Shown here: piece by piece, positions 1 through 57,057 of the stretch | Layout: every line of letters begins with the position of its first letter | Position numbering within the stretch: position 1 is the first letter of the stretch | Source of the DNA: an archaeon | GTDB taxonomy: Archaea; Nanobdellota; Nanobdellia; Woesearchaeales; GW2011-AR15 | Length of the DNA stretch: 57,057 nt | NCBI GenBank assembly: GCA_018671515.1 | Contig: JABHHN010000072.1 | Span: 1 to 57,057, forward strand | Direction: 5' to 3' | The notes under the pieces: generated by a model | The model's input: only the letters and a program-made list of their open reading frames with translations | Told to the model about the DNA's origin: nothing | The model's database searches: none | Made by a program: the position numbers and the translations under genes

Positions 1-1
1 A

Positions 2-460
2 TTTAGTCTTATCAAAGAAGTAATAAAAGGAAAAAAAGTATTATTGATGGATGATAGTATCATAAGAGGAAATACATCTAAGAATCTGATTAATTATTTA
101 AGAAAAGAAGGTGGTGCAAAAGAAATCCATTTAAGGATATCATGTCCAGCAGTTGTCAGTCCATGTTTTTATGGAATTGACATGTCTACAATTTCTGAAT
201 TAATAGCTTCTAAATATATTAAAAATGTAGGTGAAGATATTGATAAAGAATCTTCTAAAAAACTTGCAAAAGAATTAGGTGCAGATTCAATATTGTATCA
301 AAATATTGAAAATATTCCAAATGCAATAGGTATTCCTAGGAAAAATTTATGTATGGCATGTATTGATGGAAAATATCCAACAGAACAAGGAAAAAAACTT
401 TGTAAAAAATCAATTGAAAATTATAAATTGGGATTGAATGTAAGAACTTATGAGGGATGA
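2..460 (+). CDS. purF: Amidophosphoribosyltransferase, C-terminal part (gene starts before the window)
   Basis: Frame open from base 2; PRPP-binding motif VLLMDDSIIRGNTS, PCFYGIDM, LCMACIDGKYP; directly upstream of purD. Confidence 0.95.
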   Translation, partial: FSLIKEVIKGKKVLLMDDSIIRGNTSKNLINYLRKEGGAKEIHLRISCPAVVSPCFYGIDMSTISELIASKYIKNVGEDIDKESSKKLAKELGADSILYQNIENIPNAIGIPRKNLCMACIDGKYPTEQGKKLCKKSIENYKLGLNVRTYEG

Positions 461-463
461 AAT

Positions 464-562
464 ATGAAATATAAAATATATTCAATCACTAAAAATTTTA
501 TAAATTTTTGTGCACAAAAAAACTTTGTTTTTTTAGTGTCTCAAAATCAAGGAGGATTTTAA
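464..562 (+). repeat. Double-hairpin palindromic intergenic element (487-540) spanned by a 32-codon ORF
   Basis: CAC-T-AAAAATTT-TAT-AAATTTTT-GTG and CAC-AAAAAAAC-TTT-GTTTTTTT-A-GTG; ATG at 464 with GAGGGA upstream, TAA ending at 562. Confidence 0.55.
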
Positions 563-566
563 GATC

Positions 567-1838
567 ATGAAAGTTTTAATATTGGGCAGTGGTGGACGTG
601 AACATGCATTAGCATGGAAAATTTCTAAAGAAACAAATATTGAAAAAATATATTGTGCACCAGGAAATGCAGGAACATACAATGTAGCAGAAAATGTTAA
701 CCTCGACATTATGGATAATGATTTGTTGATAGATTTTGTAAAAGAAAATTCAATAGGTTTGACAATTGTAGGTCCAGAGGCACCATTAGTTAATGGAATT
801 ATTGATGAATTCGAAAAAAATAATCTTAAAATATTTGGTCCTAAAAAATATGCTGCAATGCTTGAAGGAAGTAAAGTTTTCTCAAAAAAAATAATGCAGA
901 AATATGGAATTCCAACATCACGTGGAGAAGTATTTTCTGATATCGAACTTGCTATTGAATTTGTAAAAAGTAATCCATGGGCAAGAGTTGTCAAAGCAGA
1001 TGGTCTTGCTGCTGGAAAAGGTGTATATGTATGTGATGATGAAAATGAAGTAATAAATGCAATAACTGAAATCATGCAAAATAAAAAATTTGGAGATGCA
1101 GGAAATAAAATTTTACTTGAGGAAAAGCTTGTAGGTGAAGAAGCATCATTTTTGGTTTTTAGTGATGGAAAAATAGTAAAACCAATGGTATCAACTCAAG
1201 ATCATAAGGCAGTTTATGTTGGTGATAAAGGCCCAAATACTGGTGGGATGGGTGCTTATGGACCTGCTCCAGTAATTACAAAAGAATTACATAATTATGC
1301 AATGGAAAAAATCATGTTACCTACAATAAATGCAATGGCAAGTGAAGGTACACCTTATGTTGGGATATTATATGGTGGATTGATGATTACAAAAGATGGC
1401 CCAAAAGTAATTGAATTTAATTGTAGATTTGGAGATCCTGAAGCTCAACCGATTCTTACATTGCTTAAATCAAATTTGATAGATATAATTAAGAGTTGTA
1501 TTGATGGGACACTTGATATGCAGGATGTTGTTTTTGATGAAGGTGCAGCTTGCTGTGTAGTACTTGCATCTGGTGGATATCCAGGAGCATATGAAAAAGG
1601 AAAAAAAATATCAGGAATTGCTCTTGCTGATGAAGTAGATAGAGTGAAAGTATTTCACGGAGGAACAAAAATATCAGAAGGAGATGTTTTGACAAATGGT
1701 GGAAGGGTTTTAGGTGTTACAGGAATTGGAAATTCAATAAAAGAATCTATTGATAATGCATATTTGGGAGTTTCCAAAATAGATTTTGAAAATAATTATT
1801 TTAGAAAAGATATTGGACAAAAAGCATTAGGTAGGTAA
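567..1838 (+). CDS. purD: Phosphoribosylamine-glycine ligase
   Basis: GSGGREHALAW, KADGLAAGKGV, GPNTGGMGAY, EFNCRFGDPE; SD AAGGAGG. Confidence 0.98.
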   Translation: MKVLILGSGGREHALAWKISKETNIEKIYCAPGNAGTYNVAENVNLDIMDNDLLIDFVKENSIGLTIVGPEAPLVNGIIDEFEKNNLKIFGPKKYAAMLEGSKVFSKKIMQKYGIPTSRGEVFSDIELAIEFVKSNPWARVVKADGLAAGKGVYVCDDENEVINAITEIMQNKKFGDAGNKILLEEKLVGEEASFLVFSDGKIVKPMVSTQDHKAVYVGDKGPNTGGMGAYGPAPVITKELHNYAMEKIMLPTINAMASEGTPYVGILYGGLMITKDGPKVIEFNCRFGDPEAQPILTLLKSNLIDIIKSCIDGTLDMQDVVFDEGAACCVVLASGGYPGAYEKGKKISGIALADEVDRVKVFHGGTKISEGDVLTNGGRVLGVTGIGNSIKESIDNAYLGVSKIDFENNYFRKDIGQKALGR

Positions 1839-1840
1839 AA

Positions 1841-3238
1841 ATGGAGAAACAGGAATTACGTAAGGAATTTTTGAAAAAAAGAAAAAAATTTAGTATAGAC
1901 AATGTTGTACATTTGAGTAAAAAAATAAATTCTAATTTAAAAATATTAAAAGAATATGTTAATGCAAATTCTATACTTTTTTATGTCTCATTTGGAAATG
2001 AAGTAGATACACATGAATTAATAAAAAAAGCAATATTAGATGGAAAAAAAGTTTATGTACCAAAAATGAATGGTGAGGATATTGAAGTTCATTTATTGAA
2101 AGATTTTTCAACTTTGAAAGAAAATAAATTAGGTATACTAGAACCAAATGGTTCAGAAGCAATAAAAAGTATTGATGAAATTAATATAATAATTATTCCA
2201 GGAGTTGCATTTGATAAAAAAGGAAATAGAATAGGTTTTGGAAAAAGTAATTATGATAGATTTTTAAAAAATATAGAAGTTAAAAAAATAGGATTAGCAT
2301 ATGATTTTCAGGTAGTAGAAAATATTGAGATTGAAGAACATGATATTCCAATTGATATCTTGATTACAGAATCTAAATTATATAATTTTGATAGAATAAT
2401 TAATGGAAGTAAATTATCAAACTGGAATCTAAAAAAATTAGAAAAAGAAATTAGGATTTTAGATAGGAAACCAACTTTAGCAGTAGTTTTGATTGGTGAA
2501 AATCCAGCTTCAAAGATATACGTAAATATTAAAAAGAAAAGATGTGAACAGGTTGGAATAAATTCAAGAATTTACAAATTAGATAAAGAGATTTCTCAAG
2601 AAGATGTCATTTCTATAATTGAAGATTTAAATAATGATAAAACAGTAAATGGAATACTTGTCCAATTACCAATTCCAAATCATTTGGATGAAAATGAAAT
2701 AATCAATACAATTTTACCAGATAAAGATGTAGACTGTCTTACACAAATAAATTCAGGAAAATTATTTTCAGGAAAATCATTTGTTGAACCATGTACACCA
2801 AAAGGAATTATAAAATTGATTGAATCAACAGGAACAAGTATTTCTGGAAAAAATGCTGTAGTTATAGGACGAAGTAATATTGTTGGAAAACCAATATCAC
2901 TTATGCTTCTAAATAATAATGCTACAGTTACTACATGTCATTCAAAAACATTGGATATGAAAGAGATAACAAAAAATGCAGATATTTTGATAGTTGCTAT
3001 TGGAAAACCAAAATTTGTTACAAAAGATATGATTAAAAAAGATGTAATCATAATTGATGTTGGAATAAACAGAGTTGAGGATAAAATATTTGGTGATGTA
3101 GATTTTGAAAATGTAAAAGATAAATGTTCTTTTATAACTCCTGTACCACGTGGTGTTGGACCGATGACTGTCGCAATGCTCATGGAAAATACTCTTATTT
3201 GTTATAAAAAACAACTAGGTGATGAAAATGTCAAATAA
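1841..3238 (+). CDS. folD: Fusion of 5-formyltetrahydrofolate cyclo-ligase (about aa 1-180) and methylene-THF dehydrogenase/cyclohydrolase FolD
   Basis: N-half: PGVAFDKKGNRIGFGKSNYDRFL, HDIPID; C-half: GILVQLP, KDVD, PCTPKGI, GRSNIVGKP, ITPVPRGVGPMT. Confidence 0.93.
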   Translation: MEKQELRKEFLKKRKKFSIDNVVHLSKKINSNLKILKEYVNANSILFYVSFGNEVDTHELIKKAILDGKKVYVPKMNGEDIEVHLLKDFSTLKENKLGILEPNGSEAIKSIDEINIIIIPGVAFDKKGNRIGFGKSNYDRFLKNIEVKKIGLAYDFQVVENIEIEEHDIPIDILITESKLYNFDRIINGSKLSNWNLKKLEKEIRILDRKPTLAVVLIGENPASKIYVNIKKKRCEQVGINSRIYKLDKEISQEDVISIIEDLNNDKTVNGILVQLPIPNHLDENEIINTILPDKDVDCLTQINSGKLFSGKSFVEPCTPKGIIKLIESTGTSISGKNAVVIGRSNIVGKPISLMLLNNNATVTTCHSKTLDMKEITKNADILIVAIGKPKFVTKDMIKKDVIIIDVGINRVEDKIFGDVDFENVKDKCSFITPVPRGVGPMTVAMLMENTLICYKKQLGDENVK

Positions 3239-3839
3239 TATTGCAATTCTTGCCTCAACCAGAGGAACAGATATGCAGGCAATAATTGATGCAATAGAAT
3301 CAAAAGAATTAGATGCAAAAATAACAGTTATGATAAGCAATAAAGAAGATTGTTATGCATTAGAGCGGGCAAGAACTCATAATCTAAAAGGAGTATTTGT
3401 CAATCCTAAATTAAAAACAAGAGAAGAGTATGATGAAGAAATATCAAAATTATTAGAAGAAAATGAAGTAGATTTGATATTATTAATAGGATATATGAAA
3501 CTTATGAGTGATTGGTTTGTACAAAAATATAGAAATAGAGTCATGAATATCCATCCATCATTACTACCTGCTTTTGCTGGTGATATGGATGTAAATGTAC
3601 ATGAGGCAGTACTTGAACGTGGTTGTAAATATACAGGTGCATCATTGATATTTATTGATGAGGGTGCAGATACAGGACCAATCATATTACAGAAATTAAT
3701 AAAAGTTGAAAATGATGATAATGTGGATTCATTAAAAGATAAAGTTCAGATAGTAGAACAGGAATTGTTTTTGGAAGCAATACCACTTTATTTTGAAGGT
3801 AGATTAATAGTTGAAGGGAAAAGAGTATTTATTGAATAA
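3228..3839 (+). CDS. purN: Phosphoribosylglycinamide formyltransferase
   Basis: NIHPSLLPAF, DTGPIILQ; ATG 3228 follows SD AGGTGA. Confidence 0.95.
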   Translation: MSNNIAILASTRGTDMQAIIDAIESKELDAKITVMISNKEDCYALERARTHNLKGVFVNPKLKTREEYDEEISKLLEENEVDLILLIGYMKLMSDWFVQKYRNRVMNIHPSLLPAFAGDMDVNVHEAVLERGCKYTGASLIFIDEGADTGPIILQKLIKVENDDNVDSLKDKVQIVEQELFLEAIPLYFEGRLIVEGKRVFIE

Positions 3840-3922
3840 TTGATATCTTATATACCACCAGTCTATTGACAGGTGATGGTCATGAACATTTGACATAATA
3901 AAATTTTGAGGGGATAAAAAAA

Positions 3923-5545
3923 ATGATTAGGCGTGCATTAATATCAGTATTTGACAAGACAGGGATTGTAGAATTTGCTAAAGGATTAAATGAATCAGGA
4001 ATTGAAATATTAAGCACTGGTGGAACTGCAAGAAAATTAAAAGATTCAGGAATAGATGTAGTGGACGTTTCAGATTATACTGGTTTTCCAGAAATGATGG
4101 ATGGACGGGTAAAGACACTTCATCCAAAAATTCATGGAGGATTGCTTGCATTAAGAGATAATGAAAAACATATGCATGAAGCAGAAAAAAATAATATCAA
4201 GATGATTGATATTGTTGTTGTTAATTTATATCCATTTAAAGAAACTGTTAAGAAAAATTTAAGTTTTGAAGAGACAATCGAGATGATTGATATTGGTGGA
4301 CCATCAATGATTAGAAGTGCATCAAAGAATTTTAAGGATGTAATTGTTGTAATTGACCCAGAAGATTATTTATGGATTCTTGAAGAAATAAAATTAGGTC
4401 ATGATATTTCAATTGAAAAAAGAAAATCATTGGCAAAAAAAGTATTTGAAAAAACATCAATCTATGATGCAGAAATTTCATCATATATGACTGAAGAGAC
4501 TTTACCTGGATCTTATTCTATTTCATATCCTAAAAAACAGAATTTGAGATATGGTGAAAACCCCTATCAAGATGCTGCATTTTACATAGATGAAAATGTA
4601 ATTGAGCCATGTGTTGGAAATGCAGAGCAGCTCCATGGAAAAGGATTATCTTACAATAATATAATGGACACTGATGGAGCACTTGAAATAATAAAAGAAT
4701 TTGATGAGACTTGTGCTGTTGTTATAAAACATGCAAATCCATCCGGTGCGGCAGTCTCAGATAAAATTGAAGATGCACTTATTAAAGCATTTAATGCTGA
4801 TTCACTATCTGCTTTTGGTTGTGTTATAGCAATGAACAGGATTTGTAATAAAGAATGTGCAGAATTTTTATCAGATAAATTCATTGAAGTTGTAATTGCA
4901 CCAGGATATGATGACGAAGCATTTGAAATATTATCAAAGAAAAAAAATAGAAGACTTCTAAAATTACCTTCATTAAATGATAATCTTTTACATGATAATA
5001 AAGAAAAAGTTACAACAAAAAAAGTTGTAGGTGGAATTTTAGTTCAAACAAGAAACTTTCCAACAATAGATATCAATAAATTAGAAATAATCAATAATAA
5101 AGAACCTACAAAAGAAGATATTTCAAGATTGACACAAAAAGCAAAGGATGGTATTTTAGATGAATTTATTTGTGTTACAAAAAAAGAACCAACAGAGGCA
5201 GAGATAAAAGATATGATTTTCGCAATGAAAGTCTGTAAGCATGTAAAATCAAATTCAGTATTGTATGCAAAAAATTTAGTTACTGTTGGGATTGGTGCAG
5301 GACAGATGTCAAGAGTGGATGCAACAATTATTGCAACAAGAAAATCTACAGGAAAATCAGAAAATGCAGTTATGGTTTCAGATGCATTTTTCCCTTTTAG
5401 AGATGGAGTAGATGAAGCAGCAAAGTCAGGTATATCAGCAATAATTCAGCCAGGTGGCTCAATTAGGGATAAAGAAGTAATACAAGCAGCAAATGAGCAT
5501 GGTATAACTATGTTATTTACAGGAACAAGATTATTTAAACATTAA
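3923..5545 (+). CDS. purH: Bifunctional AICAR transformylase/IMP cyclohydrolase
   Basis: RALISVFDKTG, GRVKTLHPKIHGGLL, LRYGENP, KHANPSG, SDAFFPFRD, IQPGGSIRD. Confidence 0.98.
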   Translation: MIRRALISVFDKTGIVEFAKGLNESGIEILSTGGTARKLKDSGIDVVDVSDYTGFPEMMDGRVKTLHPKIHGGLLALRDNEKHMHEAEKNNIKMIDIVVVNLYPFKETVKKNLSFEETIEMIDIGGPSMIRSASKNFKDVIVVIDPEDYLWILEEIKLGHDISIEKRKSLAKKVFEKTSIYDAEISSYMTEETLPGSYSISYPKKQNLRYGENPYQDAAFYIDENVIEPCVGNAEQLHGKGLSYNNIMDTDGALEIIKEFDETCAVVIKHANPSGAAVSDKIEDALIKAFNADSLSAFGCVIAMNRICNKECAEFLSDKFIEVVIAPGYDDEAFEILSKKKNRRLLKLPSLNDNLLHDNKEKVTTKKVVGGILVQTRNFPTIDINKLEIINNKEPTKEDISRLTQKAKDGILDEFICVTKKEPTEAEIKDMIFAMKVCKHVKSNSVLYAKNLVTVGIGAGQMSRVDATIIATRKSTGKSENAVMVSDAFFPFRDGVDEAAKSGISAIIQPGGSIRDKEVIQAANEHGITMLFTGTRLFKH

Positions 5546-5563
5546 ATTAGTGGGGGTAAAAAA

Positions 5564-6331
5564 ATGATACTTATTATATTTGGTAGTAAATCAGATGAAA
5601 GAATTTATACACCTCTTTTAGATGGAATAAGAGAAAAAGAAATTGAATATGATTTATTTATTGCAAGTGCACATAAATCTCCAGGTTATGTTGAAGATAT
5701 TTTAGATGATGTTGATAAAAAATATAAGTTGATAATTGCAGGAGCAGGTCTTGCAGCTCATCTTCCAGGTGTAATAGCATCAAAAACAATCAGACCAGTA
5801 ATAGGTATTCCAATTGATGTTAATTTTTCAGGAATGGATTCATTATTATCAATAATTCAGATGCCACCATCTGTTCCTGTTCTTAGTGTTGGTATTGATG
5901 AATATAATGAATCAGTTAAAAATTCAACATTGATTTTAAAGAAATATGATAAAGTAAATATTTTGCATAAAAATTTATTTCCAGAAGGAAAATTAAAGAA
6001 AGTATTAGGCATTTTTTCAGATTTTAATATAAAATTTGAATATAATACAATCGTAAAAGTTGATTGTATAAATATCAATCCTGTGGAACTTGGACATGAT
6101 GTAGACATTCTTGAGAATTGTATATCTGTAAATATTCCAGTTTCATCTGAGTCAAATATGGATGATCTAAAAAAATTATCAGATATGACAAAAATTGGAT
6201 TGTGGGTTGGATTAAATAGATTTGATAATGCTGCAATTTCTGCAATACAGCTATTAAATTTTGATGATGAATATTCTAAAAAATTAATTAAATTTAAGAA
6301 AAATTTGGAAGAGAGTTTTAGAAATGCATAG
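5564..6331 (+). CDS. purE: AIR carboxylase/N5-CAIR mutase with a degenerate second PurE-like domain
   Basis: GSKSD, SAHK, AGAGLAAHLPG, DSLLSIIQMP; 255 aa versus about 160 aa for a typical PurE. Confidence 0.9.
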   Translation: MILIIFGSKSDERIYTPLLDGIREKEIEYDLFIASAHKSPGYVEDILDDVDKKYKLIIAGAGLAAHLPGVIASKTIRPVIGIPIDVNFSGMDSLLSIIQMPPSVPVLSVGIDEYNESVKNSTLILKKYDKVNILHKNLFPEGKLKKVLGIFSDFNIKFEYNTIVKVDCININPVELGHDVDILENCISVNIPVSSESNMDDLKKLSDMTKIGLWVGLNRFDNAAISAIQLLNFDDEYSKKLIKFKKNLEESFRNA

Positions 6332-9300
6332 AATTGAAATTGGATTGAAAGAGAATATCAAAGACCCACGTGGAGATGGGATTAAGTCTAGAATAAAAGA
6401 TGAATTGGGAATACTTGTTGACTCAGTTCGGACAATAAATATTTTTACACTTAATTTTGAACTTCCAAAAGAACAAGTTCATTTTATTGCAAAAGAATTA
6501 TTTAGGGATAAAGTAATTGAGTGCTATTCATTTGATAAATCACTTGCAAAATCTAGAGAATTTGATTTTTTGATAGAGAAAGGTTTCAAGCCTGGTGTGA
6601 CAGATAATATTGGAAAGACTGCTAAAAAAAATATTGAATTCTATTTGGATGAAAAGCTAGATGACGAAAAAAAAGTATTTTATTCAGTGCAGTATTTGAT
6701 AAAAGGGAATATTTCAAAAGAACAATTGAAAATTATTTCAAAATCAGTAATTGGAAATGAACTTATTGAAAATTTTATATTTTTTGATAAGGATGAATTT
6801 ATGGAAAAAGGAATTGGATATCCTATGCCTATTGTAAAAGGAGATTCTCAAATAAAAGTTGATACATTTGACTTATCAAAATATACAGATGAAGAGCTTC
6901 TTAAATTATCAAGAGATAGATGTCTTGCACTTGATTTGAAAGAATTAGCTCTGATAAGGGATCATTTTTTGGATGTTGAAAGATTAGAAGTAAGAGAAAA
7001 AATAGGTTTATCTAAAATGACTGATGTTGAACTTGAAGTTTTTGCACAAACTTGGTCAGAGCATTGTAAACATAAAGAGTTTGATGGGATTGTCCATTAT
7101 TCAGATCTGGAAACAGGAGAGGAAGAGACAATTAATAGCATTTTTAAGACTTATATAAAAAATTCAACTATGGAAATCAAGAAAAAACTTGGTAATGATG
7201 ATTTTCTAATAAAGATGTTTAATGATAATGCAGGGATTGTAAAATATGATGAAGATACAAATTTTGTATTTAAAGTTGAGACACATAATTCACCAAGTGC
7301 ACTTGATCCTTATGGTGGTGCAATTACAGGAATTGTTGGTGTCAATCGAGATCCAGCAGGAACTGGACGAAGCGGTGCAGTTCCATTATTTAATACAAAT
7401 GTTTTTTGTTTTGGTGATCCATTCTATAAAGCAAAATTGCCACCAAATACACTTCATCCAATGGTGATTTTCAAAGGAGTTCATACTGGTGTTAGAGATG
7501 GAGGGAACCAATCAGGAATCCCTACACTTAATGGATCATTATATTTTGATAATAGGTATATGGGAAAACCATTAGTATATTGTGGGACAGGTGCATTGAT
7601 GCCATCACAGATAAATGGTGAGGAAGTATCAAAGAAAATAATAAAACCTGGCTATCTTGCACTTATGTCTGGAGGACGTGTAGGAAAAGATGGAATTCAT
7701 GGAGTTACAATGTCATCTGAAGAAAGGCATTCAGGAACACCAGTAACAGCCGTACAAATTGGAGATGCGATTACACAAAAAGTCATGCTTGATTATATTT
7801 TTGAGATGGGACAAAAAAATTGGATAAAAGCAATTACTGATAATGGCGGTGGTGGATTATCATCATCAATGGGTGAGATTGCAAGAATATCAGGTGGTGT
7901 TGATGTTGATCTTAAAAAAGTCCCATTGAAATATCATGGGCTTCAGCCATGGGAAATATTTATTTCAGAGAGTCAGGAAAGGATGACTTTTGTAATTGAT
8001 CCAGTTGATTTAGATAAAGTAATGGAATTAGCAAAAAAAAGAGATGTTGAAGTATCAGTAATTGGTAAATTTACTGATTCAGGATATCTTAATTTATTAT
8101 ATGGTAGTCAGAAGGTTGCTCAAATTGAAATGGAATTTTTGCATGAGGGTCTACCAAAAAAAGAAATAATTGCAGAATGGAAAAAACCAAAACATGTTGA
8201 ACCTGATTTTGATGAACCTGAACTAGTTCTTTTAGAATTAAAAAAATTATTATCAGCACTTAATATATGTAGTAAGGAATATATTGTAAGGCCATATGAT
8301 CATGAAGTAAAAGGTCGAACAATCATCAAGCCATTATCAGGTGTGAAAAATGATGGTCCTAGTGATGCATCAGTAATGGCACCAAAATTAGATAGCCGTG
8401 AAGCATTAGTCATTGGTCATGGATTGTGTCCAAGATATAGTGATATTGATGCATATCATATGAGTGCGTGTGCATTTGATGAGATGGTTAGAAATATTAT
8501 TGCAACAGGTGGAAAGATAACTGATCTTGAAAATGATGAAGTTGTAATGTGGTCAATAAATGATAATTTTTGTACACCTGATTCTATATATGATGAAATA
8601 AAAAATCCAGATGGGAAATTAAAATTTGCAAATATTGTCAGAGCAAATAAAGCATTATATGATTATACAACTGCATATAATATTCCTTGTACATCAGGAA
8701 AAGATAGTATGAAAAATGATTATAAATATATTGATGAAAATGGTGAGAGTGTAAGGATTGCTGTTCCTTTGACACTTCTTTATTCAGGTGCATGTAAGAT
8801 AAAAGATTATAGGAAATGTGTGACTATTGATTTCAAAAAATCAGGTGATTTAGTCTATATTTTAGGTGAGACTAAAAAAGAATTAGGTGCTGGAGAATAT
8901 TTTAATTTACATGGTTTTATTGGAAATGATGTGCCTAAAGTAGATGCAGATTCTGCAATAAAAATGTATAAATCTGTTGGGCGGGCAATGGATGATTCAT
9001 TTATTGAATCATGTCATGATTGTTCAGATGGTGGTCTTGGTATTGCATTGGCTGAATCCGCGTTTTCAGGCGGACTAGGTGCAGATATTGATTTATCTAA
9101 AATTTCTAAAAAAGGAATTGATAGAAATGATCATCTATTATTTTCAGAATCACAGAGTAGATTTGTAGTTAGTATAAAACCAGAAAATAAAGTCAAGTTT
9201 GAAGAGATGATGGAAGGAAATGTGTTTTCAGAAGTAGGAAAAGTAATTGATGAACCTATGTTTATAGTAAAAAAATTAAATCAGGAAATTGAAAAAATAG

Positions 9301-9371
9301 GATTGCAAATTTTAAAAGAATCATGGCAGAAGCTTTTGAGGTTTGATCTGCCATTAGAAAATATAAGGTGA
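6324..9371 (+). CDS. purL: FGAM synthase subunit PurL with N-terminal PurS-like region
   Basis: DPRG and PGVTDN in the N-terminus; WSEHCKHK, ETHNSPS, GKDGIHG, SESQERM, YDHEV, GKDSM, HDCSDGG. Confidence 0.96.
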   Translation: MHRIEIGLKENIKDPRGDGIKSRIKDELGILVDSVRTINIFTLNFELPKEQVHFIAKELFRDKVIECYSFDKSLAKSREFDFLIEKGFKPGVTDNIGKTAKKNIEFYLDEKLDDEKKVFYSVQYLIKGNISKEQLKIISKSVIGNELIENFIFFDKDEFMEKGIGYPMPIVKGDSQIKVDTFDLSKYTDEELLKLSRDRCLALDLKELALIRDHFLDVERLEVREKIGLSKMTDVELEVFAQTWSEHCKHKEFDGIVHYSDLETGEEETINSIFKTYIKNSTMEIKKKLGNDDFLIKMFNDNAGIVKYDEDTNFVFKVETHNSPSALDPYGGAITGIVGVNRDPAGTGRSGAVPLFNTNVFCFGDPFYKAKLPPNTLHPMVIFKGVHTGVRDGGNQSGIPTLNGSLYFDNRYMGKPLVYCGTGALMPSQINGEEVSKKIIKPGYLALMSGGRVGKDGIHGVTMSSEERHSGTPVTAVQIGDAITQKVMLDYIFEMGQKNWIKAITDNGGGGLSSSMGEIARISGGVDVDLKKVPLKYHGLQPWEIFISESQERMTFVIDPVDLDKVMELAKKRDVEVSVIGKFTDSGYLNLLYGSQKVAQIEMEFLHEGLPKKEIIAEWKKPKHVEPDFDEPELVLLELKKLLSALNICSKEYIVRPYDHEVKGRTIIKPLSGVKNDGPSDASVMAPKLDSREALVIGHGLCPRYSDIDAYHMSACAFDEMVRNIIATGGKITDLENDEVVMWSINDNFCTPDSIYDEIKNPDGKLKFANIVRANKALYDYTTAYNIPCTSGKDSMKNDYKYIDENGESVRIAVPLTLLYSGACKIKDYRKCVTIDFKKSGDLVYILGETKKELGAGEYFNLHGFIGNDVPKVDADSAIKMYKSVGRAMDDSFIESCHDCSDGGLGIALAESAFSGGLGADIDLSKISKKGIDRNDHLLFSESQSRFVVSIKPENKVKFEEMMEGNVFSEVGKVIDEPMFIVKKLNQEIEKIGLQILKESWQKLLRFDLPLENIR

Positions 9372-9377
9372 TGAAAA

Positions 9378-9566
9378 ATGCCATTTGTTGAAATAAAATT
9401 ATGGAAAGGAAGAACTGATGAAAAGAAGAAAGATATGATTCGAAAAGTGACTGCTGCAGTAGTTGAATCAATAGATTGTCCAATTGAACATGTCAGTGTA
9501 GTGGTGACTGAATATGAATCGAAACATTGGGGAAAAGCAGGTGTTCCAGGAGACGAAATTAAATGA
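9378..9566 (+). CDS. 4-oxalocrotonate tautomerase family protein
   Basis: 62 aa, Pro after initiator Met, GRTDEKK, C-terminal HWGKAG; SD AGGTGA; ATGA overlap with purQ. Confidence 0.9.
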   Translation: MPFVEIKLWKGRTDEKKKDMIRKVTAAVVESIDCPIEHVSVVVTEYESKHWGKAGVPGDEIK

Positions 9567-10402
9567 AGGTAAAAGCACTTATTCCAACTGGACTTGGATT
9601 TAATTGTGAATATGAATCTGCAAAAGCTTTTGAGATGGCCGGCGCAGAATCTACTATAGTTGATATTAGAGATATTATTGATGGGGATGTAAATATATTT
9701 GATTATGATGTAATTATGTTAATTGGTGGTTTTTCTTATGGTGATGATTTAGGAAGTGGTAAAGCAATTGCAAATTTACTTAGATTCAAAAAAATAAATG
9801 GTGAGCGATTTATTGATCTGATTAAGAAGTTTGTAGTAGATGAAAAAAAAGTAGTTTTAGGAATATGTAATGGTTTTCAAGTACTAATTAAATTAGGAAT
9901 ATTGCCTGGATTTGATGAAAATTATGAAGATCAGAATTCTTCTTTGGCATTAAATGATTCAGGAAGATATGAAGATAGATGGGTTAATTTGAAATTCAAT
10001 AGTGAGAGTAATTGTATTGCAACCAAAGGAATTGATGAAATGTATATTCCTGTGAGACATGGTGAAGGAAAGATAATTGCAAATGATGATGTTATGGAAA
10101 AAATAATGGATAATAATCAATATATTGCACAATATATAAATCCTGAGACTAAAAAAATTGCAGTTAAATATCCGATAAATCCAAATGGATCTACAAATGC
10201 AATTGCTGGACTAAGTGATGAGACAGGAAGAATATTTGGTTTAATGCCACATCCAGAAGCAAATTTATTGTTTGAAAACCATCCGCATTGGACGAGATTA
10301 AAAAGAGATTATGAAGATAAAGGAATGAAAATTCCAGAACATGGAGATGGTTTGAAAATTTTTAAAAATATTGTAGAATATCTTGAAGGGGTGAAAAAAT
10401 GA
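9563..10402 (+). CDS. purQ: FGAM synthase glutaminase subunit
   Basis: GGFSYGDDL, GICNGFQ, HGEGK, NPNGS, GLMPHPE. Confidence 0.96.
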   Translation: MKVKALIPTGLGFNCEYESAKAFEMAGAESTIVDIRDIIDGDVNIFDYDVIMLIGGFSYGDDLGSGKAIANLLRFKKINGERFIDLIKKFVVDEKKVVLGICNGFQVLIKLGILPGFDENYEDQNSSLALNDSGRYEDRWVNLKFNSESNCIATKGIDEMYIPVRHGEGKIIANDDVMEKIMDNNQYIAQYINPETKKIAVKYPINPNGSTNAIAGLSDETGRIFGLMPHPEANLLFENHPHWTRLKRDYEDKGMKIPEHGDGLKIFKNIVEYLEGVKK

Positions 10403-10456
10403 TATCTGAGAAAAATTTATTTTTTCGAGATTTCATAATGAGACGGAGATGAAATT

Positions 10457-11431
10457 ATGATAAAAGAAGAAGTTATAATTGAACAGTTAGATAAGACATT
10501 AACAGAGACTGATTTTCTAGCACTTGGAAAAAAATACAGAGGAAAAGTCAGAGACAATTATATTATGGATGAAAAAGTATTCATGATTGCAACTGACAGG
10601 CAATCAGCATTTGACAGGATTCTTGCATCTGTGCCATTCAAAGGTCAAGTGCTTACACAGACATCAATATTTTGGTTTAATAAAACAAAAGATATTGTGC
10701 AGAATCATATGATAGATAATCCAGATCCAAATATTATGGTTTGCAAAAAATTAAATGTATTTCCTGTAGAATTTGTCGTGCGTGGATATATGACTGGTGT
10801 AACAAGCACAGCAGTCTGGACTGCATATGAAAATGGTGAGAGATTATTCTGTGGAAATGTCCTTCCTGAAGGGATGATAAAAAATCAGAAGTTTGATGAA
10901 GCAATTATAACTCCAACAACAAAATCAGATGAACATGATGAAAAAATATCAGCAGAAGAGGTAATAAGCAAGGGACTTATGACTAAGTCTCAATGGGATT
11001 ATGTTGCAGAAAAAGCACTTAAATTATTTAAGAGAGGAGAAGAAATTGCAGCACAGAATGGTCTTATCCTAGTTGATACCAAATATGAATTTGGTCATGA
11101 TGATAAAGGTAATATTTATTTAATTGATGAAATACATACACCTGATTCATCAAGATATTGGATAAAAGAATCATATGATAAAAAATTTACAGATGGTGAA
11201 GAACCAGATAATATTGATAAAGAATTTCTGAGATTATGGTTTAGAAAAAACTGTGATCCATACAAAGATGAAGTATTACCTGATGCACCACAAAATTTAG
11301 TTGTTGAATTAAGTAGAAGGTATATCATGCTTTATGAAAAAATAACTGGTCAAGAATTTTCATTATCATCTAATTTAGATACAACTGAAAGGATAAAAAA
11401 TAACCTAAAAACTGCAGGTTATTTAAATTAA
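10457..11431 (+). CDS. purC: SAICAR synthetase
   Basis: RGKVRD, TDRQSAFD, VDTKYEFG, DEIHTPDSSRYW, DKEFLR. Confidence 0.96.
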   Translation: MIKEEVIIEQLDKTLTETDFLALGKKYRGKVRDNYIMDEKVFMIATDRQSAFDRILASVPFKGQVLTQTSIFWFNKTKDIVQNHMIDNPDPNIMVCKKLNVFPVEFVVRGYMTGVTSTAVWTAYENGERLFCGNVLPEGMIKNQKFDEAIITPTTKSDEHDEKISAEEVISKGLMTKSQWDYVAEKALKLFKRGEEIAAQNGLILVDTKYEFGHDDKGNIYLIDEIHTPDSSRYWIKESYDKKFTDGEEPDNIDKEFLRLWFRKNCDPYKDEVLPDAPQNLVVELSRRYIMLYEKITGQEFSLSSNLDTTERIKNNLKTAGYLN

Positions 11432-11515
11432 AATTTATTTTGATTGGATAAAGGAGAAAATATTTCCTTTGAAAGTAAAATAAATTATAAAAAATAAATT
11501 ATTAGGGGAATTAAC

Positions 11516-13042
11516 ATGATATTGATATTAAATTTTGGTTCACAACTGACACATCTTATCGCAAGAAGATTTAGAGAATTAGGTGTATATTCAGAAATTA
11601 AATTACCATATGACGTTACAGATTCAGAATTAGATAAATGTGATGCAATTGTTTTATCTGGTGGTCCAAATGATGTCAATGCAGAATCAATAACTTTCAA
11701 TAAATATGTATTTTCATGTGGCAAACCTATTCTTGGGATCTGTTATGGTCATCAGATAATTGCACATCAATTTGGAGGGTCAGTTGTTTCAAGTGATAGC
11801 AGTGAGTATGGAGAAACTAAATTAGTAGTATTAGAAAAAACAGGACTTTTTGAAGGTCTTAATAATGATGAGATCGTATGGATGAATCATGGTGATACAA
11901 TAGGACAACCACCAGTTGGGTTTAAGACAATAGGTACATCACCTGACTGTAAACATGCTGCCTTTGTAAATGAAGAAAAAAATATTTATTCTGTTTTATT
12001 TCATCCAGAAGTTCATCATACAAAACATGGTATGGAAATATTTGAAAATTTCATAAATCTTTGTGATATTAAAAAAGACTGGAAAGTTGAAGAACAAAAA
12101 GATAGATTAATTGATGAAATTAAAACATTAGTTGGTGAAGAGTCTGTTGTTATGGGTGTTTCTGGTGGTGTTGATTCTTTAGTTGGTTCATTTTTAATTG
12201 AAAGGGCAATTGGTAAAAGAGTTTTCTGTGTTTATGTTGATACAGGACTTATGCGAAAAGATGAAACACAATTTGTCAAGGAAATGTACGATGAATTAGG
12301 TTTTGATAATTTTGAAGTTGTTGATGCATCATCATTATTTTTAGGAAAATTAAAAGGTGTAACTGATCCTGAAGAGAAGAGAAAAATAATTGGACATACT
12401 TTCATTGAAGTTTTTGAAAAGGAAGTTGAAAAGTTAAAAGAACAGAATTTTCATATTAAATTCTTAGGTCAGGGTACAATATACCCTGATAGGATTGAAA
12501 GTGCTGCACCATCAAAAACTGCAGACAAGATAAAGAGTCATCATAATTTGACTTTGCCTGAAAAGATGAGTCTTAAATTAGTTGAACCACTTTCTGATTT
12601 GTATAAGGATGAAGTTAGGTTGTTGGGTAAAGAGTTAGGGATTAAAAAGGAATTTTTGGATAGACATCCATTTCCAGGTCCAGGTCTTGCAATCAGGATT
12701 TTAGGTGATATTGATGAAGAGAAATTAGTTATTTTGCGTGAAGCAGATGATATTTTTATTTCTGAATTAAAATCATCTGGTGAATATAAAAACACATGGC
12801 AGGCTTTGGCAGCACTTATTCCTGTAAAGACAGTTGGTGTTATGGGTGACCATAGGACTTATGAATATATGATTGCACTGCGTGCTGTAACAAGTATGGA
12901 TGCGATGACTGCTGATTGGGCAAAACTTCCAAATGATTTATTACAGAGGATTTCTAATAGAATAATTAATGAAGTTAAGGGTGTGAATAGAGTTGTCTAT
13001 GACATTACTCAGAAACCACCTGGTACAATTGAGTATGAGTGA
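11516..13042 (+). CDS. guaA: GMP synthase (fused GATase + ATP pyrophosphatase)
   Basis: GICYGHQ, FHPEV, SGGVDS, IKSHHN, RHPFPGPGL, KPPGTIEYE. Confidence 0.98.
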   Translation: MILILNFGSQLTHLIARRFRELGVYSEIKLPYDVTDSELDKCDAIVLSGGPNDVNAESITFNKYVFSCGKPILGICYGHQIIAHQFGGSVVSSDSSEYGETKLVVLEKTGLFEGLNNDEIVWMNHGDTIGQPPVGFKTIGTSPDCKHAAFVNEEKNIYSVLFHPEVHHTKHGMEIFENFINLCDIKKDWKVEEQKDRLIDEIKTLVGEESVVMGVSGGVDSLVGSFLIERAIGKRVFCVYVDTGLMRKDETQFVKEMYDELGFDNFEVVDASSLFLGKLKGVTDPEEKRKIIGHTFIEVFEKEVEKLKEQNFHIKFLGQGTIYPDRIESAAPSKTADKIKSHHNLTLPEKMSLKLVEPLSDLYKDEVRLLGKELGIKKEFLDRHPFPGPGLAIRILGDIDEEKLVILREADDIFISELKSSGEYKNTWQALAALIPVKTVGVMGDHRTYEYMIALRAVTSMDAMTADWAKLPNDLLQRISNRIINEVKGVNRVVYDITQKPPGTIEYE

Positions 13043-13052
13043 GGTTTTTATG

Positions 13053-13120
13053 GGACACCAAAAATCCATTTTGGATTTTTTCGTGTAACGCAAAAGTCCC
13101 TTGGAACTATTGGATATGGG
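13053..13120. repeat. Palindromic intergenic element related to 487-540
   Basis: GACACC-AAAAATCCA-TTT-TGGATTTTT-TC-GTGT hairpin; resembles the reverse complement of 487-540. Confidence 0.45.
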
Positions 13121-13169
13121 TGAGGTTTTAGAAATATTTATATATTACGTTGTATTACAATAGCATACA

Positions 13170-13436
13170 ATGGAAATAGTTACAGTTAGATTTCAAGAAG
13201 ATATACTAAAAAAAATAGATAAGAATCTTTTCACACATAATTATAATTCTAGGACTGAATTTATTAGAGAAGCAGTTAGAGATAAATTATCTAACTTAAA
13301 TAGGGATGAACTTGTTGAAGAATTTTTAAAGTTTAAAGGAAAAGCAAAAAAGAAAACTACGTATGAAGAAAATAGAGAAACTAAAAAAGAAGTAAGTAAA
13401 GAGTTAATGGCAGAATTAGAAAAAAGATTTAGTTAA
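13170..13436 (+). CDS. Ribbon-helix-helix (CopG/NikR-like) protein, probable antitoxin
   Basis: MEIVTVRF...SRTEFIREAVRDKL; TATA box TTTATATA about 30 bp upstream. Confidence 0.85.
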   Translation: MEIVTVRFQEDILKKIDKNLFTHNYNSRTEFIREAVRDKLSNLNRDELVEEFLKFKGKAKKKTTYEENRETKKEVSKELMAELEKRFS

Positions 13437-13854
13437 TTTCTTCAGGTTTTTTTGTATTAGTAATATCATTTAGATCTTTTAAAAAATGCATATCTTGTGA
13501 AATCATTATTGCTTTATGGTTCCTTGCTTGAATTGCATTGATACAATCAACTAAAGGAATGTTTATGTTATTAGATAATTTTTTTGCTTCTTGAAATTCT
13601 TCTTTTTTAATATTAATTTTCGTTAAAACTTTGCATAGATCTAGAAAATTTAACATTTCATTAATTTCTCTTTCTGAATAATCTTTTTTCATTTCCCAAA
13701 ATAGTGTTTCAGAAAATACAATTTTGTCTTTATTTTTTAGAATCTTCATAAATAAATTTGATGCATATTTACCTAATGGTCTTCCAGTTTTTCCAAATCT
13801 ATCTTCATAAAAATCTCTCCATATACATGTATCAAGAAAATATTTAGTAGTCAT
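13429..13854 (-). CDS. PIN-domain (VapC-like) nuclease
   Basis: YFLDTCIWRD, PLVDCINA, ISQDMHF acidic PIN motifs. Confidence 0.85.
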   Translation of the reverse strand: MTTKYFLDTCIWRDFYEDRFGKTGRPLGKYASNLFMKILKNKDKIVFSETLFWEMKKDYSEREINEMLNFLDLCKVLTKINIKKEEFQEAKKLSNNINIPLVDCINAIQARNHKAIMISQDMHFLKDLNDITNTKKPEEIN

Positions 13855-14041
13855 TTTTAATAAAGGATTCACCAATATTAATAAATTTATTGACGAGAAA
13901 ATATCTAGTCATTTGAAATTATCACTTTAATAATTTATTTTTTTTGTACATTTCTTTTATTTGAGAACCTTTATAACCTTAGGACGCTTATTTAATATTA
14001 TTGGGACGTGAGATACAATTAAGAAAATAAATAAGGATGAA

Positions 14042-14614
14042 TTGAATTTAGATCCCTTTTCAAATATGAAAAAAGCTGCACGAAATAGGAAAGTGAACCT
14101 TACAGGAAATGAGAAAAAAGTACTTATGAAGATAATTGAAGAAGGAAGGATTGCTGATACTGAAATGGCAAAATCCATGAATATTTCTCAACAAGGTATA
14201 TTTAGGATAAGAAGAAAGCTTGAAGATTTGGGAGTAATTGAGGGATATTATCCACTTATTAATTTTAAAAAAATAGGTATAAATCTTATTCAAGTTATGG
14301 GAATAAAGCTTAATCCTATTGTCTGGAAATCTATGAAAGAATCTGAGATTTCAGAGAGATTTAGAAAAATACCTTATATTTTTCATGCGTATAGGATAAC
14401 TGGTTATGATATAACATATATGTTGACGCTTGGATTTAAAGATATACATCAAAAAGACAGGTTCATGAAAAAATTGGAAACTATTTTTGTAGATCAGATG
14501 GAAATAAAATGGTCATATAATTTTTCGGTTGAAAATATAGTAACTCTTGATCCATTAAGTCTGTTATATGATTCAATTGCTGAAAATGAATACGTATTTG
14601 ATAAATTGCTCTAA
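14042..14614 (+). CDS. Lrp/AsnC family transcriptional regulator (start could be ATG 14066)
   Basis: wHTH EKKVLMKI...RIRRKLEDLGVIEGY followed by RAM-like YRITGYDITY. Confidence 0.85.
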   Translation: MNLDPFSNMKKAARNRKVNLTGNEKKVLMKIIEEGRIADTEMAKSMNISQQGIFRIRRKLEDLGVIEGYYPLINFKKIGINLIQVMGIKLNPIVWKSMKESEISERFRKIPYIFHAYRITGYDITYMLTLGFKDIHQKDRFMKKLETIFVDQMEIKWSYNFSVENIVTLDPLSLLYDSIAENEYVFDKLL

Positions 14615-14705
14615 TGTTTTAGAGAGTGTATATTACAACTATTTTTACATAATACATTCTAATTTACTATAACAGACTTATATAGAATGAAGTAAAGGTA
14701 TAATT

Positions 14706-14825
14706 ATGGAAAATTATAAGAAAATTATAACAGAATGTAGATTTTGTAAAGAAAATATAAAAAATAAGTTTGTTGTCAATGGGTTGATTATTACATGTCC
14801 ATATTGTAATAAACCACAAGAGTAA
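14706..14825 (+). CDS. 39-aa zinc-ribbon microprotein (below the ORF-track cutoff)
   Basis: MENYKKIITECRFCKENIKNKFVVNGLIITCPYCNKPQE: CxxC...CPYC; AAGGT upstream. Confidence 0.65.
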   Translation: MENYKKIITECRFCKENIKNKFVVNGLIITCPYCNKPQE

Positions 14826-14843
14826 GATTTACAGGGATAAAAT

Positions 14844-15050
14844 ATGACGAAAAGAAAACGAATGAATTCATTTAAATCAAGATTTGGCAAATTGGAAAAA
14901 CCTTATTATAAGATGGTTTCAAAATGTAGAAATTGCAAAAAATCCTTCGTTGTTGATAGAACCTCAAAATTATTTTCTGCCAAGTATTTTTGCGAATTAT
15001 GCAATTTAAAATATATTAAAAAATCAAAAGAAATTGATTTGGCAACTTAG
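14844..15050 (+). CDS. Small basic zinc-ribbon protein
   Basis: CRNC...CELC; AGGGA upstream. Confidence 0.65.
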   Translation: MTKRKRMNSFKSRFGKLEKPYYKMVSKCRNCKKSFVVDRTSKLFSAKYFCELCNLKYIKKSKEIDLAT

Positions 15051-15446
15051 TTTAATTTCTTTTTTGGAAAAATATTCTTATTTTTGCTTTTGAGTAAACT
15101 ACAAGTAGAGATAGAGAAAATGGTTTAGTTTACTAGAATATCCTTATATATGTATTTACCTTAATTATTTTTATGACACAAATATATGAGGAAAAATTAA
15201 ATTCACTTAGGTACAAAATTGTGGCATATAAGATTTGGAATGAATAGTAGGTATCAGCTGTGTCCTGCACAGTATCAGCCAAGTATTGGGCTGATTTTCA
15301 AATCGCCACCAAAAATCCCAATATAAGTGAAGAAGTATATTCATTTCCAGCTGCGTTGCAGATTTGGTTTGGATGCTTTAGTTTGGGATTACTATTTTTA
15401 ATTAATATTCATATTTTAAATAAATAATCAGATAAGGAAAAAAATA

Positions 15447-15797
15447 ATGACAATTACAGAATCACAATTTGAAATGGGAAGAAGAGATGTCTTAAAAAGA
15501 GATTTTCATAAAAGTGGAAATTATAGGGATGAAGGTTAGAGTTGGTCAGGTAATTCAAAAAAATATGATTATTCTGATTCAACAGAAACCAATGAAAATG
15601 ATGAGGGATATACATTCAAGATACACATGTCCCAACTTTCACTAGATAAATTGAAAATAAAGCCAACTAAAAATTATATTACAGTTCAATCAAATAAGAA
15701 AACTATATTTATCAAATTTGATAAAATGATCAGACCTGAGACAATATTTGTAACAATCAAAGGAAGCATGCTGGTAATTAATGTAAAAAAAGAATAA
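15447..15797 (+). pseudogene. Hsp20/alpha-crystallin-like gene with in-frame TAG at 15537
   Basis: Frame continues after the TAG with ETNENDEGYTFKIHM...KMIRPETIFVTIKGSMLVINVKKE, resembling the small heat-shock beta-sandwich pattern. Confidence 0.45.
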
Positions 15798-15894
15798 TTG
15801 AATGCCAATATGTGATTAATAGTTTTCTTTTATTATGCGTTTATAACAAATATAAAATCAAATAGAAATAGCGAGAGCTATAGGGAAAATAAAA

Positions 15895-16029
15895 ATGGGA
15901 AATATAGGTAGCTATGACAGAAGAAATGATTATTCTTGTCCAGAGGATGAAAAACAAAATAATCTACTTACATCTATTTTTGAGTTTTTAGATGTGATTG
16001 TTAAAGCAATATTTAAAGAGGGTGAATAA
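15895..16029 (+). CDS. 44-aa hypothetical microprotein
   Basis: MGNIGSYDRRNDYSCPEDEKQNNLLTSIFEFLDVIVKAIFKEGE; AGGGA upstream; its end carries the SD of the next ORF. Confidence 0.4.
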   Translation: MGNIGSYDRRNDYSCPEDEKQNNLLTSIFEFLDVIVKAIFKEGE

Positions 16030-16030
16030 A

Positions 16031-16135
16031 ATGATATGTGAAATAAACTATCAAGAATTTGAGAAAGTATTTTCAGGTATTGTAGAACCTGATGTAATTA
16101 ATGGAATTTATTTTAAAGAATTTATGGATGAATGA
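16031..16135 (+). CDS. 34-aa hypothetical microprotein
   Basis: MICEINYQEFEKVFSGIVEPDVINGIYFKEFMDE; SD GAGGGTGA. Confidence 0.4.
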   Translation: MICEINYQEFEKVFSGIVEPDVINGIYFKEFMDE

Positions 16136-16212
16136 AAATAGATTATTATATATGTTTAAAATAAATATGTTTGAAGTTAATTTTTTATATAACATATTTT
16201 ATTATTATATCT

Positions 16213-16485
16213 ATGAGTAAACATTTTGAGATAATACAAATTGCAAGAGTATCAGAATTTAAATTAGCTATTGGTGGACCTGCAATAGTTGCATCATTTA
16301 AGCCAAAATCTAAAGCAGCTATTTATTTATTCAATTCAAATGCAAAAATTATTTGGTTGGAAAGATTAGACAGAACATTTATTAAAAATACTAAAGCTAG
16401 TATTAATAAAATCCTTGGTAGGGAGCCAAGAGGATATACTTTAGATATAAATGAAGGAGCTTTTGTATTATTTGTATTAGATTGA
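16213..16485 (+). CDS. Hypothetical protein
   Basis: Open frame with genome-typical codon usage; no motif recognised. Confidence 0.55.
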   Translation: MSKHFEIIQIARVSEFKLAIGGPAIVASFKPKSKAAIYLFNSNAKIIWLERLDRTFIKNTKASINKILGREPRGYTLDINEGAFVLFVLD

Positions 16486-16565
16486 TATTCTTATATGATT
16501 TATGAAATTAATTTTTTTTGAAATATAGAAAGTAATTTAATGCATTCTTCTTTTTGTTTTAATTG

Positions 16566-17021
16566 ATGTCACTTCCATTAATAATTGATAAAAATACAAC
16601 ACTGCTTATTTTAGGTTCATATCCTAGTGTCATGTCGCTTCGTAAGAAAGAATATTATGCTAATCCATCAAATGATTTTTGGCGGATAATCTCATTTGTT
16701 ATTGATTTTGATATTGAATGGAAATGGTATGATGATAAGATAAAAATTATTCTAAAACATAAGATTGGATTATGGGATGTTTATAAGGAAGCAGACAGAG
16801 AAGGGAGTAAGGATGTTGCAATAAAAGGATTTATTCCTAATGATTTTTCGGTTTTAAAAAATCACAATGTTAAGAATATATTATGTGCTGGAAAGGAAGC
16901 ATATAGATCATTTGAAAAGTTAAAGGTTGGAATTCCATTTCATTATCTTCCTAGTACGAGTGCGGCGAATAGGATTACATCAAAAGAAGAAAAGGCTGAG
17001 ATTATTAAGAAGTTTCTTTAG
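16566..17021 (+). CDS. Uracil-DNA glycosylase superfamily, DNA-deoxyinosine glycosylase-like
   Basis: LILGSYPSVMSL, YYANPSNDFW, IGLWDV, LPSTSAAN. Confidence 0.88.
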   Translation: MSLPLIIDKNTTLLILGSYPSVMSLRKKEYYANPSNDFWRIISFVIDFDIEWKWYDDKIKIILKHKIGLWDVYKEADREGSKDVAIKGFIPNDFSVLKNHNVKNILCAGKEAYRSFEKLKVGIPFHYLPSTSAANRITSKEEKAEIIKKFL

Positions 17022-17038
17022 TTTTTTTTTTATCTAAT

Positions 17039-17908
17039 TCAATTTAATTCATTAATAATTTTAAACGTATCTTTATCAAATTTTGAGAATGCAAACCACT
17101 TTTTTCCTAAATCTTTAAGAGATGCTCCAATATGATATACTTCTTTATCATCAATAATTAAAAACCTATCATGAGATTTTGAAAATTTTTTAACAATTAT
17201 ATTTTCATACTGAGAATTATATTTATCTAAATCTAGTTTTAATTGTTTTGTAATATTTTTGGTATAAATTATAACAGATACATTTTTTTCTTTTTTGGTA
17301 AATAATGTTAAAACTGTATCATCAACATAATTATCAACAAGTACTATTGATTTTTTTGCAAATCTTATTTAATCAGAAATAAATTTGTATGCATCAAATA
17401 TTTGTCCATCAAAAAATATTCCTTTTTTTGGTTTTATTTCTTTGTTTTCTATTAGCTTAAAAATTTGTTCAAATTTACTGTCATGTTTCAATAATTTTTG
17501 TTCAACATTATCTATTCTTTGAAAAATTTGTGCATTTCTTTTTAAAATTTTTCTCATTATGATAAATGCTCTCATTATTTGGATATTTATTTCAATTGCT
17601 TTTTTACTTTTCAAAATTCCTGAAAGCATTGCTACTCCTTGTTCTGTAAAAACATAAGGTAAATATTTTCTGTGTATTCCTCTACCTTTTTCAAAGGTCG
17701 CAAATTGCGACCTTAAAGAATTATATTCAAAAGTTGTTAATTGAAACATAAAATCTTTTGGAAATCGTCGACTATTTCTTTTTACTTGCTCATTTAATCT
17801 TTTTGTTTTAACTTCATATAATTTAGATAAATCTCTATCAAGAATCACTTGTTTTCCTCTAATTGTATGAATTAGTGTATTAAAATTATTTTTTTCTAAA
17901 TTTACCAT
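17039..17908 (-). pseudogene. ORF6N (KilA-N-like) DNA-binding protein with PLD-like C-terminal domain, interrupted by TAA at 17369-17371
   Basis: IRGKQVILDRDLSKLY, LPYVFTEQGVAMLS; the same frame continues past the stop: IRFAKKSIVLVDNY...SHDRFLIIDDKEVYHIGASLKDLGKKWFAFSK. Confidence 0.85.
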
Positions 17909-17953
17909 GTTTATTATTATCAATTAAAATTGAGATATTATTGTATTTAAATA

Positions 17954-17977
17954 TAATCTGTGAGAAGTTGTCCAGTG
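17954..17977. repeat. 24-bp direct repeat, copy 1
   Basis: TAATCTGTGAGAAGTTGTCCAGTG, identical to 18384-18407. Confidence 0.95.
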
Positions 17978-18044
17978 ATTAGTTTAATTAAATATTATTA
18001 TATTAGAACTATTTATATATTACTAAGTATTACTAAATAATACG

Positions 18045-18302
18045 GTGGAAGCAATTAGTCTTAAATTAGATGATGGGTTTTTAGTAGATATAGAAAAAAC
18101 CATGAAGCAGCATAGATATACAACAAAAACAGAATTTATAAGAGAAGCAATCCGTGACAAAATAAAACAGTTAGAAAAAGAAGAGGCTTTACTTAAATTA
18201 GGAAAAATTTATGGTGCTTCAAAGAGAAAAACTACTGATGATAATCTTAAAAAAGCAAAAAAATTAGCATTTGAAGATTTAGAAAAAGAATTTAATCTTT
18301 GA
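18045..18302 (+). CDS. Ribbon-helix-helix protein, paralog of 13170-13436
   Basis: MEAISLKL...TKTEFIREAIRDKI; TATA box and TATTACT repeats upstream. Confidence 0.85.
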   Translation: MEAISLKLDDGFLVDIEKTMKQHRYTTKTEFIREAIRDKIKQLEKEEALLKLGKIYGASKRKTTDDNLKKAKKLAFEDLEKEFNL

Positions 18303-18384
18303 TGAAATATTCTGGAAGTTTAGCTTTTGTTATGTCTTTTAGTGAATCAAAATCATTATCTCTTGCTATTAATTGCATATCATT
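18292..18384 (-). pseudogene. C-terminal remnant of a PIN-domain gene
   Basis: NDMQLIARDNDFDSLKDITKAKLPEYFIKD aligns with NHKAIMISQDMHFLKDLNDITNTKKPEEIN of 13429-13854; same convergent overlap with an RHH gene. Confidence 0.7.
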
Positions 18385-18407
18385 AATCTGTGAGAAGTTG
18401 TCCAGTG
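18384..18407. repeat. 24-bp direct repeat, copy 2
   Basis: Identical to 17954-17977; coincides with the PIN truncation point. Confidence 0.95.
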
Positions 18408-18697
18408 TTAGATTATGTATAAATATTAAGAATACACATACATTATTCTAATTCATAAATAAATTCATCTTAACAAAAAAACTGAAAACTATATTTTAAT
18501 TTAGTATAGATTAAATTCATTATTTCAAAAACCATATTTACCAATCCTTATATGCAATTTTCTAAATCCTTTTTAATACAATTATCTTAATTATATTTTA
18601 GTAGACGAGAGGGGCTTTTATTGATGAAAAAGGAAATTTATAGAGAGTACCGAGAGGTATGCTCTATAAATATAATGCAAAAAAGAGGTGTGAAAAA

Positions 18698-18805
18698 ATG
18701 AATGAAGACAAATGTGAAATAGTATGTGATGAAATAAATAGTTTTTTGAGTTTTGAAAATAAAAAATGGATAGAAAAATCAAAATTTGTTAAATTACTAG
18801 AATGA
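18698..18805 (+). CDS. 35-aa hypothetical microprotein, coupled to a 25-aa ORF at 18624-18701
   Basis: SD AGAGGTG, ATGA overlap; MNEDKCEIVCDEINSFLSFENKKWIEKSKFVKLLE. Confidence 0.35.
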   Translation: MNEDKCEIVCDEINSFLSFENKKWIEKSKFVKLLE

Positions 18806-18993
18806 ATATTTATTTTTATTTTATTTAAATTTCTTTTTAAGAACTTTAATTGAATTATTAGTTCAATTAATATTTTAAATGTAGACGTATTTACTAATTA
18901 TTGGGGTCTGATTTAAATGAAATACAAATTAAAAAAACAATCACCAACAATCACTTTACTATTGGCTACTAAAATAATCGAGAGGTGTTTAAT

Positions 18994-19437
18994 ATGAGAA
19001 CATGGATATTTCAAGGAAATCCAGATGATTTTCCTATTTATGAATATATAAAGGGTTGTGATGAAATTACTTGGTTAGTTAACAAGTATGAAGATAAAAT
19101 TAAGGAAGGAGATGAAGTATATATCTGGAAGGGCGCAGGTAAAGAAAAAGGATCTGCAGGAATTATTGCAAAAGGAATAATATTATGCAATCCTAAATTA
19201 ATTGAAACAGATTTAGATGGACCATATCAATGGACATATCCAAGAAAATTAAAAGAGGAATTAAGGGTTAGAATTAAATTAATTGATAAAAGATTAAATC
19301 CTGCAAATAGGGTATCAAGAGAAGAATTTGAAGGAGATTTAGATTTAATGAATCATGCCATTATCTCAGGTTACCAAGGAATTAATTTCAAATTAAAAGA
19401 TGTTCAAGTTGAAAGATTAAATGAGTTGTGGAATTGA
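18994..19437 (+). CDS. EVE (PUA-like) domain protein
   Basis: TWIFQGNP, IKEGDEVYIW, GIIAKG, QGINF; SD GAGGTG. Confidence 0.85.
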   Translation: MRTWIFQGNPDDFPIYEYIKGCDEITWLVNKYEDKIKEGDEVYIWKGAGKEKGSAGIIAKGIILCNPKLIETDLDGPYQWTYPRKLKEELRVRIKLIDKRLNPANRVSREEFEGDLDLMNHAIISGYQGINFKLKDVQVERLNELWN

Positions 19438-19449
19438 ATATAGAATGAA

Positions 19450-19470
19450 AAAAATAAACATTTAAATATA
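19450..19470 (+). promoter_or_regulatory. Archaeal promoter P1 (BRE/TATA) for the his leader
   Basis: A-rich tract plus TTTAAATA at 19461, 32 bp before ATG 19493 (leaderless geometry like the RHH genes). Confidence 0.55.
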
Positions 19471-19492
19471 ACATAGATTTCACAAACATACC

Positions 19493-19546
19493 ATGAGAGC
19501 AAACAAAGACGATAGTCGTGATTGTATTCATTGTCGGACAAACTAG
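19493..19546 (+). CDS. His-operon leader peptide uORF1 MRANKDDSRDCIHCRTN
   Basis: 17 codons, single His codon (CAT 19529) within GAT TGT ATT CAT TGT, a motif shared with uORF2. Confidence 0.6.
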   Translation: MRANKDDSRDCIHCRTN

Positions 19547-19574
19547 TCCAGATTTTAGTAGTTCTAACTCTCAA

Positions 19575-19590
19575 GATAAATTTATAAAAA
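19575..19590 (+). promoter_or_regulatory. Probable tRNA-His promoter P2
   Basis: TTTATAAA at 19581, 48 bp before the tRNA. Confidence 0.5.
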
Positions 19591-19628
19591 TTTCACAAAG
19601 TAATTGTATTTCTCAAGATCAAATATAT

Positions 19629-19721
19629 GGCTGCGGTAGTTCAATGGTAGAATCCAGGACTGTGGAAACCAAAAACGGTTTCAGAAATCCTGGGACGCGA
19701 GTTCGATTCCCGCCTGCGGCC
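19629..19721 (+). tRNA. tRNA-His(GUG) with a 21-nt intron (19666-19686) at position 37/38
   Basis: Acceptor GCTGCGG/CTGCGGC, encoded G-1 and C73; anticodon stem CAGGA/TCCTG with GTG at 19662-19664; T-loop TTCGATT; near-canonical bulge-helix-bulge (CTG/CAG, AACC/GGTT); CCA not encoded. Confidence 0.95.
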
Positions 19722-19783
19722 CTTCTTAAAACAGAAGGCTCAAACAACATTTATTCGAGTGAAAGCGAGAATAATATACAAGC

Positions 19784-19839
19784 GCAGCGAAAAGTTTTTT
19801 CAAAAAATAATGAAAAAGCTCTACCTGCAACTCTTTTTT
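19784..19839 (+). terminator. Hairpin plus T-tracts between tRNA-His and hisG
   Basis: GCAG..AGTTTTTTCA/TGAAAAAGCT..CTGC stem followed by TTTTTT at 19834-19839. Confidence 0.45.
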
Positions 19840-19889
19840 CAAACAATAGCAATAACACCAACAAACAAACAACTGGAGGTTCTTTTAAC

Positions 19890-19943
19890 ATGGAAAGACT
19901 GGCAATAAGCAGTGATTGTATTCACTGTGGTACCAAAGAATAG
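19890..19943 (+). CDS. His-operon leader peptide uORF2 MERLAISSDCIHCGTKE, overlapping hisG out of frame
   Basis: Strong SD GGAGGT 9 nt before the ATG; single His codon CAC at 19923. Confidence 0.65.
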   Translation: MERLAISSDCIHCGTKE

Positions 19944-20487
19944 TGGATTACGTAGATATAGAGACATTGCAGTACAGAACTTTGGTCTGCAGAACAATGA
20001 AAAATTAGAAGTAAGGGGAGAAGATGTCCCTTTCTGGGTTGAATCCCTAATCAAAAAAGGAAAGAAAGCTATTGGCTTAACAGGTCAGGATCTATTTCGT
20101 GAATATACATTAGAAAACTACAATACCCAATTAAAGACTCTTAAGATTGTAGGTTGGGATGATGATAAAGCATTGTTTAGAAAACCTACATTATGTTTAT
20201 TAGGTCCAAATAAAAAAGATCTAAATACAATTCCAAGAAGCCAGACAGTATGTATTTCTAAAAAGTATAAAACATTAGCAAAAAAATATCTTAATTTGCT
20301 TGAGACTAAAGGATATACTTTTCAAAAGATATATGTAAGTGGTTCTACAGAAAGCAGTTATCAAGTAGGTATTGCAGATTTAGTTATTGATATTGTATAT
20401 TCAGGTAAATCAATTAATGAATTAGGCTTGAGCATATATGAAAAAATATTCTATTCAAATTTTGTAATAATAGGTGGTAAGCAATGA
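19912..20487 (+). CDS. hisG: ATP phosphoribosyltransferase, short divergent form; true start uncertain (GTG without SD, or entry by +1 frameshift from uORF2)
   Basis: VVPKNSGL, VRGEDVP, GLTGQDL, SGSTE, GIADLVIDIVYSGKS; first gene of the his operon. Confidence 0.88.
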   Translation: MIVFTVVPKNSGLRRYRDIAVQNFGLQNNEKLEVRGEDVPFWVESLIKKGKKAIGLTGQDLFREYTLENYNTQLKTLKIVGWDDDKALFRKPTLCLLGPNKKDLNTIPRSQTVCISKKYKTLAKKYLNLLETKGYTFQKIYVSGSTESSYQVGIADLVIDIVYSGKSINELGLSIYEKIFYSNFVIIGGKQ

Positions 20488-21776
20488 ATGTCAGAATACT
20501 AAATTATGATAAAGATAAAGAGGAAATTGAAAAGGTAAAACAAAGATCATCTATTGATCAGACACAGGTAGAAGATAAAGTAAAGGTAATCCTAAATAAT
20601 GTAAAAGAAAATGGAAATAAAGCACTAATTGATTATGCAAAATTATTTGACAAAGTAGAATTAGATGAAGAAGATTTGATTGTAACAAAAGAACAAATAA
20701 AAGAAGCATATACTAAATTAGAACCTAATAAAATTATTGCAATCAAAAAAGCATTATCAAATATCACAAGATTTGCACAACTTCAAAAACCAAAACCATT
20801 CCTAGAAGAAATTGCACCTGGTGTAAAATGCGGTACACTAATTAAACCAATTGAAAAAGTAGGATGCTACATCCCTGGTGGAAATTATCCTTTACCTTCA
20901 ACAACTTTAATGACTGTTGGACCAGCAAAAGTTGCAGGTGTAAAAGAAATAATTGTTTCAACTCCTCCTCAAAAAAACGGAGGAGCTAATCCAGCAACAA
21001 TTGTTGCAGCAGATATTGCAGGTGCAACAAAGATAGTTATTTCAGGGGGAGCACAGGCAATTGCTGCAATGGCGTATGGAACTAGAACAATACCTAAAGT
21101 AAATAAGATTGTAGGCCCAGGAAATATTTATGTAACTGCAGCAAAAAAATTATTATATGGTGAAGTAGGAATAGATATGCCTGCAGGACCAAGTGAAGTA
21201 GTAATTTTAGCATCATCTGATTCAAATCCAAAATATATCGCTTCCGATATGTTAGCACAAGCAGAACACGATGTTGTTGCATGCGGATTATTATTTACTG
21301 ATTCAATGGAATTAGCTAATAAAGTAAAACAGGAAATAATTATCCAGACAGAAAAATTAGCATCAAAAGAAATCATAAAAAAATCATTTGAGAATTATAG
21401 CTGTATTGTTTTAGTAAAAACAGTCACTGACGTAATTGATTTTTGTAATGATTTTGCACCAGAACACTTAGAAATAATTGGTTATGATGAATCAATATTA
21501 GATAAGATAACAAATGCAGGTTCAATATTTTTTGGAGAATATTCTGTTGAAGCTGCAGGAGATTATTGCTCAGGAACAAACCACGTAATCCCAACAGGTG
21601 GATTTTCAAAAGTAAGAGGAGGATTATCAGTATATGACTTTTTGAAAATGCCAACAATACAAAAATTATCAAGACAGGGATTAGAATCATTAAAAGACAC
21701 GATTACAACGCTAGCTGAAATGGAAAGTTTACCAGCACACGCAAATTCAGCAAAGATTAGATTTGAAGGTGAATAA
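20484..21776 (+). CDS. hisD: Histidinol dehydrogenase
   Basis: YIPGG, GGAQAIAAMAYG, GPGNIYV, AGPSE, QAEHD, APEHL, GTNHV. Confidence 0.98.
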   Translation: MNVRILNYDKDKEEIEKVKQRSSIDQTQVEDKVKVILNNVKENGNKALIDYAKLFDKVELDEEDLIVTKEQIKEAYTKLEPNKIIAIKKALSNITRFAQLQKPKPFLEEIAPGVKCGTLIKPIEKVGCYIPGGNYPLPSTTLMTVGPAKVAGVKEIIVSTPPQKNGGANPATIVAADIAGATKIVISGGAQAIAAMAYGTRTIPKVNKIVGPGNIYVTAAKKLLYGEVGIDMPAGPSEVVILASSDSNPKYIASDMLAQAEHDVVACGLLFTDSMELANKVKQEIIIQTEKLASKEIIKKSFENYSCIVLVKTVTDVIDFCNDFAPEHLEIIGYDESILDKITNAGSIFFGEYSVEAAGDYCSGTNHVIPTGGFSKVRGGLSVYDFLKMPTIQKLSRQGLESLKDTITTLAEMESLPAHANSAKIRFEGE

Positions 21777-21777
21777 T

Positions 21778-22824
21778 ATGCAACCAAAAGAATCAGTAAG
21801 AAATATGGCACCATATAATCCTCCTACTTCATCAAGGAGTGATTTTATTAGATTGGACTTCAATGAAAACACATCAGGATGTTCACCTAAAGTATTACAG
21901 GCATTAAGAACTATCACAGAAAAGGAATTTTGCATGTATCCAGAATATAATGAATTAAAAAATGACATTGCAAAATTAAATGATATTGATAAAAATAAAA
22001 TCATCCCTACAAACGCAGGAGATGAAGGAATAATGCTTGTGATGAATACTTTCATTGAAAAAGGAGATGAAATATTATTGCCTACTCCAACATTTGCAAT
22101 GTTCAAATTCTATGCACAATTAAATGATGCAGATATCAAAGAAGTACAATACAATGAAAACCTATTGTTTCCGATAGATAATCTACTAAATAAAATTAAT
22201 GAAAAAACAAAGATGATAATTTTAGTGAATCCAAATAATCCAACTGGAACATCAATTAAAAGAGATGATATAATCAGAGTTTTGGAAAAGGCAAAAGATT
22301 CAATTGTATTTTTGGATGAAGCATATTATGATTTCACAAAAAATACATGCATTGATCTAATTGATAAATACCAGAATTTAGTGATATTAAGATCATTTTC
22401 AAAAGCATTTGGTCTTGGTGGATTAAGACTTGGATATTTGATATCAAATAAAGAAAACATCAAGATATTTCAGAAAGTAAATTCACCTTATAGTATTTCA
22501 TTTATTGCAAATAAAGTACTAAAGGCTGCAATAGAAGATTTTGATTATGTGGATAATTATGTTTCACAAATTATGAAAAATAAAGAATTCTTATATAATG
22601 AATTTGAAAAGATGAATATCAAATATTACAAAGGGGATGCTAATTTTTTCTTAGCAGATTTTGGTGAAAGCTATAAGATAATATATGATAAACTTAAAGA
22701 AAGAGGAATACTTCTTAGAGATAGGAATAGTTATGTCAAAAATACTCTCAGGATTACTGTAGGTACAAAGAAGCAATGCGAATTATTGATAAAGGAGTTG
22801 AATGAAATATGGATGAAGAGATAG
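21778..22824 (+). CDS. hisC: Histidinol-phosphate aminotransferase
   Basis: LDFNEN, NPNNPTG, DEAY, RSFSKAFGLGGLRLGY; SD AGGTGA. Confidence 0.96.
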   Translation: MQPKESVRNMAPYNPPTSSRSDFIRLDFNENTSGCSPKVLQALRTITEKEFCMYPEYNELKNDIAKLNDIDKNKIIPTNAGDEGIMLVMNTFIEKGDEILLPTPTFAMFKFYAQLNDADIKEVQYNENLLFPIDNLLNKINEKTKMIILVNPNNPTGTSIKRDDIIRVLEKAKDSIVFLDEAYYDFTKNTCIDLIDKYQNLVILRSFSKAFGLGGLRLGYLISNKENIKIFQKVNSPYSISFIANKVLKAAIEDFDYVDNYVSQIMKNKEFLYNEFEKMNIKYYKGDANFFLADFGESYKIIYDKLKERGILLRDRNSYVKNTLRITVGTKKQCELLIKELNEIWMKR

Positions 22825-23477
22825 ATACGATTATATTTGACATGGACGGGGTTTTAGTTGATGAATCAAAATCATATAGACTTGCAATAAAAAAAACTGC
22901 TGAGTTTTTTCTTGATAATAAAAAAGAAATTTCAATGGATATGATTGAATCATACAAGGAAAGAGGTGGTCTCAATAATGATTGGGATTGCACAGAAGCT
23001 ATCCTAAAAGATAATGGTGCAGATATTGATAAAGAAAAAATCATCGAAAAATTTGATGATATATATATCAATGAAACAATTAAATCTGAAACATTGATTA
23101 TCAGACGAGAAATTCTTGAAGAGCTTTCTAAAATATATAAGTTAGGAATTGTTACAGGAAGACCAAAACGTGATGCTAATTTGGCAATATTCAATTTTAA
23201 TCTTGCTAGATATTTTAATACATATATTACAATGGAAGATGTAGAAAATCAAAAACCATCACCAGATGGAATTATAAAATGTATGAAAAGACTTGGCTCC
23301 AAAAAGGCAATATATTTTGGGGACACTATTGATGATATGAGAGCTGCAAAATCTGCAGGAATAATTGGTATTGGAGTTATGCCACTTGTTTTTTCAGGAA
23401 AATTAAAAAATTTGCTTATTGAAAATGGAGCATCAAATGTACTTGATAATATAAATGAAATTGTGGAGGTTTTATAA
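22809..23477 (+). CDS. HAD-family hydrolase, probable histidinol-phosphate phosphatase
   Basis: FDMDGVLVD, GGLNNDWD, VTGRP, KPSP, GDTIDD; sits between hisC and hisB. Confidence 0.85.
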   Translation: MDEEIDTIIFDMDGVLVDESKSYRLAIKKTAEFFLDNKKEISMDMIESYKERGGLNNDWDCTEAILKDNGADIDKEKIIEKFDDIYINETIKSETLIIRREILEELSKIYKLGIVTGRPKRDANLAIFNFNLARYFNTYITMEDVENQKPSPDGIIKCMKRLGSKKAIYFGDTIDDMRAAKSAGIIGIGVMPLVFSGKLKNLLIENGASNVLDNINEIVEVL

Positions 23478-24061
23478 TGAGAAAATCAAGAATTACAAGA
23501 AAGACAAATGAGACTGATATAAAAATAAAATTAGATGTTGATGGAACAGGGAAATCAAAGATAAATACACCAATTGGATTTTTCAATCACATGTTAGAGG
23601 CATTTTCAAAACATGGACTTTTTGATCTCGAGATAGATGTCAAAGGAGACATAGAAGTTGATCAGCACCACACAGTTGAAGATATAGGAATTGCACTAGG
23701 TAATGCATTTTTAGATGCATTAGATGACAAAAAAGGGATAAACAGATCAGGTTATTTTGTATATCCAATGGATGAAGCACTAGCAGTTGTTGCAATTGAT
23801 TTATCAGGAAGACCTTATCTACAATATGATGCAGAATTCAAGAGAAGATATTGTGGTGAGCTTGATACTGATTTACTTCATGATTTTTTTGAAGCTTTTG
23901 CAGTAAATCTAAAGGCAAATGTTGTTGTAAGAATGCCTTATGGAAGAAGTGACCACCACAAGATTGAAGCAATCTTTAAAGCATTTGCAAAAGCAATGAA
24001 GATGGCATGTGAAAAAGATGATAGAATAAAAGGCGTTTTGAGTACGAAGGGCGTTATATAA
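23477..24061 (+). CDS. hisB: Imidazoleglycerol-phosphate dehydratase
   Basis: FFNHML, DQHHTVED, PMDEA, DHHKIEAIFKA, STKG. Confidence 0.98.
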   Translation: MRKSRITRKTNETDIKIKLDVDGTGKSKINTPIGFFNHMLEAFSKHGLFDLEIDVKGDIEVDQHHTVEDIGIALGNAFLDALDDKKGINRSGYFVYPMDEALAVVAIDLSGRPYLQYDAEFKRRYCGELDTDLLHDFFEAFAVNLKANVVVRMPYGRSDHHKIEAIFKAFAKAMKMACEKDDRIKGVLSTKGVI

Positions 24062-24124
24062 GTTTCAATGATGAAATATTTATTTCTTTTTTTTTGAAAT
24101 AAATATTCAGGCTTCGCCTTCATT

Positions 24125-24151
24125 ATAGCAAGCCTTTGGCTTGCAATTGTG
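24125..24151 (+). repeat. REP-like palindrome, family TAGCAAG (copy 1)
   Basis: ATAGCAAGCC-TTT-GGCTTGCAATTGTG; related copies at 34801, 47922, 50240. Confidence 0.85.
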
Positions 24152-24310
24152 GATAGTGAAGTGTTAAAGTTAGAATAACTTTGACAATACGAATGAAATG
24201 AGTTATCTATACACTATGATGAAGAAAGAAGATGAAGTATTCTTTCCTGACATGTTGAAAAAAAGAAAATTCAAAATTAACAAAAAAAAAATTAAATGGA
24301 GATATAAAAA

Positions 24311-24916
24311 ATGAGAATTGCAATCATCGATTATGGTGGGGGGAATATTGGAAGTGTGAAGAATGCACTAGATTATTTAGGAGTAGATTCAATAATTACA
24401 GACAATCCTGATGAAATAATAAATGCAGATAAGATGATACTTCCAGGTCAAGGTAGATTTGGAGATGTGATGAATAAATTAAATGAAAAAAACCTGATCA
24501 AAACAATACTTGAAGAAATAAATAATAAAAAACCATATTTAGGAATATGCATAGGATTGCAGATACTTTTTGAATCAGGTGAAGAAGATCCAGAAATAAA
24601 AGGATTGAATCTGATAAAAGGAACTGTTCCTAAATTCAAGATTGAACAAAAAGTACCACAAATAGGATGGAATTCAATTACTAAAATGAAGTATTCAAAA
24701 TTACTAAATGGAATTAATAATTTAGATTTTTTCTATTTCGTACACTCATATTATTGCATAACAGATGATAAAGAATCAATATTAACCAAAACAGATTATG
24801 GAATTAATTTTGTTAGTGCAATAGAAAAAGATAATATTTATGCAACACAGTTCCACCCAGAAAAATCAGGAAAATCAGGATTAAAATTATTAAAAAACTT
24901 TTGTGAGGTAATCTAA
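24311..24916 (+). CDS. hisH: Imidazole glycerol phosphate synthase, glutaminase subunit
   Basis: [32 protein letters not shown]. Confidence 0.98.
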
Positions 24917-24917
24917 A

Positions 24918-25673
24918 ATGCTTACAAAAAGAATTATACCGTGTCTTGATGTAAAAAATGGACGTGTAGTAAAAGGAACGAAATTCAAGAATTTAGTAGA
25001 CATAGGTGATCCTGTAGAATTAGCTATAAAATATTATAATGAAGGTGCAGATGAATTATGTTTTTTAGATATTACTGCATCCATTGAAAAAAGAAAAACA
25101 ATGATTGAAATGGTAAAAAAAGTTGCAGATAATATTTTTATACCTTTCACAGTAGGTGGTGGAATAAAAACCATTGAAGATATAAGACTGCTCTTAAAAA
25201 ACGGAGCAGATAAAGTTACTTTTTGTACAGAGGCAATAACAAATCCAGATATAATAAAAGAGGCATCGGATAAATTTGGTTCACAATGTATTGTAATTTC
25301 AGTTGATGTAAAAAGAAATGGAAAAGGATGGGAACCATATATTTATGGTGGAAAAAAAGAGACTGGATTGGATGCATTAGAATTTGCAAAAAAATGTGAA
25401 AAATTGGGTGCAGGTGAAATATTATTGAACTCTTTAGACACAGATGGGATGAAACAAGGATATGATTTAGAAATAACAAAACAAATTTCAGAATCATTGA
25501 ACATTCCAGTAATAGCTAGTAGCGGTGCAGGAACACTAGAACAGATATATGAAGCATTCACAAAAGGAAAAGCTGACGCTGCTTTAGCGGCGTCAATATT
25601 TCACTATAACACTTATTCAATAAAACAAGTAAAAGATTATTTAAAAAATAAAGGAGTTGATGTAAGATTATAA
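24918..25673 (+). CDS. hisF: Imidazole glycerol phosphate synthase, cyclase subunit
   Basis: [36 protein letters not shown]. Confidence 0.98.
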
Positions 25674-25725
25674 CGGAAAAAATTGGAAAATTTTTTAGTT
25701 TTCAGAGTGGAGCAGAGGCGGAACG

Positions 25726-26976
25726 ATGATAATCCCAAGCATAGATATACTAAACGGACGAGCTGTAAAGCTTGTAAAAGGAGATCCAAATAATAAGAAA
25801 TTTGAGACAAATGCATTAGAGCTAGCTCAAAGTTTTTCAATATTTCCAGAAATAAATCTCATAGATTTAGATGCGGCATTAGGCACAGGAAATAATATTG
25901 AACTAATAAGAAAAATATCAAAAATATGCACATGCAATGTTGGCGGAGGAATAAGAACAACAAAAATAGCATATGATTTACTAAAGGCAGGTGCAAATAA
26001 AATTATTATTGGAACAAAGGCTGATGTTGAATTCCTAAAACAATTACCTAAAGAAAAAATCATAATTGCAATTGATTCACGGAAAGGAAAAATTGTTGAC
26101 AAAGGCTGGACAAATGAAATAGATGAAACAACCATTGATAGAGCAAATAGATTAAAAAATTATTGCAATTCCTTCCTTTACACATATGTCGACAAAGAAG
26201 GAACACTAGAAGATATTGATGAAAATACAGTAAATGAATTAAAAAAAATCACAAAAAACAAAATTCAATATGCTGGAGGAATTTCTAGCAAAGACCAAAT
26301 TATAAAATTAGAATCACTTGGAGTTGACGCAGTTGTAGGTATGGCTTATTATGAAAATAAAATAGATATATATGAAACATTTGTTGATCTACTAAACTTC
26401 AAAAAAAGCATGGGACTAATCCCTACAATTGTAAAAAACACAAATGGACAAATACTGATGCTTGCATATAGCAATAGAGAATCTGTAATAAAATCAATAA
26501 AGGAAAGAAAAGGAATCTATTTTTCAAGAAGTAGACAAGAACTCTGGGAAAAAGGACTCACTTCTGGAAATACACAGGAACTAAAAAATATAAAAGTAGA
26601 TTGTGATAGAGATACATTGATTTACAAAGTATTGCAAAAAAATGTTGCATGCCACACAGGAGCATATACTTGCTTCGAAGATGAAGATTTCAACATGGAA
26701 TCATTATATGAAATTATTGAATCAAAAATAAGTGAAAGTAATTCATTTACAGATAAAGTATATAATGATGAGACGATGTTAAAAGAAAAGATAATTGAAG
26801 AGGCAGATGAAGTAGTTAATTTTAAGAATAAAGATAACTTAACCTGGGAAATAGCAGATTTATTATATTTTATATCAATACTTATGAAAAAGAATGGTAT
26901 TGATTACAAAGATATAAATAATGAATTAAAAATCAGGAATCTGATGAAAAAAACAATCAATAATACAAAACTTTGA
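25726..26976 (+). CDS. hisA: HisA-HisI-HisE trifunctional fusion
   Basis: IIPSIDI, IDLDAA, VGGGIR (HisA); FSRSRQELWEKGLTSGN, DCDRD, ACHTG (HisI); KIIEEADE, WEIADLLY (HisE). Confidence 0.92.
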   Translation: MIIPSIDILNGRAVKLVKGDPNNKKFETNALELAQSFSIFPEINLIDLDAALGTGNNIELIRKISKICTCNVGGGIRTTKIAYDLLKAGANKIIIGTKADVEFLKQLPKEKIIIAIDSRKGKIVDKGWTNEIDETTIDRANRLKNYCNSFLYTYVDKEGTLEDIDENTVNELKKITKNKIQYAGGISSKDQIIKLESLGVDAVVGMAYYENKIDIYETFVDLLNFKKSMGLIPTIVKNTNGQILMLAYSNRESVIKSIKERKGIYFSRSRQELWEKGLTSGNTQELKNIKVDCDRDTLIYKVLQKNVACHTGAYTCFEDEDFNMESLYEIIESKISESNSFTDKVYNDETMLKEKIIEEADEVVNFKNKDNLTWEIADLLYFISILMKKNGIDYKDINNELKIRNLMKKTINNTKL

Positions 26977-26986
26977 GGCACAAAAA

Positions 26987-28102
26987 ATGATAAACCTATC
27001 TGAGCAGAGAGTAATTGAAGATACATTCTTCAAAGCAAATATGTCATACTATAAACCAAGTCTTTATTTTCATTTTGCAAACTACTTCCATGAAGAGCAA
27101 GAATACACTGAAAATACTGATATCAAATTAAAGCATTTCCTTAAAGGAGATAAGAATATGGCATTCAATAAGGTCTTAAAAAAAGATCTTAAATTGATGC
27201 TTAAGGAGATAAAAACAACTCCAAAACAGTTTGATGAAAATTTATGGAAAGGTATGCTTCCAAAAATAAGAACTGAAATAAAAAAAACATTAGGACTTGC
27301 ATTTAAACCACGTTTATTATTTTTTGAAGATAGTTTTCCTCATGGTCTTATGAGTTTTGAAAAAAAAGGAGCTTCATCAGTTACAATTTTTGAAGGACAG
27401 GATGATGCAGGTGTATATTTCCTAAATAAAAGAGTATCATCTTTTTTTACACCTATACTTATGATTCATGAGCAGATACATTCATGTCTTTCACAAAACA
27501 AGACTAAAGATCAGATGTATATAGAATGGTTTGAAGAAGGACTTGCACAATGGTTTTCATTATTGATATATTATAATATCACAAAAAATATGGAAGTAAT
27601 AAAATTATACAAGGAAAGATGTTATATATTTAGCAAGGTAAAATCTGAGCATAATTTCACAAGAAGATATTTTGAATATATGAAAATAATGTCAAAATTA
27701 TATTTATCTGGTGGTCCAGAATTATTAGGTAAGATGCTTATGAAATATATGTCAAATGATAGGAAGAAAGTAAATTCATATCTTAATTATGATAAAGGAA
27801 TTAAGTATGTTCCTAAGAAAGATATAGAAAATTTTCTTGTGAATTTCACAGATGTATATGAACCTGAAAAATTACCACCAATTGAATATTTGATATTAAA
27901 GGAATCAGTAAAACCAAAAACAGTTGAAGAAATCTCAAAGAAAACAAAAGCACCAGTTGAACTTATTCAAAAGGCAGGTTTTGCACTTAGATTTAAAGGA
28001 ATGATTATAGTTACACAAGATAATAAGATTGAAATTAATTGGAGAAAAAAAGATCTTTTAGAAAAGGATCTCATAAAGCCATTTTGGCCACTAAAGAAAT
28101 AG
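26987..28102 (+). CDS. Hypothetical protein with HExxH zincin-like motif and possible C-terminal wHTH
   Basis: MIHEQIHS followed by WFEEGLAQW; C-terminal TVEEISKKT...LRFKGMI. Confidence 0.7.
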   Translation: MINLSEQRVIEDTFFKANMSYYKPSLYFHFANYFHEEQEYTENTDIKLKHFLKGDKNMAFNKVLKKDLKLMLKEIKTTPKQFDENLWKGMLPKIRTEIKKTLGLAFKPRLLFFEDSFPHGLMSFEKKGASSVTIFEGQDDAGVYFLNKRVSSFFTPILMIHEQIHSCLSQNKTKDQMYIEWFEEGLAQWFSLLIYYNITKNMEVIKLYKERCYIFSKVKSEHNFTRRYFEYMKIMSKLYLSGGPELLGKMLMKYMSNDRKKVNSYLNYDKGIKYVPKKDIENFLVNFTDVYEPEKLPPIEYLILKESVKPKTVEEISKKTKAPVELIQKAGFALRFKGMIIVTQDNKIEINWRKKDLLEKDLIKPFWPLKK

Positions 28103-28111
28103 GTGATATTC

Positions 28112-29416
28112 ATGGATAAAAAATTTAAATTACAATCAGCAAAAGGAGTAAGGGACTTTCCACCTCAAGAAAAAATACTTAGAGACAGAATTTTAAATAC
28201 AATAAAAGAAGTCTTTGAATTATATGGGTTTAATCCAATTGAACTTCCAATTCTTGAGCGATATGATACACTGGCTGCAAAGTTTACTGCTGGTGAAGAA
28301 TCAGATGCATTAAAAGAAATATTTGTTACACAAGATAATGGGAAAAGAAAATTAGGACTTAGATTTGATTTGACTGTTCCATTTTCAAGATACATAGGAC
28401 TTAACCCTGATGTAAAAATGCCTTTTAAAAAATATATCACAGGACAGGTATTTAGAGATGGTCCTATGAAAAAAGGAAGATATCGAGAATTTACTCAGTT
28501 TGATCCAGATATTGTAGGATGTGCAGATGTAATTGCTGATGCAGAAATTATGTCAATTACAGAAGAAGTTTTTAAGAGATTTGGTTTTGATGTAGAAATT
28601 GAATTTAACACAAGAAAATTACTAAATGGAATTTTGGAAGATCTAAAAGTTTCAGATGAACAAAAAATGAGTGCAATAATTTCTATTGATAAATTCAAAA
28701 AAATTGGTGAGAAAGGAGTAAGAAAAGAATTATTAGAAAAAGGAATTGATGAAGATAAGATATCTAAATTGTTTGTTTATCTTAAACCCGGAAAAACAAA
28801 TGAAGAGACTTATCAAAATATTAAAAAATTAATTAAATCTGATATTTGTTTGGAAGGATTAAAAGAAATAGAAGACCTTCTGGCATATATCAAAGAATAT
28901 GACTTGAAACATGTAACATTTTTGCCTAGTCTTGCACGTGGTCTTGCATATTATACAGGTCCAGTATATGAAGCATTCCTAAAAGATTCTACAATTACAT
29001 CATCTGCAGCAGGTGGCGGTAGATATGATGAAATGATTGGGAAATTCTTAGGTGGAAAAAGAGTTATACCTGCAACAGGAATTTCATTTGGTATTGAAGT
29101 AATTGTTGAAGCATTAAAAGAAAAAGAAAAACTTGATCAAAAAACAGTGACATCAGTTTATGTCATTCCAATAAAGACAAGAAAAGAGACAATTAAAATT
29201 GTTCAGAAATTAAGGAAGTCTGGAATAAAGACAGACATGGATTTAATGACTAGGGGAATTAGTAAGAATTTACAATATGCAAATACCTATGGAATTCCTT
29301 ATGTTATTTTTGTTGGTCAAAGAGAACTTGATGAAGGTAAGTTCAAGTTGAGAGACATGAAATCAGGTGAGGAAGAAATGCTTGAATTGGATGATATAAT
29401 TAAGAAGTTGAAATAG
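28112..29416 (+). CDS. hisS: Histidine-tRNA ligase
   Basis: KGVRDF, LRFDLTVP, GRYREFTQ, ARGLAYYTG, GGGRYD, C-terminal anticodon-binding domain. Confidence 0.97.
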   Translation: MDKKFKLQSAKGVRDFPPQEKILRDRILNTIKEVFELYGFNPIELPILERYDTLAAKFTAGEESDALKEIFVTQDNGKRKLGLRFDLTVPFSRYIGLNPDVKMPFKKYITGQVFRDGPMKKGRYREFTQFDPDIVGCADVIADAEIMSITEEVFKRFGFDVEIEFNTRKLLNGILEDLKVSDEQKMSAIISIDKFKKIGEKGVRKELLEKGIDEDKISKLFVYLKPGKTNEETYQNIKKLIKSDICLEGLKEIEDLLAYIKEYDLKHVTFLPSLARGLAYYTGPVYEAFLKDSTITSSAAGGGRYDEMIGKFLGGKRVIPATGISFGIEVIVEALKEKEKLDQKTVTSVYVIPIKTRKETIKIVQKLRKSGIKTDMDLMTRGISKNLQYANTYGIPYVIFVGQRELDEGKFKLRDMKSGEEEMLELDDIIKKLK

Positions 29417-29431
29417 TTTTTTATATTCTTA

Positions 29432-30799
29432 TTATTTTGTATAATCACAAAATGGAGCAGGTGTGTTTCCTTTTTCTATATTTTCAATTACAGCCATTTT
29501 AGTTGGGATTATAATCTCTTCTTTGATTTTAGAGCCTATATAATTAGCAACAAAATCTGGTGAAAAAGGAGATAACATTGACCATTGAAGTAGGGGCTTA
29601 TTGTTATATAAATAATCTTTCCATTTCAATTTTTTATTTTGGCTTCCAAATCTATTTTCAGCAAAATCTTGAACATATGATAATCCCCAGCCATGACTAG
29701 GCACATATCCATTTTGTATTGACTTAATTACATCATTAGCGGTTTTTTCTTTAATACCTATTATACTATAACCTGCAAAAACCCAATTTTTATCATGAGA
29801 ATCACTATTTCCAGTCATAGATTTTCCTAAACCTGAGAAAAAGTTTTTTTGACCATTTTCACCAATTATATAATCACGTGTAATAAGGTTTGTATTAATA
29901 TCATGTCCTGCATTGACACTTTCAATACCATTGATTCTTTTAGCAATTTCTGGAATAAAATGGCTGACATTTGTAAGACGTTGATTCATTTTTCTACTTG
30001 TTAAAATATATGCCAATCTTCCCATTGGTGATGCATCAACAGAAATTGGATGAGCCATTACAAGTGCAATATTTTCAAAAGAAATGTCTTTATCTTCAAA
30101 TATTTTAAAAAGATCATAAATTGAAGGGTTTTTAATCTTTTTTAAATTAATCATTGCTTTTTTCATCTTTTCAAGATAACTTATTGGAAAATAACATAAA
30201 AATTCAGATTTATACACATCAAGTATTTTTTGAGTTCCATCAAGTAATTCTTCTAAATCTGGTGTTATGAGAATACGATAATTTTTTAGTATATTTGGAG
30301 CTTGTTTGTAAAATCTATCAATATCATACTTAAGTTCAATTAATTTTGGATCTATATTTTTAATTTCATTAATACTCGATTCTTGAATTTTTAATATTGC
30401 TCTAGTAATGTCATCTGTTTGCATCCGTTCTTCTAAATCTTGAGGATTAATTTTTAATTTTTTACATCTATCAAGAAGTATTTGTTCATAAAAATCAGCA
30501 ATTCTAAAATCTCTCTCTTCTTGAGATAATGCTGGATCAAAAAGAGATATTAATTGATCATATACTGCAATTTCAACACCTGGTACACCAATTATTTTAT
30601 CACCACATGTATCAATAAATTCTTGAACACCCTCAACGGAATCATGATCTGTTAGGGCAGCAGCAGCATATCCTTCAAATTCAGTACCTTCAATTTTAGT
30701 AATTATTGCTTCTGCCATTTCTTTAGGACTATGTCTACCATCAGAACGAGTAGAATGCATATGCATATCAGCAATTACCGTTTCAAGATTGATTTTCAT
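29432..30799 (-). CDS. PHP-domain metallophosphoesterase with large insertion
   Basis: DMHMHSTRSDG, LTDHD, PGVEI, MAHP, NSDSH. Confidence 0.85.
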   Translation of the reverse strand: MKINLETVIADMHMHSTRSDGRHSPKEMAEAIITKIEGTEFEGYAAAALTDHDSVEGVQEFIDTCGDKIIGVPGVEIAVYDQLISLFDPALSQEERDFRIADFYEQILLDRCKKLKINPQDLEERMQTDDITRAILKIQESSINEIKNIDPKLIELKYDIDRFYKQAPNILKNYRILITPDLEELLDGTQKILDVYKSEFLCYFPISYLEKMKKAMINLKKIKNPSIYDLFKIFEDKDISFENIALVMAHPISVDASPMGRLAYILTSRKMNQRLTNVSHFIPEIAKRINGIESVNAGHDINTNLITRDYIIGENGQKNFFSGLGKSMTGNSDSHDKNWVFAGYSIIGIKEKTANDVIKSIQNGYVPSHGWGLSYVQDFAENRFGSQNKKLKWKDYLYNNKPLLQWSMLSPFSPDFVANYIGSKIKEEIIIPTKMAVIENIEKGNTPAPFCDYTK

Positions 30800-30929
30800 A
30801 TTTAGAGAATATAGACAATTAACTTATATTTAAATTATGATTATTATTAATAATTAAGATTTATTTTGGATATGTTTTATAAAAATATAAAAAAAGTTTA
30901 TTTTTTTAATCAAATATGTATTTTTATAA

Positions 30930-31259
30930 TCATTTAAGATTCTTGACATACCCTAACATTTCATAGAAATGATTAACTATTAAATCAGGGTTTCTAAATG
31001 TTTTTGCAATTTCTGCAAGACCTACCAAAACATAAAATAGACTTTCTTTAGTAGGATTTTCAAAATCATATTCATTTTTTTCAAATTGTGCTTTTATAAT
31101 TTGAGTAATTGAAGCTTGAGTAAATTTTGCTTTTTCTTCATCAGATATTTGAAGATTTTCTTCAAGCAATGCTTTGTGGGCTTCATAAAAACATTTTATT
31201 ATTGAATCTCTTACTTTAATTGGTGTTAAATCTTCCATTGAAATATTACAGTTTTCCAT
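30930..31259 (-). CDS. Hypothetical helical protein
   Basis: 109-aa ORF with typical codon usage. Confidence 0.7.
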   Translation of the reverse strand: MENCNISMEDLTPIKVRDSIIKCFYEAHKALLEENLQISDEEKAKFTQASITQIIKAQFEKNEYDFENPTKESLFYVLVGLAEIAKTFRNPDLIVNHFYEMLGYVKNLK

Positions 31260-31343
31260 TTTATCATGATTTTGATTTTTTGATTATATAAATATTTCTA
31301 TCTCTGTTTTGTAAAATTGAATTAAGAGATGTATGTTTATTTT

Positions 31344-31400
31344 AGTAAGCGCGTTTTTGCGCTTACTTGTATAGAAAAGAATTTACAAAGTAAATTCTTT
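31344..31400. repeat. Tandem hairpin element; second hairpin repeated at 56883-56914
   Basis: AGTAAGCGCG/TGCGCTTACT then TAGA-AAAGAATTTAC-AAA-GTAAATTCTTT. Confidence 0.75.
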
Positions 31401-31480
31401 AGATAATCACCAAACACTTTATCTAAATATTTTCATTTTCCATTAATTATTTATACTTAAATTAAATATTTAAAGTCTTC

Positions 31481-32578
31481 ATGCAGAAAAAAAGAAATTT
31501 AATGGGACTGATATTATTTTTAATGACTTTAGGTAGTGGTCTCTATAGTCTTTTTGTACCAATATATTATATGAATAATGGTGTATCATTTACTGCAATA
31601 AAATTTTTCATGATTGCATATATGTTTGGTGGTATAATTGGTGGTTTTTTTGCTAATCATATTATTCATAAGATTGGAATTAAGGCATTCATATTAATCA
31701 GAGGAATTATTGAACCATTAGTTGTTATTTTGATTAGATTATATCCAGTATTTAGATATCCTATTTATATTCAAGGATTGATCTCAGGGTTTATTGGGTT
31801 TTCTTATTGGATATCACTTGACACAATTACAATGCTTATTACTGATAAAGAAAAAAGAGGAAGTCAACAGGGGGCATTGTATGGCTTAATGTGGTGTGCA
31901 ACTATATTTTCTCCATTTTTAGGTGGAGCACTTATAAAATATACAAGTTATCCCGTTTTATTTGTAGTAGCATTTGCATTAGTTTTAGGTGGAGGGATAT
32001 TATCATTTAAATTAGATGTAAAAACAAAAATAAAAAAGAAATATAATTTAATTCCAACATTAAAAGGAAAAATTGGAACACATATAATATTGATGATATT
32101 TAGAGGATTTAATTTTCCATTGACAGGTTTTATTTTTTCATTGATGATTTATTGGGTAGAAAATGATGAATTCATTGTAGGTATTTTTGGTTTTGCAATG
32201 GGTATTGCTGCATTAGTTTCAAGTTTCTTGGCAGGTAAATTAGTGGATAAATACAATCCCGTTAATGTTTACATATGGATAACAGTACTTACTGGATTAT
32301 CATGGTTGATTTTTTTATTTGATGTAAGTATTTATATTCCAATATTATTGGTATACTTTTTTTATTATTCAGGAATCATTCCATCAAATACAATTTTTTT
32401 TAATGATGCTAAGAATTGGGATATTGTAACACTGACTACTGAGAGGATGATGTCATTTTGTTTTGCAGGTTTGATACTTGTAATACTTTATTTGTTTTTG
32501 CCATTAAATATAATATATATTCTATTGGCATCATCAATGTTCATTTCAACATATTTTATAAAAAAATTAGAAACGTAG
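31481..32578 (+). CDS. MFS transporter
   Basis: About 12 hydrophobic segments; DKEKRGSQQG, SPFLGGAL, AGKLVDKY. Confidence 0.85.
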   Translation: MQKKRNLMGLILFLMTLGSGLYSLFVPIYYMNNGVSFTAIKFFMIAYMFGGIIGGFFANHIIHKIGIKAFILIRGIIEPLVVILIRLYPVFRYPIYIQGLISGFIGFSYWISLDTITMLITDKEKRGSQQGALYGLMWCATIFSPFLGGALIKYTSYPVLFVVAFALVLGGGILSFKLDVKTKIKKKYNLIPTLKGKIGTHIILMIFRGFNFPLTGFIFSLMIYWVENDEFIVGIFGFAMGIAALVSSFLAGKLVDKYNPVNVYIWITVLTGLSWLIFLFDVSIYIPILLVYFFYYSGIIPSNTIFFNDAKNWDIVTLTTERMMSFCFAGLILVILYLFLPLNIIYILLASSMFISTYFIKKLET

Positions 32579-32620
32579 ATTAATCAATAATTAGATTAAG
32601 AAATATAAAATAAAAAATAT

Positions 32621-33694
32621 TTATTTTTTCAAATGAATTGTCTGTGTAGGGAATGCAAATTCTATTTTTTCTTTTTTGAATGCTTTTACTAAAGATATAT
32701 TTATCAATTCTTGGGTATCCATGTATACTACATAATCGCTTGAGTCAAGATAATAAACCACTTCGAAATCTAGACTAAAATTACCAAAGCTTTTGAAATG
32801 AACCCTATTAAAATCAGCAATTTTTATTTTATCTATAATATTTTTAGTTATACTTTTAATTTTCTCCAATTTAGAAGCAGGTGTTCCATATTCAATTCCA
32901 AATTTGAAGGCTATTCTTCTTTTACTCATCTTCTTATAATTATGTATCCTTGTGCTAGTAAGTTCAGTATTTGATACTACTAATTCTTGCCCTTGAAGAT
33001 GTTCTATTCTTGTTGTTTTGAGACCTATTTTTTTTACGACTCCCAAATCATCTCCAATTATTATGAAATCCCCTTCGGTGAATGGTTTATCAAAATATAT
33101 AGAAAATGAGCTAAATACATCTTCAAGAATCCTTTGTAGAGCAAAGGCTATTGCGATACCACCTACACCAAGACCTGCAATAAGGGATGCCACATTGATT
33201 CCAAAATTTGAAAATATTAGTAATAAACCCATTATCCAGATTATTCCTTTCATGATGTTTCTGAGAACAATAATAAGTGATGCATTTTCGCCTTTTTCTT
33301 TTTCATGTCTTTTTTTGATTTCTTTGTGTGTCATATAATCTATAATTTTATTTAGACCTTTTATGGCATAGAGTGTCAAGATGATTATGAACATATAATG
33401 TATTATTGTCTGTATGATTTCAATTAGATTGAGAAATTTTGCAGCTACATAAAAAGGAGTAAAAAAATAGATGGTCCAAGGAGTTTCTTCTAGAAATTCA
33501 ATAAGTACATCATCAAAATCATTTTTTGTTTTTTTTGCAAGTCTTTTTAGCTTATGTATAACATATGATTGAAAAATTTTAATACCTATAAGAACACCTA
33601 AAAATACTAATAAAGATGTCATGTAATCATTTCCTGTGTTGTTGGCAAATGTAAAATTTAATGCTTCATGAAATTGTGTAAAATCTAATGCCAT
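32621..33694 (-). CDS. Small-conductance mechanosensitive channel (MscS family)
   Basis: LIAGLGVGGIAIAFALQ, KPFTEGDFI, IGLKTTRI, FAFPTQ. Confidence 0.95.
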   Translation of the reverse strand: MALDFTQFHEALNFTFANNTGNDYMTSLLVFLGVLIGIKIFQSYVIHKLKRLAKKTKNDFDDVLIEFLEETPWTIYFFTPFYVAAKFLNLIEIIQTIIHYMFIIILTLYAIKGLNKIIDYMTHKEIKKRHEKEKGENASLIIVLRNIMKGIIWIMGLLLIFSNFGINVASLIAGLGVGGIAIAFALQRILEDVFSSFSIYFDKPFTEGDFIIIGDDLGVVKKIGLKTTRIEHLQGQELVVSNTELTSTRIHNYKKMSKRRIAFKFGIEYGTPASKLEKIKSITKNIIDKIKIADFNRVHFKSFGNFSLDFEVVYYLDSSDYVVYMDTQELINISLVKAFKKEKIEFAFPTQTIHLKK

Positions 33695-33806
33695 AATGGT
33701 TCACCTCAAATTTTTATGTATTTACCAAAAAAAGAAAATAGATACTCTTTTTAGCAGTAATTAATAAAATATACTAAAAAAAAATGATTTAAAAACTTAT
33801 CTTTTG

Positions 33807-34706
33807 TTAAATTTTTGTTGTAATTATTGGTTTATCTTCAACAATCATCGTATGTTCTGCTTGACTTATCAGTCCGCTATCTCGATCAGGAAGTGGAGGA
33901 TATGATCTTATTATTCCATTTTGCATTAAATCTCTTAGAGCAAAATTTACTTTTACAGCAGGGAATTTTTTAATAAGCCATCTTGTTGTAAAAGGCATAT
34001 TTTCAAATTTTTCTACTTCTTTTAAAACTTGTCTTGATATAACATTTCTTACATTTCTCTTAGCAACTTGAGAGAATATATTTCCTCTGTCACTCTCAAA
34101 AATTATACCAGCACCTGAGGATGCGAAAGGTTCAATTGCAATTACCATACCTTCTTCTAATTCTGTATCATCTCCAGTATCAAAATTTGGAATATTTGGT
34201 TGTGCATGATATACAAATTGTTCAAGTGCATGACCAGAAAGATTTCTTACAGGTGCAAAACCTTTACTCTGTATTTTGTCATGTATAGCTCGTCCAAGTT
34301 CTCCTAGCGTTACACCAGGTCTCACTTTTTCTATTGCTGCGTTTAGTGCTTCACGGGACGCATCAACTAAATCTTTATGTTCACCACCTACATCAACAGT
34401 CATTGCATTATCACCAATGTAACCATCAATCATTGCACCGACATCTATTTTTGCTACATCTCCTTTTTTGAAAACAATATCATCATCTGGATCAGCACAA
34501 TAATGTGCAGCAATTCTATTTAATGAAATCTGTGGTGGAAATGCAAATTCACCACCCATATCAAGAATTTTTTTCTCTGCTTTCTCAGTTGCTTCAAGTA
34601 AAGTTTTTCCTTCTTTTATGAATGAGGCACCATATTGTAATGAAGTTGCAGCAATTTTTCCTGCTTCAATATATTTTTCTTTAATATCATCTGGTAGTTT
34701 TGTCAT
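33807..34706 (-). CDS. map: Methionine aminopeptidase type II
   Basis: AAHY, KIDVG, DGYIGD, NLSGH, AIEPF, QAEHT. Confidence 0.96.
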   Translation of the reverse strand: MTKLPDDIKEKYIEAGKIAATSLQYGASFIKEGKTLLEATEKAEKKILDMGGEFAFPPQISLNRIAAHYCADPDDDIVFKKGDVAKIDVGAMIDGYIGDNAMTVDVGGEHKDLVDASREALNAAIEKVRPGVTLGELGRAIHDKIQSKGFAPVRNLSGHALEQFVYHAQPNIPNFDTGDDTELEEGMVIAIEPFASSGAGIIFESDRGNIFSQVAKRNVRNVISRQVLKEVEKFENMPFTTRWLIKKFPAVKVNFALRDLMQNGIIRSYPPLPDRDSGLISQAEHTMIVEDKPIITTKI

Positions 34707-34799
34707 GGGAGAAAGAAAAGTTTAGAAGTTTTAAATATCTTTGCAAAGGTTTTAATTAGAGATATAAGCTAAATTTGTTGAATTAATATTTTAGTATTT

Positions 34800-34853
34800 C
34801 ATAGCAAGCCTTTGGCTTGCAACTGTGCAAGACGCCAGAGTCGGGTTGCTATG
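34800..34853 (+). repeat. REP-like palindrome, family TAGCAAG (copy 2)
   Basis: ATAGCAAGCCTTTGGCTTGCAACTGTG; outer inverted ends CATAGCAA/TTGCTATG. Confidence 0.85.
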
Positions 34854-34914
34854 TTAATGAATAATGATTTAAAAAAACATTATTAAATTAAAATTTACAA
34901 AGTTTAGAAAATCA

Positions 34915-35490
34915 CTAATAAATAATTCCTACAACAACTCTTAATATTTGATCGAATCTTACTTTTCCAGGGTCTTTTTGTGAATTATTATCTCCTTTCA
35001 TTACTGCATACCAACCGTCTTTATCTTCACCTATTTCAACAACTCTGTGGATTATTGTTCCTGTTGTGTATTTCGATGTATATGAAATTATGTCTCCAAC
35101 ATCTATTTGTGAAGGTGATTTAGGAACGACTTGAATTGCATTTGCACCTTGATCAATTACTGGGTCCATACTATTTGTGTCTGTGAATGTCGACCATTGT
35201 GGGTCATCAATATCAATAATTACTTTATCTTTATAGACATGGATTTTATCTTCTGGTATCCAGTCCTGGGGTGATGCTTTTTCTTCATTTCCAAAATCAA
35301 AAAGTGATCCTAAATTTGGACCATCACCTAAAGTTCTTGTTATTAAATTTGAATTTTTAGAATTTTGCCTTGTTGTAACTACTGTATATCCAGTTGGGAT
35401 ATCCTCTTGGAAATTCGAAGCTACTAAAAATGTAGTTAGTATTCCTGCCAAAAATGACATAAGTACTATCAAAGCATATTTTTTAATCAT
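34915..35490 (-). CDS. Signal peptidase I, Sec11-like (S26)
   Basis: N-terminal TM; TNSMDP, IIHRV, KGDNN. Confidence 0.85.
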   Translation of the reverse strand: MIKKYALIVLMSFLAGILTTFLVASNFQEDIPTGYTVVTTRQNSKNSNLITRTLGDGPNLGSLFDFGNEEKASPQDWIPEDKIHVYKDKVIIDIDDPQWSTFTDTNSMDPVIDQGANAIQVVPKSPSQIDVGDIISYTSKYTTGTIIHRVVEIGEDKDGWYAVMKGDNNSQKDPGKVRFDQILRVVVGIIY

Positions 35491-35594
35491 TTTATTACTT
35501 AGTAGTAGTATTTCTTTTATAAATCTTTCGCTTTTATTAGTACTAAATAGTAGTAAATATAATTATTTAAAGGAATATATAATTTTATTAGATT

Positions 35595-36086
35595 ATGAAA
35601 AAAATAATAATGTTTTTTATATTGTCAATATTTTTACTTTCAGGCTGTCAAAAAGATGAAGAGACTAATGATAATTTAGTATATTTTAATGAATTTCAAC
35701 GTTTTGAATATCCAAATACTTGGACAGGCGGAAAAATAGGAAATGATTTTGCATTGCAATTTAATTCAGAGAAAAAATCATTTATGTTGTTTCAATTAGG
35801 AAATATTAATGAATCTGATACAATTCAAACTATATTTGATGATGTGGTTAAGAATTTGGAAGGACAATTCAATATTTTGGATGATAAAAATTCATATTTA
35901 GATAGCAATGTTGCAAAAGATACATTGATTGAATATTCTATTGAAAGTATATCATATTTACAGAGAAATATTATTTCAATAAAAGATCAAAAAGCACATA
36001 TATTAATATTTAGACTTAAAAAAGAAAATTTTAATGAAATAAATCCAAGAATAAATAAAGTTTTAGAAAGTTATAAGATATATTGA
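35595..36086 (+). CDS. Lipoprotein, PsbP/DcrB-like
   Basis: LLSGC lipobox; FEYPNTW; C-terminal KVLESYKI. Confidence 0.65.
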   Translation: MKKIIMFFILSIFLLSGCQKDEETNDNLVYFNEFQRFEYPNTWTGGKIGNDFALQFNSEKKSFMLFQLGNINESDTIQTIFDDVVKNLEGQFNILDDKNSYLDSNVAKDTLIEYSIESISYLQRNIISIKDQKAHILIFRLKKENFNEINPRINKVLESYKIY

Positions 36087-36088
36087 TT

Positions 36089-37990
36089 TTACTTCAATCT
36101 TATTATTTCTAGATTCTTAGGAGATACTGTTTCAAGTCTGAACATTTTATGCAGAGAACTTGCTAAATCAAGACAACGGGACGCTTCTCCGTGATTCATG
36201 AATATCCTTTTAGGTTTTGGCTGACAACGTGATACGAAGCTAACCAGTTCTTTTCTATCAGAATGATCAGAAATCTCTAATTTATGGACATCCATTTTTA
36301 CTTCAACAACATTATTTTTGTTTCCAGTCTTGAATATGATTTCTTTTTCTCCTCTCTGGATTCTTTTTCCTAATGAGCCTTCTCCTTGATAACATGAAAA
36401 GACAAGCGAATTATTTTCATTTCCTGCCAATTCTTTGAAATATTGAACCGAAGGTCCACCTACCATCATACCACTAGTAGCTAAAATTACACATGAACCT
36501 TTATCTTCAATTACTTGTTTTCTTTCTTTACCGCTTCCAACTCTTTTAAATATTGGATTTAAGAATGGATTATTGTCTTTATGGAATATCTGTTTTCTTA
36601 TTGCAGTATTTAAAAATTCAGGGTAAGCTGTGTGAATTGCAGTTATATCCCAAACCATTCCGTCAATATATACATCAAATGGTTCAATTTCTTTATTTCT
36701 TACAAATTCTTCTAATAAAACCATAATGTCCTGAGCTCTTCCTGAACCAAGAACTGGAATTAATACCTTTCCTTTTCTTTTTATAGTATCTTTTAGAACT
36801 GTTAGGAAATATTCTCTTACTTCTTGTTTTGAAGGAAGAATATTATCTCTACCACCATAAGTTGCTTCCATCATCATAGATTCTAATCTTGGAAATTTTG
36901 TATGTGCAGGGTTTAATAAGACACTTTTTCCGTATTTCATATCTGCAGTATACAAGAAATTATGAAGTCCATTTCCAACATGTAGATGGACCATTGCTGA
37001 ACCTAATATATGTCCTGAATTATATAATGTCATCCTTACATCAGGTGTGATATCTGTGACTTCTTCAAAATTTAATGGGATAGTATGTTTTACCATTTCT
37101 TTTATTTCTTCACTTGAATATATAGGATCATTACCATCATTTCTAGCAATTTTTATAAGATCAAGTGCTAAAAGTGACATGACGTCTCTTGTTGGTGCTG
37201 TACAATATACTGGTCCTTTATATCCAAATTTGAAAAGTAAAGGGATAAGTGCAGAATGATCTAAATGAGAATGACTTACTATGACTGCATCAATATCTTC
37301 AATCTTAAATTCAGGTGCTTCAAAATGAGGATACATATGATTCATTGAAGCAACATCAATTCCACAATCTAATATTATACGTGATTCATTTGTTTGTAAT
37401 AAAAAGCAACTTCTACCAACTTGTCTGCCTGCACCTAAAAAAGCAATTCGAATCCATACTTCTTTTTTACTTCTTGTCCATCCATTATATATTCTTTTAC
37501 CAACTTTATGTAAAAATTTTCTTCTATAATCAGAATTCTGGTATAATACTGCTCTAATATTTTCAATAATTTGTGATCTTATTGCAGGTGTTCTTTGAAT
37601 TTGAGGAACCCATAATGTTTTTTCTTTGATGTTTTTTAGGACTTCACCATTTTTTCCAATACCTACACCAGGTTTTTCAGCTTCAATTATTACAATTGAT
37701 CTTTGTGGATCAAATATTATATTGTCAATTTTAGCTTCTTTAGGAACAAGTTTCTTTATTATACTTTCAGTTTCTTCCATATCAAGACATAGTGATGGAT
37801 CAGGTCTTAGCTCTACTCTTTTCTTAACTTTGTTTACAGCACCTTTTATCAGTCCTTTGTTGTCAAAGAAAAATTCCTTTTCCTTTGTATATAGAACAAT
37901 ATTTGCTCCTTCAAAAACAGCATCGCTTATTTTATTAGCAGGAATATCTTCTAATATCTCTCCTCTAATTCCACTATATTTTCCACTCAT
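36089..37990 (-). CDS. Archaeal beta-CASP ribonuclease aCPSF1 / termination factor FttA
   Basis: N-terminal KH domains, VGRSC, SHSHLDH, GHILGS, HSDR, NHGE; adjacent to proteasome beta as is typical. Confidence 0.95.
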   Translation of the reverse strand: MSGKYSGIRGEILEDIPANKISDAVFEGANIVLYTKEKEFFFDNKGLIKGAVNKVKKRVELRPDPSLCLDMEETESIIKKLVPKEAKIDNIIFDPQRSIVIIEAEKPGVGIGKNGEVLKNIKEKTLWVPQIQRTPAIRSQIIENIRAVLYQNSDYRRKFLHKVGKRIYNGWTRSKKEVWIRIAFLGAGRQVGRSCFLLQTNESRIILDCGIDVASMNHMYPHFEAPEFKIEDIDAVIVSHSHLDHSALIPLLFKFGYKGPVYCTAPTRDVMSLLALDLIKIARNDGNDPIYSSEEIKEMVKHTIPLNFEEVTDITPDVRMTLYNSGHILGSAMVHLHVGNGLHNFLYTADMKYGKSVLLNPAHTKFPRLESMMMEATYGGRDNILPSKQEVREYFLTVLKDTIKRKGKVLIPVLGSGRAQDIMVLLEEFVRNKEIEPFDVYIDGMVWDITAIHTAYPEFLNTAIRKQIFHKDNNPFLNPIFKRVGSGKERKQVIEDKGSCVILATSGMMVGGPSVQYFKELAGNENNSLVFSCYQGEGSLGKRIQRGEKEIIFKTGNKNNVVEVKMDVHKLEISDHSDRKELVSFVSRCQPKPKRIFMNHGEASRCLDLASSLHKMFRLETVSPKNLEIIRLK

Positions 37991-38045
37991 TTTTTTCAAC
38001 TTTTTTAATTTTAAAAATTATTAATATAAAAAATAAAGAATAATG

Positions 38046-38684
38046 TTAATCTAATAATGAATATTTAAGTACTTTTGATGTATGTTTTTTTACACCTTCA
38101 TTATCAATTACAAAAATATCTACACCATCACCTGATGCTGAATCTCTCTGTATTGCTGAATTTACTGCTCGCAGTGCAAGTGCAGCAGCATCATCGCTTG
38201 ACATATCTGGTTTATATTCTGCTTCTAAAACTCCAATTGCCATCATACCTCCTGAACCGGAAGTGATGAAATCATCAATCTTTGTAGCTGAACCATCAGG
38301 ATAAATATCATATAATTCTGCGCCAGACGCAGGATCTGAACCAGCAACTAAAAAATGTACTATGCTTGGTAGCATGCTCATTTTTCTAATGCTGCTATAT
38401 ACTAGACCTGCAATCATATTTACGGATTCAACAATCTTATTGTTTCTTCCGCTTCTGATGCTTCTTAATAATAATTCAGCCCTAATTAATTTTATTAAAA
38501 ATTGAATTTCAGAAACTGAACCTGCTGTAGTTATAGCAAGGCTATCATTTATTTTGACTACTTTGTCTGTTTTTTTACCAGCAATAAAGTGTCCTGCTGT
38601 TGCTCTCTTATCTGCTGCCAAGATTACACAATCTTTAGCAACAATACCAACTGTCGTTGTACCTGTTTTCATAGTATCGTTCAT
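38046..38684 (-). CDS. psmB: Proteasome beta subunit
   Basis: KTG/TTTVG propeptide junction, AADKRAT, SGSGG, RDSASG. Confidence 0.96.
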   Translation of the reverse strand: MNDTMKTGTTTVGIVAKDCVILAADKRATAGHFIAGKKTDKVVKINDSLAITTAGSVSEIQFLIKLIRAELLLRSIRSGRNNKIVESVNMIAGLVYSSIRKMSMLPSIVHFLVAGSDPASGAELYDIYPDGSATKIDDFITSGSGGMMAIGVLEAEYKPDMSSDDAAALALRAVNSAIQRDSASGDGVDIFVIDNEGVKKHTSKVLKYSLLD

Positions 38685-38772
38685 TAAATATTCACCCAGA
38701 ACTATTATAAAACGTGTGAAAGCACAAGAAGTTTATAAATTTATTGGGATTAATTGAGATTATTTCTAGAAC

Positions 38773-39414
38773 TTATTTAAATTCAAGAATTTCTTTTTTT
38801 AGATTAAACTTTCCTTTTAGATTATTAATGAATTCTTTTTTATTTTTATTATCCAATAAATTTAGATTATTTTTTCCAATTTTAATTGATTCTTTACAAT
38901 CAAATTTGCAAGGGAAATGAAATATTAATGCATAATCTTTATGTCTATTTAATATGTTATTATAATACGAATATAAATTAGAATCTTTAGCAGCCTTTTC
39001 TATAAATATATTATTTAGGTCTGATTCAGAATCAAAATTATTTGAAAAAAATTCAGAACAACATTTTGGATATCCTAAAAATTTTCCAAGATTTTTATGG
39101 TCATGTACAATTTCATAATAATGTGATTTTACAGCCAAATATTCATCTTTTGAAATATAGACAAACCTCATTCCAATTTCATTTTCTTTTGCAATAATAC
39201 CTTTATTTGAAAATTTTATATTTTTATCTAGTATTTTTATTTTGATATCAGATATTTCAATAAATAGATTATTTTTTTTACAGAATTTTTTTACAATCTT
39301 TAATTCATCATCATAGAATCCTTGTCTTACAACAGGTTTTTTATTTTGCAGAAGAGATAAAATTTCCAATGATTTTATTCTGGTTCCAAATATTGGAATT
39401 AATTCATTAAGCAT
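38773..39414 (-). CDS. DUF483-like protein
   Basis: GKFLGYPKCC and HFPCKFDC motifs. Confidence 0.65.
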   Translation of the reverse strand: MLNELIPIFGTRIKSLEILSLLQNKKPVVRQGFYDDELKIVKKFCKKNNLFIEISDIKIKILDKNIKFSNKGIIAKENEIGMRFVYISKDEYLAVKSHYYEIVHDHKNLGKFLGYPKCCSEFFSNNFDSESDLNNIFIEKAAKDSNLYSYYNNILNRHKDYALIFHFPCKFDCKESIKIGKNNLNLLDNKNKKEFINNLKGKFNLKKEILEFK

Positions 39415-39458
39415 TATGGAAAAATATTTATATGAACTTATTTAAATTTGTATGTAGT

Positions 39459-40454
39459 ATGAATAATAAGAAAGAGAAAAAAAAGGATGATTTGTTTTGG
39501 AAATTTTTAGCAATCATACTATTACTTATTTTATTGACAGCTTTAGCATTAAATGATTCAAATCAAAAAAATACTAATGTTGCAACAAATGAAGAAAATA
39601 CTTTTTTAGATGGTGATGATACAGAAGAATTACTAGAAGCAGAATTTGTTGAAGAAGTACTAAATGTCGAAGAAGAAGGAGTATCTGAATTAGAATCAAG
39701 TGTACCATTAGAAGATTATGATCCTGAATGGACATGTGAAGAAAAATTTGCGTTTTATAGCGGTAAATTATTCAAATATAATTTTAATTTACCATTTATT
39801 GATACAAGAGCACCAGATGAAACACCAAGTAGAGATATATTAGGTGATTTTCCAACTATGGGATATGTAAAAGGAGATTTAATAGATGTATATTCAGATT
39901 TAGAAGATAAACAAATAAAAATTTTTAAATCATTAGAATCAGGAGGCATGTGTTGGTTACTAGCAGAAGCAATAAAAGAGGATGGAGAAAATCCAGATAT
40001 CTGGTTTAAAGAAGATCAGTTTTGTGGAAATATGGATGCAATAGTTGGTGGGTCTGAAAAATCAATTGAGAATTGCGCAGAACTTGCGCAACCAGAACCA
40101 CAAGGAGATTTTTGTTTTACAGAAGAAAATGTTGAAAGTAATTCTGAATGCACATATGATTCAGATGTTGGATGTCCTATGAAAGATAGAAATGGCAAGG
40201 ATCAATGGCAAAAAATTAATGAAGATGCAAAAAGGAAATGTGCAAATATATTAAGTGAAGCAGTTTCATGCTCAGAAAATTGTTGTAGTGATTCAGAACT
40301 TGAATTAGGAGATTATGAAACAAAAAAAACAGTAATAAATACGTATGTAGTAAGTGGTGATAATTGTTATTATTGTGCTGAAAATGCTCAATGGATAATT
40401 GAACCTATAAATTCTGATGATTGTGGAAAAATTAAAACATACATTAGTAATTAA
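39459..40454 (+). CDS. Membrane-anchored, acidic, Cys-rich extracellular protein
   Basis: Basic N-terminus plus one TM helix, Glu-rich linker, many Cys in the C-half. Confidence 0.75.
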   Translation: MNNKKEKKKDDLFWKFLAIILLLILLTALALNDSNQKNTNVATNEENTFLDGDDTEELLEAEFVEEVLNVEEEGVSELESSVPLEDYDPEWTCEEKFAFYSGKLFKYNFNLPFIDTRAPDETPSRDILGDFPTMGYVKGDLIDVYSDLEDKQIKIFKSLESGGMCWLLAEAIKEDGENPDIWFKEDQFCGNMDAIVGGSEKSIENCAELAQPEPQGDFCFTEENVESNSECTYDSDVGCPMKDRNGKDQWQKINEDAKRKCANILSEAVSCSENCCSDSELELGDYETKKTVINTYVVSGDNCYYCAENAQWIIEPINSDDCGKIKTYISN

Positions 40455-40514
40455 TATTTCTTTCAATTTTCTAATCGTATAATTTAAATACACCTTTTAA
40501 TTTCTTTGTGCATA

Positions 40515-41483
40515 ATGTCTAAGAGAAAAAAGAAATTCAAAAGATCAAAAGTAAAAATAAAAAAGGAAATTAAAGTAAAACCTGAAAATCTTTCTTTTTT
40601 AGAAAATGCTAAATCTTACTATATTAAAGAGTATAAAAAACTTCTTTTGATACCTATTGTGTTATTCATCATTTCTGCAATAATTCTTAGTGTGAATTAT
40701 TCAATGACTGGAGATATAATAAATAGAGATGTTTCACTTAAAGGTGGAATTACAATTACTATTAATTCAGATGTACAAATTGAAACTGAAATTTTGCAGA
40801 CATATATTGAGGAATCATCACCTGGTTCATCTGTAAATGTGAGAGTTTCTCAATCTTATGGTAAACAGACAGGAATTATAATCGAAGCTTCAGATATTGA
40901 AGACGATCTTTTGATATCACTTGTAGAAGATAAAATTGGAAAATTGAATAAAGATCATTATAGTGTTGAGACAATGGGTTCTTCACTTGGATCAAGTTTT
41001 TTTAAAGAGATGTTTGTGACACTTCTTTTTGCATTTATTGCAATGGGAATTGTTTTCTTTTATTATTTTAGAAGTCTGACGGCAACAATGGCTGCACTTA
41101 TTTCAGCATTTTTTGACATTTTTATTACACTTGGAATTATTACATTATTAGGTGTAAAATTAACATCAGGTGGAATAGCATCGTTTTTGATGCTTATCAG
41201 TTATTCAATTGATACAAGTATATTGTTATCAACTAAGTTGCTTAAGAAAACTCATGGGACAACAGAAGAAGCAATATTTGGAGCAATGAAAACTGGTCTT
41301 ACAATGAGTGCAGCAGGAATTGCAGCAACAGGAATATCATTTTTATTGACAAACAATGAAGCATTAAGACAGATCATGTTGATTTTAGTCATAGGATTAG
41401 TAATTGATCTTATTACGACATGGATTGAAAATGTAGCATTACTTAGAATATATCTGGAGAAGAAAAATGGGAAAACTAACTAA
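40515..41483 (+). CDS. secF: Protein translocase subunit SecF (archaeal)
   Basis: SLKGG, GSSLG, LMLISYSIDTSILL. Confidence 0.93.
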   Translation: MSKRKKKFKRSKVKIKKEIKVKPENLSFLENAKSYYIKEYKKLLLIPIVLFIISAIILSVNYSMTGDIINRDVSLKGGITITINSDVQIETEILQTYIEESSPGSSVNVRVSQSYGKQTGIIIEASDIEDDLLISLVEDKIGKLNKDHYSVETMGSSLGSSFFKEMFVTLLFAFIAMGIVFFYYFRSLTATMAALISAFFDIFITLGIITLLGVKLTSGGIASFLMLISYSIDTSILLSTKLLKKTHGTTEEAIFGAMKTGLTMSAAGIAATGISFLLTNNEALRQIMLILVIGLVIDLITTWIENVALLRIYLEKKNGKTN

Positions 41484-43092
41484 AGTATTTTCAAGTTTCA
41501 AGATATGGGTATATATCATATTCTTTATAATAACACTTGCAGCAATAAGTCCAAATCCATGGAATAGTGGTGTTGCAATAAGAAATGTAGATCTGAATAG
41601 TACTGCTGAATTAAGCGGAATAAAAAGTGCTAATCCAAATGAAGTTCCTATGGTTAGAGAAAGAATCATAAGTATTAATGGGAATGAAATAAAAAATGTC
41701 GAAGATTACAATAGAATTTTATCAACCATAAAGGTTGATTCATCAGTTAATATTGTAGCAGAAAAATCTCAGTTCATGAGAAAAGACTATAATAATTATG
41801 CATTTAGAGCAGTAGGTGATCAAAATCTTGGAATGACTGTATATGAGGCACCAAAAAGCAATATTAGGCTTGGTCTTGATCTTCAAGGTGGAACAAGGGT
41901 TGTCCTTTCTCCTGATGAAAAATTATCCAAAGATGATATGGATTTATTGATAGATAATTTAAATCAGAGAATTAATGTTTTAGGTTTAAGTGATGTCATT
42001 ATAAGAAATTCACTTGATCTTACAGGAAATCAATTTATCATAATTGAAATTGCTGGAGCAAATGAAAAAGATGTTGAGAATATTTTAGCAAAACAAGGTA
42101 AGTTTGAAGCAAAAATAGCAAATGATACTGTGTTTAGGGGCGGAAAAGAAGATATAACTTTTGTATGTAGAACAAGTGCAGATTGCCAAGGAATTGATCC
42201 TCAGTTTGGGTGTCAGGAATCTGCTCAAGGTGTTGTTTGTAGATATTATTTCCAAATTTCAATTAGTCAAAATGCAGCAAATAAATTTGCAGAAACAACA
42301 AATAAATTAACTGTTTTATATGATGGTGGAGATCCTTCTGGAAGCTTATCAGAACCTATTGATTTTTATTTAGATGATGTAAAAGTACAATCATTGAATA
42401 TTGGTGGAGGTCTTAAAGGAAGACCTGAGACAAGTATTGCAATATCAGTTGTTGGAAGTGGTCTATCAGGTGTTGACGCTAGAAATGATGCAAATGATAG
42501 GATGAAACAAATTCAGACTTTACTTATTACAGGAAGCCTTCCTGTTAAATTAAATATAATTAAAACAGATAGTATATCACCATCTTTAGGAAAAGAATTT
42601 TTACAGAACGCAATGTTGATTGGATTATTATCAATTATTGCTGTAACAGCAATAGTAATATTAAGATATAAGAAATGGAAGATTGCTTTCCCAATAATTA
42701 CAGTTATTACATCAGAGATTTTACTTATTTTGGGAGTTGCTGCATTATTGAAACAGAATATTGATATTGCAGGAATTGCAGGTATTATTGTTGCAATAGG
42801 AACAGGTGTAGATGATCAGATTGTAATTACTGATGAGACTATTGGGAAAGACGATGATGATGAATATAAATTTCTTTCATGGGCTCAGAAATTAAAGAAG
42901 GCATTTTTTATTGTATTTGCAGCATATGCAGCAACTGTAGCATCAATGATTCCATTATTATTTGCAGGTGCAGGATTACTTAAAGGATTTGCAGTAACAA
43001 CAATAATTGGAGTTACAAATGGTGTATTCATCACAAGACCAGCATTCGCAAAGTTGATGGAGATTTTAGTCAGCGATGATGATAAGGAATAG
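41467..43092 (+). CDS. secD: Protein translocase subunit SecD (archaeal, with PDZ-like N-terminal insert)
   Basis: LGLDLQGG, GSLPV, SPSLG, IGTGVDDQIVITDE, ITRPA. Confidence 0.95.
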   Translation: MGKLTKVFSSFKIWVYIIFFIITLAAISPNPWNSGVAIRNVDLNSTAELSGIKSANPNEVPMVRERIISINGNEIKNVEDYNRILSTIKVDSSVNIVAEKSQFMRKDYNNYAFRAVGDQNLGMTVYEAPKSNIRLGLDLQGGTRVVLSPDEKLSKDDMDLLIDNLNQRINVLGLSDVIIRNSLDLTGNQFIIIEIAGANEKDVENILAKQGKFEAKIANDTVFRGGKEDITFVCRTSADCQGIDPQFGCQESAQGVVCRYYFQISISQNAANKFAETTNKLTVLYDGGDPSGSLSEPIDFYLDDVKVQSLNIGGGLKGRPETSIAISVVGSGLSGVDARNDANDRMKQIQTLLITGSLPVKLNIIKTDSISPSLGKEFLQNAMLIGLLSIIAVTAIVILRYKKWKIAFPIITVITSEILLILGVAALLKQNIDIAGIAGIIVAIGTGVDDQIVITDETIGKDDDDEYKFLSWAQKLKKAFFIVFAAYAATVASMIPLLFAGAGLLKGFAVTTIIGVTNGVFITRPAFAKLMEILVSDDDKE

Positions 43093-43165
43093 TTAAAGAA
43101 TTCTTGAAAGTATTTTTTAAAATTTAAATTATTGAATGTATTTATTAGAAAAAATAATTTAAAAT

Positions 43166-44755
43166 TTATTTACACATATCATCTAATTGATAAATTTGTT
43201 TTTCCCCTAATTGTTCTAATTTTTGATTTCCAATAGCGCCTTTTGCAGTTAATCCATGTTTTGTTTCAAATGACTGGCTGTCTTTATTAACATATATTAA
43301 ACCGATTGCAGAATAATGTTCATTTGATAAACTATTATTTGCAACTAATGCTAAATTTTTATTGTGTGGGTCATATTTCTCTAAACCGAATTGATCTAAA
43401 ACACCTGCAAGAATTTCATATTTTCTTTCAATTTCTATAGGTGCTTGGCCAATATTATTTTGGATTTTTAATTTACTTGCTAATTTTTCAAGAACAGTCA
43501 TACCTTTTACTCCTGATGTAGTTGGAGTAGTATAAATTTCATTTTCTAATATTTTATAAACAGAATTTAAATTTTGTTTTTCTAATAATTTTTTAATTTT
43601 GTTTTTTGTAAAAATATTATTTGAACCATTATCAAAATGATCAACTAATAGATTATAGGCAACTTTTATTTTGTGTTCTGCTAAGTCAAATTTATTTATA
43701 TCTATTGAAATATCTTTATAGAATTTTGTTCCATGTTCTCTATTCCATGTAACACAAGGAGATGCGACATCAACGACGGCTGTACCATCATGTAATATTC
43801 CTGCCTTAAAATGATTATTCATTTCTTTTCTATTACCAGAAATTATTCTTGCAACATACGTGGAATCTGACATACCTAATGCTTCCATTACAAAATCAAT
43901 AGGTTCTGTTTTATGCATAGATTTCATTCTTTTTGCTTGCCAACCATTTGGAGCACTAAAACTTGCTTGACCTTTTGTAAGACCGAATACTTCATTTACC
44001 ATTGGTATTATTAATGCATTGATGTTATATTGTATTGCTCTTTTAAAATCTTGTAATCCAATAGCACCCATATCTCCATCACCACCAGCAATGACTCTTA
44101 CAAGTCCAGGCTGAGCAATTAAATTACCAATTGTTTTACTTGGTGAATAGCCATGAGTAACGTGAGATCTATTTGCATTAAATAATCCCTCTAAATAGCT
44201 TAATCCTAGTTTTTCCAAAGGAATTAAATCTTCTTGACGTCCATCTTTTTCTAATGTAACATTAATTGTTCCAACTTCTTCAGCTATTTTTGCTAATAAA
44301 TCATCAGAAATTTTTTCTCTTGCTTCTTCATCAGTTTCACTTAAGACTGCTTTAAACTGAGATGATAATTTTCCTCCACATCCAATACCTGTATTAATTT
44401 CTACAAGCCATCCAGGTAATTGAAAATCATAAATTGTATCAGCAAGTGCTTGTGCAACACCTGTGTGTCCACATCCAAGACACATATTTGCTAAATTTTT
44501 TGCTCCATTATATAAATGAGGATAAATAGGATTTAATTTTTCATCTTGACCATTTGTAAGTTTTTTATAATCAAATTCTACATCACCAACATCAAATTTT
44601 GTATCAATTGATTTAGCAATATCTAAAAAAGGAAGTCCATGAGGTGACTCAGGACCATACCATTCATCATGCCATAAAAATTCTGCACCATTGAATTTAA
44701 CTAAATCTCCTTCTTTATGTACAAGAGTTTCGAGAGTGTTATCATCTGTTGGCAT
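43166..44755 (-). CDS. 2-oxoacid:ferredoxin oxidoreductase beta subunit, divergent and enlarged
   Basis: CLGCGH, GIGC, GGDGD TPP motif, FGLTKGQAS, SPCVTWN. Confidence 0.85.
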   Translation of the reverse strand: MPTDDNTLETLVHKEGDLVKFNGAEFLWHDEWYGPESPHGLPFLDIAKSIDTKFDVGDVEFDYKKLTNGQDEKLNPIYPHLYNGAKNLANMCLGCGHTGVAQALADTIYDFQLPGWLVEINTGIGCGGKLSSQFKAVLSETDEEAREKISDDLLAKIAEEVGTINVTLEKDGRQEDLIPLEKLGLSYLEGLFNANRSHVTHGYSPSKTIGNLIAQPGLVRVIAGGDGDMGAIGLQDFKRAIQYNINALIIPMVNEVFGLTKGQASFSAPNGWQAKRMKSMHKTEPIDFVMEALGMSDSTYVARIISGNRKEMNNHFKAGILHDGTAVVDVASPCVTWNREHGTKFYKDISIDINKFDLAEHKIKVAYNLLVDHFDNGSNNIFTKNKIKKLLEKQNLNSVYKILENEIYTTPTTSGVKGMTVLEKLASKLKIQNNIGQAPIEIERKYEILAGVLDQFGLEKYDPHNKNLALVANNSLSNEHYSAIGLIYVNKDSQSFETKHGLTAKGAIGNQKLEQLGEKQIYQLDDMCK

Positions 44756-46713
44756 TATTTATTTCCTCCAAGATTCATTTTTCTCATTATATAATCTGTA
44801 GTCATCTGGAATCCATCATACTTATTTATAAGATTTATTTTTGGAATTGTAGTTCCTTCAGTAGCTAATACACTTTCACTAAGAATAATTTTTCTTAATT
44901 GACCATCTCTATTTTGCTCTGCAACATAAACATTACCATTATCATATTTATCAATAAATTCTTTGATTAAATCTCTATGTTCTTTAGTAATTGGATGTAC
45001 TGTTTGTAATTGTAAAATATCAACATCATAACCTTGTTTTTCTAAAATTGCTTGGGCTTCTCTAGCAGGTTCAACTACACTTGACCATACAATTAAACCA
45101 TATTTTCCATTTTCTTGACTTCCATCATAAACTTCACTAATGCTTCTTCCATTATTATATTTAATAATGTTAGGTTTTGGAAGCATATCGCTTATTAAAT
45201 CAACTTTTGCAGCAGCCAAATCTGCATGTTTTTTTACATCAATGGATTTTTCGGTATAAACACCACCACCACTTGCATCATAAGGACTTAGCTCTGCTTT
45301 TGCAATTGCACCTCTAAACATACTAGCACCAGGTATTCCTGCAACATGATGTTTTCCTAAATTATCTTCTAATAATCTTGCATAAGCAATTGGGTCTTCA
45401 CTATTAAGGACATTATCAGGAGTTCTCACAATACCTCTATCAATAATTGGTTCATCTATTGATGAAAATTTTGGAACTGTGTATGTATTCATATTTGACC
45501 ATTGATTACCTATACCAATAACAGCTATTCCTCTGTCTGCGATATTATGTGCTACAGCAGGAGTTGTCATAAAAGATTCTATATTACCAGGTGCTAAAAC
45601 TACTCTGAAAGCTTCACTACCTCCTAATGTAGTAGCTATAGTTAAATCTCCATCGTCTGTTCTACTTGGAGCTCCAGTTGCAGTTCCTTTTCTTTGTATG
45701 TTCCAAAGAACTGTACCTGGAATATTAGCATGTGAATGATATGCAAAATTTTCACCCATGTTATTCATTCCTGGCAAAGAAGTTGCAAATGAAACTCTTG
45801 CACCACCTGAACCCATTGCAGATGCAACCATCATTGCCTGTGTTTCGGAGCCAACTTCTAATGAGAACCATTTAGTTGGATCATCACCATATAATTGTTT
45901 AAGAGCTTTATCTATCCAGATGTTCCAATCTGTTGCAGGAGTAATTGGATATCTTGCATTTAATCTTACGCCTGCACGAACAGATGATAAAGCACCTAAT
46001 TGATTCCCAGATGCTAACATATAGTCTTTTTCAAGAGAATCAAATGTTGGTAGATGAAATGATTTATTATTTTCTTTTTGTTGTTGATATAATTCAATTC
46101 CTTGTTCAATCCAACCTTTATTGATTTCTATTGCTTTTTCTTTTCCTTTCCAAAATTGATTTAGACCATTATAAATTTTTTCTGAATCATATCCTTCTTA
46201 ATTTCCAAGTTGACTAAGGATAAAACCTAGTACTATTGAGTGTCTTTTATGTTTAGTATTTAAATTAGCTTTTCTTTCTTCAGGTGTTAATTTTTCTATT
46301 TCACTTAAATCTAATTTGTATATTGTAGCATTTTTAGAATCAAGTAATTGTTGCTGTTTCTCAGTTAATTCAATTTTTTTTGAATCATAAACAAAAACTC
46401 CACCTTCTGTTAGTTTATCAATAAGATCAGGTATTGGCTTTTGATACAGTGCTACAACTAATTGACTTTTTTCTCTTGCACCTTTAAATTTAGATCTATT
46501 TCCTCTAATATCAAAATAATTATCATATGCTTCTCTAACATCAGTTATATTTGAAGGAAATATTCCTTGTGTGCTTGTATGATAACCTGATTGAAAAAGA
46601 ATTCTTGCAAGCATTCCAACTGTTGATTGCATACCTCCACCATTTGGACTTGATAAAGTAACCTGAACGTCAGGATTTCCATCAAAATCTTGTACTATTT
46701 CATCAAGATTCAT
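44755..46713 (-). pseudogene. 2-oxoacid:ferredoxin oxidoreductase gamma-alpha fusion (KorA-type) split by in-frame TAA at 46198-46200
   Basis: ORFs 46198-46713 and 44755-46020 share a frame and the 59 codons between them are open; GGGMQS, SGNQ, YPITPAT, ATSLPG. Confidence 0.8.
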
Positions 46714-46945
46714 CGTAAAATCACACTCAGAACTTCATAGAAATCACAAGAAAAATTGTTAAATTTTGTTTTTTTTTTACACAATGAAATTTTCATTTTA
46801 AAGTATATATTTTCTATTTTTACTACTTGAGAATGGAAAAGAAGTTTAAAACAATATTTAAATATTGTGTTATTATAATAACAAAATATGTTTTTTATTC
46901 TCTAAAACAAAAAACTTTATATTCTTTTATTATTAGATTTTTTAT

Positions 46946-47854
46946 ATGTTTGATTTATTTACAACAATACTTCCAGTTTTCATATTGATTGGTATTGGTG
47001 CATTATCAAAGATTCTTAAGATTTCTGATGATAATTGGATTACTGTCATGAATAATTATGCATTTAATTTAGGATTTCCTGCAATAATTTTTTCAAGTCT
47101 AATAAAACTGAACAAGTCAACAATTAATTATGATATAATGATATATAATTCATTGATATTAGTTGTTTTGATGACCTTAATTTTCTTTTTGACAAAAATA
47201 TTTAAAATGGATGAAGAGACAAGAAATTGTTATATCATTTGTTCATTATTTGGAAATGTTGCATACGTTGGAATTCCTTTCATTAATTCAATTTTACAAA
47301 ATGAAGCAGGAAATCTAAGTATAATCGTAGCATCATATACATTAGTCATGTTTACATTAGGTCTTGCAATATTAGAATTTTCAAAATATAAGAAAATAAA
47401 ACCAGTTGAACTAATTAAAAATATAATAAAAAACCCATTTATAATCTCAATTTTCTTTGCAACAATAGTTTTGCAATTAAATATTGCATTACCTATGATA
47501 ATTATTAAATCAATTGATATGCTTGCAAGTGGTGCATCTTCTGTAGTTTTATTAGCATTAGGAATATTTTTAGTGAAGCCTATCAAATTGAATAAAAATA
47601 CGGTTCATGCAACAATTTTAAGTGTTTTAAAATTGATAATTTTACCGATTGTTTTTATTTTGATAAGAAATATTTTCTTTAAAGATTTAGATTTTAGTTC
47701 TACAATAATAGAAGCAGGTATGCCTGGTGCAGTTACATTATTTGTTTTATCTCAAAAATATAAAATGAATAAGAATATTGTTGTTGAAATGATTATAATA
47801 TCAACAGTATTATCAATAATCACACTTCCTATTCTGACATCGTTTTTATTATAG
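46946..47854 (+). CDS. AEC (auxin efflux carrier/malate permease) family transporter
   Basis: ILPVFILIG, GFPAIIF, GNVAYVGIP, KNPFI, AGMPGA. Confidence 0.92.
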   Translation: MFDLFTTILPVFILIGIGALSKILKISDDNWITVMNNYAFNLGFPAIIFSSLIKLNKSTINYDIMIYNSLILVVLMTLIFFLTKIFKMDEETRNCYIICSLFGNVAYVGIPFINSILQNEAGNLSIIVASYTLVMFTLGLAILEFSKYKKIKPVELIKNIIKNPFIISIFFATIVLQLNIALPMIIIKSIDMLASGASSVVLLALGIFLVKPIKLNKNTVHATILSVLKLIILPIVFILIRNIFFKDLDFSSTIIEAGMPGAVTLFVLSQKYKMNKNIVVEMIIISTVLSIITLPILTSFLL

Positions 47855-47921
47855 ATTTTTTTAAACTAATATTGAATCTTATTTGTTTCTTAATTTTTTT
47901 AAGTTATTAATTCAAAATCAT

Positions 47922-47974
47922 ATAGCAAGACATACTGTCTTGCAATTCCTTGCAGAGCGCAAGGCGCTTTGCTA
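47922..47974 (+). repeat. REP-like palindrome, family TAGCAAG (copy 3, variant stem)
   Basis: ATAGCAAGACA-TAC-TGTCTTGCAATT then GCAGAGCGC-AAG-GCGCTTTGC-TA. Confidence 0.75.
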
Positions 47975-48084
47975 CATTTTTAGAATATTAATTAAAAATA
48001 AAAAAATTCTATTAAAACTAATTTCAAAGTATTTTTCTTTCTTTTTTCAATAATTTTTTAAACATGGAATCATGAAATAATTTT

Positions 48085-49716
48085 ATGTCTAGACTTAGTA
48101 GGGAAATAGAGGATCTAAAAAGAGGAAATCAAATCATCCATGTTTTTTTTAAATATGGATTTAGTCATTATTTAAGACAATTTGAATTTAAGAGTCTGAA
48201 ATTTATAAAAGAAAAAAAACTGGAAGAAGAACAATTTCCAAGAAAACTTAGACTTGCTTTTGAAGAATTAGGTGCAACCTTCATCAAATTAGGTCAACTT
48301 ATTTCACTGCGACCAGATTTATTACCAAAAAAATATTGTGATGAATTTAAGAATTTACAAGATAATGTCAAACCATTTCAATATACAACTCTAAAAAAAA
48401 TTATTGAATCAGAATTAAAGTCTCCAATACAAAAACATTTTTCTAAGATTGATAAAAAACCTTTAGCTGCTGCATCAATTGGTCAAGTACATTGTGCAGA
48501 ATTACTGGATGGAACTAAAGTTGTCATCAAAGTCCAAAGACCAAATATAAGAAAAATTATTGAGGCTGATATTGATATTTTAAAATCAATAGCTAGATTA
48601 GTAAAGAAAAAAATTAATCAAAAAATATTTGATCCTGAGCAGATAATCTCTGAGTTTGAAGAATACACTGAATTTGAATTGGATTATCATCATGAAGCAA
48701 GAAATGTTGAGATAATATATAATAATTTTAAGAATCACAAAACAAAAATACCAAAAGTATATAGGGATCTTTGTACTGATAAAATATTAGTTATGGAATA
48801 TATTGATGGACATAATTTATTAGATTCTATTCTTACAAAAAAAGGAAAAAAAGAAGTAAGTAAAAAAATTGCAGATACATTACAAAAACAAATTTTTGTT
48901 GATGGTGTATTTCATGCAGATCCTCATCCAGGGAATATATTTGTAACTAAAGGAAATAATATTGCATTTATTGATTTTGGAATTGTTGGATTTATTGGTG
49001 ATGAATTAAGAGAAAATCTAATTAGTTTATTGATAGCAGCTATTGCTAAAGATGTTGAAGGAATAGCAGCAGTAATTACAAGTATTGGGGCAACAAAAGA
49101 AGATATTAATATTGATGATTTTAGAAGAGATTTATCACAATGTATGAGTATATATTATGAAACAGAAATAAAAGAAATTAAAATGGATGAAATAATCCAT
49201 AGCGTCATTACAATATGTAATGATTATAAAATAATTTTACCAAAAAATTTTGTTCTTCTTGCTAAATGTATAATCACAACAGAGAGTGTAATATATGATT
49301 TTGATCCTAATTTTAATCCTATAAAAAATGCAAAACCTTTTGTTATGGATTTAATAAAATCAAGATATAATCCAAAAAAAATATTTAAAAATTTAGGGAC
49401 AAATGTAAGGAATGTAAAAAATTTCATCACAAAAATTCCAAAAATAAGCAATGATTTAGTAACTGGTCTTGAAAAAGGAGAATATTATGTAAAAAAAATA
49501 CATAAAGATATGAATATTCTCAACAATGAAATAGATAGATCAAGCAAGAGAGTTTCTTTGGCGATGATTGCAACTGCACTTATCATTGCTTCTGCTTTTT
49601 TAGTTACACTTGATCAAACAAAAATAATGGGGATTTCTTTAATTTCTTTTATTGGTTTTTCTTTAGCATCTTTATTTTTATTTTTTCTTTTAATTTCAAT
49701 GATTCATCAAAATTAA
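48085..49716 (+). CDS. ABC1/UbiB/AarF atypical kinase
   Basis: LGATFIKLGQ, AAASIGQVH, KVQRP, FHADPHPGN, IDFG; two C-terminal TM helices. Confidence 0.95.
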   Translation: MSRLSREIEDLKRGNQIIHVFFKYGFSHYLRQFEFKSLKFIKEKKLEEEQFPRKLRLAFEELGATFIKLGQLISLRPDLLPKKYCDEFKNLQDNVKPFQYTTLKKIIESELKSPIQKHFSKIDKKPLAAASIGQVHCAELLDGTKVVIKVQRPNIRKIIEADIDILKSIARLVKKKINQKIFDPEQIISEFEEYTEFELDYHHEARNVEIIYNNFKNHKTKIPKVYRDLCTDKILVMEYIDGHNLLDSILTKKGKKEVSKKIADTLQKQIFVDGVFHADPHPGNIFVTKGNNIAFIDFGIVGFIGDELRENLISLLIAAIAKDVEGIAAVITSIGATKEDINIDDFRRDLSQCMSIYYETEIKEIKMDEIIHSVITICNDYKIILPKNFVLLAKCIITTESVIYDFDPNFNPIKNAKPFVMDLIKSRYNPKKIFKNLGTNVRNVKNFITKIPKISNDLVTGLEKGEYYVKKIHKDMNILNNEIDRSSKRVSLAMIATALIIASAFLVTLDQTKIMGISLISFIGFSLASLFLFFLLISMIHQN

Positions 49717-49787
49717 AATAGAAAAATATAAAAACACAAACTACGATAAATTACTTTATTTTATATTTTATAAAATGAGGTGTTAAA

Positions 49788-50126
49788 TTGAAAGCAAAAC
49801 TAAAAAGATATTTTCTATTAGGTTTAGGTGCTGCAGCAGCAGGTGTTGCGTATGCTAATAAGAGAAAAATAAAAACTCTTGTTGATGAAACAGTCAAGAA
49901 GGGAGCTATTACGGTTAATGAAGGTAAAAAATTAACAGAAGAATTAATTGCAGAGGTATTAAAAGCAGAAAAAAAGATGGTAGCAAAAACAAAGAAAGTG
50001 GTAAAAAAAGTAGTCAAGAGAAAGGCTGCTCCAAAAAAGAAAGTAGTAAAAAAAGTAGTTAAGAAAAAAGCTGCTCCTAAAAAGAAAGTAGTTAAGAAAA
50101 AAGTAACTAAGAAAAGAAAGAGATAA
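49788..50126 (+). CDS. Phasin-like protein with histone H1-like Lys/Ala/Pro/Val tail
   Basis: LLGLGAAA...LVDETVKKGAITVNEGKKL; repeats KKVVKKVVKxKAAPKKK; SD GAGGTG before TTG. Confidence 0.75.
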   Translation: MKAKLKRYFLLGLGAAAAGVAYANKRKIKTLVDETVKKGAITVNEGKKLTEELIAEVLKAEKKMVAKTKKVVKKVVKRKAAPKKKVVKKVVKKKAAPKKKVVKKKVTKKRKR

Positions 50127-50239
50127 TTTTTTTTATTTTTTTATAATTTTTTATTCTAAATTTTTTCATATTTTTAAATTGATTTATAAGCTTAGTATTT
50201 TGACATTATTTTTTAATTTGGCATTTCGTTTTGCAGTAT

Positions 50240-50266
50240 GCACAGTTGCAAGCCAGAGGCTTGCTA
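50240..50266 (-). repeat. REP-like palindrome, family TAGCAAG (copy 4)
   Basis: Reverse complement TAGCAAGCC-TCT-GGCTTGCAACTGTGC. Confidence 0.85.
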
Positions 50267-50381
50267 GGTGATTTATATTTATGATAAAATAAATGAATAA
50301 TAATTATTTTTCACTCAAATCATAAGAGATTAATCTATAAATTTATATATTCTATATATATACTAAGTATTGGTGATATAT

Positions 50382-50615
50382 ATGGTACAAGCAATGATAA
50401 AAATATCAAATCAAGCAAATCAAATACTAAATATAGTAAAAGCAAAAAATAATTTAAATGATAAATCTGAAGCAATTGAATTAGTAATTAAGGAATATGG
50501 GAAAGATATTATGGAACCTCAATTAAGACCTGAATTCATAGAAAAGATGAAAAGAAGAGAAAAAGAATCTACTATTGAGATAAAAGATTTTAAAAAACAT
50601 TTTGGATTAAATTAA
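50382..50615 (+). CDS. DUF2683-like antitoxin
   Basis: MVQAMI...NIVKAK..L.DKSEAI...EPQLRPEFIEK; upstream of a RelE-like gene. Confidence 0.8.
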   Translation: MVQAMIKISNQANQILNIVKAKNNLNDKSEAIELVIKEYGKDIMEPQLRPEFIEKMKRREKESTIEIKDFKKHFGLN

Positions 50616-50616
50616 A

Positions 50617-50880
50617 ATGTATAATTTGAGGATTAGGAAAACTGTTGAAAAATTATTTCACAAATTATCCAAAAAAAATTCAAGACAATTTGAAATTATT
50701 GAAAAAAAAGTTAATGAAATTAGATTGAGACCTGACCATTATAAAAATTTAAAAGCGCCATTACAACATCTTAAAAGAGTTCATATAGATAAAAGTTTTG
50801 TTCTAACATTTTCTGTCGATGAAACTAATAAAACAATTTTTATTGAAGATTTTGATCATCACGATAGAATATATAAATGA
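50617..50880 (+). CDS. RelE/YafQ-like toxin
   Basis: HYKNLKAPLQHLKRVHIDKSFVL...DHHDRIY. Confidence 0.85.
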   Translation: MYNLRIRKTVEKLFHKLSKKNSRQFEIIEKKVNEIRLRPDHYKNLKAPLQHLKRVHIDKSFVLTFSVDETNKTIFIEDFDHHDRIYK

Positions 50881-50953
50881 CTAGGAATCTCTAAAGAAAA
50901 ATTTTAACAAATAATCAATTAAATTTTTATTATTTTTATTATTTAAATTACAC

Positions 50954-51523
50954 ATGAAATTAATATTAGTTCGTCATGGTGAGACTTTTGAGAATACTAA
51001 AAGAATTCTACAAGGAATTATGGACACAGAATTAAATCAAAAAGGAATCGAGCAGGCACAAAAAGTTGCATTAAGATTAAAAGATGAAATTATTGATGTA
51101 ATATATTCAAGTGATTTAAAAAGAGCAGCAAATACTTCTAAAGAAATTGCAATATATCATCAAGAAACACCAATTTATTTTGTAAAAGAATTAAGAGAAA
51201 GAGATTTTGGAAGTCTTACTGGTAAAAAATTTGATGAAGTTGATTGGAAAAATCTTCCAGGTGACATTGAATCAGAATATGATTTAACAAATAGAGTAAA
51301 TGATTTTTTAGATGAAGTATATGATGAACACAAAGAAAAAGCAGTTTTATTTGTTGCACATGGTGGACCTATAAGATCAATAATTGCAAGAATAAATGGA
51401 GTGGATCCTAAAATGATGTATAAAAAAATAAAGATGGGAAATACTTCAGTAACAATATTTGAAATGAAGGAAGATGAGAATCATAAAGTTCAATTAATGA
51501 ATTGCATGAAGCATTTGTATTAG
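50954..51523 (+). CDS. Histidine phosphatase (phosphoglycerate mutase family)
   Basis: LVRHGET, YSSDLKRA, LRERDFG, VAHGG. Confidence 0.93.
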   Translation: MKLILVRHGETFENTKRILQGIMDTELNQKGIEQAQKVALRLKDEIIDVIYSSDLKRAANTSKEIAIYHQETPIYFVKELRERDFGSLTGKKFDEVDWKNLPGDIESEYDLTNRVNDFLDEVYDEHKEKAVLFVAHGGPIRSIIARINGVDPKMMYKKIKMGNTSVTIFEMKEDENHKVQLMNCMKHLY

Positions 51524-51561
51524 AGAAATGTTTATATATGTTTGAATAAAGGGTAGATGTA

Positions 51562-52122
51562 GTGAAAAATAAAAGTTTGAAATTTATAATAAGTGTTTTT
51601 GTATTGTTATTTATTAGTTCATGTGGACCATCTTCTGATGCACCATTGCCAACACCTGAAGCACCATCTTTAGAAACAGGTTTACCAACTTCATTACCAC
51701 GTGATTTATCAAATGCACCAGAAGGTGATTTTCAAATTAGAGTTTATATTTGGGAAAATGGACCTACGGAAAATAAAAGAGTACATTTTCAAGGAATTGC
51801 GTCAGAGGATTTATATGATTATGACTTATTTTTATATAGAAATATTGAACTAACATTTGTTAATAATTTTAAGATAAGCTATGAAGATGGAACTTTTTTC
51901 TCTCCAGATTTAATACTTTTTCAAGATTTGGAAAATACATTCTTTGAATTTCAAATTTTTAAGAATAAATTTTACCTTTCAACTTGTACAATTCTTGAAG
52001 AAATTAAAAACCCTGTTGATTTTCCCAAATCAAATCTAATTGGAGGAACTATTGAAAAAGATTTTTGGATCTCTTATTTATTAGATTGTAATTTTGGTAT
52101 AGATTTAGGATCTTCTGAATAA
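51562..52122 (+). CDS. Putative lipoprotein
   Basis: Signal peptide ending ISSC, Pro-rich linker. Confidence 0.7.
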   Translation: MKNKSLKFIISVFVLLFISSCGPSSDAPLPTPEAPSLETGLPTSLPRDLSNAPEGDFQIRVYIWENGPTENKRVHFQGIASEDLYDYDLFLYRNIELTFVNNFKISYEDGTFFSPDLILFQDLENTFFEFQIFKNKFYLSTCTILEEIKNPVDFPKSNLIGGTIEKDFWISYLLDCNFGIDLGSSE

Positions 52123-52190
52123 TTTTTTATTTTTTTAAATAATTTAAATTTCTAGATATGTTTATATACTTTTAAAAAAAGAATTAACTT

Positions 52191-53189
52191 ATGAAAAACA
52201 AATACAATATTTTAATATTAATGGTTTTTGCCATTTTTTTAGTTTTAGTAACAACGAGTTGTAATTTACCTTCTGGTGCACCAACAGAAACAGAATTAGT
52301 CGCAAGTCCTGAAGATCTAGGATATGAATTAGTAACACCTGATGCAAATGCTCCACCTTCACCTACAGAATTTCCACCTTCATATGTATATCAAATTTTT
52401 CAAGATCCTTATCATGCAGAATTGATTTACTCAAATGGTGGTGATAGAATTAGTAAATGTAATATTGATATAAAACCATTACTTAGAGAGGGTATTACTA
52501 GTTATATTTTTGAAAAAGAATCAACATCACAACTTTCTCAAATAACTGGAGACCCAATTGGAGTACCTACATTAGCTAAAAAAGTTCTATATGCATCAAA
52601 TGATATATTGGGAGAAATTACTTATAGAGATCATGAAATGACACAAAATTCATATTCATTTACTTTTAGTAATTTTAATGATGTTAAATGCGATGGTATG
52701 AAATTTGAATTAATTTCCAATTCATTACGAGCAGTTCCGTGTGAAACTGGTTTGGTAAATGAATATATCAATAATTTATGTACAACAACAAGAATTAAAG
52801 ATCCTTTTTTTCAATCAAATTTTGAAAAAGAAATAAAATTTGAACATTTTAATTCTGAAAATGGAGCAACTACTATTTGTGAATTTGATCCAACAACAAT
52901 ATTGAAAGAAGAATATTCAGATTATGTTTTAACTTATGATGTAACTGAAGAAATTTCACCAGTATTGAGAAATTATGTAATTTCTTTGTACACTAATGAT
53001 AATAGAGTTGCAGATATAATTTATAGTTCTTCAAATCCGGATAAACTTGAAATTTTGCTTGGTAATAAACCTGAAGGAGAAGGTTCATATTTTAATTGTA
53101 TTCCTATTAATGAAGGCCCATTTACTTGTACACCAGGAACACCAATAGCTTGTGAACAGGTTGGAATTTTAGGTGGTGGAATGGCATAA
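52191..53189 (+). CDS. Putative lipoprotein with two internal repeats
   Basis: Signal peptide ending TTSC, Pro-rich linker, duplicated Cys-containing domain. Confidence 0.7.
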   Translation: MKNKYNILILMVFAIFLVLVTTSCNLPSGAPTETELVASPEDLGYELVTPDANAPPSPTEFPPSYVYQIFQDPYHAELIYSNGGDRISKCNIDIKPLLREGITSYIFEKESTSQLSQITGDPIGVPTLAKKVLYASNDILGEITYRDHEMTQNSYSFTFSNFNDVKCDGMKFELISNSLRAVPCETGLVNEYINNLCTTTRIKDPFFQSNFEKEIKFEHFNSENGATTICEFDPTTILKEEYSDYVLTYDVTEEISPVLRNYVISLYTNDNRVADIIYSSSNPDKLEILLGNKPEGEGSYFNCIPINEGPFTCTPGTPIACEQVGILGGGMA

Positions 53190-53245
53190 TTTATTTATTT
53201 TTTTATAATTAATTTTTTAATACATTCTAATTTTCTTAAACTTAA

Positions 53246-53578
53246 ATGAAATTAACAGTCATATCTATAATCATTCTTACAATTCTATTTACCTCTTGTA
53301 CTAATCAATTCATTGATTCTGAAGAAAAGGCAATAGAATTAATAAAACAAAAATTTCCTGAGTTTAGAGATTATCCCTCAGATGAATTTGCAGGAAGATC
53401 AATAGAAACACAGACAACTGCAGAAGGATATTATTTAGGTTTTATAATTTATGGAAGCGGAGTTCCTATTGCTGATGCAACATGTTTTTTTGTTGATAAA
53501 AAAGGAAATATTAAACAAGATAAATATCAACCAAAAGAATTAATAAATGAAGAAATTGATTTAGTAACTTGTTCTTAA
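53246..53578 (+). CDS. Putative small lipoprotein
   Basis: Signal peptide ending FTSC. Confidence 0.7.
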   Translation: MKLTVISIIILTILFTSCTNQFIDSEEKAIELIKQKFPEFRDYPSDEFAGRSIETQTTAEGYYLGFIIYGSGVPIADATCFFVDKKGNIKQDKYQPKELINEEIDLVTCS

Positions 53579-53626
53579 ATTGATTTTTAATACTATAATG
53601 TCATAATTAATATTCTATAAATTCTC

Positions 53627-53670
53627 AAATGTGGACAACTAAATAATAAATTATATAAATGTGGACAACT
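53627..53670 (+). repeat. Pair of AAATGTGGACAACT direct repeats around the fic TATA box
   Basis: Copies at 53627 and 53657 (30-bp period); TTATATAA at 53651. Confidence 0.9.
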
Positions 53671-53681
53671 TATATTATTAT

Positions 53682-54629
53682 ATGGCATATATTGAGACAA
53701 TAAATAAAGGAAAAAAGAATTATTACTATTTAACTCAGACTATAAGATATAATGATAAATTTAAAAAAATAAGATGGTTTTTGGCAAAAGGAAATATTTC
53801 CAAAAATAAATTAGTGGAACTCTCAAAAAATGTTGAAAAAAATTTATTAGATAAAGTAAATAACATAAAAAAAATAAAAAAAATAGTAGAATTAGATGAC
53901 TTAACTATACAGAAATTAAAAAAAATAAAGATAAATTATAAAAAAATAATTTCATCTCTTTCAAATATTGAATATCAAGTTATTGAAAAGGAACATTTAA
54001 TCAGATTTACATTTAACACAAATGCAATTGAAGGTTCTACAATAACTCTTAAAGAAACATCTCATATATTAGAAGATGGTATTTCACCAGATAGCAAGTC
54101 ATTAAGAGAAATACATGAAATTGAAAATACAAAAAAAGCATATGAATTTATTAAAAAGTATAAAGGCAAAATTAATATTAAATTTATAAAAAAAATTCAT
54201 TATATTCTTACAAATAATATTTTAGAAGAAAATGCAGGAAATTTTAGAAGAATACAGGTATTTATGGGTGGATCAAAACATACACCTACAAAAGCATCTG
54301 AAATTCAAAAAGAAATGAACTCATTTACTAAATGGATTAAAAATCAAGAAAAGATTCATCCAATAATATTATTAACTTATGTTCATCATTATTTTATTGC
54401 AATTCATCCTTTTATTGATGGAAATGGAAGGACTGGAAGATTGTTGCTTAATTATATGCTGTTGAAATCTGGTTTTCCACCAATCTGTATTAAAAAAGAG
54501 GAAAGAATAAAATACACAGATTATTTGGAATTATCTAGAGATGGAGATATAACTAAATTTCTAAATTATATTATAAAAAAAGTAGAAGAATCATATAATG
54601 AACTTGTGGACAACACAAAATATAATTAG
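53682..54629 (+). CDS. Fic family protein
   Basis: TNAIEGST, canonical HPFIDGNGRTGR. Confidence 0.95.
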   Translation: MAYIETINKGKKNYYYLTQTIRYNDKFKKIRWFLAKGNISKNKLVELSKNVEKNLLDKVNNIKKIKKIVELDDLTIQKLKKIKINYKKIISSLSNIEYQVIEKEHLIRFTFNTNAIEGSTITLKETSHILEDGISPDSKSLREIHEIENTKKAYEFIKKYKGKINIKFIKKIHYILTNNILEENAGNFRRIQVFMGGSKHTPTKASEIQKEMNSFTKWIKNQEKIHPIILLTYVHHYFIAIHPFIDGNGRTGRLLLNYMLLKSGFPPICIKKEERIKYTDYLELSRDGDITKFLNYIIKKVEESYNELVDNTKYN

Positions 54630-54645
54630 TAAAATGTGGACAACT
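54605..54645 (+). repeat. Pair of TGTGGACAAC direct repeats at the fic 3' end
   Basis: Cores at 54605 and 54635 (30-bp period), same orientation as the upstream pair. Confidence 0.9.
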
Positions 54646-54650
54646 AATTT

Positions 54651-55736
54651 TTAATCCAAATCATAATAATCTTGCAGAACTATTGAATCTAATTCTTTTA
54701 CATCTTCAACTTTGTACAATTTACCTTTGCCAATCTCAACTACTTTCTTAGCGAATTCAATACCTTTCTTATCAAGCTTTATTCCAATCAGAGAAATAGT
54801 AATTCCATGGTTATATGCGGCTGAGACTGCTTCTAATGCTTCTTTTTGAGGATCATCTCCAGTTGTTGGCATTGCATCTGTCAATAACATAAGATGTTTT
54901 GTTGATTTATTATCTGGAAAGAGTGATGTGGATTCTTTTATTGCAATTAATAAATTGGTCTCACTTTTTGATTTTATTCTTCCAATTTCATTAAGAAGAT
55001 ATCCAAAGTCATTAGTTGGAGGAACTTTTTTTATTATCTCTGAAGAAAAAACAACTATACCTACTTTGTCTTTATTAGATATTGCTTTAAATGCAAGAGC
55101 AATTCCTGATTTTTTAGCCATTTCAATTTTCTTTCCTTTCATAGAACCAGATGCATCAATTGCATATATGATATTTATTTTTCCTTTTGAAACTTTATCA
55201 TTTACAATTAAATCTTGTGCCATAAGTTCTTTATGCCCTCTTCTTATAGCTAAATTAATTGATTTATGTACTGAAATATTTTTGTAGATGTCATCTCGTT
55301 TATAGTGTTTTGTTCCTATTTCATCACCATGAGAAGATTTCTTTTTTAGTATTTTTTCACCAATTCCTTTTGCTGAAAGATTATCAAGTTCCTGTGTGTA
55401 TAGAATCAATGTTGCAAGATTATATCCTTCTTCAGTTGGATTATCATTTTGATTGAGTAATTTTTTTTTCTTAAGTTCTTTATGTTTTTCTTCAATTTTC
55501 TTTTTTAATTCTTTTTTGAATTCTGGAAATCTTATATTTCTTTTTAATTGTTCAATTCCCATACCAGTAATTTTTCTTAGAAAAGTCTTTCCATATAATT
55601 TTTCAGCAAACCTATAATTTTTTACAAGATTTTTAAATATTTCACTAGGTGTAAAACCAATTCCTTGATTAATCATGTCATTGATTATTTTTCCATCATC
55701 AATTACTTCAGAATCATTTTCAAGCACTGAATGCAT
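54651..55736 (-). CDS. VWA-domain protein (ChlD C-terminal-like); frame open upstream to 55853
   Basis: MIDAS DASGSM, SETNL, LLTDAMPT; HKSINLAIRRG. Confidence 0.9.
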   Translation of the reverse strand: MHSVLENDSEVIDDGKIINDMINQGIGFTPSEIFKNLVKNYRFAEKLYGKTFLRKITGMGIEQLKRNIRFPEFKKELKKKIEEKHKELKKKKLLNQNDNPTEEGYNLATLILYTQELDNLSAKGIGEKILKKKSSHGDEIGTKHYKRDDIYKNISVHKSINLAIRRGHKELMAQDLIVNDKVSKGKINIIYAIDASGSMKGKKIEMAKKSGIALAFKAISNKDKVGIVVFSSEIIKKVPPTNDFGYLLNEIGRIKSKSETNLLIAIKESTSLFPDNKSTKHLMLLTDAMPTTGDDPQKEALEAVSAAYNHGITISLIGIKLDKKGIEFAKKVVEIGKGKLYKVEDVKELDSIVLQDYYDLD

Positions 55737-55821
55737 GAATGCAGAACCATATTTTACATTTCTTTCTTCTTTAGAAATTTCTTCAGTCTTTTTTACTTCG
55801 GTAACAGAGATATTAGAATCA

Positions 55822-56757
55822 CTAGGGTATATCGCCTTCTTCTTTGAATTTTTCTAGTGTTTCCATAATGACTTTTTCTGGTGTCTTTAGATATTTTACA
55901 CTTGGTTTTAATCTAATTCTATGTGTTAATACAGAAATTGCAGCAGATTCAATATCTTGATAATTTACTTTTTTTCTCCCAAGAAGCATTGCATTTGCTT
56001 GTGCTCTTTCATAGAGTCCAATTGTTGCTCTGACACTAGGGACTTTTTCTAAATCATCATGTAGTCTTAATTCTCTGACAAACTTGATTGTGAAATCTAA
56101 TAATTTTTTTGGGAATTCAACAATTTCTTTTCCTTTTGTTGTTACAATTTTTTCTTCAATTTTAAAATTTTCAGGATATCCCATATATATCAAATCAAAT
56201 CTATCCAAAAAAACATCGGATAGATTTTCAGTAGAAATGTCATTTGGGTTCATTGTTCCAATAAATATGAAATCAGATTCAACATCAACATCATATGATG
56301 AAATTGAAGCTGTTTTTTCTTCTAAGACTTGAAGCAGAGCATTCTGTAATTTTTCAGAACATCTATTTATTTCATCAAAGAATAATATTTTTCCATTTGC
56401 TTTGAATATTTTTCCAGGTGTAAATGATTTTATATCAAGAGGACCAAATTTTATTGCCTTTATTGGATCAATATCACCAATTAGATCTTCAGCAGTTAGA
56501 TCAGGGGAGCCTTGTACTCTTACGAATCTATCTTCACCTTTTACTTTCTCATTTTTTCCTTCAAAATTTGTTATTGATATGTCAGGCAGTATTTTTGCAA
56601 TGTTTTTTGCAAGTGTTGTTTTCCCGACACCAGGTGGACCAACAAGTATGATGTTTCTTCTCATCATTATTGCAGATCTAACTTGCAGCTTTACATCATC
56701 TTGTCCATATATGTCTTCGAACTTTTCTTTTATCAGAATTTTAGTCAAATCTTCCAT
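55822..56757 (-). CDS. ChlI/MoxR-like AAA+ ATPase
   Basis: GPPGVGKT, DLIGDIDP, FTPGKIFKAN, FDEINR, TMNP, DRFD, SVRA. Confidence 0.93.
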   Translation of the reverse strand: MEDLTKILIKEKFEDIYGQDDVKLQVRSAIMMRRNIILVGPPGVGKTTLAKNIAKILPDISITNFEGKNEKVKGEDRFVRVQGSPDLTAEDLIGDIDPIKAIKFGPLDIKSFTPGKIFKANGKILFFDEINRCSEKLQNALLQVLEEKTASISSYDVDVESDFIFIGTMNPNDISTENLSDVFLDRFDLIYMGYPENFKIEEKIVTTKGKEIVEFPKKLLDFTIKFVRELRLHDDLEKVPSVRATIGLYERAQANAMLLGRKKVNYQDIESAAISVLTHRIRLKPSVKYLKTPEKVIMETLEKFKEEGDIP

Positions 56758-56856
56758 CTATAATTCGAATGAAAATATATTTATAAAATTATAGTACAAG
56801 ATGATTTGATATGATTATAAAAATGAATCCAAATACTTCTTTTTTTATTTTACTTT

Positions 56857-57051
56857 AACAAGTTCTAAAAAACTTGTTTTTGTAGAAAAGAATTTACTTT
56901 TAGTAAATTCTTTACGTACGTTTAGGTGGGTAGTTTAATCCACACTTTAGTGTGGTTTGAAACCCGCCCATGAAATCCAATTAGGATTTCATCAGAATAA
57001 TATATAATTCTAGAAAACATAGTATTAAGTGCGCGGCGAAAATTGGCGCAC
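56857..57051. repeat. Cluster of short inverted repeats/hairpins
   Basis: AACAAGTT/AACTTGTT; AAAGAATTTACT/AGTAAATTCTTT; GGTGGG..CCACAC/GTGTGG..CCCGCC; ATGAAATCC/GGATTTCAT; GTGCGC/GCGCAC. Confidence 0.7.
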
Positions 57052-57057
57052 TCAATA

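Follow-up and report, generated by a model that had tools for sequence, protein, structure and literature searches.

Bacterial his operons are preceded by hisL, a leader ORF with His codons located 5' of hisG, on which ribosomes gauge charged tRNA-His. T-box riboswitches are cis-acting leaders of Firmicutes that respond to tRNA charging. We have analyzed a 57,057-nt stretch of DNA from a marine DPANN archaeon (the window) carrying a his operon whose leader differs from both. Whereas hisL contains consecutive His codons and alternative hairpins for termination and antitermination, the archaeal leaders have one to three His codons and no conserved terminator, and a switch of reading frame would be their output. 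In a T-box, uncharged tRNA is bound directly, without the ribosome, whereas here the tRNA gene is itself part of the leader.

The leader also resembles prfB (release factor 2), where, according to PMC5009743, a short ORF in the zero frame comes before a main product encoded in the +1 frame, a Shine-Dalgarno (SD)-like internal element lies a few nt to the 5' side, and the sensor is also the effector. It differs from prfB in that the A site is occupied by a sense codon for His and not by UGA, so that charged tRNA-His and not a release factor would be sensed, and in that two or three modules are stacked in series in an archaeal host, one of the new-frame ORFs being a non-coding "passage" across a tRNA gene. 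Like in prfB, an SD-like element (here GGTGAT or GGGGG) is found upstream of the shift site, ending 3 nt 5' of the P-site codon. We take this spacing to be that of E. coli prfB, AGGGGG-UAU-CUU-UGA.

Hungry-codon +1 shifts (Ty1 CUU-AGG-C, Ty3, Gallant) share with this leader the shortage of an A-site aminoacyl-tRNA as the driving force, with CUU in the P site (PMC5009743). For Ty1, however, the tRNA needed is constitutively rare, and a fixed ratio results. The same 2016 review treats the starvation frameshifts of E. coli as errors and states, for starvation-specific trans-frame products, that "no examples are known" (PMC5009743). In contrast, the shift sites reported here lie within the biosynthetic operon of the very amino acid concerned. 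Frameshifting within the leader peptide of an amino-acid operon is known from E. coli pheL, but there the shift is judged an incidental by-product of attenuation features (PMC5009743). It does not open the way to the downstream gene. Among Archaea, fucA1 of Saccharolobus solfataricus is likewise a cellular gene split over two frames; it differs in using a -1 shift on A-AAA-AAT, with no known regulatory purpose, in a single gene of one lineage. According to a 2021 review (PMC8211752), no frameshift other than this one has been shown in Archaea, +1 shifting being only suspected in the virus HSTV-2. A literature search, with partial coverage of its sources, returned no published His or hisG frameshift.

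Our analysis suggests that serial His-tRNA-sensing, programmed +1 frameshift modules probably gate the his operon. Confirmation would make this the first operon for the biosynthesis of an amino acid to be controlled by programmed frameshifting at a hungry codon for that same amino acid. It would likewise be the first +1 frameshift in Archaea that is both cellular and conserved, and the first instance of a functional tRNA gene crossed by a maintained reading frame. It would also mean that small-genome DPANN archaea can regulate metabolism purely in cis via the ribosome, and that "hungry codon" shifting is a physiological sensor, beyond a laboratory error phenomenon. The short module (SD-like element, 3 nt, NUU, CAY) could potentially serve elsewhere as a tunable sensor of amino acids.

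Organization of the his leader

The anatomy of the leader was read directly from the window, as were its frame logic, conservation and statistics from the loci compared. All the elements predicted between 19461 and 20487 were present as placed, with coordinates agreeing within one base, and all features of the window given below are on the + strand. A TATA-like box (TTTAAATA, 19461..19468) starts 32 nt 5' of the ATG of uORF1, a spacing that implies a putatively leaderless uORF1 mRNA; in 26/30 loci such a box starts 24-38 nt 5' of the first uORF ATG. uORF1 (MRANKDDSRDCIHCRTN, 19493..19546) comprises 17 codons and a stop (19544-19546), and its single His codon, as originally predicted, is CAT at 19529-19531, four codons 5' of the stop. 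Farther downstream, a Shine-Dalgarno GGAGG (19875..19879) is positioned 10 nt 5' of the ATG of uORF2 (MERLAISSDCIHCGTKE, 19890..19943), whose sole His codon is CAC at 19923-19925, five codons 5' of its stop. The D-C-I-H-C motif that uORF2 was expected to share with uORF1 was indeed found, within an S-D-C-I-H-C module: the two modules form a direct repeat of 25 nt with 84% identity, and lie 394 nt apart.

The hisG frame (19912..20487, from GTG 19912) lies in the +1 frame of uORF2, in agreement with the prediction, and encodes a short-form ATP phosphoribosyltransferase of 191 aa, with the catalytic domain, no C-terminal regulatory domain and no His residue. The protein matched Pfam PF01634 with 70.6 bits (cut-off 25.5; E 1.9e-19), and scored 67.4 bits against TIGR00070, under the 75.75 cut-off. 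The rest of the operon (20484..29416) consists of hisD, hisC, a HAD phosphatase gene, hisB, hisH, hisF, a hisA-hisIE fusion, a 371-aa ORF and hisS. A separate hisZ was not detected among these genes, and the 371-aa ORF (26987-28102) did not resemble HisRS/HisZ or match any family of Pfam or NCBIfam.

Between the two uORFs lies a tRNA-His gene (19629..19722) that encodes G-1 (19629), has the anticodon GTG and carries an intron within its anticodon loop. Its positions 19630-19721 matched Rfam RF00005 (46.7 bits, E 9.8e-9), the intron corresponding to 24 unaligned letters of the Rfam alignment, and the gene displays the cloverleaf, the GUG anticodon and G-1 opposite discriminator C73. ARAGORN called no tRNA in the window, missing this intron-bearing gene, and several intron-bearing tRNA-His genes of the loci studied escaped ARAGORN and Rfam. 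Regex finders missed known tRNAs as well, and the absence of tRNA-His from the metagenome set is uninformative. A tRNA-His with G-1 and GTG was located 29-404 nt 5' of hisG in 31 loci. In four of the seven module-bearing family genomes the leader gene was the only match to the tRNA-His pattern, and therefore the leader must be transcribed even when His is plentiful.

The stretch TTTATAAAA (19581..19589) may be an internal tRNA promoter, judging from a by-eye comparison; it lies within sequence that resembles, again by eye, the region 5' of a second tRNA-His copy located on contig C117. A 244-nt contig, the single one recovered from an RNA-library run (X20), covers 19350-19536 only and may derive from DNA; it can indicate neither a transcript nor a strand or an end, and we have set it aside as expression evidence.

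The layout of the window recurs in MAGs of Woesearchaeota/Nanoarchaeota, Pacearchaeota, Iainarchaeota and Aenigmatarchaeota. The conserved set comprises a His module over the hisG start, the +1 relation, an upstream uORF sharing this module and a frame that crosses tRNA-His without a stop; the leader peptides vary between lineages while the His is constant. The motif and the open bridging frame, whose presence in relatives had been put forward as a check, are hence conserved across several deep DPANN lineages with differing surrounding sequence. Locus sets excluded duplicates (L011, L012, L013, L016, L027, L051 and L054, from the same genomes as L002-L008, and 16 metagenome duplicates), L009 (a long-form hisG of another type), L010 (same place as L008), L055 (a weak bacterial partial match), L094, L107 and L112-L116 (matches without the N-terminus) and L093 (too little upstream sequence). 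L038, a near-identical twin of L039, was left out of the 75-locus count of hisG starts only.

The 25-nt direct repeat, together with the second tRNA-His copy on C117 (97.9% identical, with a similar upstream region), would be compatible with an accident, in which an inserted tRNA-His segment duplicated the hisG start, or with pseudogenes or assembly errors devoid of function. Contigs from three other runs of three different studies carry both modules without a single mismatch or indel, so the layout of the window is not an assembly error. The arrangement is moreover kept across phylum-level DPANN lineages of divergent sequence, hisG is well conserved 3' of the shift, and unselected duplicates in a genome of 27% GC would soon gain stops. 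We regard such an accidental origin as extremely improbable.

Predicted shift modules and the start of hisG

Module 1 (CGT GAT TGT ATT CAT, 19517..19531) contains the SD-like GTGAT, TGT in the E site, ATT in the P site and His in the A site. In module 2 (AGT GAT TGT ATT CAC, 19911..19925), the codon following a +1 shift would be ACT at 19924. The consensus of the loci comprises an SD-like GGTGAT ending 3 nt 5' of the P-site codon, an E-site T-G/A-Y and an A-site CAY, with a zero-frame stop 2-12 codons 3' of CAY in most loci. The P-site codons are mostly NUU, but also CCC or CGS, and Pace-like loci carry TGGGGG-TAT-CCC-CAY. All the 71 modules kept had His in the A site, although His was itself among the selection criteria; some of the modules were chosen by eye, four CAY sites were manually left out as non-modules, and the "hisG" module of L040 was judged a false pick.

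Anti-SD pairing was maximal at offsets -13/-12 from CAY, with means of -6.8 (n=34) and -5.9 (n=37) against locus means of -3.5 and -3.3 kcal/mol; within their own locus the modules ranked at a median 9th-10th percentile. The anti-SD was taken from the 16S of four relatives, all of which end in GGATCACCTCCT, the 16S 3' end of the genome itself being absent from its assembly. By rule, CUU-C, UUU-C and CCC-C re-pair well in +1 and AUU-C does so at two of three positions, while CGC, CGG and ATG, the P-site codons of some upstream modules, do so poorly. We considered and rejected a special tRNA-His that decodes quadruplets, as the anticodon loops have a normal 7 nt (by eye) and natural in-frame variants lack His at the junction (I-I-V-V-P).

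We have then considered where HisG translation begins. In 55 of 75 non-redundant loci the hisG frame, followed from the upstream stop to the conserved P-x-N, contains no ATG. Forty-three of these 55 have instead an ATG-started uORF in the -1 frame with His in the overlap, and most loci have an SD and an ATG 9-12 codons 5' of CAY. When the overlap windows were defined without reference to His, this residue was present in 43/45, above any other residue.

Such loci could be explained without any frameshift if HisG simply started at GTG 19912, or at GTG or TTG in the relatives, with uORF1 and uORF2 being ordinary uORFs of modest effect at most. GTG 19912 is a possible shift-independent start in the window, where it would yield the plausible N-terminus MIVFTVVPK, and 44 of the 55 loci lacking an ATG offer a GTG or TTG in the hisG frame 5' of the conserved P, often made by the module's own GTGAT. 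This reading is nonetheless rather unlikely. In 11/75 loci the hisG frame has neither ATG, GTG nor TTG before the conserved P-x-N is reached, the SD is spaced for the uORF2 ATG and not for the GTG, and a ribosome paused at CAY would mask the GTG located 9 nt 5', giving the wrong regulatory sign. It would also leave unexplained the His-free open frame across the tRNA and the stop/start overlaps described below.

Two natural variants bear on the same point, as both start at the equivalent of the uORF2 ATG and keep a uORF2-type N-terminus. Compared with five shift-type kin, L043 shows a single-base gap at ATT|CAT, and its ATG aligns with that of uORF2. It encodes ..AKDCI-IVVPNN in one frame, a natural counterpart of the predicted shift product, and it is nested within a clade of shift-type loci with a support of 100/100. 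L014 is likewise in frame (..QDYI-IVVPKN). Single-frame gene calling would be expected to begin hisG genes of the shift type at a GTG inside the gene or to overlook where they start.

The reading frame across tRNA-His

The +1 frame of uORF1 had been predicted to stay open across tRNA-His and to end as uORF2. This proved correct: the bridging frame (19497..19943) has 148 sense codons up to a TAG stop (19941-19943), appearing in the ORF listing as 141 aa from GTG 19518; it reads through tRNA-His, enters uORF2 in frame and is free of His until module 2. Over its span the other two frames have 5 and 16 stops and the bridging frame has none. When the two flanks outside the tRNA were dinucleotide-shuffled, only 23 of 20000 shuffles remained open, and the openness of the frame is thus more than chance. 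It is also the longest tRNA-spanning frame among the genome's 31 tRNAs (148 codons, followed by 101 and 92), the second tRNA-His copy having one of 53 codons. The next-longest frames (on C26, C73 and C69) were examined as candidate devices at other tRNAs and were treated as chance, with no uORF feeding them; a by-eye reading of the long frames just 3' revealed no obvious biosynthetic gene. One of these three frames overlaps the end of an upstream gene.

Among the 31 loci with a leader tRNA-His, the frame was open across the tRNA in 23 and closed in eight, with an in-frame TAA or TAG within the tRNA in one clade. In 14/21 loci the distance of the bridge stop from the following ATG was -9 to +10 nt, in 5/21 the bridge continued in frame into uORF2, and the overlap with a short ATG uORF upstream of the tRNA contained His in 19/21. 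A canonical start upstream of the tRNA was absent in five loci, and SD-led initiation at uORF2/hisG could take place without the bridge.

His codons are scarce in the bridges, with 2 in 1682 in-frame codons versus 28 and 33 off-frame (binomial p 4e-9, a value that overstates the case because the loci share kinship). A smaller metagenome replicate (5 loci, 304 codons) showed a weaker depletion, with 2 in-frame versus 3 and 12 off-frame. HisG proteins are also His-poor (9 His in 13619 residues). These figures bear on the possibility that the +1 shift is constitutive, setting a fixed low HisG level or product ratio without sensing histidine. Fixed ratios are common among programmed frameshifts (PMC5009743), and SD-like stimulators work regardless of amino-acid supply. 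Yet His occupies the A site in the windows defined without reference to it (43/45 and 19/21), in a histidine operon, as it does in the 71/71 kept modules, though there His was used in picking; and the avoidance of His in bridge and HisG is sensible only if these are translated under His scarcity. A constitutive shift appears to us unlikely on these grounds.

Classical attenuation is another way of accounting for the leader, with pausing at the leader His altering folding, pre-tRNA processing or termination and with no change of frame. A leader ORF with the cognate codon 5' of a his operon is the hallmark of bacterial hisL, a presumably leaderless uORF1 is conserved, with His close to its end, and the cognate codon recurs in the same 19/21 and 43/45 overlap windows, usually as a single His codon. 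Attenuation, however, does not need an open +1 frame, and this frame is kept across variable spacers and introns, is depleted of His and ends at the next ATG; hisG, moreover, lies in another frame, in 11 loci without a start codon. The original prediction had also placed a T-tract terminator between tRNA-His and hisG. This part did not hold: the two T6 tracts within the bridging frame (19795-19800 and 19834-19839) are specific to the window, and a run of T>=5 between tRNA and hisG was present in just 7/31 loci, with no conserved terminator tract. An Rfam scan of 19300-20100 at E<=1 returned RF00005 (tRNA) alone, with no T-box or leader family. We judge attenuation without frameshifting very unlikely.

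Proposed response to histidine supply

That the shift occurs, and that histidine supply sets its rate, we infer from the frame arrangement, the response to histidine being suggested by the identity of the A-site codon. According to the frameshift model, with plentiful charged tRNA-His the CAY codon would be read and the ribosome would terminate, the leader RNA giving tRNA-His and little or no HisG. With scarce charged tRNA-His, the empty A site would let the ribosome slip +1. Ribosomes shifted in the presumably leaderless uORF1 would translate the His-free frame through the tRNA-His sequence and reach uORF2 or hisG, in frame in the window or via a stop/start overlap in the relatives. A second +1 shift at the uORF2 His codon would then enter hisG and produce MERLAISSDCI-TVVPKNSG..., with a predicted junction peptide ..LAISSDCITVVPK. 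For the passage of ribosomes over the tRNA, candidate roles are translational coupling, keeping the pre-tRNA unfolded and uncut so that the RNA stays an mRNA, or anti-termination.

A further reading, possible rather than probable in our assessment, is that stackable "frameshift attenuators" switch the fate of the transcript, the same RNA becoming either tRNA-His or his mRNA. The often-only tRNA-His gene would accordingly reside inside a translated frame of the his leader. When His is plentiful, ribosomes would stop in uORF1 and the RNA would fold and be cut to tRNA-His, leaving the his genes silent. When His is scarce, +1-shifted ribosomes would cross the pre-tRNA and prevent its folding and cutting, turning the RNA into his mRNA, and would be passed on to hisG through a second His checkpoint, joined by a third in some lineages. 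A series of such checkpoints would generate a steep power-law response without a regulatory protein. The same design might serve other amino acids.

The sequence GAYTGYATTCAY was found three times in the genome of the window, twice in the leader modules and once in an unrelated stretch on contig C44.

Leader, tRNA-His and hisG in the window

The leader features, all on the plus strand, begin with a TATA-like TTTAAATA (19461-19468) placed 32 nt before the ATG (19493) of uORF1. This uORF encodes MRANKDDSRDCIHCRTN, ends at a stop at 19544-19546 and has a sole His codon, CAT, at 19529. Its +1 frame runs without a stop for 148 codons, from 19497 to a TAG at 19941-19943 (141 aa from GTG 19518 in the ORF listing), and spans a tRNA-His gene at 19630-19721 (Rfam RF00005, 46.7 bits, E 9.8e-9). 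The tRNA has G-1 encoded at 19629, anticodon GTG and one intron; ARAGORN called no tRNA anywhere in the window. An SD, GGAGG (19875-19879), precedes the ATG (19890) of uORF2, which encodes MERLAISSDCIHCGTKE before its stop, is in the bridge frame and has a His codon, CAC, at 19923. The hisG gene (Pfam HisG, E 1.9e-19) is in the +1 frame relative to uORF2, a frame that has a GTG at 19912. The layout of the original prediction (TATA box, uORF1, +1 bridge across tRNA-His, uORF2 and hisG again in +1) was therefore confirmed in the window. The two modules, each an SD-like stretch, an E-site codon, a P-site codon (mostly NUU) and an A-site His codon CAY, form a direct repeat of 25 nt with 84% identity.

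The genes 3' of hisG are, in order, hisD, hisC, a HAD phosphatase gene, hisB, hisH, hisF, a hisA-hisIE fusion, a 371-aa ORF (26987-28102) and hisS. The 371-aa ORF had no Pfam or NCBIfam family match and no likeness to HisRS or HisZ; no separate hisZ was seen, though HisG is of the short form. Upstream lie an ORF with a weak EVE-domain match (18985-19437; E 6e-4, under the Pfam cut-off) and, on the minus strand, an ORF6N-domain protein gene (17369-17923). A contig from RNA-library run X20 covers 19350-19536, overlapping the end of the EVE-like ORF and part of uORF1.

In this genome of 27% G+C, the bridging frame has no stops vs 5 and 16 in the remaining two frames, and 23 of 20000 dinucleotide shuffles of both non-tRNA flanks kept the bridge open. 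Among the frames spanning the 31 Rfam tRNAs of the genome the bridge is the longest (148 codons; next 101 and 92), and the frame spanning a second tRNA-His copy (contig C117, 97.9% identical) has 53 codons. Contigs from three other sequencing runs, belonging to three different studies, matched both modules without letter differences or indels, so the frame structure is not an assembly error. The second copy (C117:13726-13960, outside the window) shares the intron and has a TATA box of its own and a T5 tract; a 14-nt repeat of its 3' end, ~130 nt downstream, resembles a scar left at the att site by an integrated element.

The proposed shift into hisG in relatives

By database labels, the relatives are DPANN MAGs (Woesearchaeota/Nanoarchaeota, Pacearchaeota, Iainarchaeota and Aenigmatarchaeota), and the window DNA is present in marine metagenomes. 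Of 41 related genomes, own genome counted, 9 yielded a hisG of the window type. We have assembled three locus sets: 7 usable loci from related genomes, 45 from genome contigs and 55 from metagenome contigs (48 parsed, 16 duplicates, 32 new). Inspection by eye and by script revealed an SD and an ATG-started uORF with ..[S/G]-[D/G]-C-[I/L]-H, in which NUU-CAY encodes I/L-H. The conserved P-K/N-N of HisG, read in the +1 frame, follows two to three codons later.

We have then classified 75 non-redundant hisG loci without using His as a criterion. In 55, no ATG occurs in the hisG frame from the upstream stop to the conserved P, and 11 of these lack any ATG, GTG or TTG (e.g. L002, L003, L005, L032, L045 and L052). 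Of the 55 ATG-less loci, 43 have a -1-frame uORF that starts at an ATG and carries His within the overlap, and His was the top-ranked residue, occurring in 43 of 45 overlap windows. Shift-type loci fill at least six well-supported clades of the HisG tree. In the lineage of L048 and L099-L108 the site lies 17-32 codons upstream of the conserved P and the uORF is a different one (..SEPLVH-QQQ.., ..SAH-QHS..), with the His codon exactly at the opening of the hisG frame.

Two loci act as natural controls. L043, nested within a shift-type clade with 100/100 support, has a single-base gap at ATT|CAT relative to five shift-type kin; in the alignment its ATG coincides with their uORF2 ATG, and it encodes the predicted shift product, M..AKDCI-IVVPNN. 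It also carries AAAGAC in place of the SD-like AGTGAT. L014 similarly reads ..QDYI-IVVPKN.

In locus L008 (family f16), the +1 frame of a leader uORF, MQRVDCFHCRKF, ends ..FFSHHH before its stop; no tRNA was found in this leader (1231-1500). Its hisG frame extends 60 open codons upstream without a nearby start, and a 29-codon uORF2 (..GADCLHC..) overlaps the HisG N-terminus.

The bridge across tRNA-His

In 31 non-redundant loci hisG is preceded, on its own strand, by a tRNA-His with G-1 and anticodon GTG, at a distance of 29-404 nt. Three of these genes have two introns and were found by regular expression only, being missed by Rfam: L004:1287-1418, L005:1227-1427 and L006:1305-1439, with introns in the anticodon loop and T arm, no Rfam match even at E<=0.1, and a bridging frame open through both introns. 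The gap from the tRNA to the next SD is 8-25 nt in most loci, which leaves no room for a promoter, so we infer that tRNA and hisG must be co-transcribed.

The frame reading the anticodon as a codon is open over the entire tRNA in 23 of the 31 loci and closed in 8. In one Woesearchaeal clade (L018, L021, L023, L024, L028, L029) it is closed by an in-frame TAA/TAG inside tRNA-His (..GAATAAGCGG..), and these loci retain the hisG-proximal module. In L020 and L023 a leaderless uORF, MKRVGY[I/L]H.., lies at a distance, and the short +1 ORFs after it end ..FHH or ..YHH.

For bridge statistics we have used the 21 loci with a bridge reaching 40 nt or more beyond the 5' end of the tRNA. In 19 its 5' end overlaps a short -1-frame ATG uORF with His in the overlap; the two exceptions have no real uORF. 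Ahead of the tRNA, five bridges contain no ATG, GTG or TTG; in four more the first such start is at least 96 nt into the frame. The leader peptides vary by lineage (..GDC[I/R]H, ..AGCIH, ..WSYRH, ..WGYPH, ..QDCLH; MNPTFFP..SDLLH in Iainarchaeota, there without a tRNA), and L003 and L002 have three serial modules. In 26 of 30 loci a TATA-like box starts 24-38 nt ahead of the ATG of the first uORF, a spacing that implies leaderless uORF1 mRNAs.

His codons are scarce within the bridges. For the 1682 codons in 19 bridges the count was 2 in-frame vs 28 and 33 off-frame CAY (binomial p 4e-9, overstated because the loci are kin), and five new metagenome loci (304 codons) gave 2 vs 3 and 12.

In 14 of the 21 loci the stop codon of the bridge falls between -9 and +10 nt of the following ATG (ATGA, TAG-ATG, ATGnTAn); the bridge continues in frame into uORF2 in 5, window included, and ends 17-19 nt short of the next ATG in 2. 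Because of these stop/start overlaps, translational coupling to the next ORF is the best supported purpose that translating the tRNA region may have. Ribosome passage might also prevent folding and cutting of the pre-tRNA and so preserve the RNA as an mRNA. No support was found for intrinsic termination, T>=5 tracts occurring in just 7 of 31 loci. The proposed cascade of two His-sensing shifts is backed by the comparative evidence, its terminator element excepted.

The proposed shift module and histidine

We have tabulated 72 modules (34 upstream, 38 at hisG; one judged false, some chosen by eye). Counted from the His codon's first base, their consensus over positions -12 to +2 is GGTGRT-TGY-NTT-CAY, with G-9 and T-7/-6 the most conserved positions, including in upstream modules free of HisG coding constraint. 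GGTGAT is complementary to the 16S rRNA 3' end, which is GGATCACCTCCT in four relatives. Predicted anti-SD pairing was maximal for 8-mers starting at -13/-12; in a 15-nt window it averaged -6.8 (n=34) and -5.9 (n=37) kcal/mol vs locus means of -3.5 and -3.3, at a median within-locus percentile of 0.09-0.10. Pace-like loci have TGGGGG-TAT-CCC-CAY and TGGAGT-TAT-CGG-CAT.

The geometry is that of the RF2 frameshift: 3 nt separate the SD-like box from a P-site codon of CUU type, the exact spacing from box to shift site in E. coli. Passages of Atkins et al. (2016, PMC5009743) describe the RF2 shift as CUU_U with an SD-like stimulator, regard pheL frameshifting as incidental and state, of starvation-type frameshifting yielding trans-frame proteins, that "no examples are known". 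For Archaea, a passage of a 2021 recoding review (PMC8211752) gives a single reported -1 case (fucA1) and a +1 case suspected in a virus only. Our search of full-text literature, with subscription journals outside its scope, found no report of a hisG frameshift or of a His-sensing frameshift.

His is the sole constant of every module, and the modules stand in the leader of a histidine operon ending with hisS. From the anatomy, its conservation and the frame logic we infer a +1 shift that would depend on His-tRNA-His, and serial shifts of this kind probably gate the his operon. Of the 13619 residues of HisG and its fusions, 9 are His, and none occurs in several HisG-HisC-HAD fusions of 760 aa. 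The leader copy is the sole tRNA-His pattern match in 4 of 7 module-bearing family genomes (G005, G010, G011, G013), a second copy being present in G000 (own genome), G009 and G015; these counts come from incomplete assemblies and a pattern-limited search. With the leader tRNA-His as sole copy, the leader must be transcribed when His is plentiful and hisG restrained after transcription, and the idea of an unfolded, uncut pre-tRNA fits this finding.

In L039:2501-4783 (also L035, L036, L042, L053 and others), an iainarchaeal HisG and, judged by eye, a HisC-like and a HAD-phosphatase-like part form one ~760-aa ORF without His; in other lineages HisG is apparently fused to a HAD domain, HisE or HisI-HisE. 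Outside the window's clade, the family member at locus L009 (G018:C11) has an ordinary long-type hisG (MKIKLALPKGR..); a HisRS-like gene immediately precedes it, and a tRNA-His pattern match lies ~1.7 kb upstream on the same strand, so the tRNA-His/hisS/hisG linkage is wider than the frameshift device.

What the first reader, a model, noticed from the sequence alone, without database searches (positions are those of the whole stretch)
19493..19943. Two 17-codon leader ORFs share GTGATTGTATTCAYTGT and differ only at the His wobble base
Seen: 16 of 17 nt identical at 19518 and 19912 with unrelated flanks. The difference is CAT versus CAC, both His; His is codon 13 and 12, and the stop follows 5-6 codons later. 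The only strong SD (GGAGGT 19875) serves uORF2, not hisG's GTG. A TAA at 19906 limits entry into the hisG frame to 19909-19943. tRNA-Ile on AUU could re-pair on UUC at two of three positions. Alternatives: the motif folds as GUGA-UUGUAU-UCAY (7-bp stem at site 2) hiding a GUG start, or it is a DNA operator. A His-less degenerate copy (GTAATTGTATTTC) lies at 19600.
Basis: partly seen in the sequence, partly recalled or inferred. Interest (0 to 1): 0.85.

Follow-up and report, generated by a model that had tools for sequence, protein, structure and literature searches.

The report
Histidine-sensing frameshift switch in hisG
The two repeats are copies of a short signal that appears to make ribosomes slip forward one base at a single histidine codon, so that this archaeon makes the first enzyme of histidine synthesis only when charged histidine tRNA is scarce, a control not found in the papers searched.

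Summary
The 17-nt repeat at 19518 and 19912 is real, and both 17-codon ORFs exist.

Comparison with 60 related DPANN-archaeal hisG loci changes the reading. "uORF2" (SD GGAGGT, ATG 19890) is the true N-terminus of HisG, and a +1 ribosomal slip at AUU-CAC (19920-19925) is needed to enter the hisG frame.

- 42 of 61 loci have no in-frame ATG for hisG, and 6 have no ATG, GTG or TTG at all.
- Orthologues without the His codon are in frame, and their N-termini equal the predicted trans-frame product.
- Wobble variation switches frame exactly at the His codon.
- The P-site codon is NUU in 41 of 42 sites.

At uORF1 the +1 frame stays open for 139 codons, runs through the tRNA-His gene and joins the uORF2 frame. 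This chain recurs in relatives.

The same genome carries the same cassette with a proline codon (AUU-CCU) at the start of proB, so the sensor codon matches the pathway.

Best reading: a hungry-codon +1 frameshift switch. It is inferred from comparison only, and I found no report of it in print.

The parts
19461..19468 (+). TTTAAATA, a TATA-box-like element about 25 nt before the uORF1 ATG. It implies a leaderless or near-leaderless transcript.
   Evidence: Read. The same element sits at the same distance before uORF1 in most of the 30 relatives' uORF1s printed. The promoter function is inferred.
19493..19546 (+). uORF1, a 17-codon leader ORF: MRANKDDSRDCIHCRTN*.
   Evidence: Homologous short ORFs with [GSA][DEG]C[ILRF]H and a stop 2-9 codons after His are seen in relatives.
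19526..19531 (+). Shift site 1: P-site AUU (19526-19528) and A-site His codon CAU (19529-19531).
   Evidence: The +1 frame from here is open for 137 codons after the His codon, against 18 in the +2 frame.
19527..19943 (+). +1 frame of uORF1. It is 139 sense codons long, runs through the degenerate copy (QSNCIS) and the whole tRNA-His gene, and joins the uORF2 frame.
   Evidence: translation; ORF 19518-19943. None of 2000 shuffles of the 356-nt segment was stop-free in this frame.
19600..19612 (+). Degenerate, His-less cassette copy (GTAATTGTATTTC). It reads S-N-C-I-S in the +1 frame of uORF1.
   Evidence: In L067 the equivalent second copy is still a His site (GECIH) reached only by the first shift.
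19629..19721 (+). tRNA-His gene. It has an encoded G-1 at 19629, anticodon GTG at 19662-19664 and a 21-nt intron at about 19666-19686.
   Evidence: Rfam RF00005, 46.7 bits, 19630-19721. nhmmer with a tRNA-His HMM gives E 2.6e-15. Anticodon and intron were read. A second copy with identical exons lies at G000:C117.
19795..19839 (+). Two T6 tracts (19795-19800 and 19834-19839) inside the +1 ORF, between the tRNA and the SD. They may be archaeal oligo-T termination sites.
   Evidence: Read. The function is inferred only and was not tested.
19875..19880 (+). Shine-Dalgarno GGAGGT, 9 nt before ATG 19890.
   Evidence: A GGAGG-like SD lies 5-10 nt before the uORF2 ATG in nearly all relatives that have one.
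19890..19922 (+). Zero-frame part of hisG: MERLAISSDCI (start codon to P-site codon).
   Evidence: In-frame orthologues carry the same ...DCI / ...DYI N-terminus.
19920..19925 (+). Shift site 2: P-site AUU (19920-19922) and A-site His codon CAC (19923-19925). C19923 is the base skipped.
   Evidence: Of 42 such sites, P is ATT in 28, CTT in 11, and TTT, GTT and CTC in 1 each. A is CAT in 36 and CAC in 6.
19926..19943 (+). Zero-frame tail of uORF2 (CGTKE) and its stop TAG at 19941-19943. This is the product when His is decoded normally.
   Evidence: In relatives the zero-frame stop follows 3-13 codons after His in most loci.
19924..20487 (+). hisG in the +1 frame (TVVPKNSGL...). The predicted full product P0002 is 198 aa.
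   Evidence: translation with CACT read as ACT. Pfam HisG 70.6 bits. The hisG stop overlaps the hisD ATG at 20484.

Best explanation
The 17-nt repeat is a portable +1 programmed-frameshift cassette, about G(A/G)U-UGY-NUU-CAY-U, whose A-site codon is a single histidine codon.

Copy 2 lies inside the real 5' end of hisG. Ribosomes start at the SD-served ATG 19890 and make MERLAISSDCI.
- If His-tRNA(His) is plentiful, they read CAC and stop at 19941 after a 17-residue peptide, and no HisG is made.
- If the A site stays empty, peptidyl-tRNA(Ile) slips from AUU to UUC. Decoding then continues as TVVPKNSGL..., which is HisG, and by the ATGA overlap on to hisD and the rest of the operon.

Copy 1 does the same in a leaderless 17-codon ORF. 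The slip opens a 139-codon frame that carries ribosomes through the tRNA-His gene into the uORF2 frame.

Shown by comparison: the frame break, its position at the His codon, the NUU rule, the open +1 frames, and the codon swap to Pro at proB.

Inferred: that the slip is ribosomal, that its rate rises when charged tRNA-His falls, and what translation through the tRNA achieves. I suggest it keeps transcription coupled past the T-tracts, or blocks excision of the tRNA so that the his mRNA stays intact.
For: 1. Start codons. Among 61 loci (the window plus L015-L074), 42 have no in-frame ATG between the upstream stop and the conserved P of VPKNS, and 6 have no ATG, GTG or TTG. A GGAGG-type SD serves the ATG of the frame one base 5'.

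2. In-frame orthologues. They match the predicted trans-frame product:
- L056 METPALAKDCIIVVPNNRSL against L025 MVSTSDCI|IVVPNNKSL.
- L040 ..NCDYIIVPKNSGL against L049 MEAKSCDYI|IVPKNSGL.
- L039 ..LIDCKDCTVILPKNSGL against L059 MASPLIDCSDCL|ILAPKNSGL.
The shifted form is the in-frame form plus one base.

3. Column entropy over 40 distinct sites. 3' of the His codon the hisG-frame third positions vary by about 1.4-2.0 bits. 5' of it, hisG third positions -9, -6 and 0 are invariant or nearly so. The variation at -4 (T27/C12/A1) and +2 (T34/C6) is synonymous only in the uORF frame.

4. Codons at the site. P-site is NUU in 41 of 42 overlap sites. A-site is CAY in 42 of 42 overlap sites and in 10 of 10 distal sites picked by hand's candidates; at the 28 upstream sites His was part of the search motif. 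Among upstream sites, which are free of hisG coding constraint, Ile is ATT in 11 of 11 and Leu is CTT in 7 of 8 (the one TTA site is a weak motif match).

5. Open +1 frames. At 42 upstream motif sites the +1 frame is open for a median 54.5 codons against 10 for +2, and +1 exceeds +2 at 38 of 42. Between the last upstream site and the hisG start, the +1 frame has no stop in 18 of 25 loci, the zero frame in 0 of 25 and the +2 frame in 1 of 25.

6. Where the +1 ORFs end. They end at the uORF2 stop or overlap the ATG of uORF2 or hisG (TAGATG, ATGA, ATGGTAG, ATGTTAA). L042 has no ATG between the tRNA and hisG.

7. Codon swap. G000:C44 has SD-ATG MKTEKLGGCIPCEESTK* with GGT TGT ATT CCT TGT. Its +1 frame is proB (TIGR01027, 219.7 bits), which has no in-frame ATG and lies between proS and proA. 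4 of 29 ProB loci examined carry this form: L088, L089, L110 and L111, from four families.

8. Phylogeny. In-frame forms are scattered singly among shift forms on a HisG tree.

9. Literature. The Atkins 2016 review says of starvation-specific trans-frame products from hungry codons that 'no examples are known' (passage seen).
Against: - There are no expression, proteomic or kinetic data. Everything rests on comparative sequence.
- In the window itself a GTG (19912) lies in the hisG frame, as in about three quarters of the overlap sites (column 10 is G in 32 of 41), so direct initiation there is not excluded.
- 6 of the 28 upstream sites have CGC, CGG or CGA in the P site, where re-pairing in +1 is poor.
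- 7 of 25 loci do not keep the +1 frame open. Most of these are weak motif matches, but L035 is a good site with 3 stops.
- 9 of 61 loci have an ordinary in-frame hisG start, and 4 of those (L027, L040, L062, L066) show no recognisable upstream site.
- A stimulator (an internal SD-like GGUGAU or a downstream structure) could not be established. The 16S 3' end is missing from the assembly, and the 19722-19960 fold has z -1.23.
- A metagenome scan for the Pro cassette gave 0 proB among 80 loci, so the Pro case rests on 4 loci.
- The loci are relatives of one another, so the p-values overstate.
Confidence: 0.7

Rival explanations
1. There is no frameshift. hisG starts at GTG 19912 (or a near-cognate codon in relatives), and uORF2 is an overlapping regulatory leader ORF. 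Its translation, stalling at the His codon, or termination followed by re-initiation tunes hisG initiation.
For: A GTG lies at the right place in the window and in about three quarters of the overlap sites (column 10-12 counts). The uORF2 stop lies 2-13 codons downstream, so back-scanning re-initiation is conceivable. The same genome is reported to use leader ORFs for aromatic pathways (earlier scan notes e1-2782881 and e1-2782886, unchecked).
Against: The GTG is replaced by CTG, CGG, AGG or GCG in several lineages, and 6 of 61 loci have no ATG, GTG or TTG. The SD lies about 32 nt from the GTG but 9 nt from the uORF2 ATG. In-frame orthologues show that the uORF2 residues ...DCI belong to HisG. 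hisG-frame third positions are frozen 5' of the His codon. A ribosome stalled at the His codon would cover the GTG, giving the wrong regulatory sign (inference).
Confidence: 0.12
2. The +1 frameshift is real but constitutive. It only sets a low fixed HisG (and ProB) level, and the His or Pro codon is not a sensor.
For: Many programmed frameshifts give fixed ratios (general knowledge; review passages). No data on responsiveness exist here.
Against: The A-site codon is CAY in 42 of 42 overlap and 10 of 10 distal hisG-linked sites, and CCT in 4 of 4 proB sites. If only a leading C were needed for the slip onto UUC, any of 16 codons would do. The same cassette precedes the first enzyme of exactly the pathway that makes the A-site amino acid, in two pathways.
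Confidence: 0.1
3. The repeat acts as RNA structure or as a DNA operator. Either a hairpin CAGUGA/UCACUG hides the GUG or the His codon, or a protein binds the 17-mer at both places.
For: The six-pair hairpin forms in the predicted MFE and centroid of 19722-19960. 84.1% of cells are paired across 41 sites, and pair 9-24 shows AU 19, GC 7 and GU 4.
Against: The paired fraction barely exceeds column shuffles (82.2%; 35 of 500 shuffles were as high). The Gly and Cys codons of the motif vary at synonymous positions (GGT/GGC/GGA/GGG; TGT/TGC). Neither idea explains the frame break, the in-frame orthologues or the open +1 frames. No His_leader or T-box match was found in the window at Rfam gathering scores.
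Confidence: 0.04
4. The two copies are a scar. The hisG 5' end was duplicated when the tRNA-His segment was inserted, and copy 1 is a decaying remnant without function.
For: Two direct repeats flank a tRNA gene. A third, degenerate copy lies at 19600. A second tRNA-His with identical exons exists elsewhere in the genome.
Against: uORF1-type ORFs with their own TATA-like box, conserved length and His position occur in lineages with and without the tRNA. Their +1 frames are kept open against expectation.
Confidence: 0.03

Closest known systems
prfB (release factor 2) autoregulatory +1 frameshift of bacteria
   Same: A short zero-frame ORF with its own start. A P-site NUU codon (CUU in prfB, recalled). 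An A-site codon whose decoding rate reports the supply of the very factor that the pathway provides. A +1 slip yields the full-length product and closes a feedback loop. An SD-like element 3 nt 5' of the shift codon is typical of prfB (recalled; an abstract in the listing, PMC10798248, mentions the characteristic SD).
   Different: Here the A-site codon is a sense codon (His or Pro), read by an aminoacyl-tRNA rather than a stop read by a protein. The organisms are archaea. The sites are chained in series and run through a tRNA gene. An internal SD could not be verified.
Ty1 +1 frameshift (CUU-AGG-C) and Gallant's 'hungry codon' frameshifting in E. coli
   Same: A slow-to-decode sense codon in the A site lets the P-site tRNA slip +1 on an NUU-type codon (passages of PMC5009743 seen).
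   Different: Ty1 relies on a constitutively rare tRNA. E. coli hungry-codon shifts are errors induced by starvation. The review states that no natural starvation-specific trans-frame product is known. Here the codon is cognate to the pathway being controlled.
Enterobacterial his operon attenuator (hisL, Rfam RF00514)
   Same: A short leader ORF before hisG uses His codons to sense charged tRNA-His, and the output is his operon expression.
   Different: hisL has a run of His codons and works through terminator and antiterminator hairpins (recalled). Here there is a single His codon, no significant structure, no Rfam match, and the read-out is a change of reading frame.
Antizyme +1 frameshift (polyamine sensing) and archaeal fucA1 -1 frameshift (Saccharolobus solfataricus)
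   Same: Antizyme is a metabolite-responsive +1 shift that closes a feedback loop. fucA1 is the established programmed frameshift in an archaeal cellular gene (abstracts of PMC1616953 and PMC8037382 in the listing).
   Different: Antizyme senses polyamines at a stop codon in eukaryotes. fucA1 is a -1 shift with no known amino-acid sensing. According to the 2021 abstract, recoding in archaea was firmly shown only for stop-codon readthrough and that -1 shift.

Membership tests
Programmed +1 ribosomal frameshift with feedback (prfB / antizyme type) | Two overlapping frames. The downstream one lacks its own conserved start, and the upstream one has initiation signals. | tested here: met
   42 of 61 loci have no in-frame ATG and 6 have no start codon at all. 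An SD-ATG serves the upstream frame.
Programmed +1 ribosomal frameshift with feedback (prfB / antizyme type) | A conserved shift site whose P-site tRNA can re-pair in the +1 frame. | tested here: met
   NUU-C in 41 of 42 overlap sites, with ATT, CTT and TTT used exclusively at the good unconstrained upstream Ile, Leu and Phe sites. Exceptions are 6 of 28 upstream sites with CGN and 3 of 10 distal sites with GCC.
Programmed +1 ribosomal frameshift with feedback (prfB / antizyme type) | The trans-frame product is the functional protein. | tested here: met
   In-frame orthologues have N-termini equal to the predicted fusion. The frame of selective constraint switches at the His codon. No protein-level data exist.
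Programmed +1 ribosomal frameshift with feedback (prfB / antizyme type) | A stimulatory element (upstream SD-like sequence or downstream structure). | tested here: inconclusive
   GGUGAU or AGUGAU lies 3 nt 5' of the P-site codon in many sites but not all. The 16S 3' end is absent from the assembly. The fold is not significant.
Programmed +1 ribosomal frameshift with feedback (prfB / antizyme type) | Shift efficiency responds to the supply of the factor that decodes the A-site codon. | not testable with these tools
   Supported only indirectly: the A-site codon is His at hisG and Pro at proB.
Leader-peptide transcription attenuator (hisL, RF00514) | A run of cognate codons in a short leader ORF. 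| tested here: not met
   There is one His codon in uORF1 and one in uORF2, and one or two in relatives.
Leader-peptide transcription attenuator (hisL, RF00514) | Mutually exclusive terminator and antiterminator hairpins; match to the Rfam model. | tested here: not met
   The only Rfam match in the window at gathering score is the tRNA. The 19722-19960 fold has z -1.23. The segment between uORF1 and the tRNA was not folded.
T-box riboswitch (RF00230) | Stem I specifier loop and T-box sequence; match to the Rfam model. | tested here: not met
   No match at gathering score in the window or in 34 related loci.
tRNA-His | GUG anticodon, G-1 opposite C73, cloverleaf. | tested here: met
   Rfam tRNA 46.7 bits. 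nhmmer against an HMM of 21 intronless tRNA-His gives E 2.6e-15. G-1 at 19629, anticodon 19662-19664 and the discriminator C were read.

The most novel reading that the evidence does not exclude
DPANN archaea use a modular 'hungry-codon frameshift switch'. A roughly 15-nt cassette accepts any C-starting sensor codon (His at hisG, Pro at proB) and reads the charging level of that one tRNA. In the his leader the switch is wired in series, so frameshifted ribosomes translate straight through a tRNA-His gene. They thereby decide whether the primary transcript is cut up into tRNA-His or kept as his mRNA. That would be a translation-gated choice between making the tRNA and making its amino acid.
Probability: 0.3. 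Interest if true: 0.97.

Novelty: new variant of a known kind. Interest (0 to 1): 0.9.

Why it matters
If this is right, it would be the first natural case in which a starved sense codon is used as a programmed +1 frameshift signal to switch on the pathway that makes the missing amino acid. The standard review of recoding raises this possibility and states that no example is known.

It would also be a +1 programmed frameshift in archaeal cellular genes. Abstracts in the listing state that only one -1 case was firmly established there.

It would give uncultured, small-genome archaea an amino-acid sensor that needs no regulator protein and no RNA structure.

There is a practical consequence too. 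Gene callers will mis-start or truncate hisG and proB in these lineages, and metabolic reconstructions may score them as broken.

The cassette is short and seemingly portable, with a swappable sensor codon. That makes the idea directly testable in reporters and potentially useful as a synthetic amino-acid sensor.

Tried and rejected
- **Hairpin at the motif.** Pairs were counted on 41 sites. The result cannot be told from conserved columns, so it was not adopted.
- **Known RNA families.** His_leader and T-box had no Rfam match in the window or in 34 related loci. Rfam also missed the two-intron tRNA-His genes of L016, L017 and L021, which nhmmer found in pieces.
- **Structure between the tRNA and hisG.** The fold has z -1.23, so there is no support for SD masking.
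- **Anti-SD check.** Only positions 4-828 of the 16S rRNA are in the assembly, so the GGUGAU/16S pairing idea stays untested.
- **Expression.** One RNA-library contig covers 19440-19536 only. This says nothing about transcription or frames.
- **Order-wide scan for the cassette with any A-site codon.** It gave 64 matches in 55 of 401 genomes, against about 12 for the reversed control by my count. Among the 36 loci examined, only the CAY (hisG) matches had a short zero frame with a long +1 frame that could be assigned to a pathway gene. G000's own proB match (CCT) got no locus in that call and was read from L003/L088. L148 (CCT before a membrane ORF) is unclear. L135, L140 and L147 are chance hits.
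- **Metagenome scan for the Pro cassette.** None of the 80 has proB in the +1 frame. Only 4 have an SD-ATG in the cassette frame with a near stop. The pattern mostly hits hydrophobic N-termini read in the other frame, so the scan was uninformative.
- **Fourth genome match to the 17-mer (C46).** It lies in a histidine-kinase C-terminus and is chance.
- **Unknown 371-aa ORF.** It has no likeness to HisRS, so no support as HisZ.
- **Quadruplet decoding by tRNA-His.** The anticodon loop is a normal 7 nt, so this was not pursued.
- **-2 shift.** It would add a residue relative to the in-frame orthologues, so it is less likely.
- **Not used.** Structure and complex prediction, because neither would tell the two N-termini apart.
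Full report
**What is in the window**

- A 17-nt repeat lies at 19518 and 19912, differing only in CAT versus CAC.
- uORF1 is 19493-19546 (MRANKDDSRDCIHCRTN*).
- GGAGGT lies at 19875.
- uORF2 is 19890-19943 (MERLAISSDCIHCGTKE*).
- TAA at 19906 closes the hisG frame just upstream of GTG 19912.

The repeat occurs only twice at zero mismatches in the window and in the 1.88-Mb, 27% G+C genome.

It is a tRNA (Rfam, 19630-19721) with anticodon GTG, an encoded G-1 and a 21-nt intron, so it is tRNA-His. The ARAGORN tool missed it. With introns allowed, ARAGORN places the intron wrongly and calls it Tyr.

Downstream lie these genes:
- hisG, hisD and hisC
- a HAD phosphatase
- hisB, hisH and hisA
- a hisF-hisIE fusion
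- an unknown ORF
- histidyl-tRNA synthetase

Contigs from three other studies reproduce both sites without any difference.

**Relatives**

Six hisG loci from the same family and then 60 loci from DPANN MAGs were compared. The MAGs carry Woesearchaeota, Nanoarchaeota, Iainarchaeum, Aenigmatarchaeota and Pacearchaeota labels. With the window this makes 61 loci. Some are near-identical pairs (L032/L033, L050/L051, L025/L034).

The arrangement is conserved far beyond the window.
- 42 of 61 loci have an NUU-CAY site (one has CUC-CAU) 10 nt before the P codon of the conserved VPKNS (7 nt in L058). It lies in the frame one base 5' of hisG.
- Where that frame has an ATG, a GGAGG-type SD lies 5-10 nt before it in nearly all loci.
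- 42 of 61 loci have no in-frame ATG for hisG, and 6 have no ATG, GTG or TTG at all.
- The GTG at 19912 is a by-product of the Ser-Asp codons (AGU GAU). It becomes CUG, CGG, AGG or GCG where Ser or Asp is coded differently.

**uORF2 is the N-terminus of HisG**

Nine loci lack the shift site and have an ordinary in-frame ATG. Where their N-termini can be compared, they equal the product predicted for a +1 slip in their relatives.
- L056 METPALAKDCI-IVVPNNRSL against L025 MVSTSDCI|IVVPNNKSL.
- L040 ...NCDYI-IVPKNSGL against L049 MEAKSCDYI|IVPKNSGL.
- L018 MINTQDYI-IVVPKNTGL.
- L039 ...LIDCKDC-TVILPKNSGL against L059 MASPLIDCSDCL|ILAPKNSGL.

At the DNA level the shifted form is the in-frame form plus one base (ATT-C-ATT against ATC-ATT). 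A +1 slip therefore restores the length, whereas a -2 shift would add a residue.

On a HisG tree the in-frame forms sit singly among shifted forms (FastTree, midpoint root, supports not shown). This suggests an old shift site that was lost repeatedly.

Reading the window with CACT taken as ACT gives a 198-residue HisG, MERLAISSDCITVVPKNSGL....

**Where selection acts**

Column entropies were computed over 40 distinct sites.
- 3' of the His codon they show clean hisG-frame periodicity. Third positions carry 1.4-2.0 bits.
- 5' of it, the hisG-frame third positions -9, -6 and 0 are invariant or nearly so.
- What variation there is (TGT/TGC at -4, CAT/CAC at +2) is synonymous only in the uORF frame.
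- Position -1 is T in 39 of 40 sites, although ATC and ATA would also code Ile.

- P site: ATT 28, CTT 11, and TTT, GTT and CTC 1 each.
- A site: CAT 36, CAC 6.
- E site: TGY 33 of 42.
- At upstream sites, which are free of hisG coding constraint, Ile is always ATT (11), Leu is CTT (7, plus one weak TTA match) and Phe is TTT (2).

NUU codons are read by G34 tRNAs through a G-U wobble (established decoding rule, recalled). After a +1 slip onto UUC the wobble becomes a G-C pair. This gives a physical reason for the rule.

**The upstream copy and the chain through the tRNA**

uORF1-type ORFs start about 25-30 nt after a TTTAAATA-like box, which suggests leaderless mRNAs. They carry [GSA][DEG]C[ILRF]H and stop 2-9 codons after the His codon.

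Their conserved property is the +1 frame.
- At 42 motif sites it is open for a median 54.5 codons, against 10 in the +2 frame. It is the longer of the two at 38 of 42 sites.
- From the last upstream site to the hisG start, the +1 frame has no stop in 18 of 25 loci. The zero frame has none in 0 of 25 and the +2 frame in 1 of 25.
- Total stops in the three frames are 188 (zero), 55 (+1) and 113 (+2).
- For the window, none of 2000 shuffles is stop-free.

In the window this frame (19527-19943) reads through the degenerate copy (QSNCIS) and through the tRNA-His gene with its intron. It then enters uORF2 in frame.

In relatives it ends in one of three ways.
- It ends at the uORF2 stop.
- It overlaps the ATG of uORF2 or of an in-frame hisG: TAGATG in L015, ATGA in L018 and L037, ATGGTAG in L038 and L070, ATGTTAA in L039.
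- It is the hisG frame itself (L032, L033, L054, L055).

Some loci make the chain hard to avoid.
- L042 has no ATG between the tRNA and hisG.
- L046, L048, L050, L051, L053 and L071 have no ATG in the middle frame at all. There the only ATG is that of uORF1, and two slips in series are needed.
- More distant loci (L060, L064, L068, L069, L072) have one SD-ATG ORF with GCC-, GUU- or AUU-CAU-C some 20-29 codons before VPKNS.

A tRNA-His-like sequence lies upstream of hisG in 39 of 61 loci. G000 has a second, stand-alone tRNA-His with identical exons.

**The codon swap**

I scanned G000 for an SD-ATG short ORF overlapping a long +1 ORF. A second scan looked for TGY-NTT followed by any codon, with the same frame logic. 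The only convincing cases were the two his sites and one more, at C44:9041.
- It has GGAGGT, then ATG...GGT GGT TGT ATT CCT TGT (MKTEKLGGCIPCEESTK*).
- Its +1 frame is glutamate 5-kinase (proB) with no in-frame ATG.
- It lies between proS and proA.
- Its 17-mer differs from the hisG one at three positions, and the A-site codon is proline.

In 29 ProB loci of the order (39 of 201 genomes had ProB; L095 from the unpublished G150 was left out), 4 from four families have this form.
- The four loci are L088, L089, L110 and L111.
- Their P-site and A-site codons are ATT-CCT, TTT-CCT, CTT-CCT and ATT-CCT.
- The other 25 start in frame.

So the cassette precedes the first enzyme of two pathways, and each time the A-site codon is the pathway's end product. 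His and Pro codons both start with C, which a slip onto UUC requires.

**How it most likely works**

- Shown by comparison: the frame break, its exact place, the NUU rule, the open +1 frames and the pathway-matched sensor codon.
- Inferred: the shift is ribosomal. There is no homopolymer for polymerase slippage, and the tRNA-His anticodon loop is normal.
- Inferred: the shift becomes frequent when the A site waits for His-tRNA. HisG and the translationally coupled operon would then be made on demand.
- More speculative is the purpose of translating through the tRNA. It may keep ribosomes behind the polymerase across the two T6 tracts (19795, 19834). It may prevent excision of the tRNA, so that the his mRNA survives. 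Or it may deliver ribosomes to the hisG start by termination and re-initiation.

**Results against this reading, and tests that gave nothing**

- A GTG start cannot be excluded for the window itself.
- 6 of 28 upstream sites have CGN in the P site, and 3 of 10 distal sites have GCC.
- 7 of 25 loci break the +1 frame.
- 4 of 61 loci show nothing but an ordinary start.
- The motif hairpin cannot be told from conserved columns.
- No significant fold was found.
- No anti-SD check was possible.
- The RNA contig is uninformative.
- The order-wide cassette scan found only His and Pro cases, plus one unclear locus, L148.
- The metagenome scan for the Pro cassette returned only chance hits in 80 loci.
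- The loci are related to one another, so the p-values overstate.

**Comparison with what is known**

The logic is that of prfB and antizyme: the decoding rate of one A-site codon sets a +1 shift that feeds back on supply. The mechanics are those of Ty1 and of Gallant's hungry codons.

The Atkins 2016 review (PMC5009743, passages seen) says that natural starvation-specific trans-frame products from hungry codons are not known. Abstracts in the listing (PMC8037382, PMC1616953) say that in archaea only stop-codon readthrough and one -1 frameshift were firmly shown.

Five literature searches found no report of a hisG or proB frameshift. Supplements were closed and were not consulted.

Earlier notes of this scan are AI notes and not independent evidence.
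- One describes a similar His-codon +1 leader before an archaeal hisG (e1-5469571).
- One describes a +1 shift at a His codon in hisG of a Saccharibacteria genome (e1-3306793).
- One describes a tRNA-His abutting hisG in a CPR bacterium (e1-1107461).
- Two describe aromatic-codon leader ORFs in this same genome (e1-2782881, e1-2782886).
- None mentions the proB case.

**Verdict**

This is a new variant of programmed +1 frameshifting that acts as an amino-acid sensor, supported by strong comparative evidence but by no experiment.

Noticed in passing
G000:C44:9026-9860 (L003 1467-2301; L088): proS, then an SD-ATG mini-ORF MKTEKLGGCIPCEESTK* carrying the same cassette with a Pro codon (ATT CCT), then proB in the +1 frame without an in-frame ATG, then proA. 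The same form occurs in L089, L110 and L111.
   Followed up: yes
G000:C117:13726-13819: A second, stand-alone tRNA-His gene. Its exons are identical to the his-leader copy and its intron differs at two positions. It has unrelated AT-rich flanks and no cassette nearby.
   Followed up: partly
window 20484-29416: The his operon continues as hisD, hisC, a HAD-family hydrolase (22809-23477), hisB, hisH, hisA, a hisF-hisIE fusion (25726-26976), a 371-aa ORF with no Pfam match (26987-28102; no likeness to HisRS) and histidyl-tRNA synthetase (28103-29416). The operon therefore begins with tRNA-His and ends with HisRS. The 250-nt gap at 24061-24311 was not examined.
   Followed up: partly
L016 about 1290-1420, L017 about 1228-1420, L021 about 1308-1440: tRNA-His genes in his leaders with two introns, one of them in the T-arm region. 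Rfam at gathering score and ARAGORN miss them, and nhmmer finds them in pieces. The introns too are kept open in the +1 frame.
   Followed up: partly
L110 about 1390-1460, L111 about 690-750, L115 about 1440-1470: Pro-rich mini-ORFs ending ...LPPQ* or ...PCPPL* lie upstream of proB, followed by a CCCC...GGGG pairing. This may be a second, leader-peptide layer of proline control.
   Followed up: no
L148 (G185:C10), minus strand, around 53538-53589: SD-ATG MKTGHHQGPVDCIPRQ... with GAT TGT ATT CCT. Its +1 frame is a 208-codon membrane-protein ORF that also has an internal ATG. It is unclear whether this is another Pro switch or chance.
   Followed up: no
G000:C8, minus strand, around 31336: MRRCLHENRSLMFKNQT* with TGT CTT CAT G. 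Here the +1 frame begins with the ATG of a 282-codon ORF (MKIGVLCSRIRPEEKLL...), which by recall looks like a LysX/ArgX-type ATP-grasp ligase. Not examined.
   Followed up: no
window 17369-19437: Upstream of the his leader lie an ORF6N-domain ORF (17369-17923, minus strand) and a weak EVE-domain ORF (18985-19437; 20.2 bits, below the Pfam cut-off).
   Followed up: no
window 19722-19739: A six-pair hairpin, CUUCU.../...AGAAG, lies directly after the tRNA-His 3' end. It is present in the predicted MFE and centroid structures. Its role is unknown.
   Followed up: no

Follow-up and report, generated by a model that had tools for sequence, protein, structure and literature searches.

We describe an open reading frame that passes, free of stop codons and of histidine codons, through the tRNA-His gene just 5' of hisG in the genome of a DPANN archaeon. 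The frame is real and conserved and is not a product of chance. From its sequence context we judge that it is probably the bridging ORF of a two-stage, His-gated +1 frameshift leader of the his operon. The argument draws on a conserved anatomy, the relations among reading frames, codon statistics, the covariation of a small hairpin, and a twin of the same element that carries a Pro codon at proB.

An open frame through the tRNA-His gene

The window is the whole stretch of DNA analysed, i.e., 57,057 nt of contig JABHHN010000072.1; the features discussed in this article are listed in Table 1. The list of open reading frames contains, on the plus strand, a frame of 141 aa with a GTG start at 19518..19943, which crosses the tRNA-His gene. 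An earlier note on this DNA, made from the letters alone, had drawn attention to 124 codons of this frame (19518-19889) that run across spacer, the box P2 and the tRNA without a stop and without a CAY codon. The ORF list agrees with the former observation and a codon count of the segment, which gives zero stops and zero CAY, agrees with both. The sole His codon of the 141-aa frame lies in its terminal part, which belongs to the short upstream ORF uORF2. Measured from stop to stop, the frame begins at 19497 and has 148 codons. It is His-free up to 19922, passes P2, the tRNA and two T6 runs, and joins uORF2 in frame. In the segment 19527-19889 the other two frames contain 2 and 15 stops and 1 and 3 His codons. 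A profile search of the bridging frame detected no Pfam family.

Table 1. Leader features and his genes in the window (plus strand throughout)
Feature	Position	Strand	Description
TATA-like box P1	19461..19468	+	Putative promoter, 25-32 nt before the uORF1 ATG; no Shine-Dalgarno (SD) sequence between
uORF1	19493..19546	+	17 codons, MRANKDDSRDCIHCRTN and stop; candidate sensor mini-ORF holding cassette 1
5' hairpin of cassette 1	19509..19519	+	4-bp stem, 3-nt loop; 3' arm ends 10 nt before the His codon
Cassette 1	19520..19531	+	GAT TGT ATT CAT; proposed P-site ATT 19526-28 and hungry A-site His CAT 19529-31
Bridging frame	19527..19943	+	+1 frame, proposed entry at TTC 19527; ends with TAG 19941-43
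TATA-like box P2 and 10-mer	19581..19599	+	Box 19581-88, ATTTCACAAA at 19590-99; putative promoter inside the bridging frame
tRNA-His (GTG)	19629..19721	+	Encoded G-1; 21-nt intron 19666-19686 after position 37
Two T6 runs	19795-19800 and 19834-19839	+	Candidate archaeal oligo-T termination sites inside the bridging frame
Shine-Dalgarno GGAGGT	19875..19880	+	9 nt before the uORF2 ATG, 31 nt before GTG 19912
uORF2	19890..19943	+	17 codons, MERLAISSDCIHCGTKE and stop; SD-led; overlaps the hisG start, with hisG in its +1 frame
5' hairpin of cassette 2	19898..19913	+	4-bp stem, 8-nt loop
hisG	19912..20487	+	Short-form ATP phosphoribosyltransferase; PF01634, 70.6 bits
Cassette 2	19914..19925	+	GAT TGT ATT CAC; proposed P-site ATT 19920-22 and His CAC 19923-25
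Rest of his operon	20484..26976	+	hisD, hisC, HAD phosphatase, hisB (IGPD), hisH, His_biosynth barrel, His_biosynth-PRA-CH-PRA-PH fusion

The probability of such a frame was assessed, for the window only, with 20,000 dinucleotide-preserving shuffles of both spacers in which the tRNA was held fixed. The shuffles gave P = 0.0028 for the absence of stops, P = 0.037 for the absence of His codons and P = 0.00025 for both. The rough chance of 1e-4 offered in the earlier note is of the right order of magnitude for a frame that is stop-free and His-free; for stops alone it is too low, the strand being poor in T (27%). Misassembly does not account for the frames, since DNA contigs from three other public runs match 19440-20420 without inserted or deleted letters.

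The tRNA-His gene and signals around it

The gene has the properties of an archaeal intron-containing tRNA-His: a cloverleaf, a GTG anticodon, an encoded G-1 (at 19629, paired within an 8-bp acceptor stem) and an intron after position 37. Its Rfam match to tRNA (RF00005) spans 19630-19721 with 46.7 bits (cut-off 29), and its fold has z = -2.75. The Rfam alignment places 24 letters against 3 in the model at the anticodon loop, which corresponds to an intron of 21 nt, and alignment to an intron-less relative yields a 21-nt insert after position 37. The intron length on which the earlier note had based its statement that the frame stays open is confirmed by both. ARAGORN reported 0 tRNAs in the window and, with the intron option, 34 tRNAs in the whole genome, none of them called His. 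Rfam found the gene in three of six relatives and missed two-intron tRNA-His genes in the other three; for this reason tRNA-His genes across loci were located by a regular expression for the 5' half plus acceptor pairing, which misses some genes (e.g., in locus L024) and once matched the hisG cassette itself. The genome under study has a second tRNA-His copy on another contig (C117), preceded by a similar TATA-like box, while in three other genomes (G011, G015 and G005) the gene is apparently single-copy with the query used. Searched with Rfam at gathering scores, the whole window yielded the tRNA but neither a T-box nor any other family.

In 7/7 loci of the family an A/T-rich box stands about 27-35 nt before the uORF1 ATG. 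The transcript that carries uORF1 is probably leaderless or nearly so. The 10-mer ATTTCACAAA that follows P2 is also found after P1. P2 is likely to be the tRNA's own promoter. Transcripts from P2 (19581) would carry the tRNA without uORF1, which counts against reading the region as a leader. Runs of five or more T occur at 4.14 per kb in bridging frames compared to 0.78 per kb in hisG and the coding sequence that follows it, and are present in only 15 of the 31 bridging segments analysed. A search for bacterial-type terminator hairpins gave 0 terminator-like sites in 19350-20050, where only the bare T6 runs are seen, and a scan for bacterial-type promoters produced nothing useful. The sole contig found in an RNA library has 244 nt, overlaps the locus at 19440-19536 only and possibly represents DNA carry-over; it is uninformative on co-transcription.

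Two short ORFs and their frame relations

Both short upstream ORFs follow the same plan, which consists of a small covarying 5' hairpin, the sequence GRU-YGY-NUU and one His codon, and they stop 5 and 6 codons past that codon. Cassette 1 is followed, in its +1 frame, by the open frame through the tRNA, and cassette 2, likewise in +1, by hisG. A +1 slip at cassette 2 would place TTC 19921-23 in the P site with ACT 19924-26 next, i.e., in the hisG frame. The hisG frame has a stop (TAA) at 19906-08, with GTG 19912 as the one canonical codon that could serve as a start ahead of the conserved VPKN motif. Counterparts of uORF1 with the motif ..[GD]-C-[IRL]-H.. exist in 6/6 relatives, and the SD before the uORF2 ATG is conserved in the family. 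No SD precedes 19518.

The cassette occurs at 19520-31 and again at the start of hisG (19914-25), and the frame can therefore be read as a bridge between two proposed His-gated shift sites. This modifies the reading given in the earlier note: its central idea that the act of translation matters stands, while entry into the frame would likely take place not at GTG 19518 but by a +1 slip from uORF1 at the conserved cassette. The note's further suggestion, that translation would compete with folding and processing of the tRNA, is compatible with such a bridge.

Conservation in the family and in a wider set of archaea

Among 20 genomes of the family, 7 contain hisG, and in all seven loci the tRNA-His gene lies directly upstream of it, uORFs with the cassette are present, and a stop-free frame leads from the upstream cassette through the tRNA. 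In five loci this frame runs in frame into the hisG-proximal cassette and in two it ends at a stop that abuts or overlaps the uORF2 ATG. The bridging frames of the family contain 0 His in 706 codons compared to 12 and 16 in the other two frames. The tRNA introns of the family measure 21; 15; 15; 27 and 33; 84 and 45; and 33 and 30 nt, so that 9/9 are multiples of 3, and because of this the frame survives with or without splicing. The spacer downstream of the tRNA varies from about 30 to 168 nt across loci, and similarity between the spacer-encoded peptides of the window and of locus L004 is undetectable. The earlier note had proposed that the act of translation matters and had suggested checking whether relatives keep the frame open while the amino acid sequence drifts. 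They keep it open in 7/7 hisG-bearing family genomes, which supports selection on translation itself and not on its product, and the conserved absence of His and the intron lengths point in the same direction.

The wider set covers 61 hisG loci from archaea and excludes the distant HisG-like loci of bacteria (L071-L083). In 32 of the 61, a tRNA-His gene lies at most 450 nt upstream of hisG. The tRNA is inside an open frame in 26 of these 32 loci (at least 50 codons long in 25) and in no open frame in the remaining six ('PNN' clade), so that the class as a whole does not require the tRNA to be translated. Twenty bridging frames end in frame at the proximal site or at most 12 nt from the ATG of uORF2 or hisG, and in the loci with an ordinary hisG ATG (L014, L023 and L033) the stop of the bridging frame overlaps that ATG. 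The 31 bridging segments comprise 2093 codons with 8 His, all outside the family, compared to 41 and 45 in the other frames and to 48.4 +/- 6.3 (minimum 32) in 200 shuffles of the segments. The other two frames contain 113 and 205 stops; zero stops in the bridging frames is by construction. When a strict regular expression is used, 18 of 25 bridging frames start at a His cassette within a short ATG-led ORF.

The cassette as a candidate +1 frameshift site

We collected 65 distinct cassette sites with the core G-R-T Y-G-Y N-T-T C-A-Y, where the uniform presence of CAY at the A site is partly due to how the sites were found. NTT occupies the proposed P site in 61 of them (ATT 35, CTT 19, TTT 4, GTT 3), and since NTT is followed by C, the triplet UUC is available for re-pairing after a slip. 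Among the remaining sites one has CTC, and three upstream sites have CGC or CGG, which are unable to re-pair after a +1 movement. The C of CAY belongs to a Phe codon of the hisG frame, which is TTC in 40 and TTT in one of the 61 loci, while the remaining Phe codons of hisG comprise 325 TTT and 212 TTC. This preference supports the His codon at the A-site position independently of how the sites were found, as does the Pro codon CCT at the same place before proB. There is one His codon per uORF in the window and there are two in L012, L017, L023 and L033, never a long run, and a sister clade has tandem HH or HHH in the second-stage site.

A test that is less dependent on the choice of ORF used the 57 sites matched by a regular expression that have an in-frame ATG upstream. 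The +1 frame is open for at least 40 codons in 27 of them, compared to 3 for frame 0 and 5 for frame +2, and past the His codon frame 0 stays open for a median of 3 codons. In six loci (L011, L013, L034, L057, L061 and L063) there is no ATG, GTG or TTG between the in-frame stop and the VPKN of hisG, and in L057 and L023 a TAG abuts the shifted TTC. The middle cassettes of L063 and L066 have no ATG in frame 0 and could be reached only via the +1 frame of the preceding cassette. A strict regular expression applied to the 1.88-Mb genome has 29 matches, of which only the 2 at this locus show a uORF with a short frame 0 and a long +1 frame. A looser genome scan allowing any A-site codon gave 43 matches, among which only the two His sites and the one at proB combine an SD with an upstream +1 frame that is short and a +1 ORF that is long. 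The sites have three properties of a prfB-type +1 shift, namely a short frame-0 ORF with its own start, an A-site codon linked to the product and a re-pairable P-site codon; decoding of the A-site codon would be slow under starvation.

A covarying hairpin 5' of the cassette

A stem of at least 4 bp that ends 10-12 nt before the His codon is found at 47 of the 65 sites, compared to 15.2 +/- 3.5 (maximum 26) in 300 shuffles. The covariance model R1 has 65 matches in 60 loci; all lie on the same strand as hisG, and none falls past the point where hisG starts. Its best match genome-wide is cassette 2 (23.9 bits). The hairpin alignment (A4) was made by fitting to the model, and its 65 rows include the 13 seeds, picked for shared geometry; in this alignment 80.8% of the cells are paired compared to 55.0 +/- 1.9% in shuffles, with 0/500 shuffles reaching 80.8%. 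Cells with a double change number 90 versus 33, and the covariation score is 0.656 versus 0.242, slid partners scoring 0.03-0.21. The two hairpins of the window are weak, with only 4 bp each. According to PMC6321510, upstream hairpins that refold promote +1 shifting at A-site codons that are slowly decoded, in both 70S and 80S systems.

RNAalifold, run on an ungapped alignment of 24 of 29 upstream sites, predicted no structure because loop lengths differ, and was replaced by the covariance model. We also considered a mini-helix in which TGR of the cassette would pair with the TCA that spans the P and A sites, and dropped it; the Pro cassettes give it no support. The 16S 3'-end motif that would be the pairing partner of GGTGAT was absent in a script search; the 16S gene of the genome is cut at model position 828.

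A proline version at proB

The model R1 also matches contig C44 of the same genome (G000:C44:9044-9073). The match lies in an SD-led uORF encoding MKTEKLGGCIPCEESTK and a stop, in which GGT GGT TGT ATT is followed by the Pro codon CCT. Its +1 frame is proB (TIGR01027, 219.6 bits, cut-off 186), followed by proA and proC. Altogether 3 of 31 proB loci, from three families, have a Pro cassette, and all three are without an ATG in the proB frame before the conserved KRIxxKxG. Among the other 28 loci a script found such an ATG in 24 and none in L100; its anchor failed in three (L096, L098 and L099), in two of which an in-frame Met is visible. The presence of a Pro codon at a proline gene supports codon-specific sensing as the likely role of the cassette.

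Proposed mechanism

We infer that the ribosome slips, that slipping depends on His, that the region is co-transcribed, and that tRNA processing and termination are affected. In the proposed sequence of events, the TATA-like box at 19461 would drive synthesis of an RNA that starts at or near the uORF1 ATG. With ample His-tRNA-His a ribosome would decode the single His codon of uORF1 and terminate 5 codons on. With charged tRNA-His scarce, the A site would be empty at CAU and the peptidyl-tRNA on AUU could move +1 onto UUC, possibly helped by the small hairpin re-forming behind the ribosome. Translation in the +1 frame, which has no stops and no further His, would then cross the tRNA-His sequence, spliced or not, and enter uORF2 in frame. 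Ribosomes arriving from the bridge or from the SD-led uORF2 ATG would meet cassette 2, and without another such slip they would not reach the hisG frame. The passage of ribosomes through the tRNA probably delivers them to hisG, probably keeps the pre-tRNA unfolded so that the RNA is not cut by the tRNA-processing enzymes, and may prevent termination at the T runs.

Only tentatively do we extend this to a scheme in which one RNA has two fates. In His-rich cells pre-tRNA-His would be spliced and excised and the his message severed or terminated, while in His-poor cells the slip would occur at the single His codon of uORF1 and the tRNA would be translated, which would block its maturation and termination and bring the ribosome to the second slip that opens hisG. 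The cassette would be a modular amino acid sensor, reprogrammable by a swap of its A-site codon as in the Pro version at proB. We regard this full scheme as possible but doubtful; if it holds, this would be the first translated tRNA gene.

Alternative explanations

Control could also work with no frameshift at all if the bridging frame and hisG started at a GTG, CTG or TTG located in the +1 frame of the cassette (19518 and 19912 in the window) and the overlapping His mini-ORFs modulated these starts by occlusion, coupling or re-initiation. Such a triplet is indeed found 11 nt before the His codon at most sites (30 of 36 proximal sites), it is GTG at both sites of the window and in all three Pro cassettes, and Iainarchaeum-like loci have a conserved TTG in the hisG frame. 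We consider this explanation rather unlikely, given that several sites have GAG, GGG, AAG, CGG or GCG instead, that six hisG genes have no canonical start, that the TAG of L057 and L023 stands immediately before the shifted codon, and that the middle cassettes without an ATG are reachable only by a +1 shift. The SD is spaced for the uORF2 ATG and not for the NTG, and a ribosome stalled at His would presumably cover the NTG, with the result that starvation would repress hisG, which is the wrong sign. Taken literally, the earlier note describes a different arrangement, with an ORF that starts at GTG 19518, is constitutive or self-controlled and merely competes with pre-tRNA folding and processing, with no gate at His codons. 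This appears quite unlikely, since it leaves unexplained why the frame starts at a His cassette in a short ATG-led ORF (18/25 with the strict expression), why it is depleted of His, and why the cassette also stands at hisG and, with a Pro codon, at a proB gene that has no tRNA; 19518 also lacks an SD. It does account for a conserved open frame through the tRNA with introns in multiples of 3 and a drifting peptide, and the apparently single tRNA-His copy of G011, G015 and G005 (query used) would suit it.

A very unlikely explanation, in our estimate, is that the cassette is a DNA or RNA binding site for a regulator (a protein, or a tRNA or other RNA), with the open frames being side effects of sequence constraint. 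A binding site would give no reason to expect open frames of 50-146 codons that lack both stops and His codons and join frame-exactly, intron lengths divisible by 3, frame-0 ORFs ending a median of 3 codons past His, or the change from His to Pro at proB, and neither a T-box nor another regulatory Rfam family is found in the window; it would fit the nucleotide-level conservation in both frames, the adjoining small covarying hairpin and the visible direct repeat. There is finally the explanation that the frame is open by chance in a T-poor spacer, or is a real small protein gene that overlaps the tRNA. The window taken alone, with P = 0.0028 for no stop and 27% T on the strand, leaves some room for chance, but the comparative data bring both versions close to being refuted: the frame is kept in 7/7 family genomes and has at least 50 codons in 25 of 32 wider loci, it matches no Pfam family, its spacer-encoded parts lack similarity between relatives, and the length of the downstream spacer is variable. 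We regard this explanation as extremely improbable, and the His-gated frameshift leader remains our preferred reading.

Comparison with known systems

If the proposed leader operates as described, it represents an undescribed way of sensing amino acid shortage and, for the first time in a natural system, a frameshift at a hungry sense codon that serves as a regulatory signal for the pathway of the matching amino acid. Archaea would gain a ribosome-based amino acid sensor. A functional tRNA gene would be able to sit in a translated frame, with tRNA-His supply and His synthesis tied together on one RNA. We know of no described case of a conserved ORF that reads through a functional tRNA gene, and a literature search (supplementary files outside its scope) found no report of a hisG frameshift, of frameshift sensing at His codons or of a tRNA gene crossed by an ORF. 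With a length of about 30 nt the cassette is small, and it offers a natural exchange of His for Pro, which makes reporter assays feasible. A practical consequence is that gene callers will mis-start hisG and proB in such genomes and also miss tRNA-His, as seen with ARAGORN (none found) and Rfam (3/6 relatives).

The leader resembles hisL attenuation of enterobacteria in that a mini-ORF with His codons would let the speed of the ribosome report the supply of His-tRNA-His. The enterobacterial his leader has a long run of His codons, whereas the leaders described here have one or two, and a single His codon would be a far weaker sensor, which counts against the proposal. Unlike at hisL, we found 0 terminator-like sites and no alternative terminator and antiterminator hairpins (19350-20050), and the proposed read-out is a change of frame rather than the release of a hairpin. 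The literature search found no case of leader-peptide control of archaeal his genes. Co-transcription of tRNA genes with protein genes and, in Firmicutes, the T-box mechanism by which uncharged tRNA-His controls his genes similarly link tRNA-His and His supply, physically or functionally, to his expression; here there is no T-box match, and the tRNA would not act in trans as a riboswitch ligand but would have its own gene inside the translated frame. The Ty1 element of yeast (CUU_AGG_C) differs in using a constitutively rare tRNA to obtain a fixed ratio, while here the shift would be a signal of the matching operon, and starvation-induced shifts in E. coli differ in being errors, while here the shift would regulate. 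In its passage on starvation-specific trans-frame products, a 2016 review of recoding states that 'no examples are known' (PMC5009743).

The closest parallels are with the +1 shift of bacterial prfB (release factor 2), for which a passage in PMC6321510 describes the CUUUGA shift site and the SD duplex. Like prfB, the proposed leader has a short 5' frame-0 ORF and a re-pairable P-site NUU; as in prfB, its A-site codon would be slow, a helix would form behind the ribosome, and the shift would be needed for the downstream product, to which the sensed factor would be tied. In the proposed leader, unlike in prfB, the A-site codon is a sense codon (His, or Pro at proB) and would read aminoacyl-tRNA supply instead of release factor, and the 5' helix is an mRNA hairpin, an SD:anti-SD pairing not being apparent as far as the partial 16S gene allows it to be seen. 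The leader further differs from prfB in that its sites are chained two or three in a row, its bridging frame crosses a tRNA gene and its hosts are DPANN archaea.

The leader of the his operon

The open frame in front of hisG (table) has its stop-to-stop beginning at 19497 and extends over 148 codons. The earlier note had described 124 of them (19518-19889) as free of stops and of His codons, with a 21-nt intron in the tRNA gene that they cross. Both counts are indeed zero, and Rfam and alignment place a 21-nt insert at the anticodon loop of what is a tRNA-His gene (anticodon GTG, with G-1 encoded at 19629). When the two spacers were shuffled 20,000 times with the tRNA kept fixed, 0.28% of the shuffles were stop-free, 3.7% were His-free and 0.025% were both. 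The matching contigs of three other public DNA runs show no indels across 19440-20420, hence an assembly error is not the source of the frames. Coverage by the RNA-library contig at the locus is limited to 19440-19536, and none of the reads connects uORF1 with the tRNA and hisG. The genes from hisG onward (hisG, hisD, hisC, a HAD phosphatase, hisB, hisH and two His_biosynth genes, the second fused with PRA-CH/PRA-PH) constitute a complete his operon; the gene just 5' of the leader (18985-19437, forward strand) has a weak match to the EVE domain (PF01878, 20.2 bits, cut-off 23).

The tRNA-His gene was not detected by ARAGORN, which in default mode reports zero tRNAs in the 57 kb of the window. 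Rfam finds 31 tRNAs in the whole 1.88-Mb genome (G000), many of them 90-146 nt long, and annotations of this lineage will miss some intron-rich tRNA genes.

Features of the his leader and of a related proB leader
Feature	Position	Strand	Remarks
uORF1	19493-19546	+	~25-32 nt after a TATA-like box; without SD
uORF2	19890-19943	+	GGAGGT 9 nt 5' of the ATG
Open frame	19518..19943	+	141 aa, GTG start (ORF listing)
tRNA gene inside the open frame	19630-19721	+	Rfam, 46.7 bits vs cut-off 29
proB-proA-proC operon head with 17-codon SD-led mini-ORF	G000:C44:9025-9860 (L085 626-1461), outside the window		

A direct repeat of 25 nt at 19518 and 19912, whose spacing of 394 equals 1 mod 3, marks two short ORFs. 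Each contains GAT TGT ATT CAY, which includes its sole His codon, and stops 5-6 codons further on; we refer to this His-codon motif as cassette 1 in uORF1 and cassette 2 in uORF2. The frame that crosses the tRNA (the bridging frame) is the +1 frame of uORF1 with its entry at TTC 19527, and it joins uORF2 in frame. uORF2 in turn has hisG in its +1 frame, and the frame of hisG itself is closed by a TAA two codons 5' of the repeat.

Conservation in the family and beyond

hisG was found in 7 of the 20 species genomes of the family, the window genome counted. The six relatives, whose hisG is 51-67% identical to that of the window, all have tRNA-His directly 5' of hisG (Rfam detects three of the six, and the remaining three carry two introns) and an SD-led uORF2 that lies in the -1 frame relative to hisG and overlaps the start of that gene. 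Further upstream are one or two mini-ORFs that share the cassette, and a TATA-like box precedes each by ~27-35 nt; at two loci (L003 and L007) three cassettes stand in series, and the middle one lacks its own ATG and lies in the first one's +1 frame. To the earlier note's question whether relatives keep the frame open while the peptide drifts, the family gives a positive answer: downstream of the last upstream cassette, the +1 frame crosses the tRNA without a stop at 7 of 7 family loci, and the peptides encoded by the spacers, which vary several-fold in length, have nothing in common between the window and L004. The frame joins uORF2 in frame at five of the seven loci and ends at the other two at a TAG abutting or overlapping the uORF2 ATG. 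Eight family segments with 706 codons contain no His codon, compared with 12 and 16 in the other two frames, which also have 34 and 72 stops. All nine tRNA introns (21; 15; 15; 27 and 33; 84 and 45; 33 and 30 nt) are multiples of 3. Either the spliced forms are also translated or only frame-preserving gains and losses survive, and on both readings the bridging frame is therefore under selection.

A scan with the HisG alignment, one genome per species, yielded 60 archaeal loci, mostly from Woesearchaeota/Nanoarchaeota but also from Iainarchaeum, Aenigmatarchaeota and Pacearchaeota MAGs; six of these repeat the family loci, and the window brings the set to 61. tRNA-His lies at most 450 nt upstream of hisG at 32 of the 61 loci and within an open frame at 26 of these 32 (at least 50 codons long at 25). 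The frame through the tRNA has a strict-regex cassette at its 5' end at 18 loci, and at 20 it ends in frame at the proximal cassette, the one at the hisG start, or at most 12 nt from the ATG of uORF2 or hisG. Even where hisG has an ordinary ATG (e.g., L014, L023, L033), the bridging frame begins at a cassette and crosses the tRNA, and its stop makes an ATGA-type overlap with that ATG. At six tRNA-linked loci of a sister clade with 'VPNN' HisG, no open frame crosses the tRNA and the upstream cascade stops short of it; translation through the tRNA would be common, not universal.

Across 29 loci, the 31 bridging segments add up to 2093 codons; the absence of stops in them is by construction, and they contain 8 His codons, versus 41 and 45 in the other frames and 48.4 +/- 6.3 expected from 200 shuffles. 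A test less tied to the choice of ORF agrees with these counts: among the 57 regex sites preceded by an ATG in frame, at least 40 open codons follow in the +1 frame at 27, in frame 0 (that of the mini-ORF) at 3 and in frame +2 at 5.

Other arrangements also occur. At four 'VPNN' loci (L016, L021, L024, L027), the region ~200-350 nt 5' of hisG has a second stage: in the +1 frame of the first cassette stands a site with two or three His codons in tandem (..SIHHHR*, ..SMHHCY*), and the frame beyond it stops 5' of the tRNA-His, leaving it untranslated. The parts are the same, but wired differently. At five Iainarchaeum-like loci (L044, L046, L047, L049, L067) the proximal cassette lacks a frame-0 ATG and can be reached solely from a mini-ORF further upstream (MNPTFFP...), via its +1 frame, and the hisG frame has a conserved TTG; hisG would need two slips or a TTG start.

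Composition of the cassette and its 5' hairpin

The 65 distinct sites (36 at hisG, 29 upstream) have the consensus G-R-T Y-G-Y N-T-T C-A-Y. The codon 5' of the His codon is ATT at 35 sites, CTT at 19, TTT at 4, GTT at 3, CTC at 1 and CGS at 3, so that a +1 slip would set the peptidyl-tRNA on TTC at 61 of the 65; at three sites the P-site codon is unable to re-pair. The Phe codon of the hisG frame from which the His codon takes its C reads TTC in 40 cases and TTT in 1 (61 loci), and the remainder of hisG prefers TTT (325 vs 212 TTC). At six loci hisG has no ATG, GTG or TTG before the conserved VPKN, and at L057 and L023 a TAG stands immediately 5' of the shifted TTC. HisG proteins with ordinary starts begin near the proposed shift junction (e.g., MLVLPKN), and the letters 'VIVF' therefore look like signal, not enzyme.

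A small hairpin whose arm sequences vary among sites lies directly 5' of the cassette core. A stem of at least 4 bp ending 10-12 nt before the His codon occurs at 47 of the 65 sites (300 shuffles, 15.2 +/- 3.5, maximum 26), compared with 2-6 for anchors further upstream; the hairpins of the window have just 4 bp. A covariance model, R1, seeded with 13 sites of a single geometry, gave 65 matches in 60 loci, all on the hisG strand and none beyond the hisG start. In its alignment, which is fitted to R1 so that these figures lean the model's way, 80.8% of cells are paired (55.0% shuffled; 0 of 500 shuffles reach the observed value), the covariation score is 0.656 (0.242 shuffled, 0.03-0.21 slid) and all five pairs include double changes. 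A passage in PMC6321510 describes refolding hairpins just 5' of a +1 site as mimicking the internal SD duplex of prfB and stimulating +1 shifts at slow A-site codons. Cassette 2 can also form a 6-bp hairpin of its own (19911-19928, CAGTGA / TCACTG), His codon included; generally, TGR in the cassette is complementary to TCA across the P/A boundary, a match not kept in Pro cassettes.

A proline counterpart at proB

The strict cassette pattern occurs 29 times in G000, and only the two sites of the window combine a uORF with a short frame 0 and a long +1 frame. Among the 11 genome-wide R1 matches at E up to 10, cassette 2 ranks first and cassette 1 fourth. The list includes, at 17 bits, G000:C44:9044-9073, where an SD-led mini-ORF has GGT GGT TGT ATT followed by the Pro codon CCT instead of His. 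Its +1 frame is proB (glutamate 5-kinase; TIGR01027, 219.6 bits vs 186), with proA and proC next in line. After the exclusion of two loci that come from unpublished genomes, the Pro cassette is present at 3 of 31 proB loci of the order, in three families (L087 and L093 represent two further families beyond L085). At these three the proB frame has no ATG before the conserved kinase start; for the other 28, a script found such an ATG at 24, its anchor failed at 3 and none was seen at L100.

Proposed mechanism and alternatives

The comparisons show the anatomy, frame logic, codon bias, hairpin covariation and codon swap of these leaders, from which we infer, as the most likely mechanism, a +1 slip of the ribosome. 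A ribosome awaiting His-tRNA-His at CAY in uORF1 would slip +1 and translate the bridging frame, which would have to contain neither stops nor further His codons; having crossed the tRNA, it would reach uORF2, where the same His test would be repeated before hisG is read. Ribosomes initiating at the uORF2 ATG would face the second test only.

Locally, internal initiation may contribute instead, as GTG, CTG or TTG is present in the +1 frame of most cassettes, both of those in the window included. In two operons the codon apparently sensed is that of the pathway's own amino acid, a match that a His-specific binding site would not lead one to expect. Against the proposed +1 slip speak the 4-bp hairpins of the window, the three sites unable to re-pair and a second TATA-like box, P2 (19581), within the bridging frame, which would yield tRNA transcripts without uORF1.

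As to why ribosomes would cross a tRNA gene, we favour the guess that translating ribosomes stop the pre-tRNA from folding, which would prevent cutting at the tRNA ends, and would also prevent release of RNA polymerase at the T-rich tract 3' of the tRNA or at T6 runs. Archaeal transcription terminates at oligo-T. Runs of T5 or longer are present in 15 of 31 bridging segments, at 4.14 per kb versus 0.78 per kb in hisG coding sequence, an enrichment that supports this guess.

In three genomes (G011, G015, G005) the hisG-linked tRNA-His is the only copy found with the window tRNA as query, and the cell's tRNA-His may come from the hisG leader itself. G000 has a second copy on another contig (G000:C117:13727-13980, outside the window), with identical exons and two intron differences. 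It is followed by ~140 nt that include a purine-rich stretch, and after these the last ~20 nt of the tRNA are repeated. Contigs from other runs join this tRNA directly to the sequence beyond the repeat, which makes the 140 nt look like a small insert at the 3' end of the tRNA and possibly what is left of an integrated element. The purine-rich stretches 3' of the two copies (window 19740-19790, within the bridging frame, and G000:C117:13840-13950) have CGAGTGA-like words in common.

Relation to known systems

A full-text literature search returned no report of this His-codon frameshift leader or of an ORF through a tRNA. A passage in a 2016 review of recoding says of trans-frame products driven by starvation that "no examples are known" (PMC5009743). 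We rate the device as belonging with programmed +1 frameshifting and amino-acid sensing by leader ORFs, at the far end of that category.
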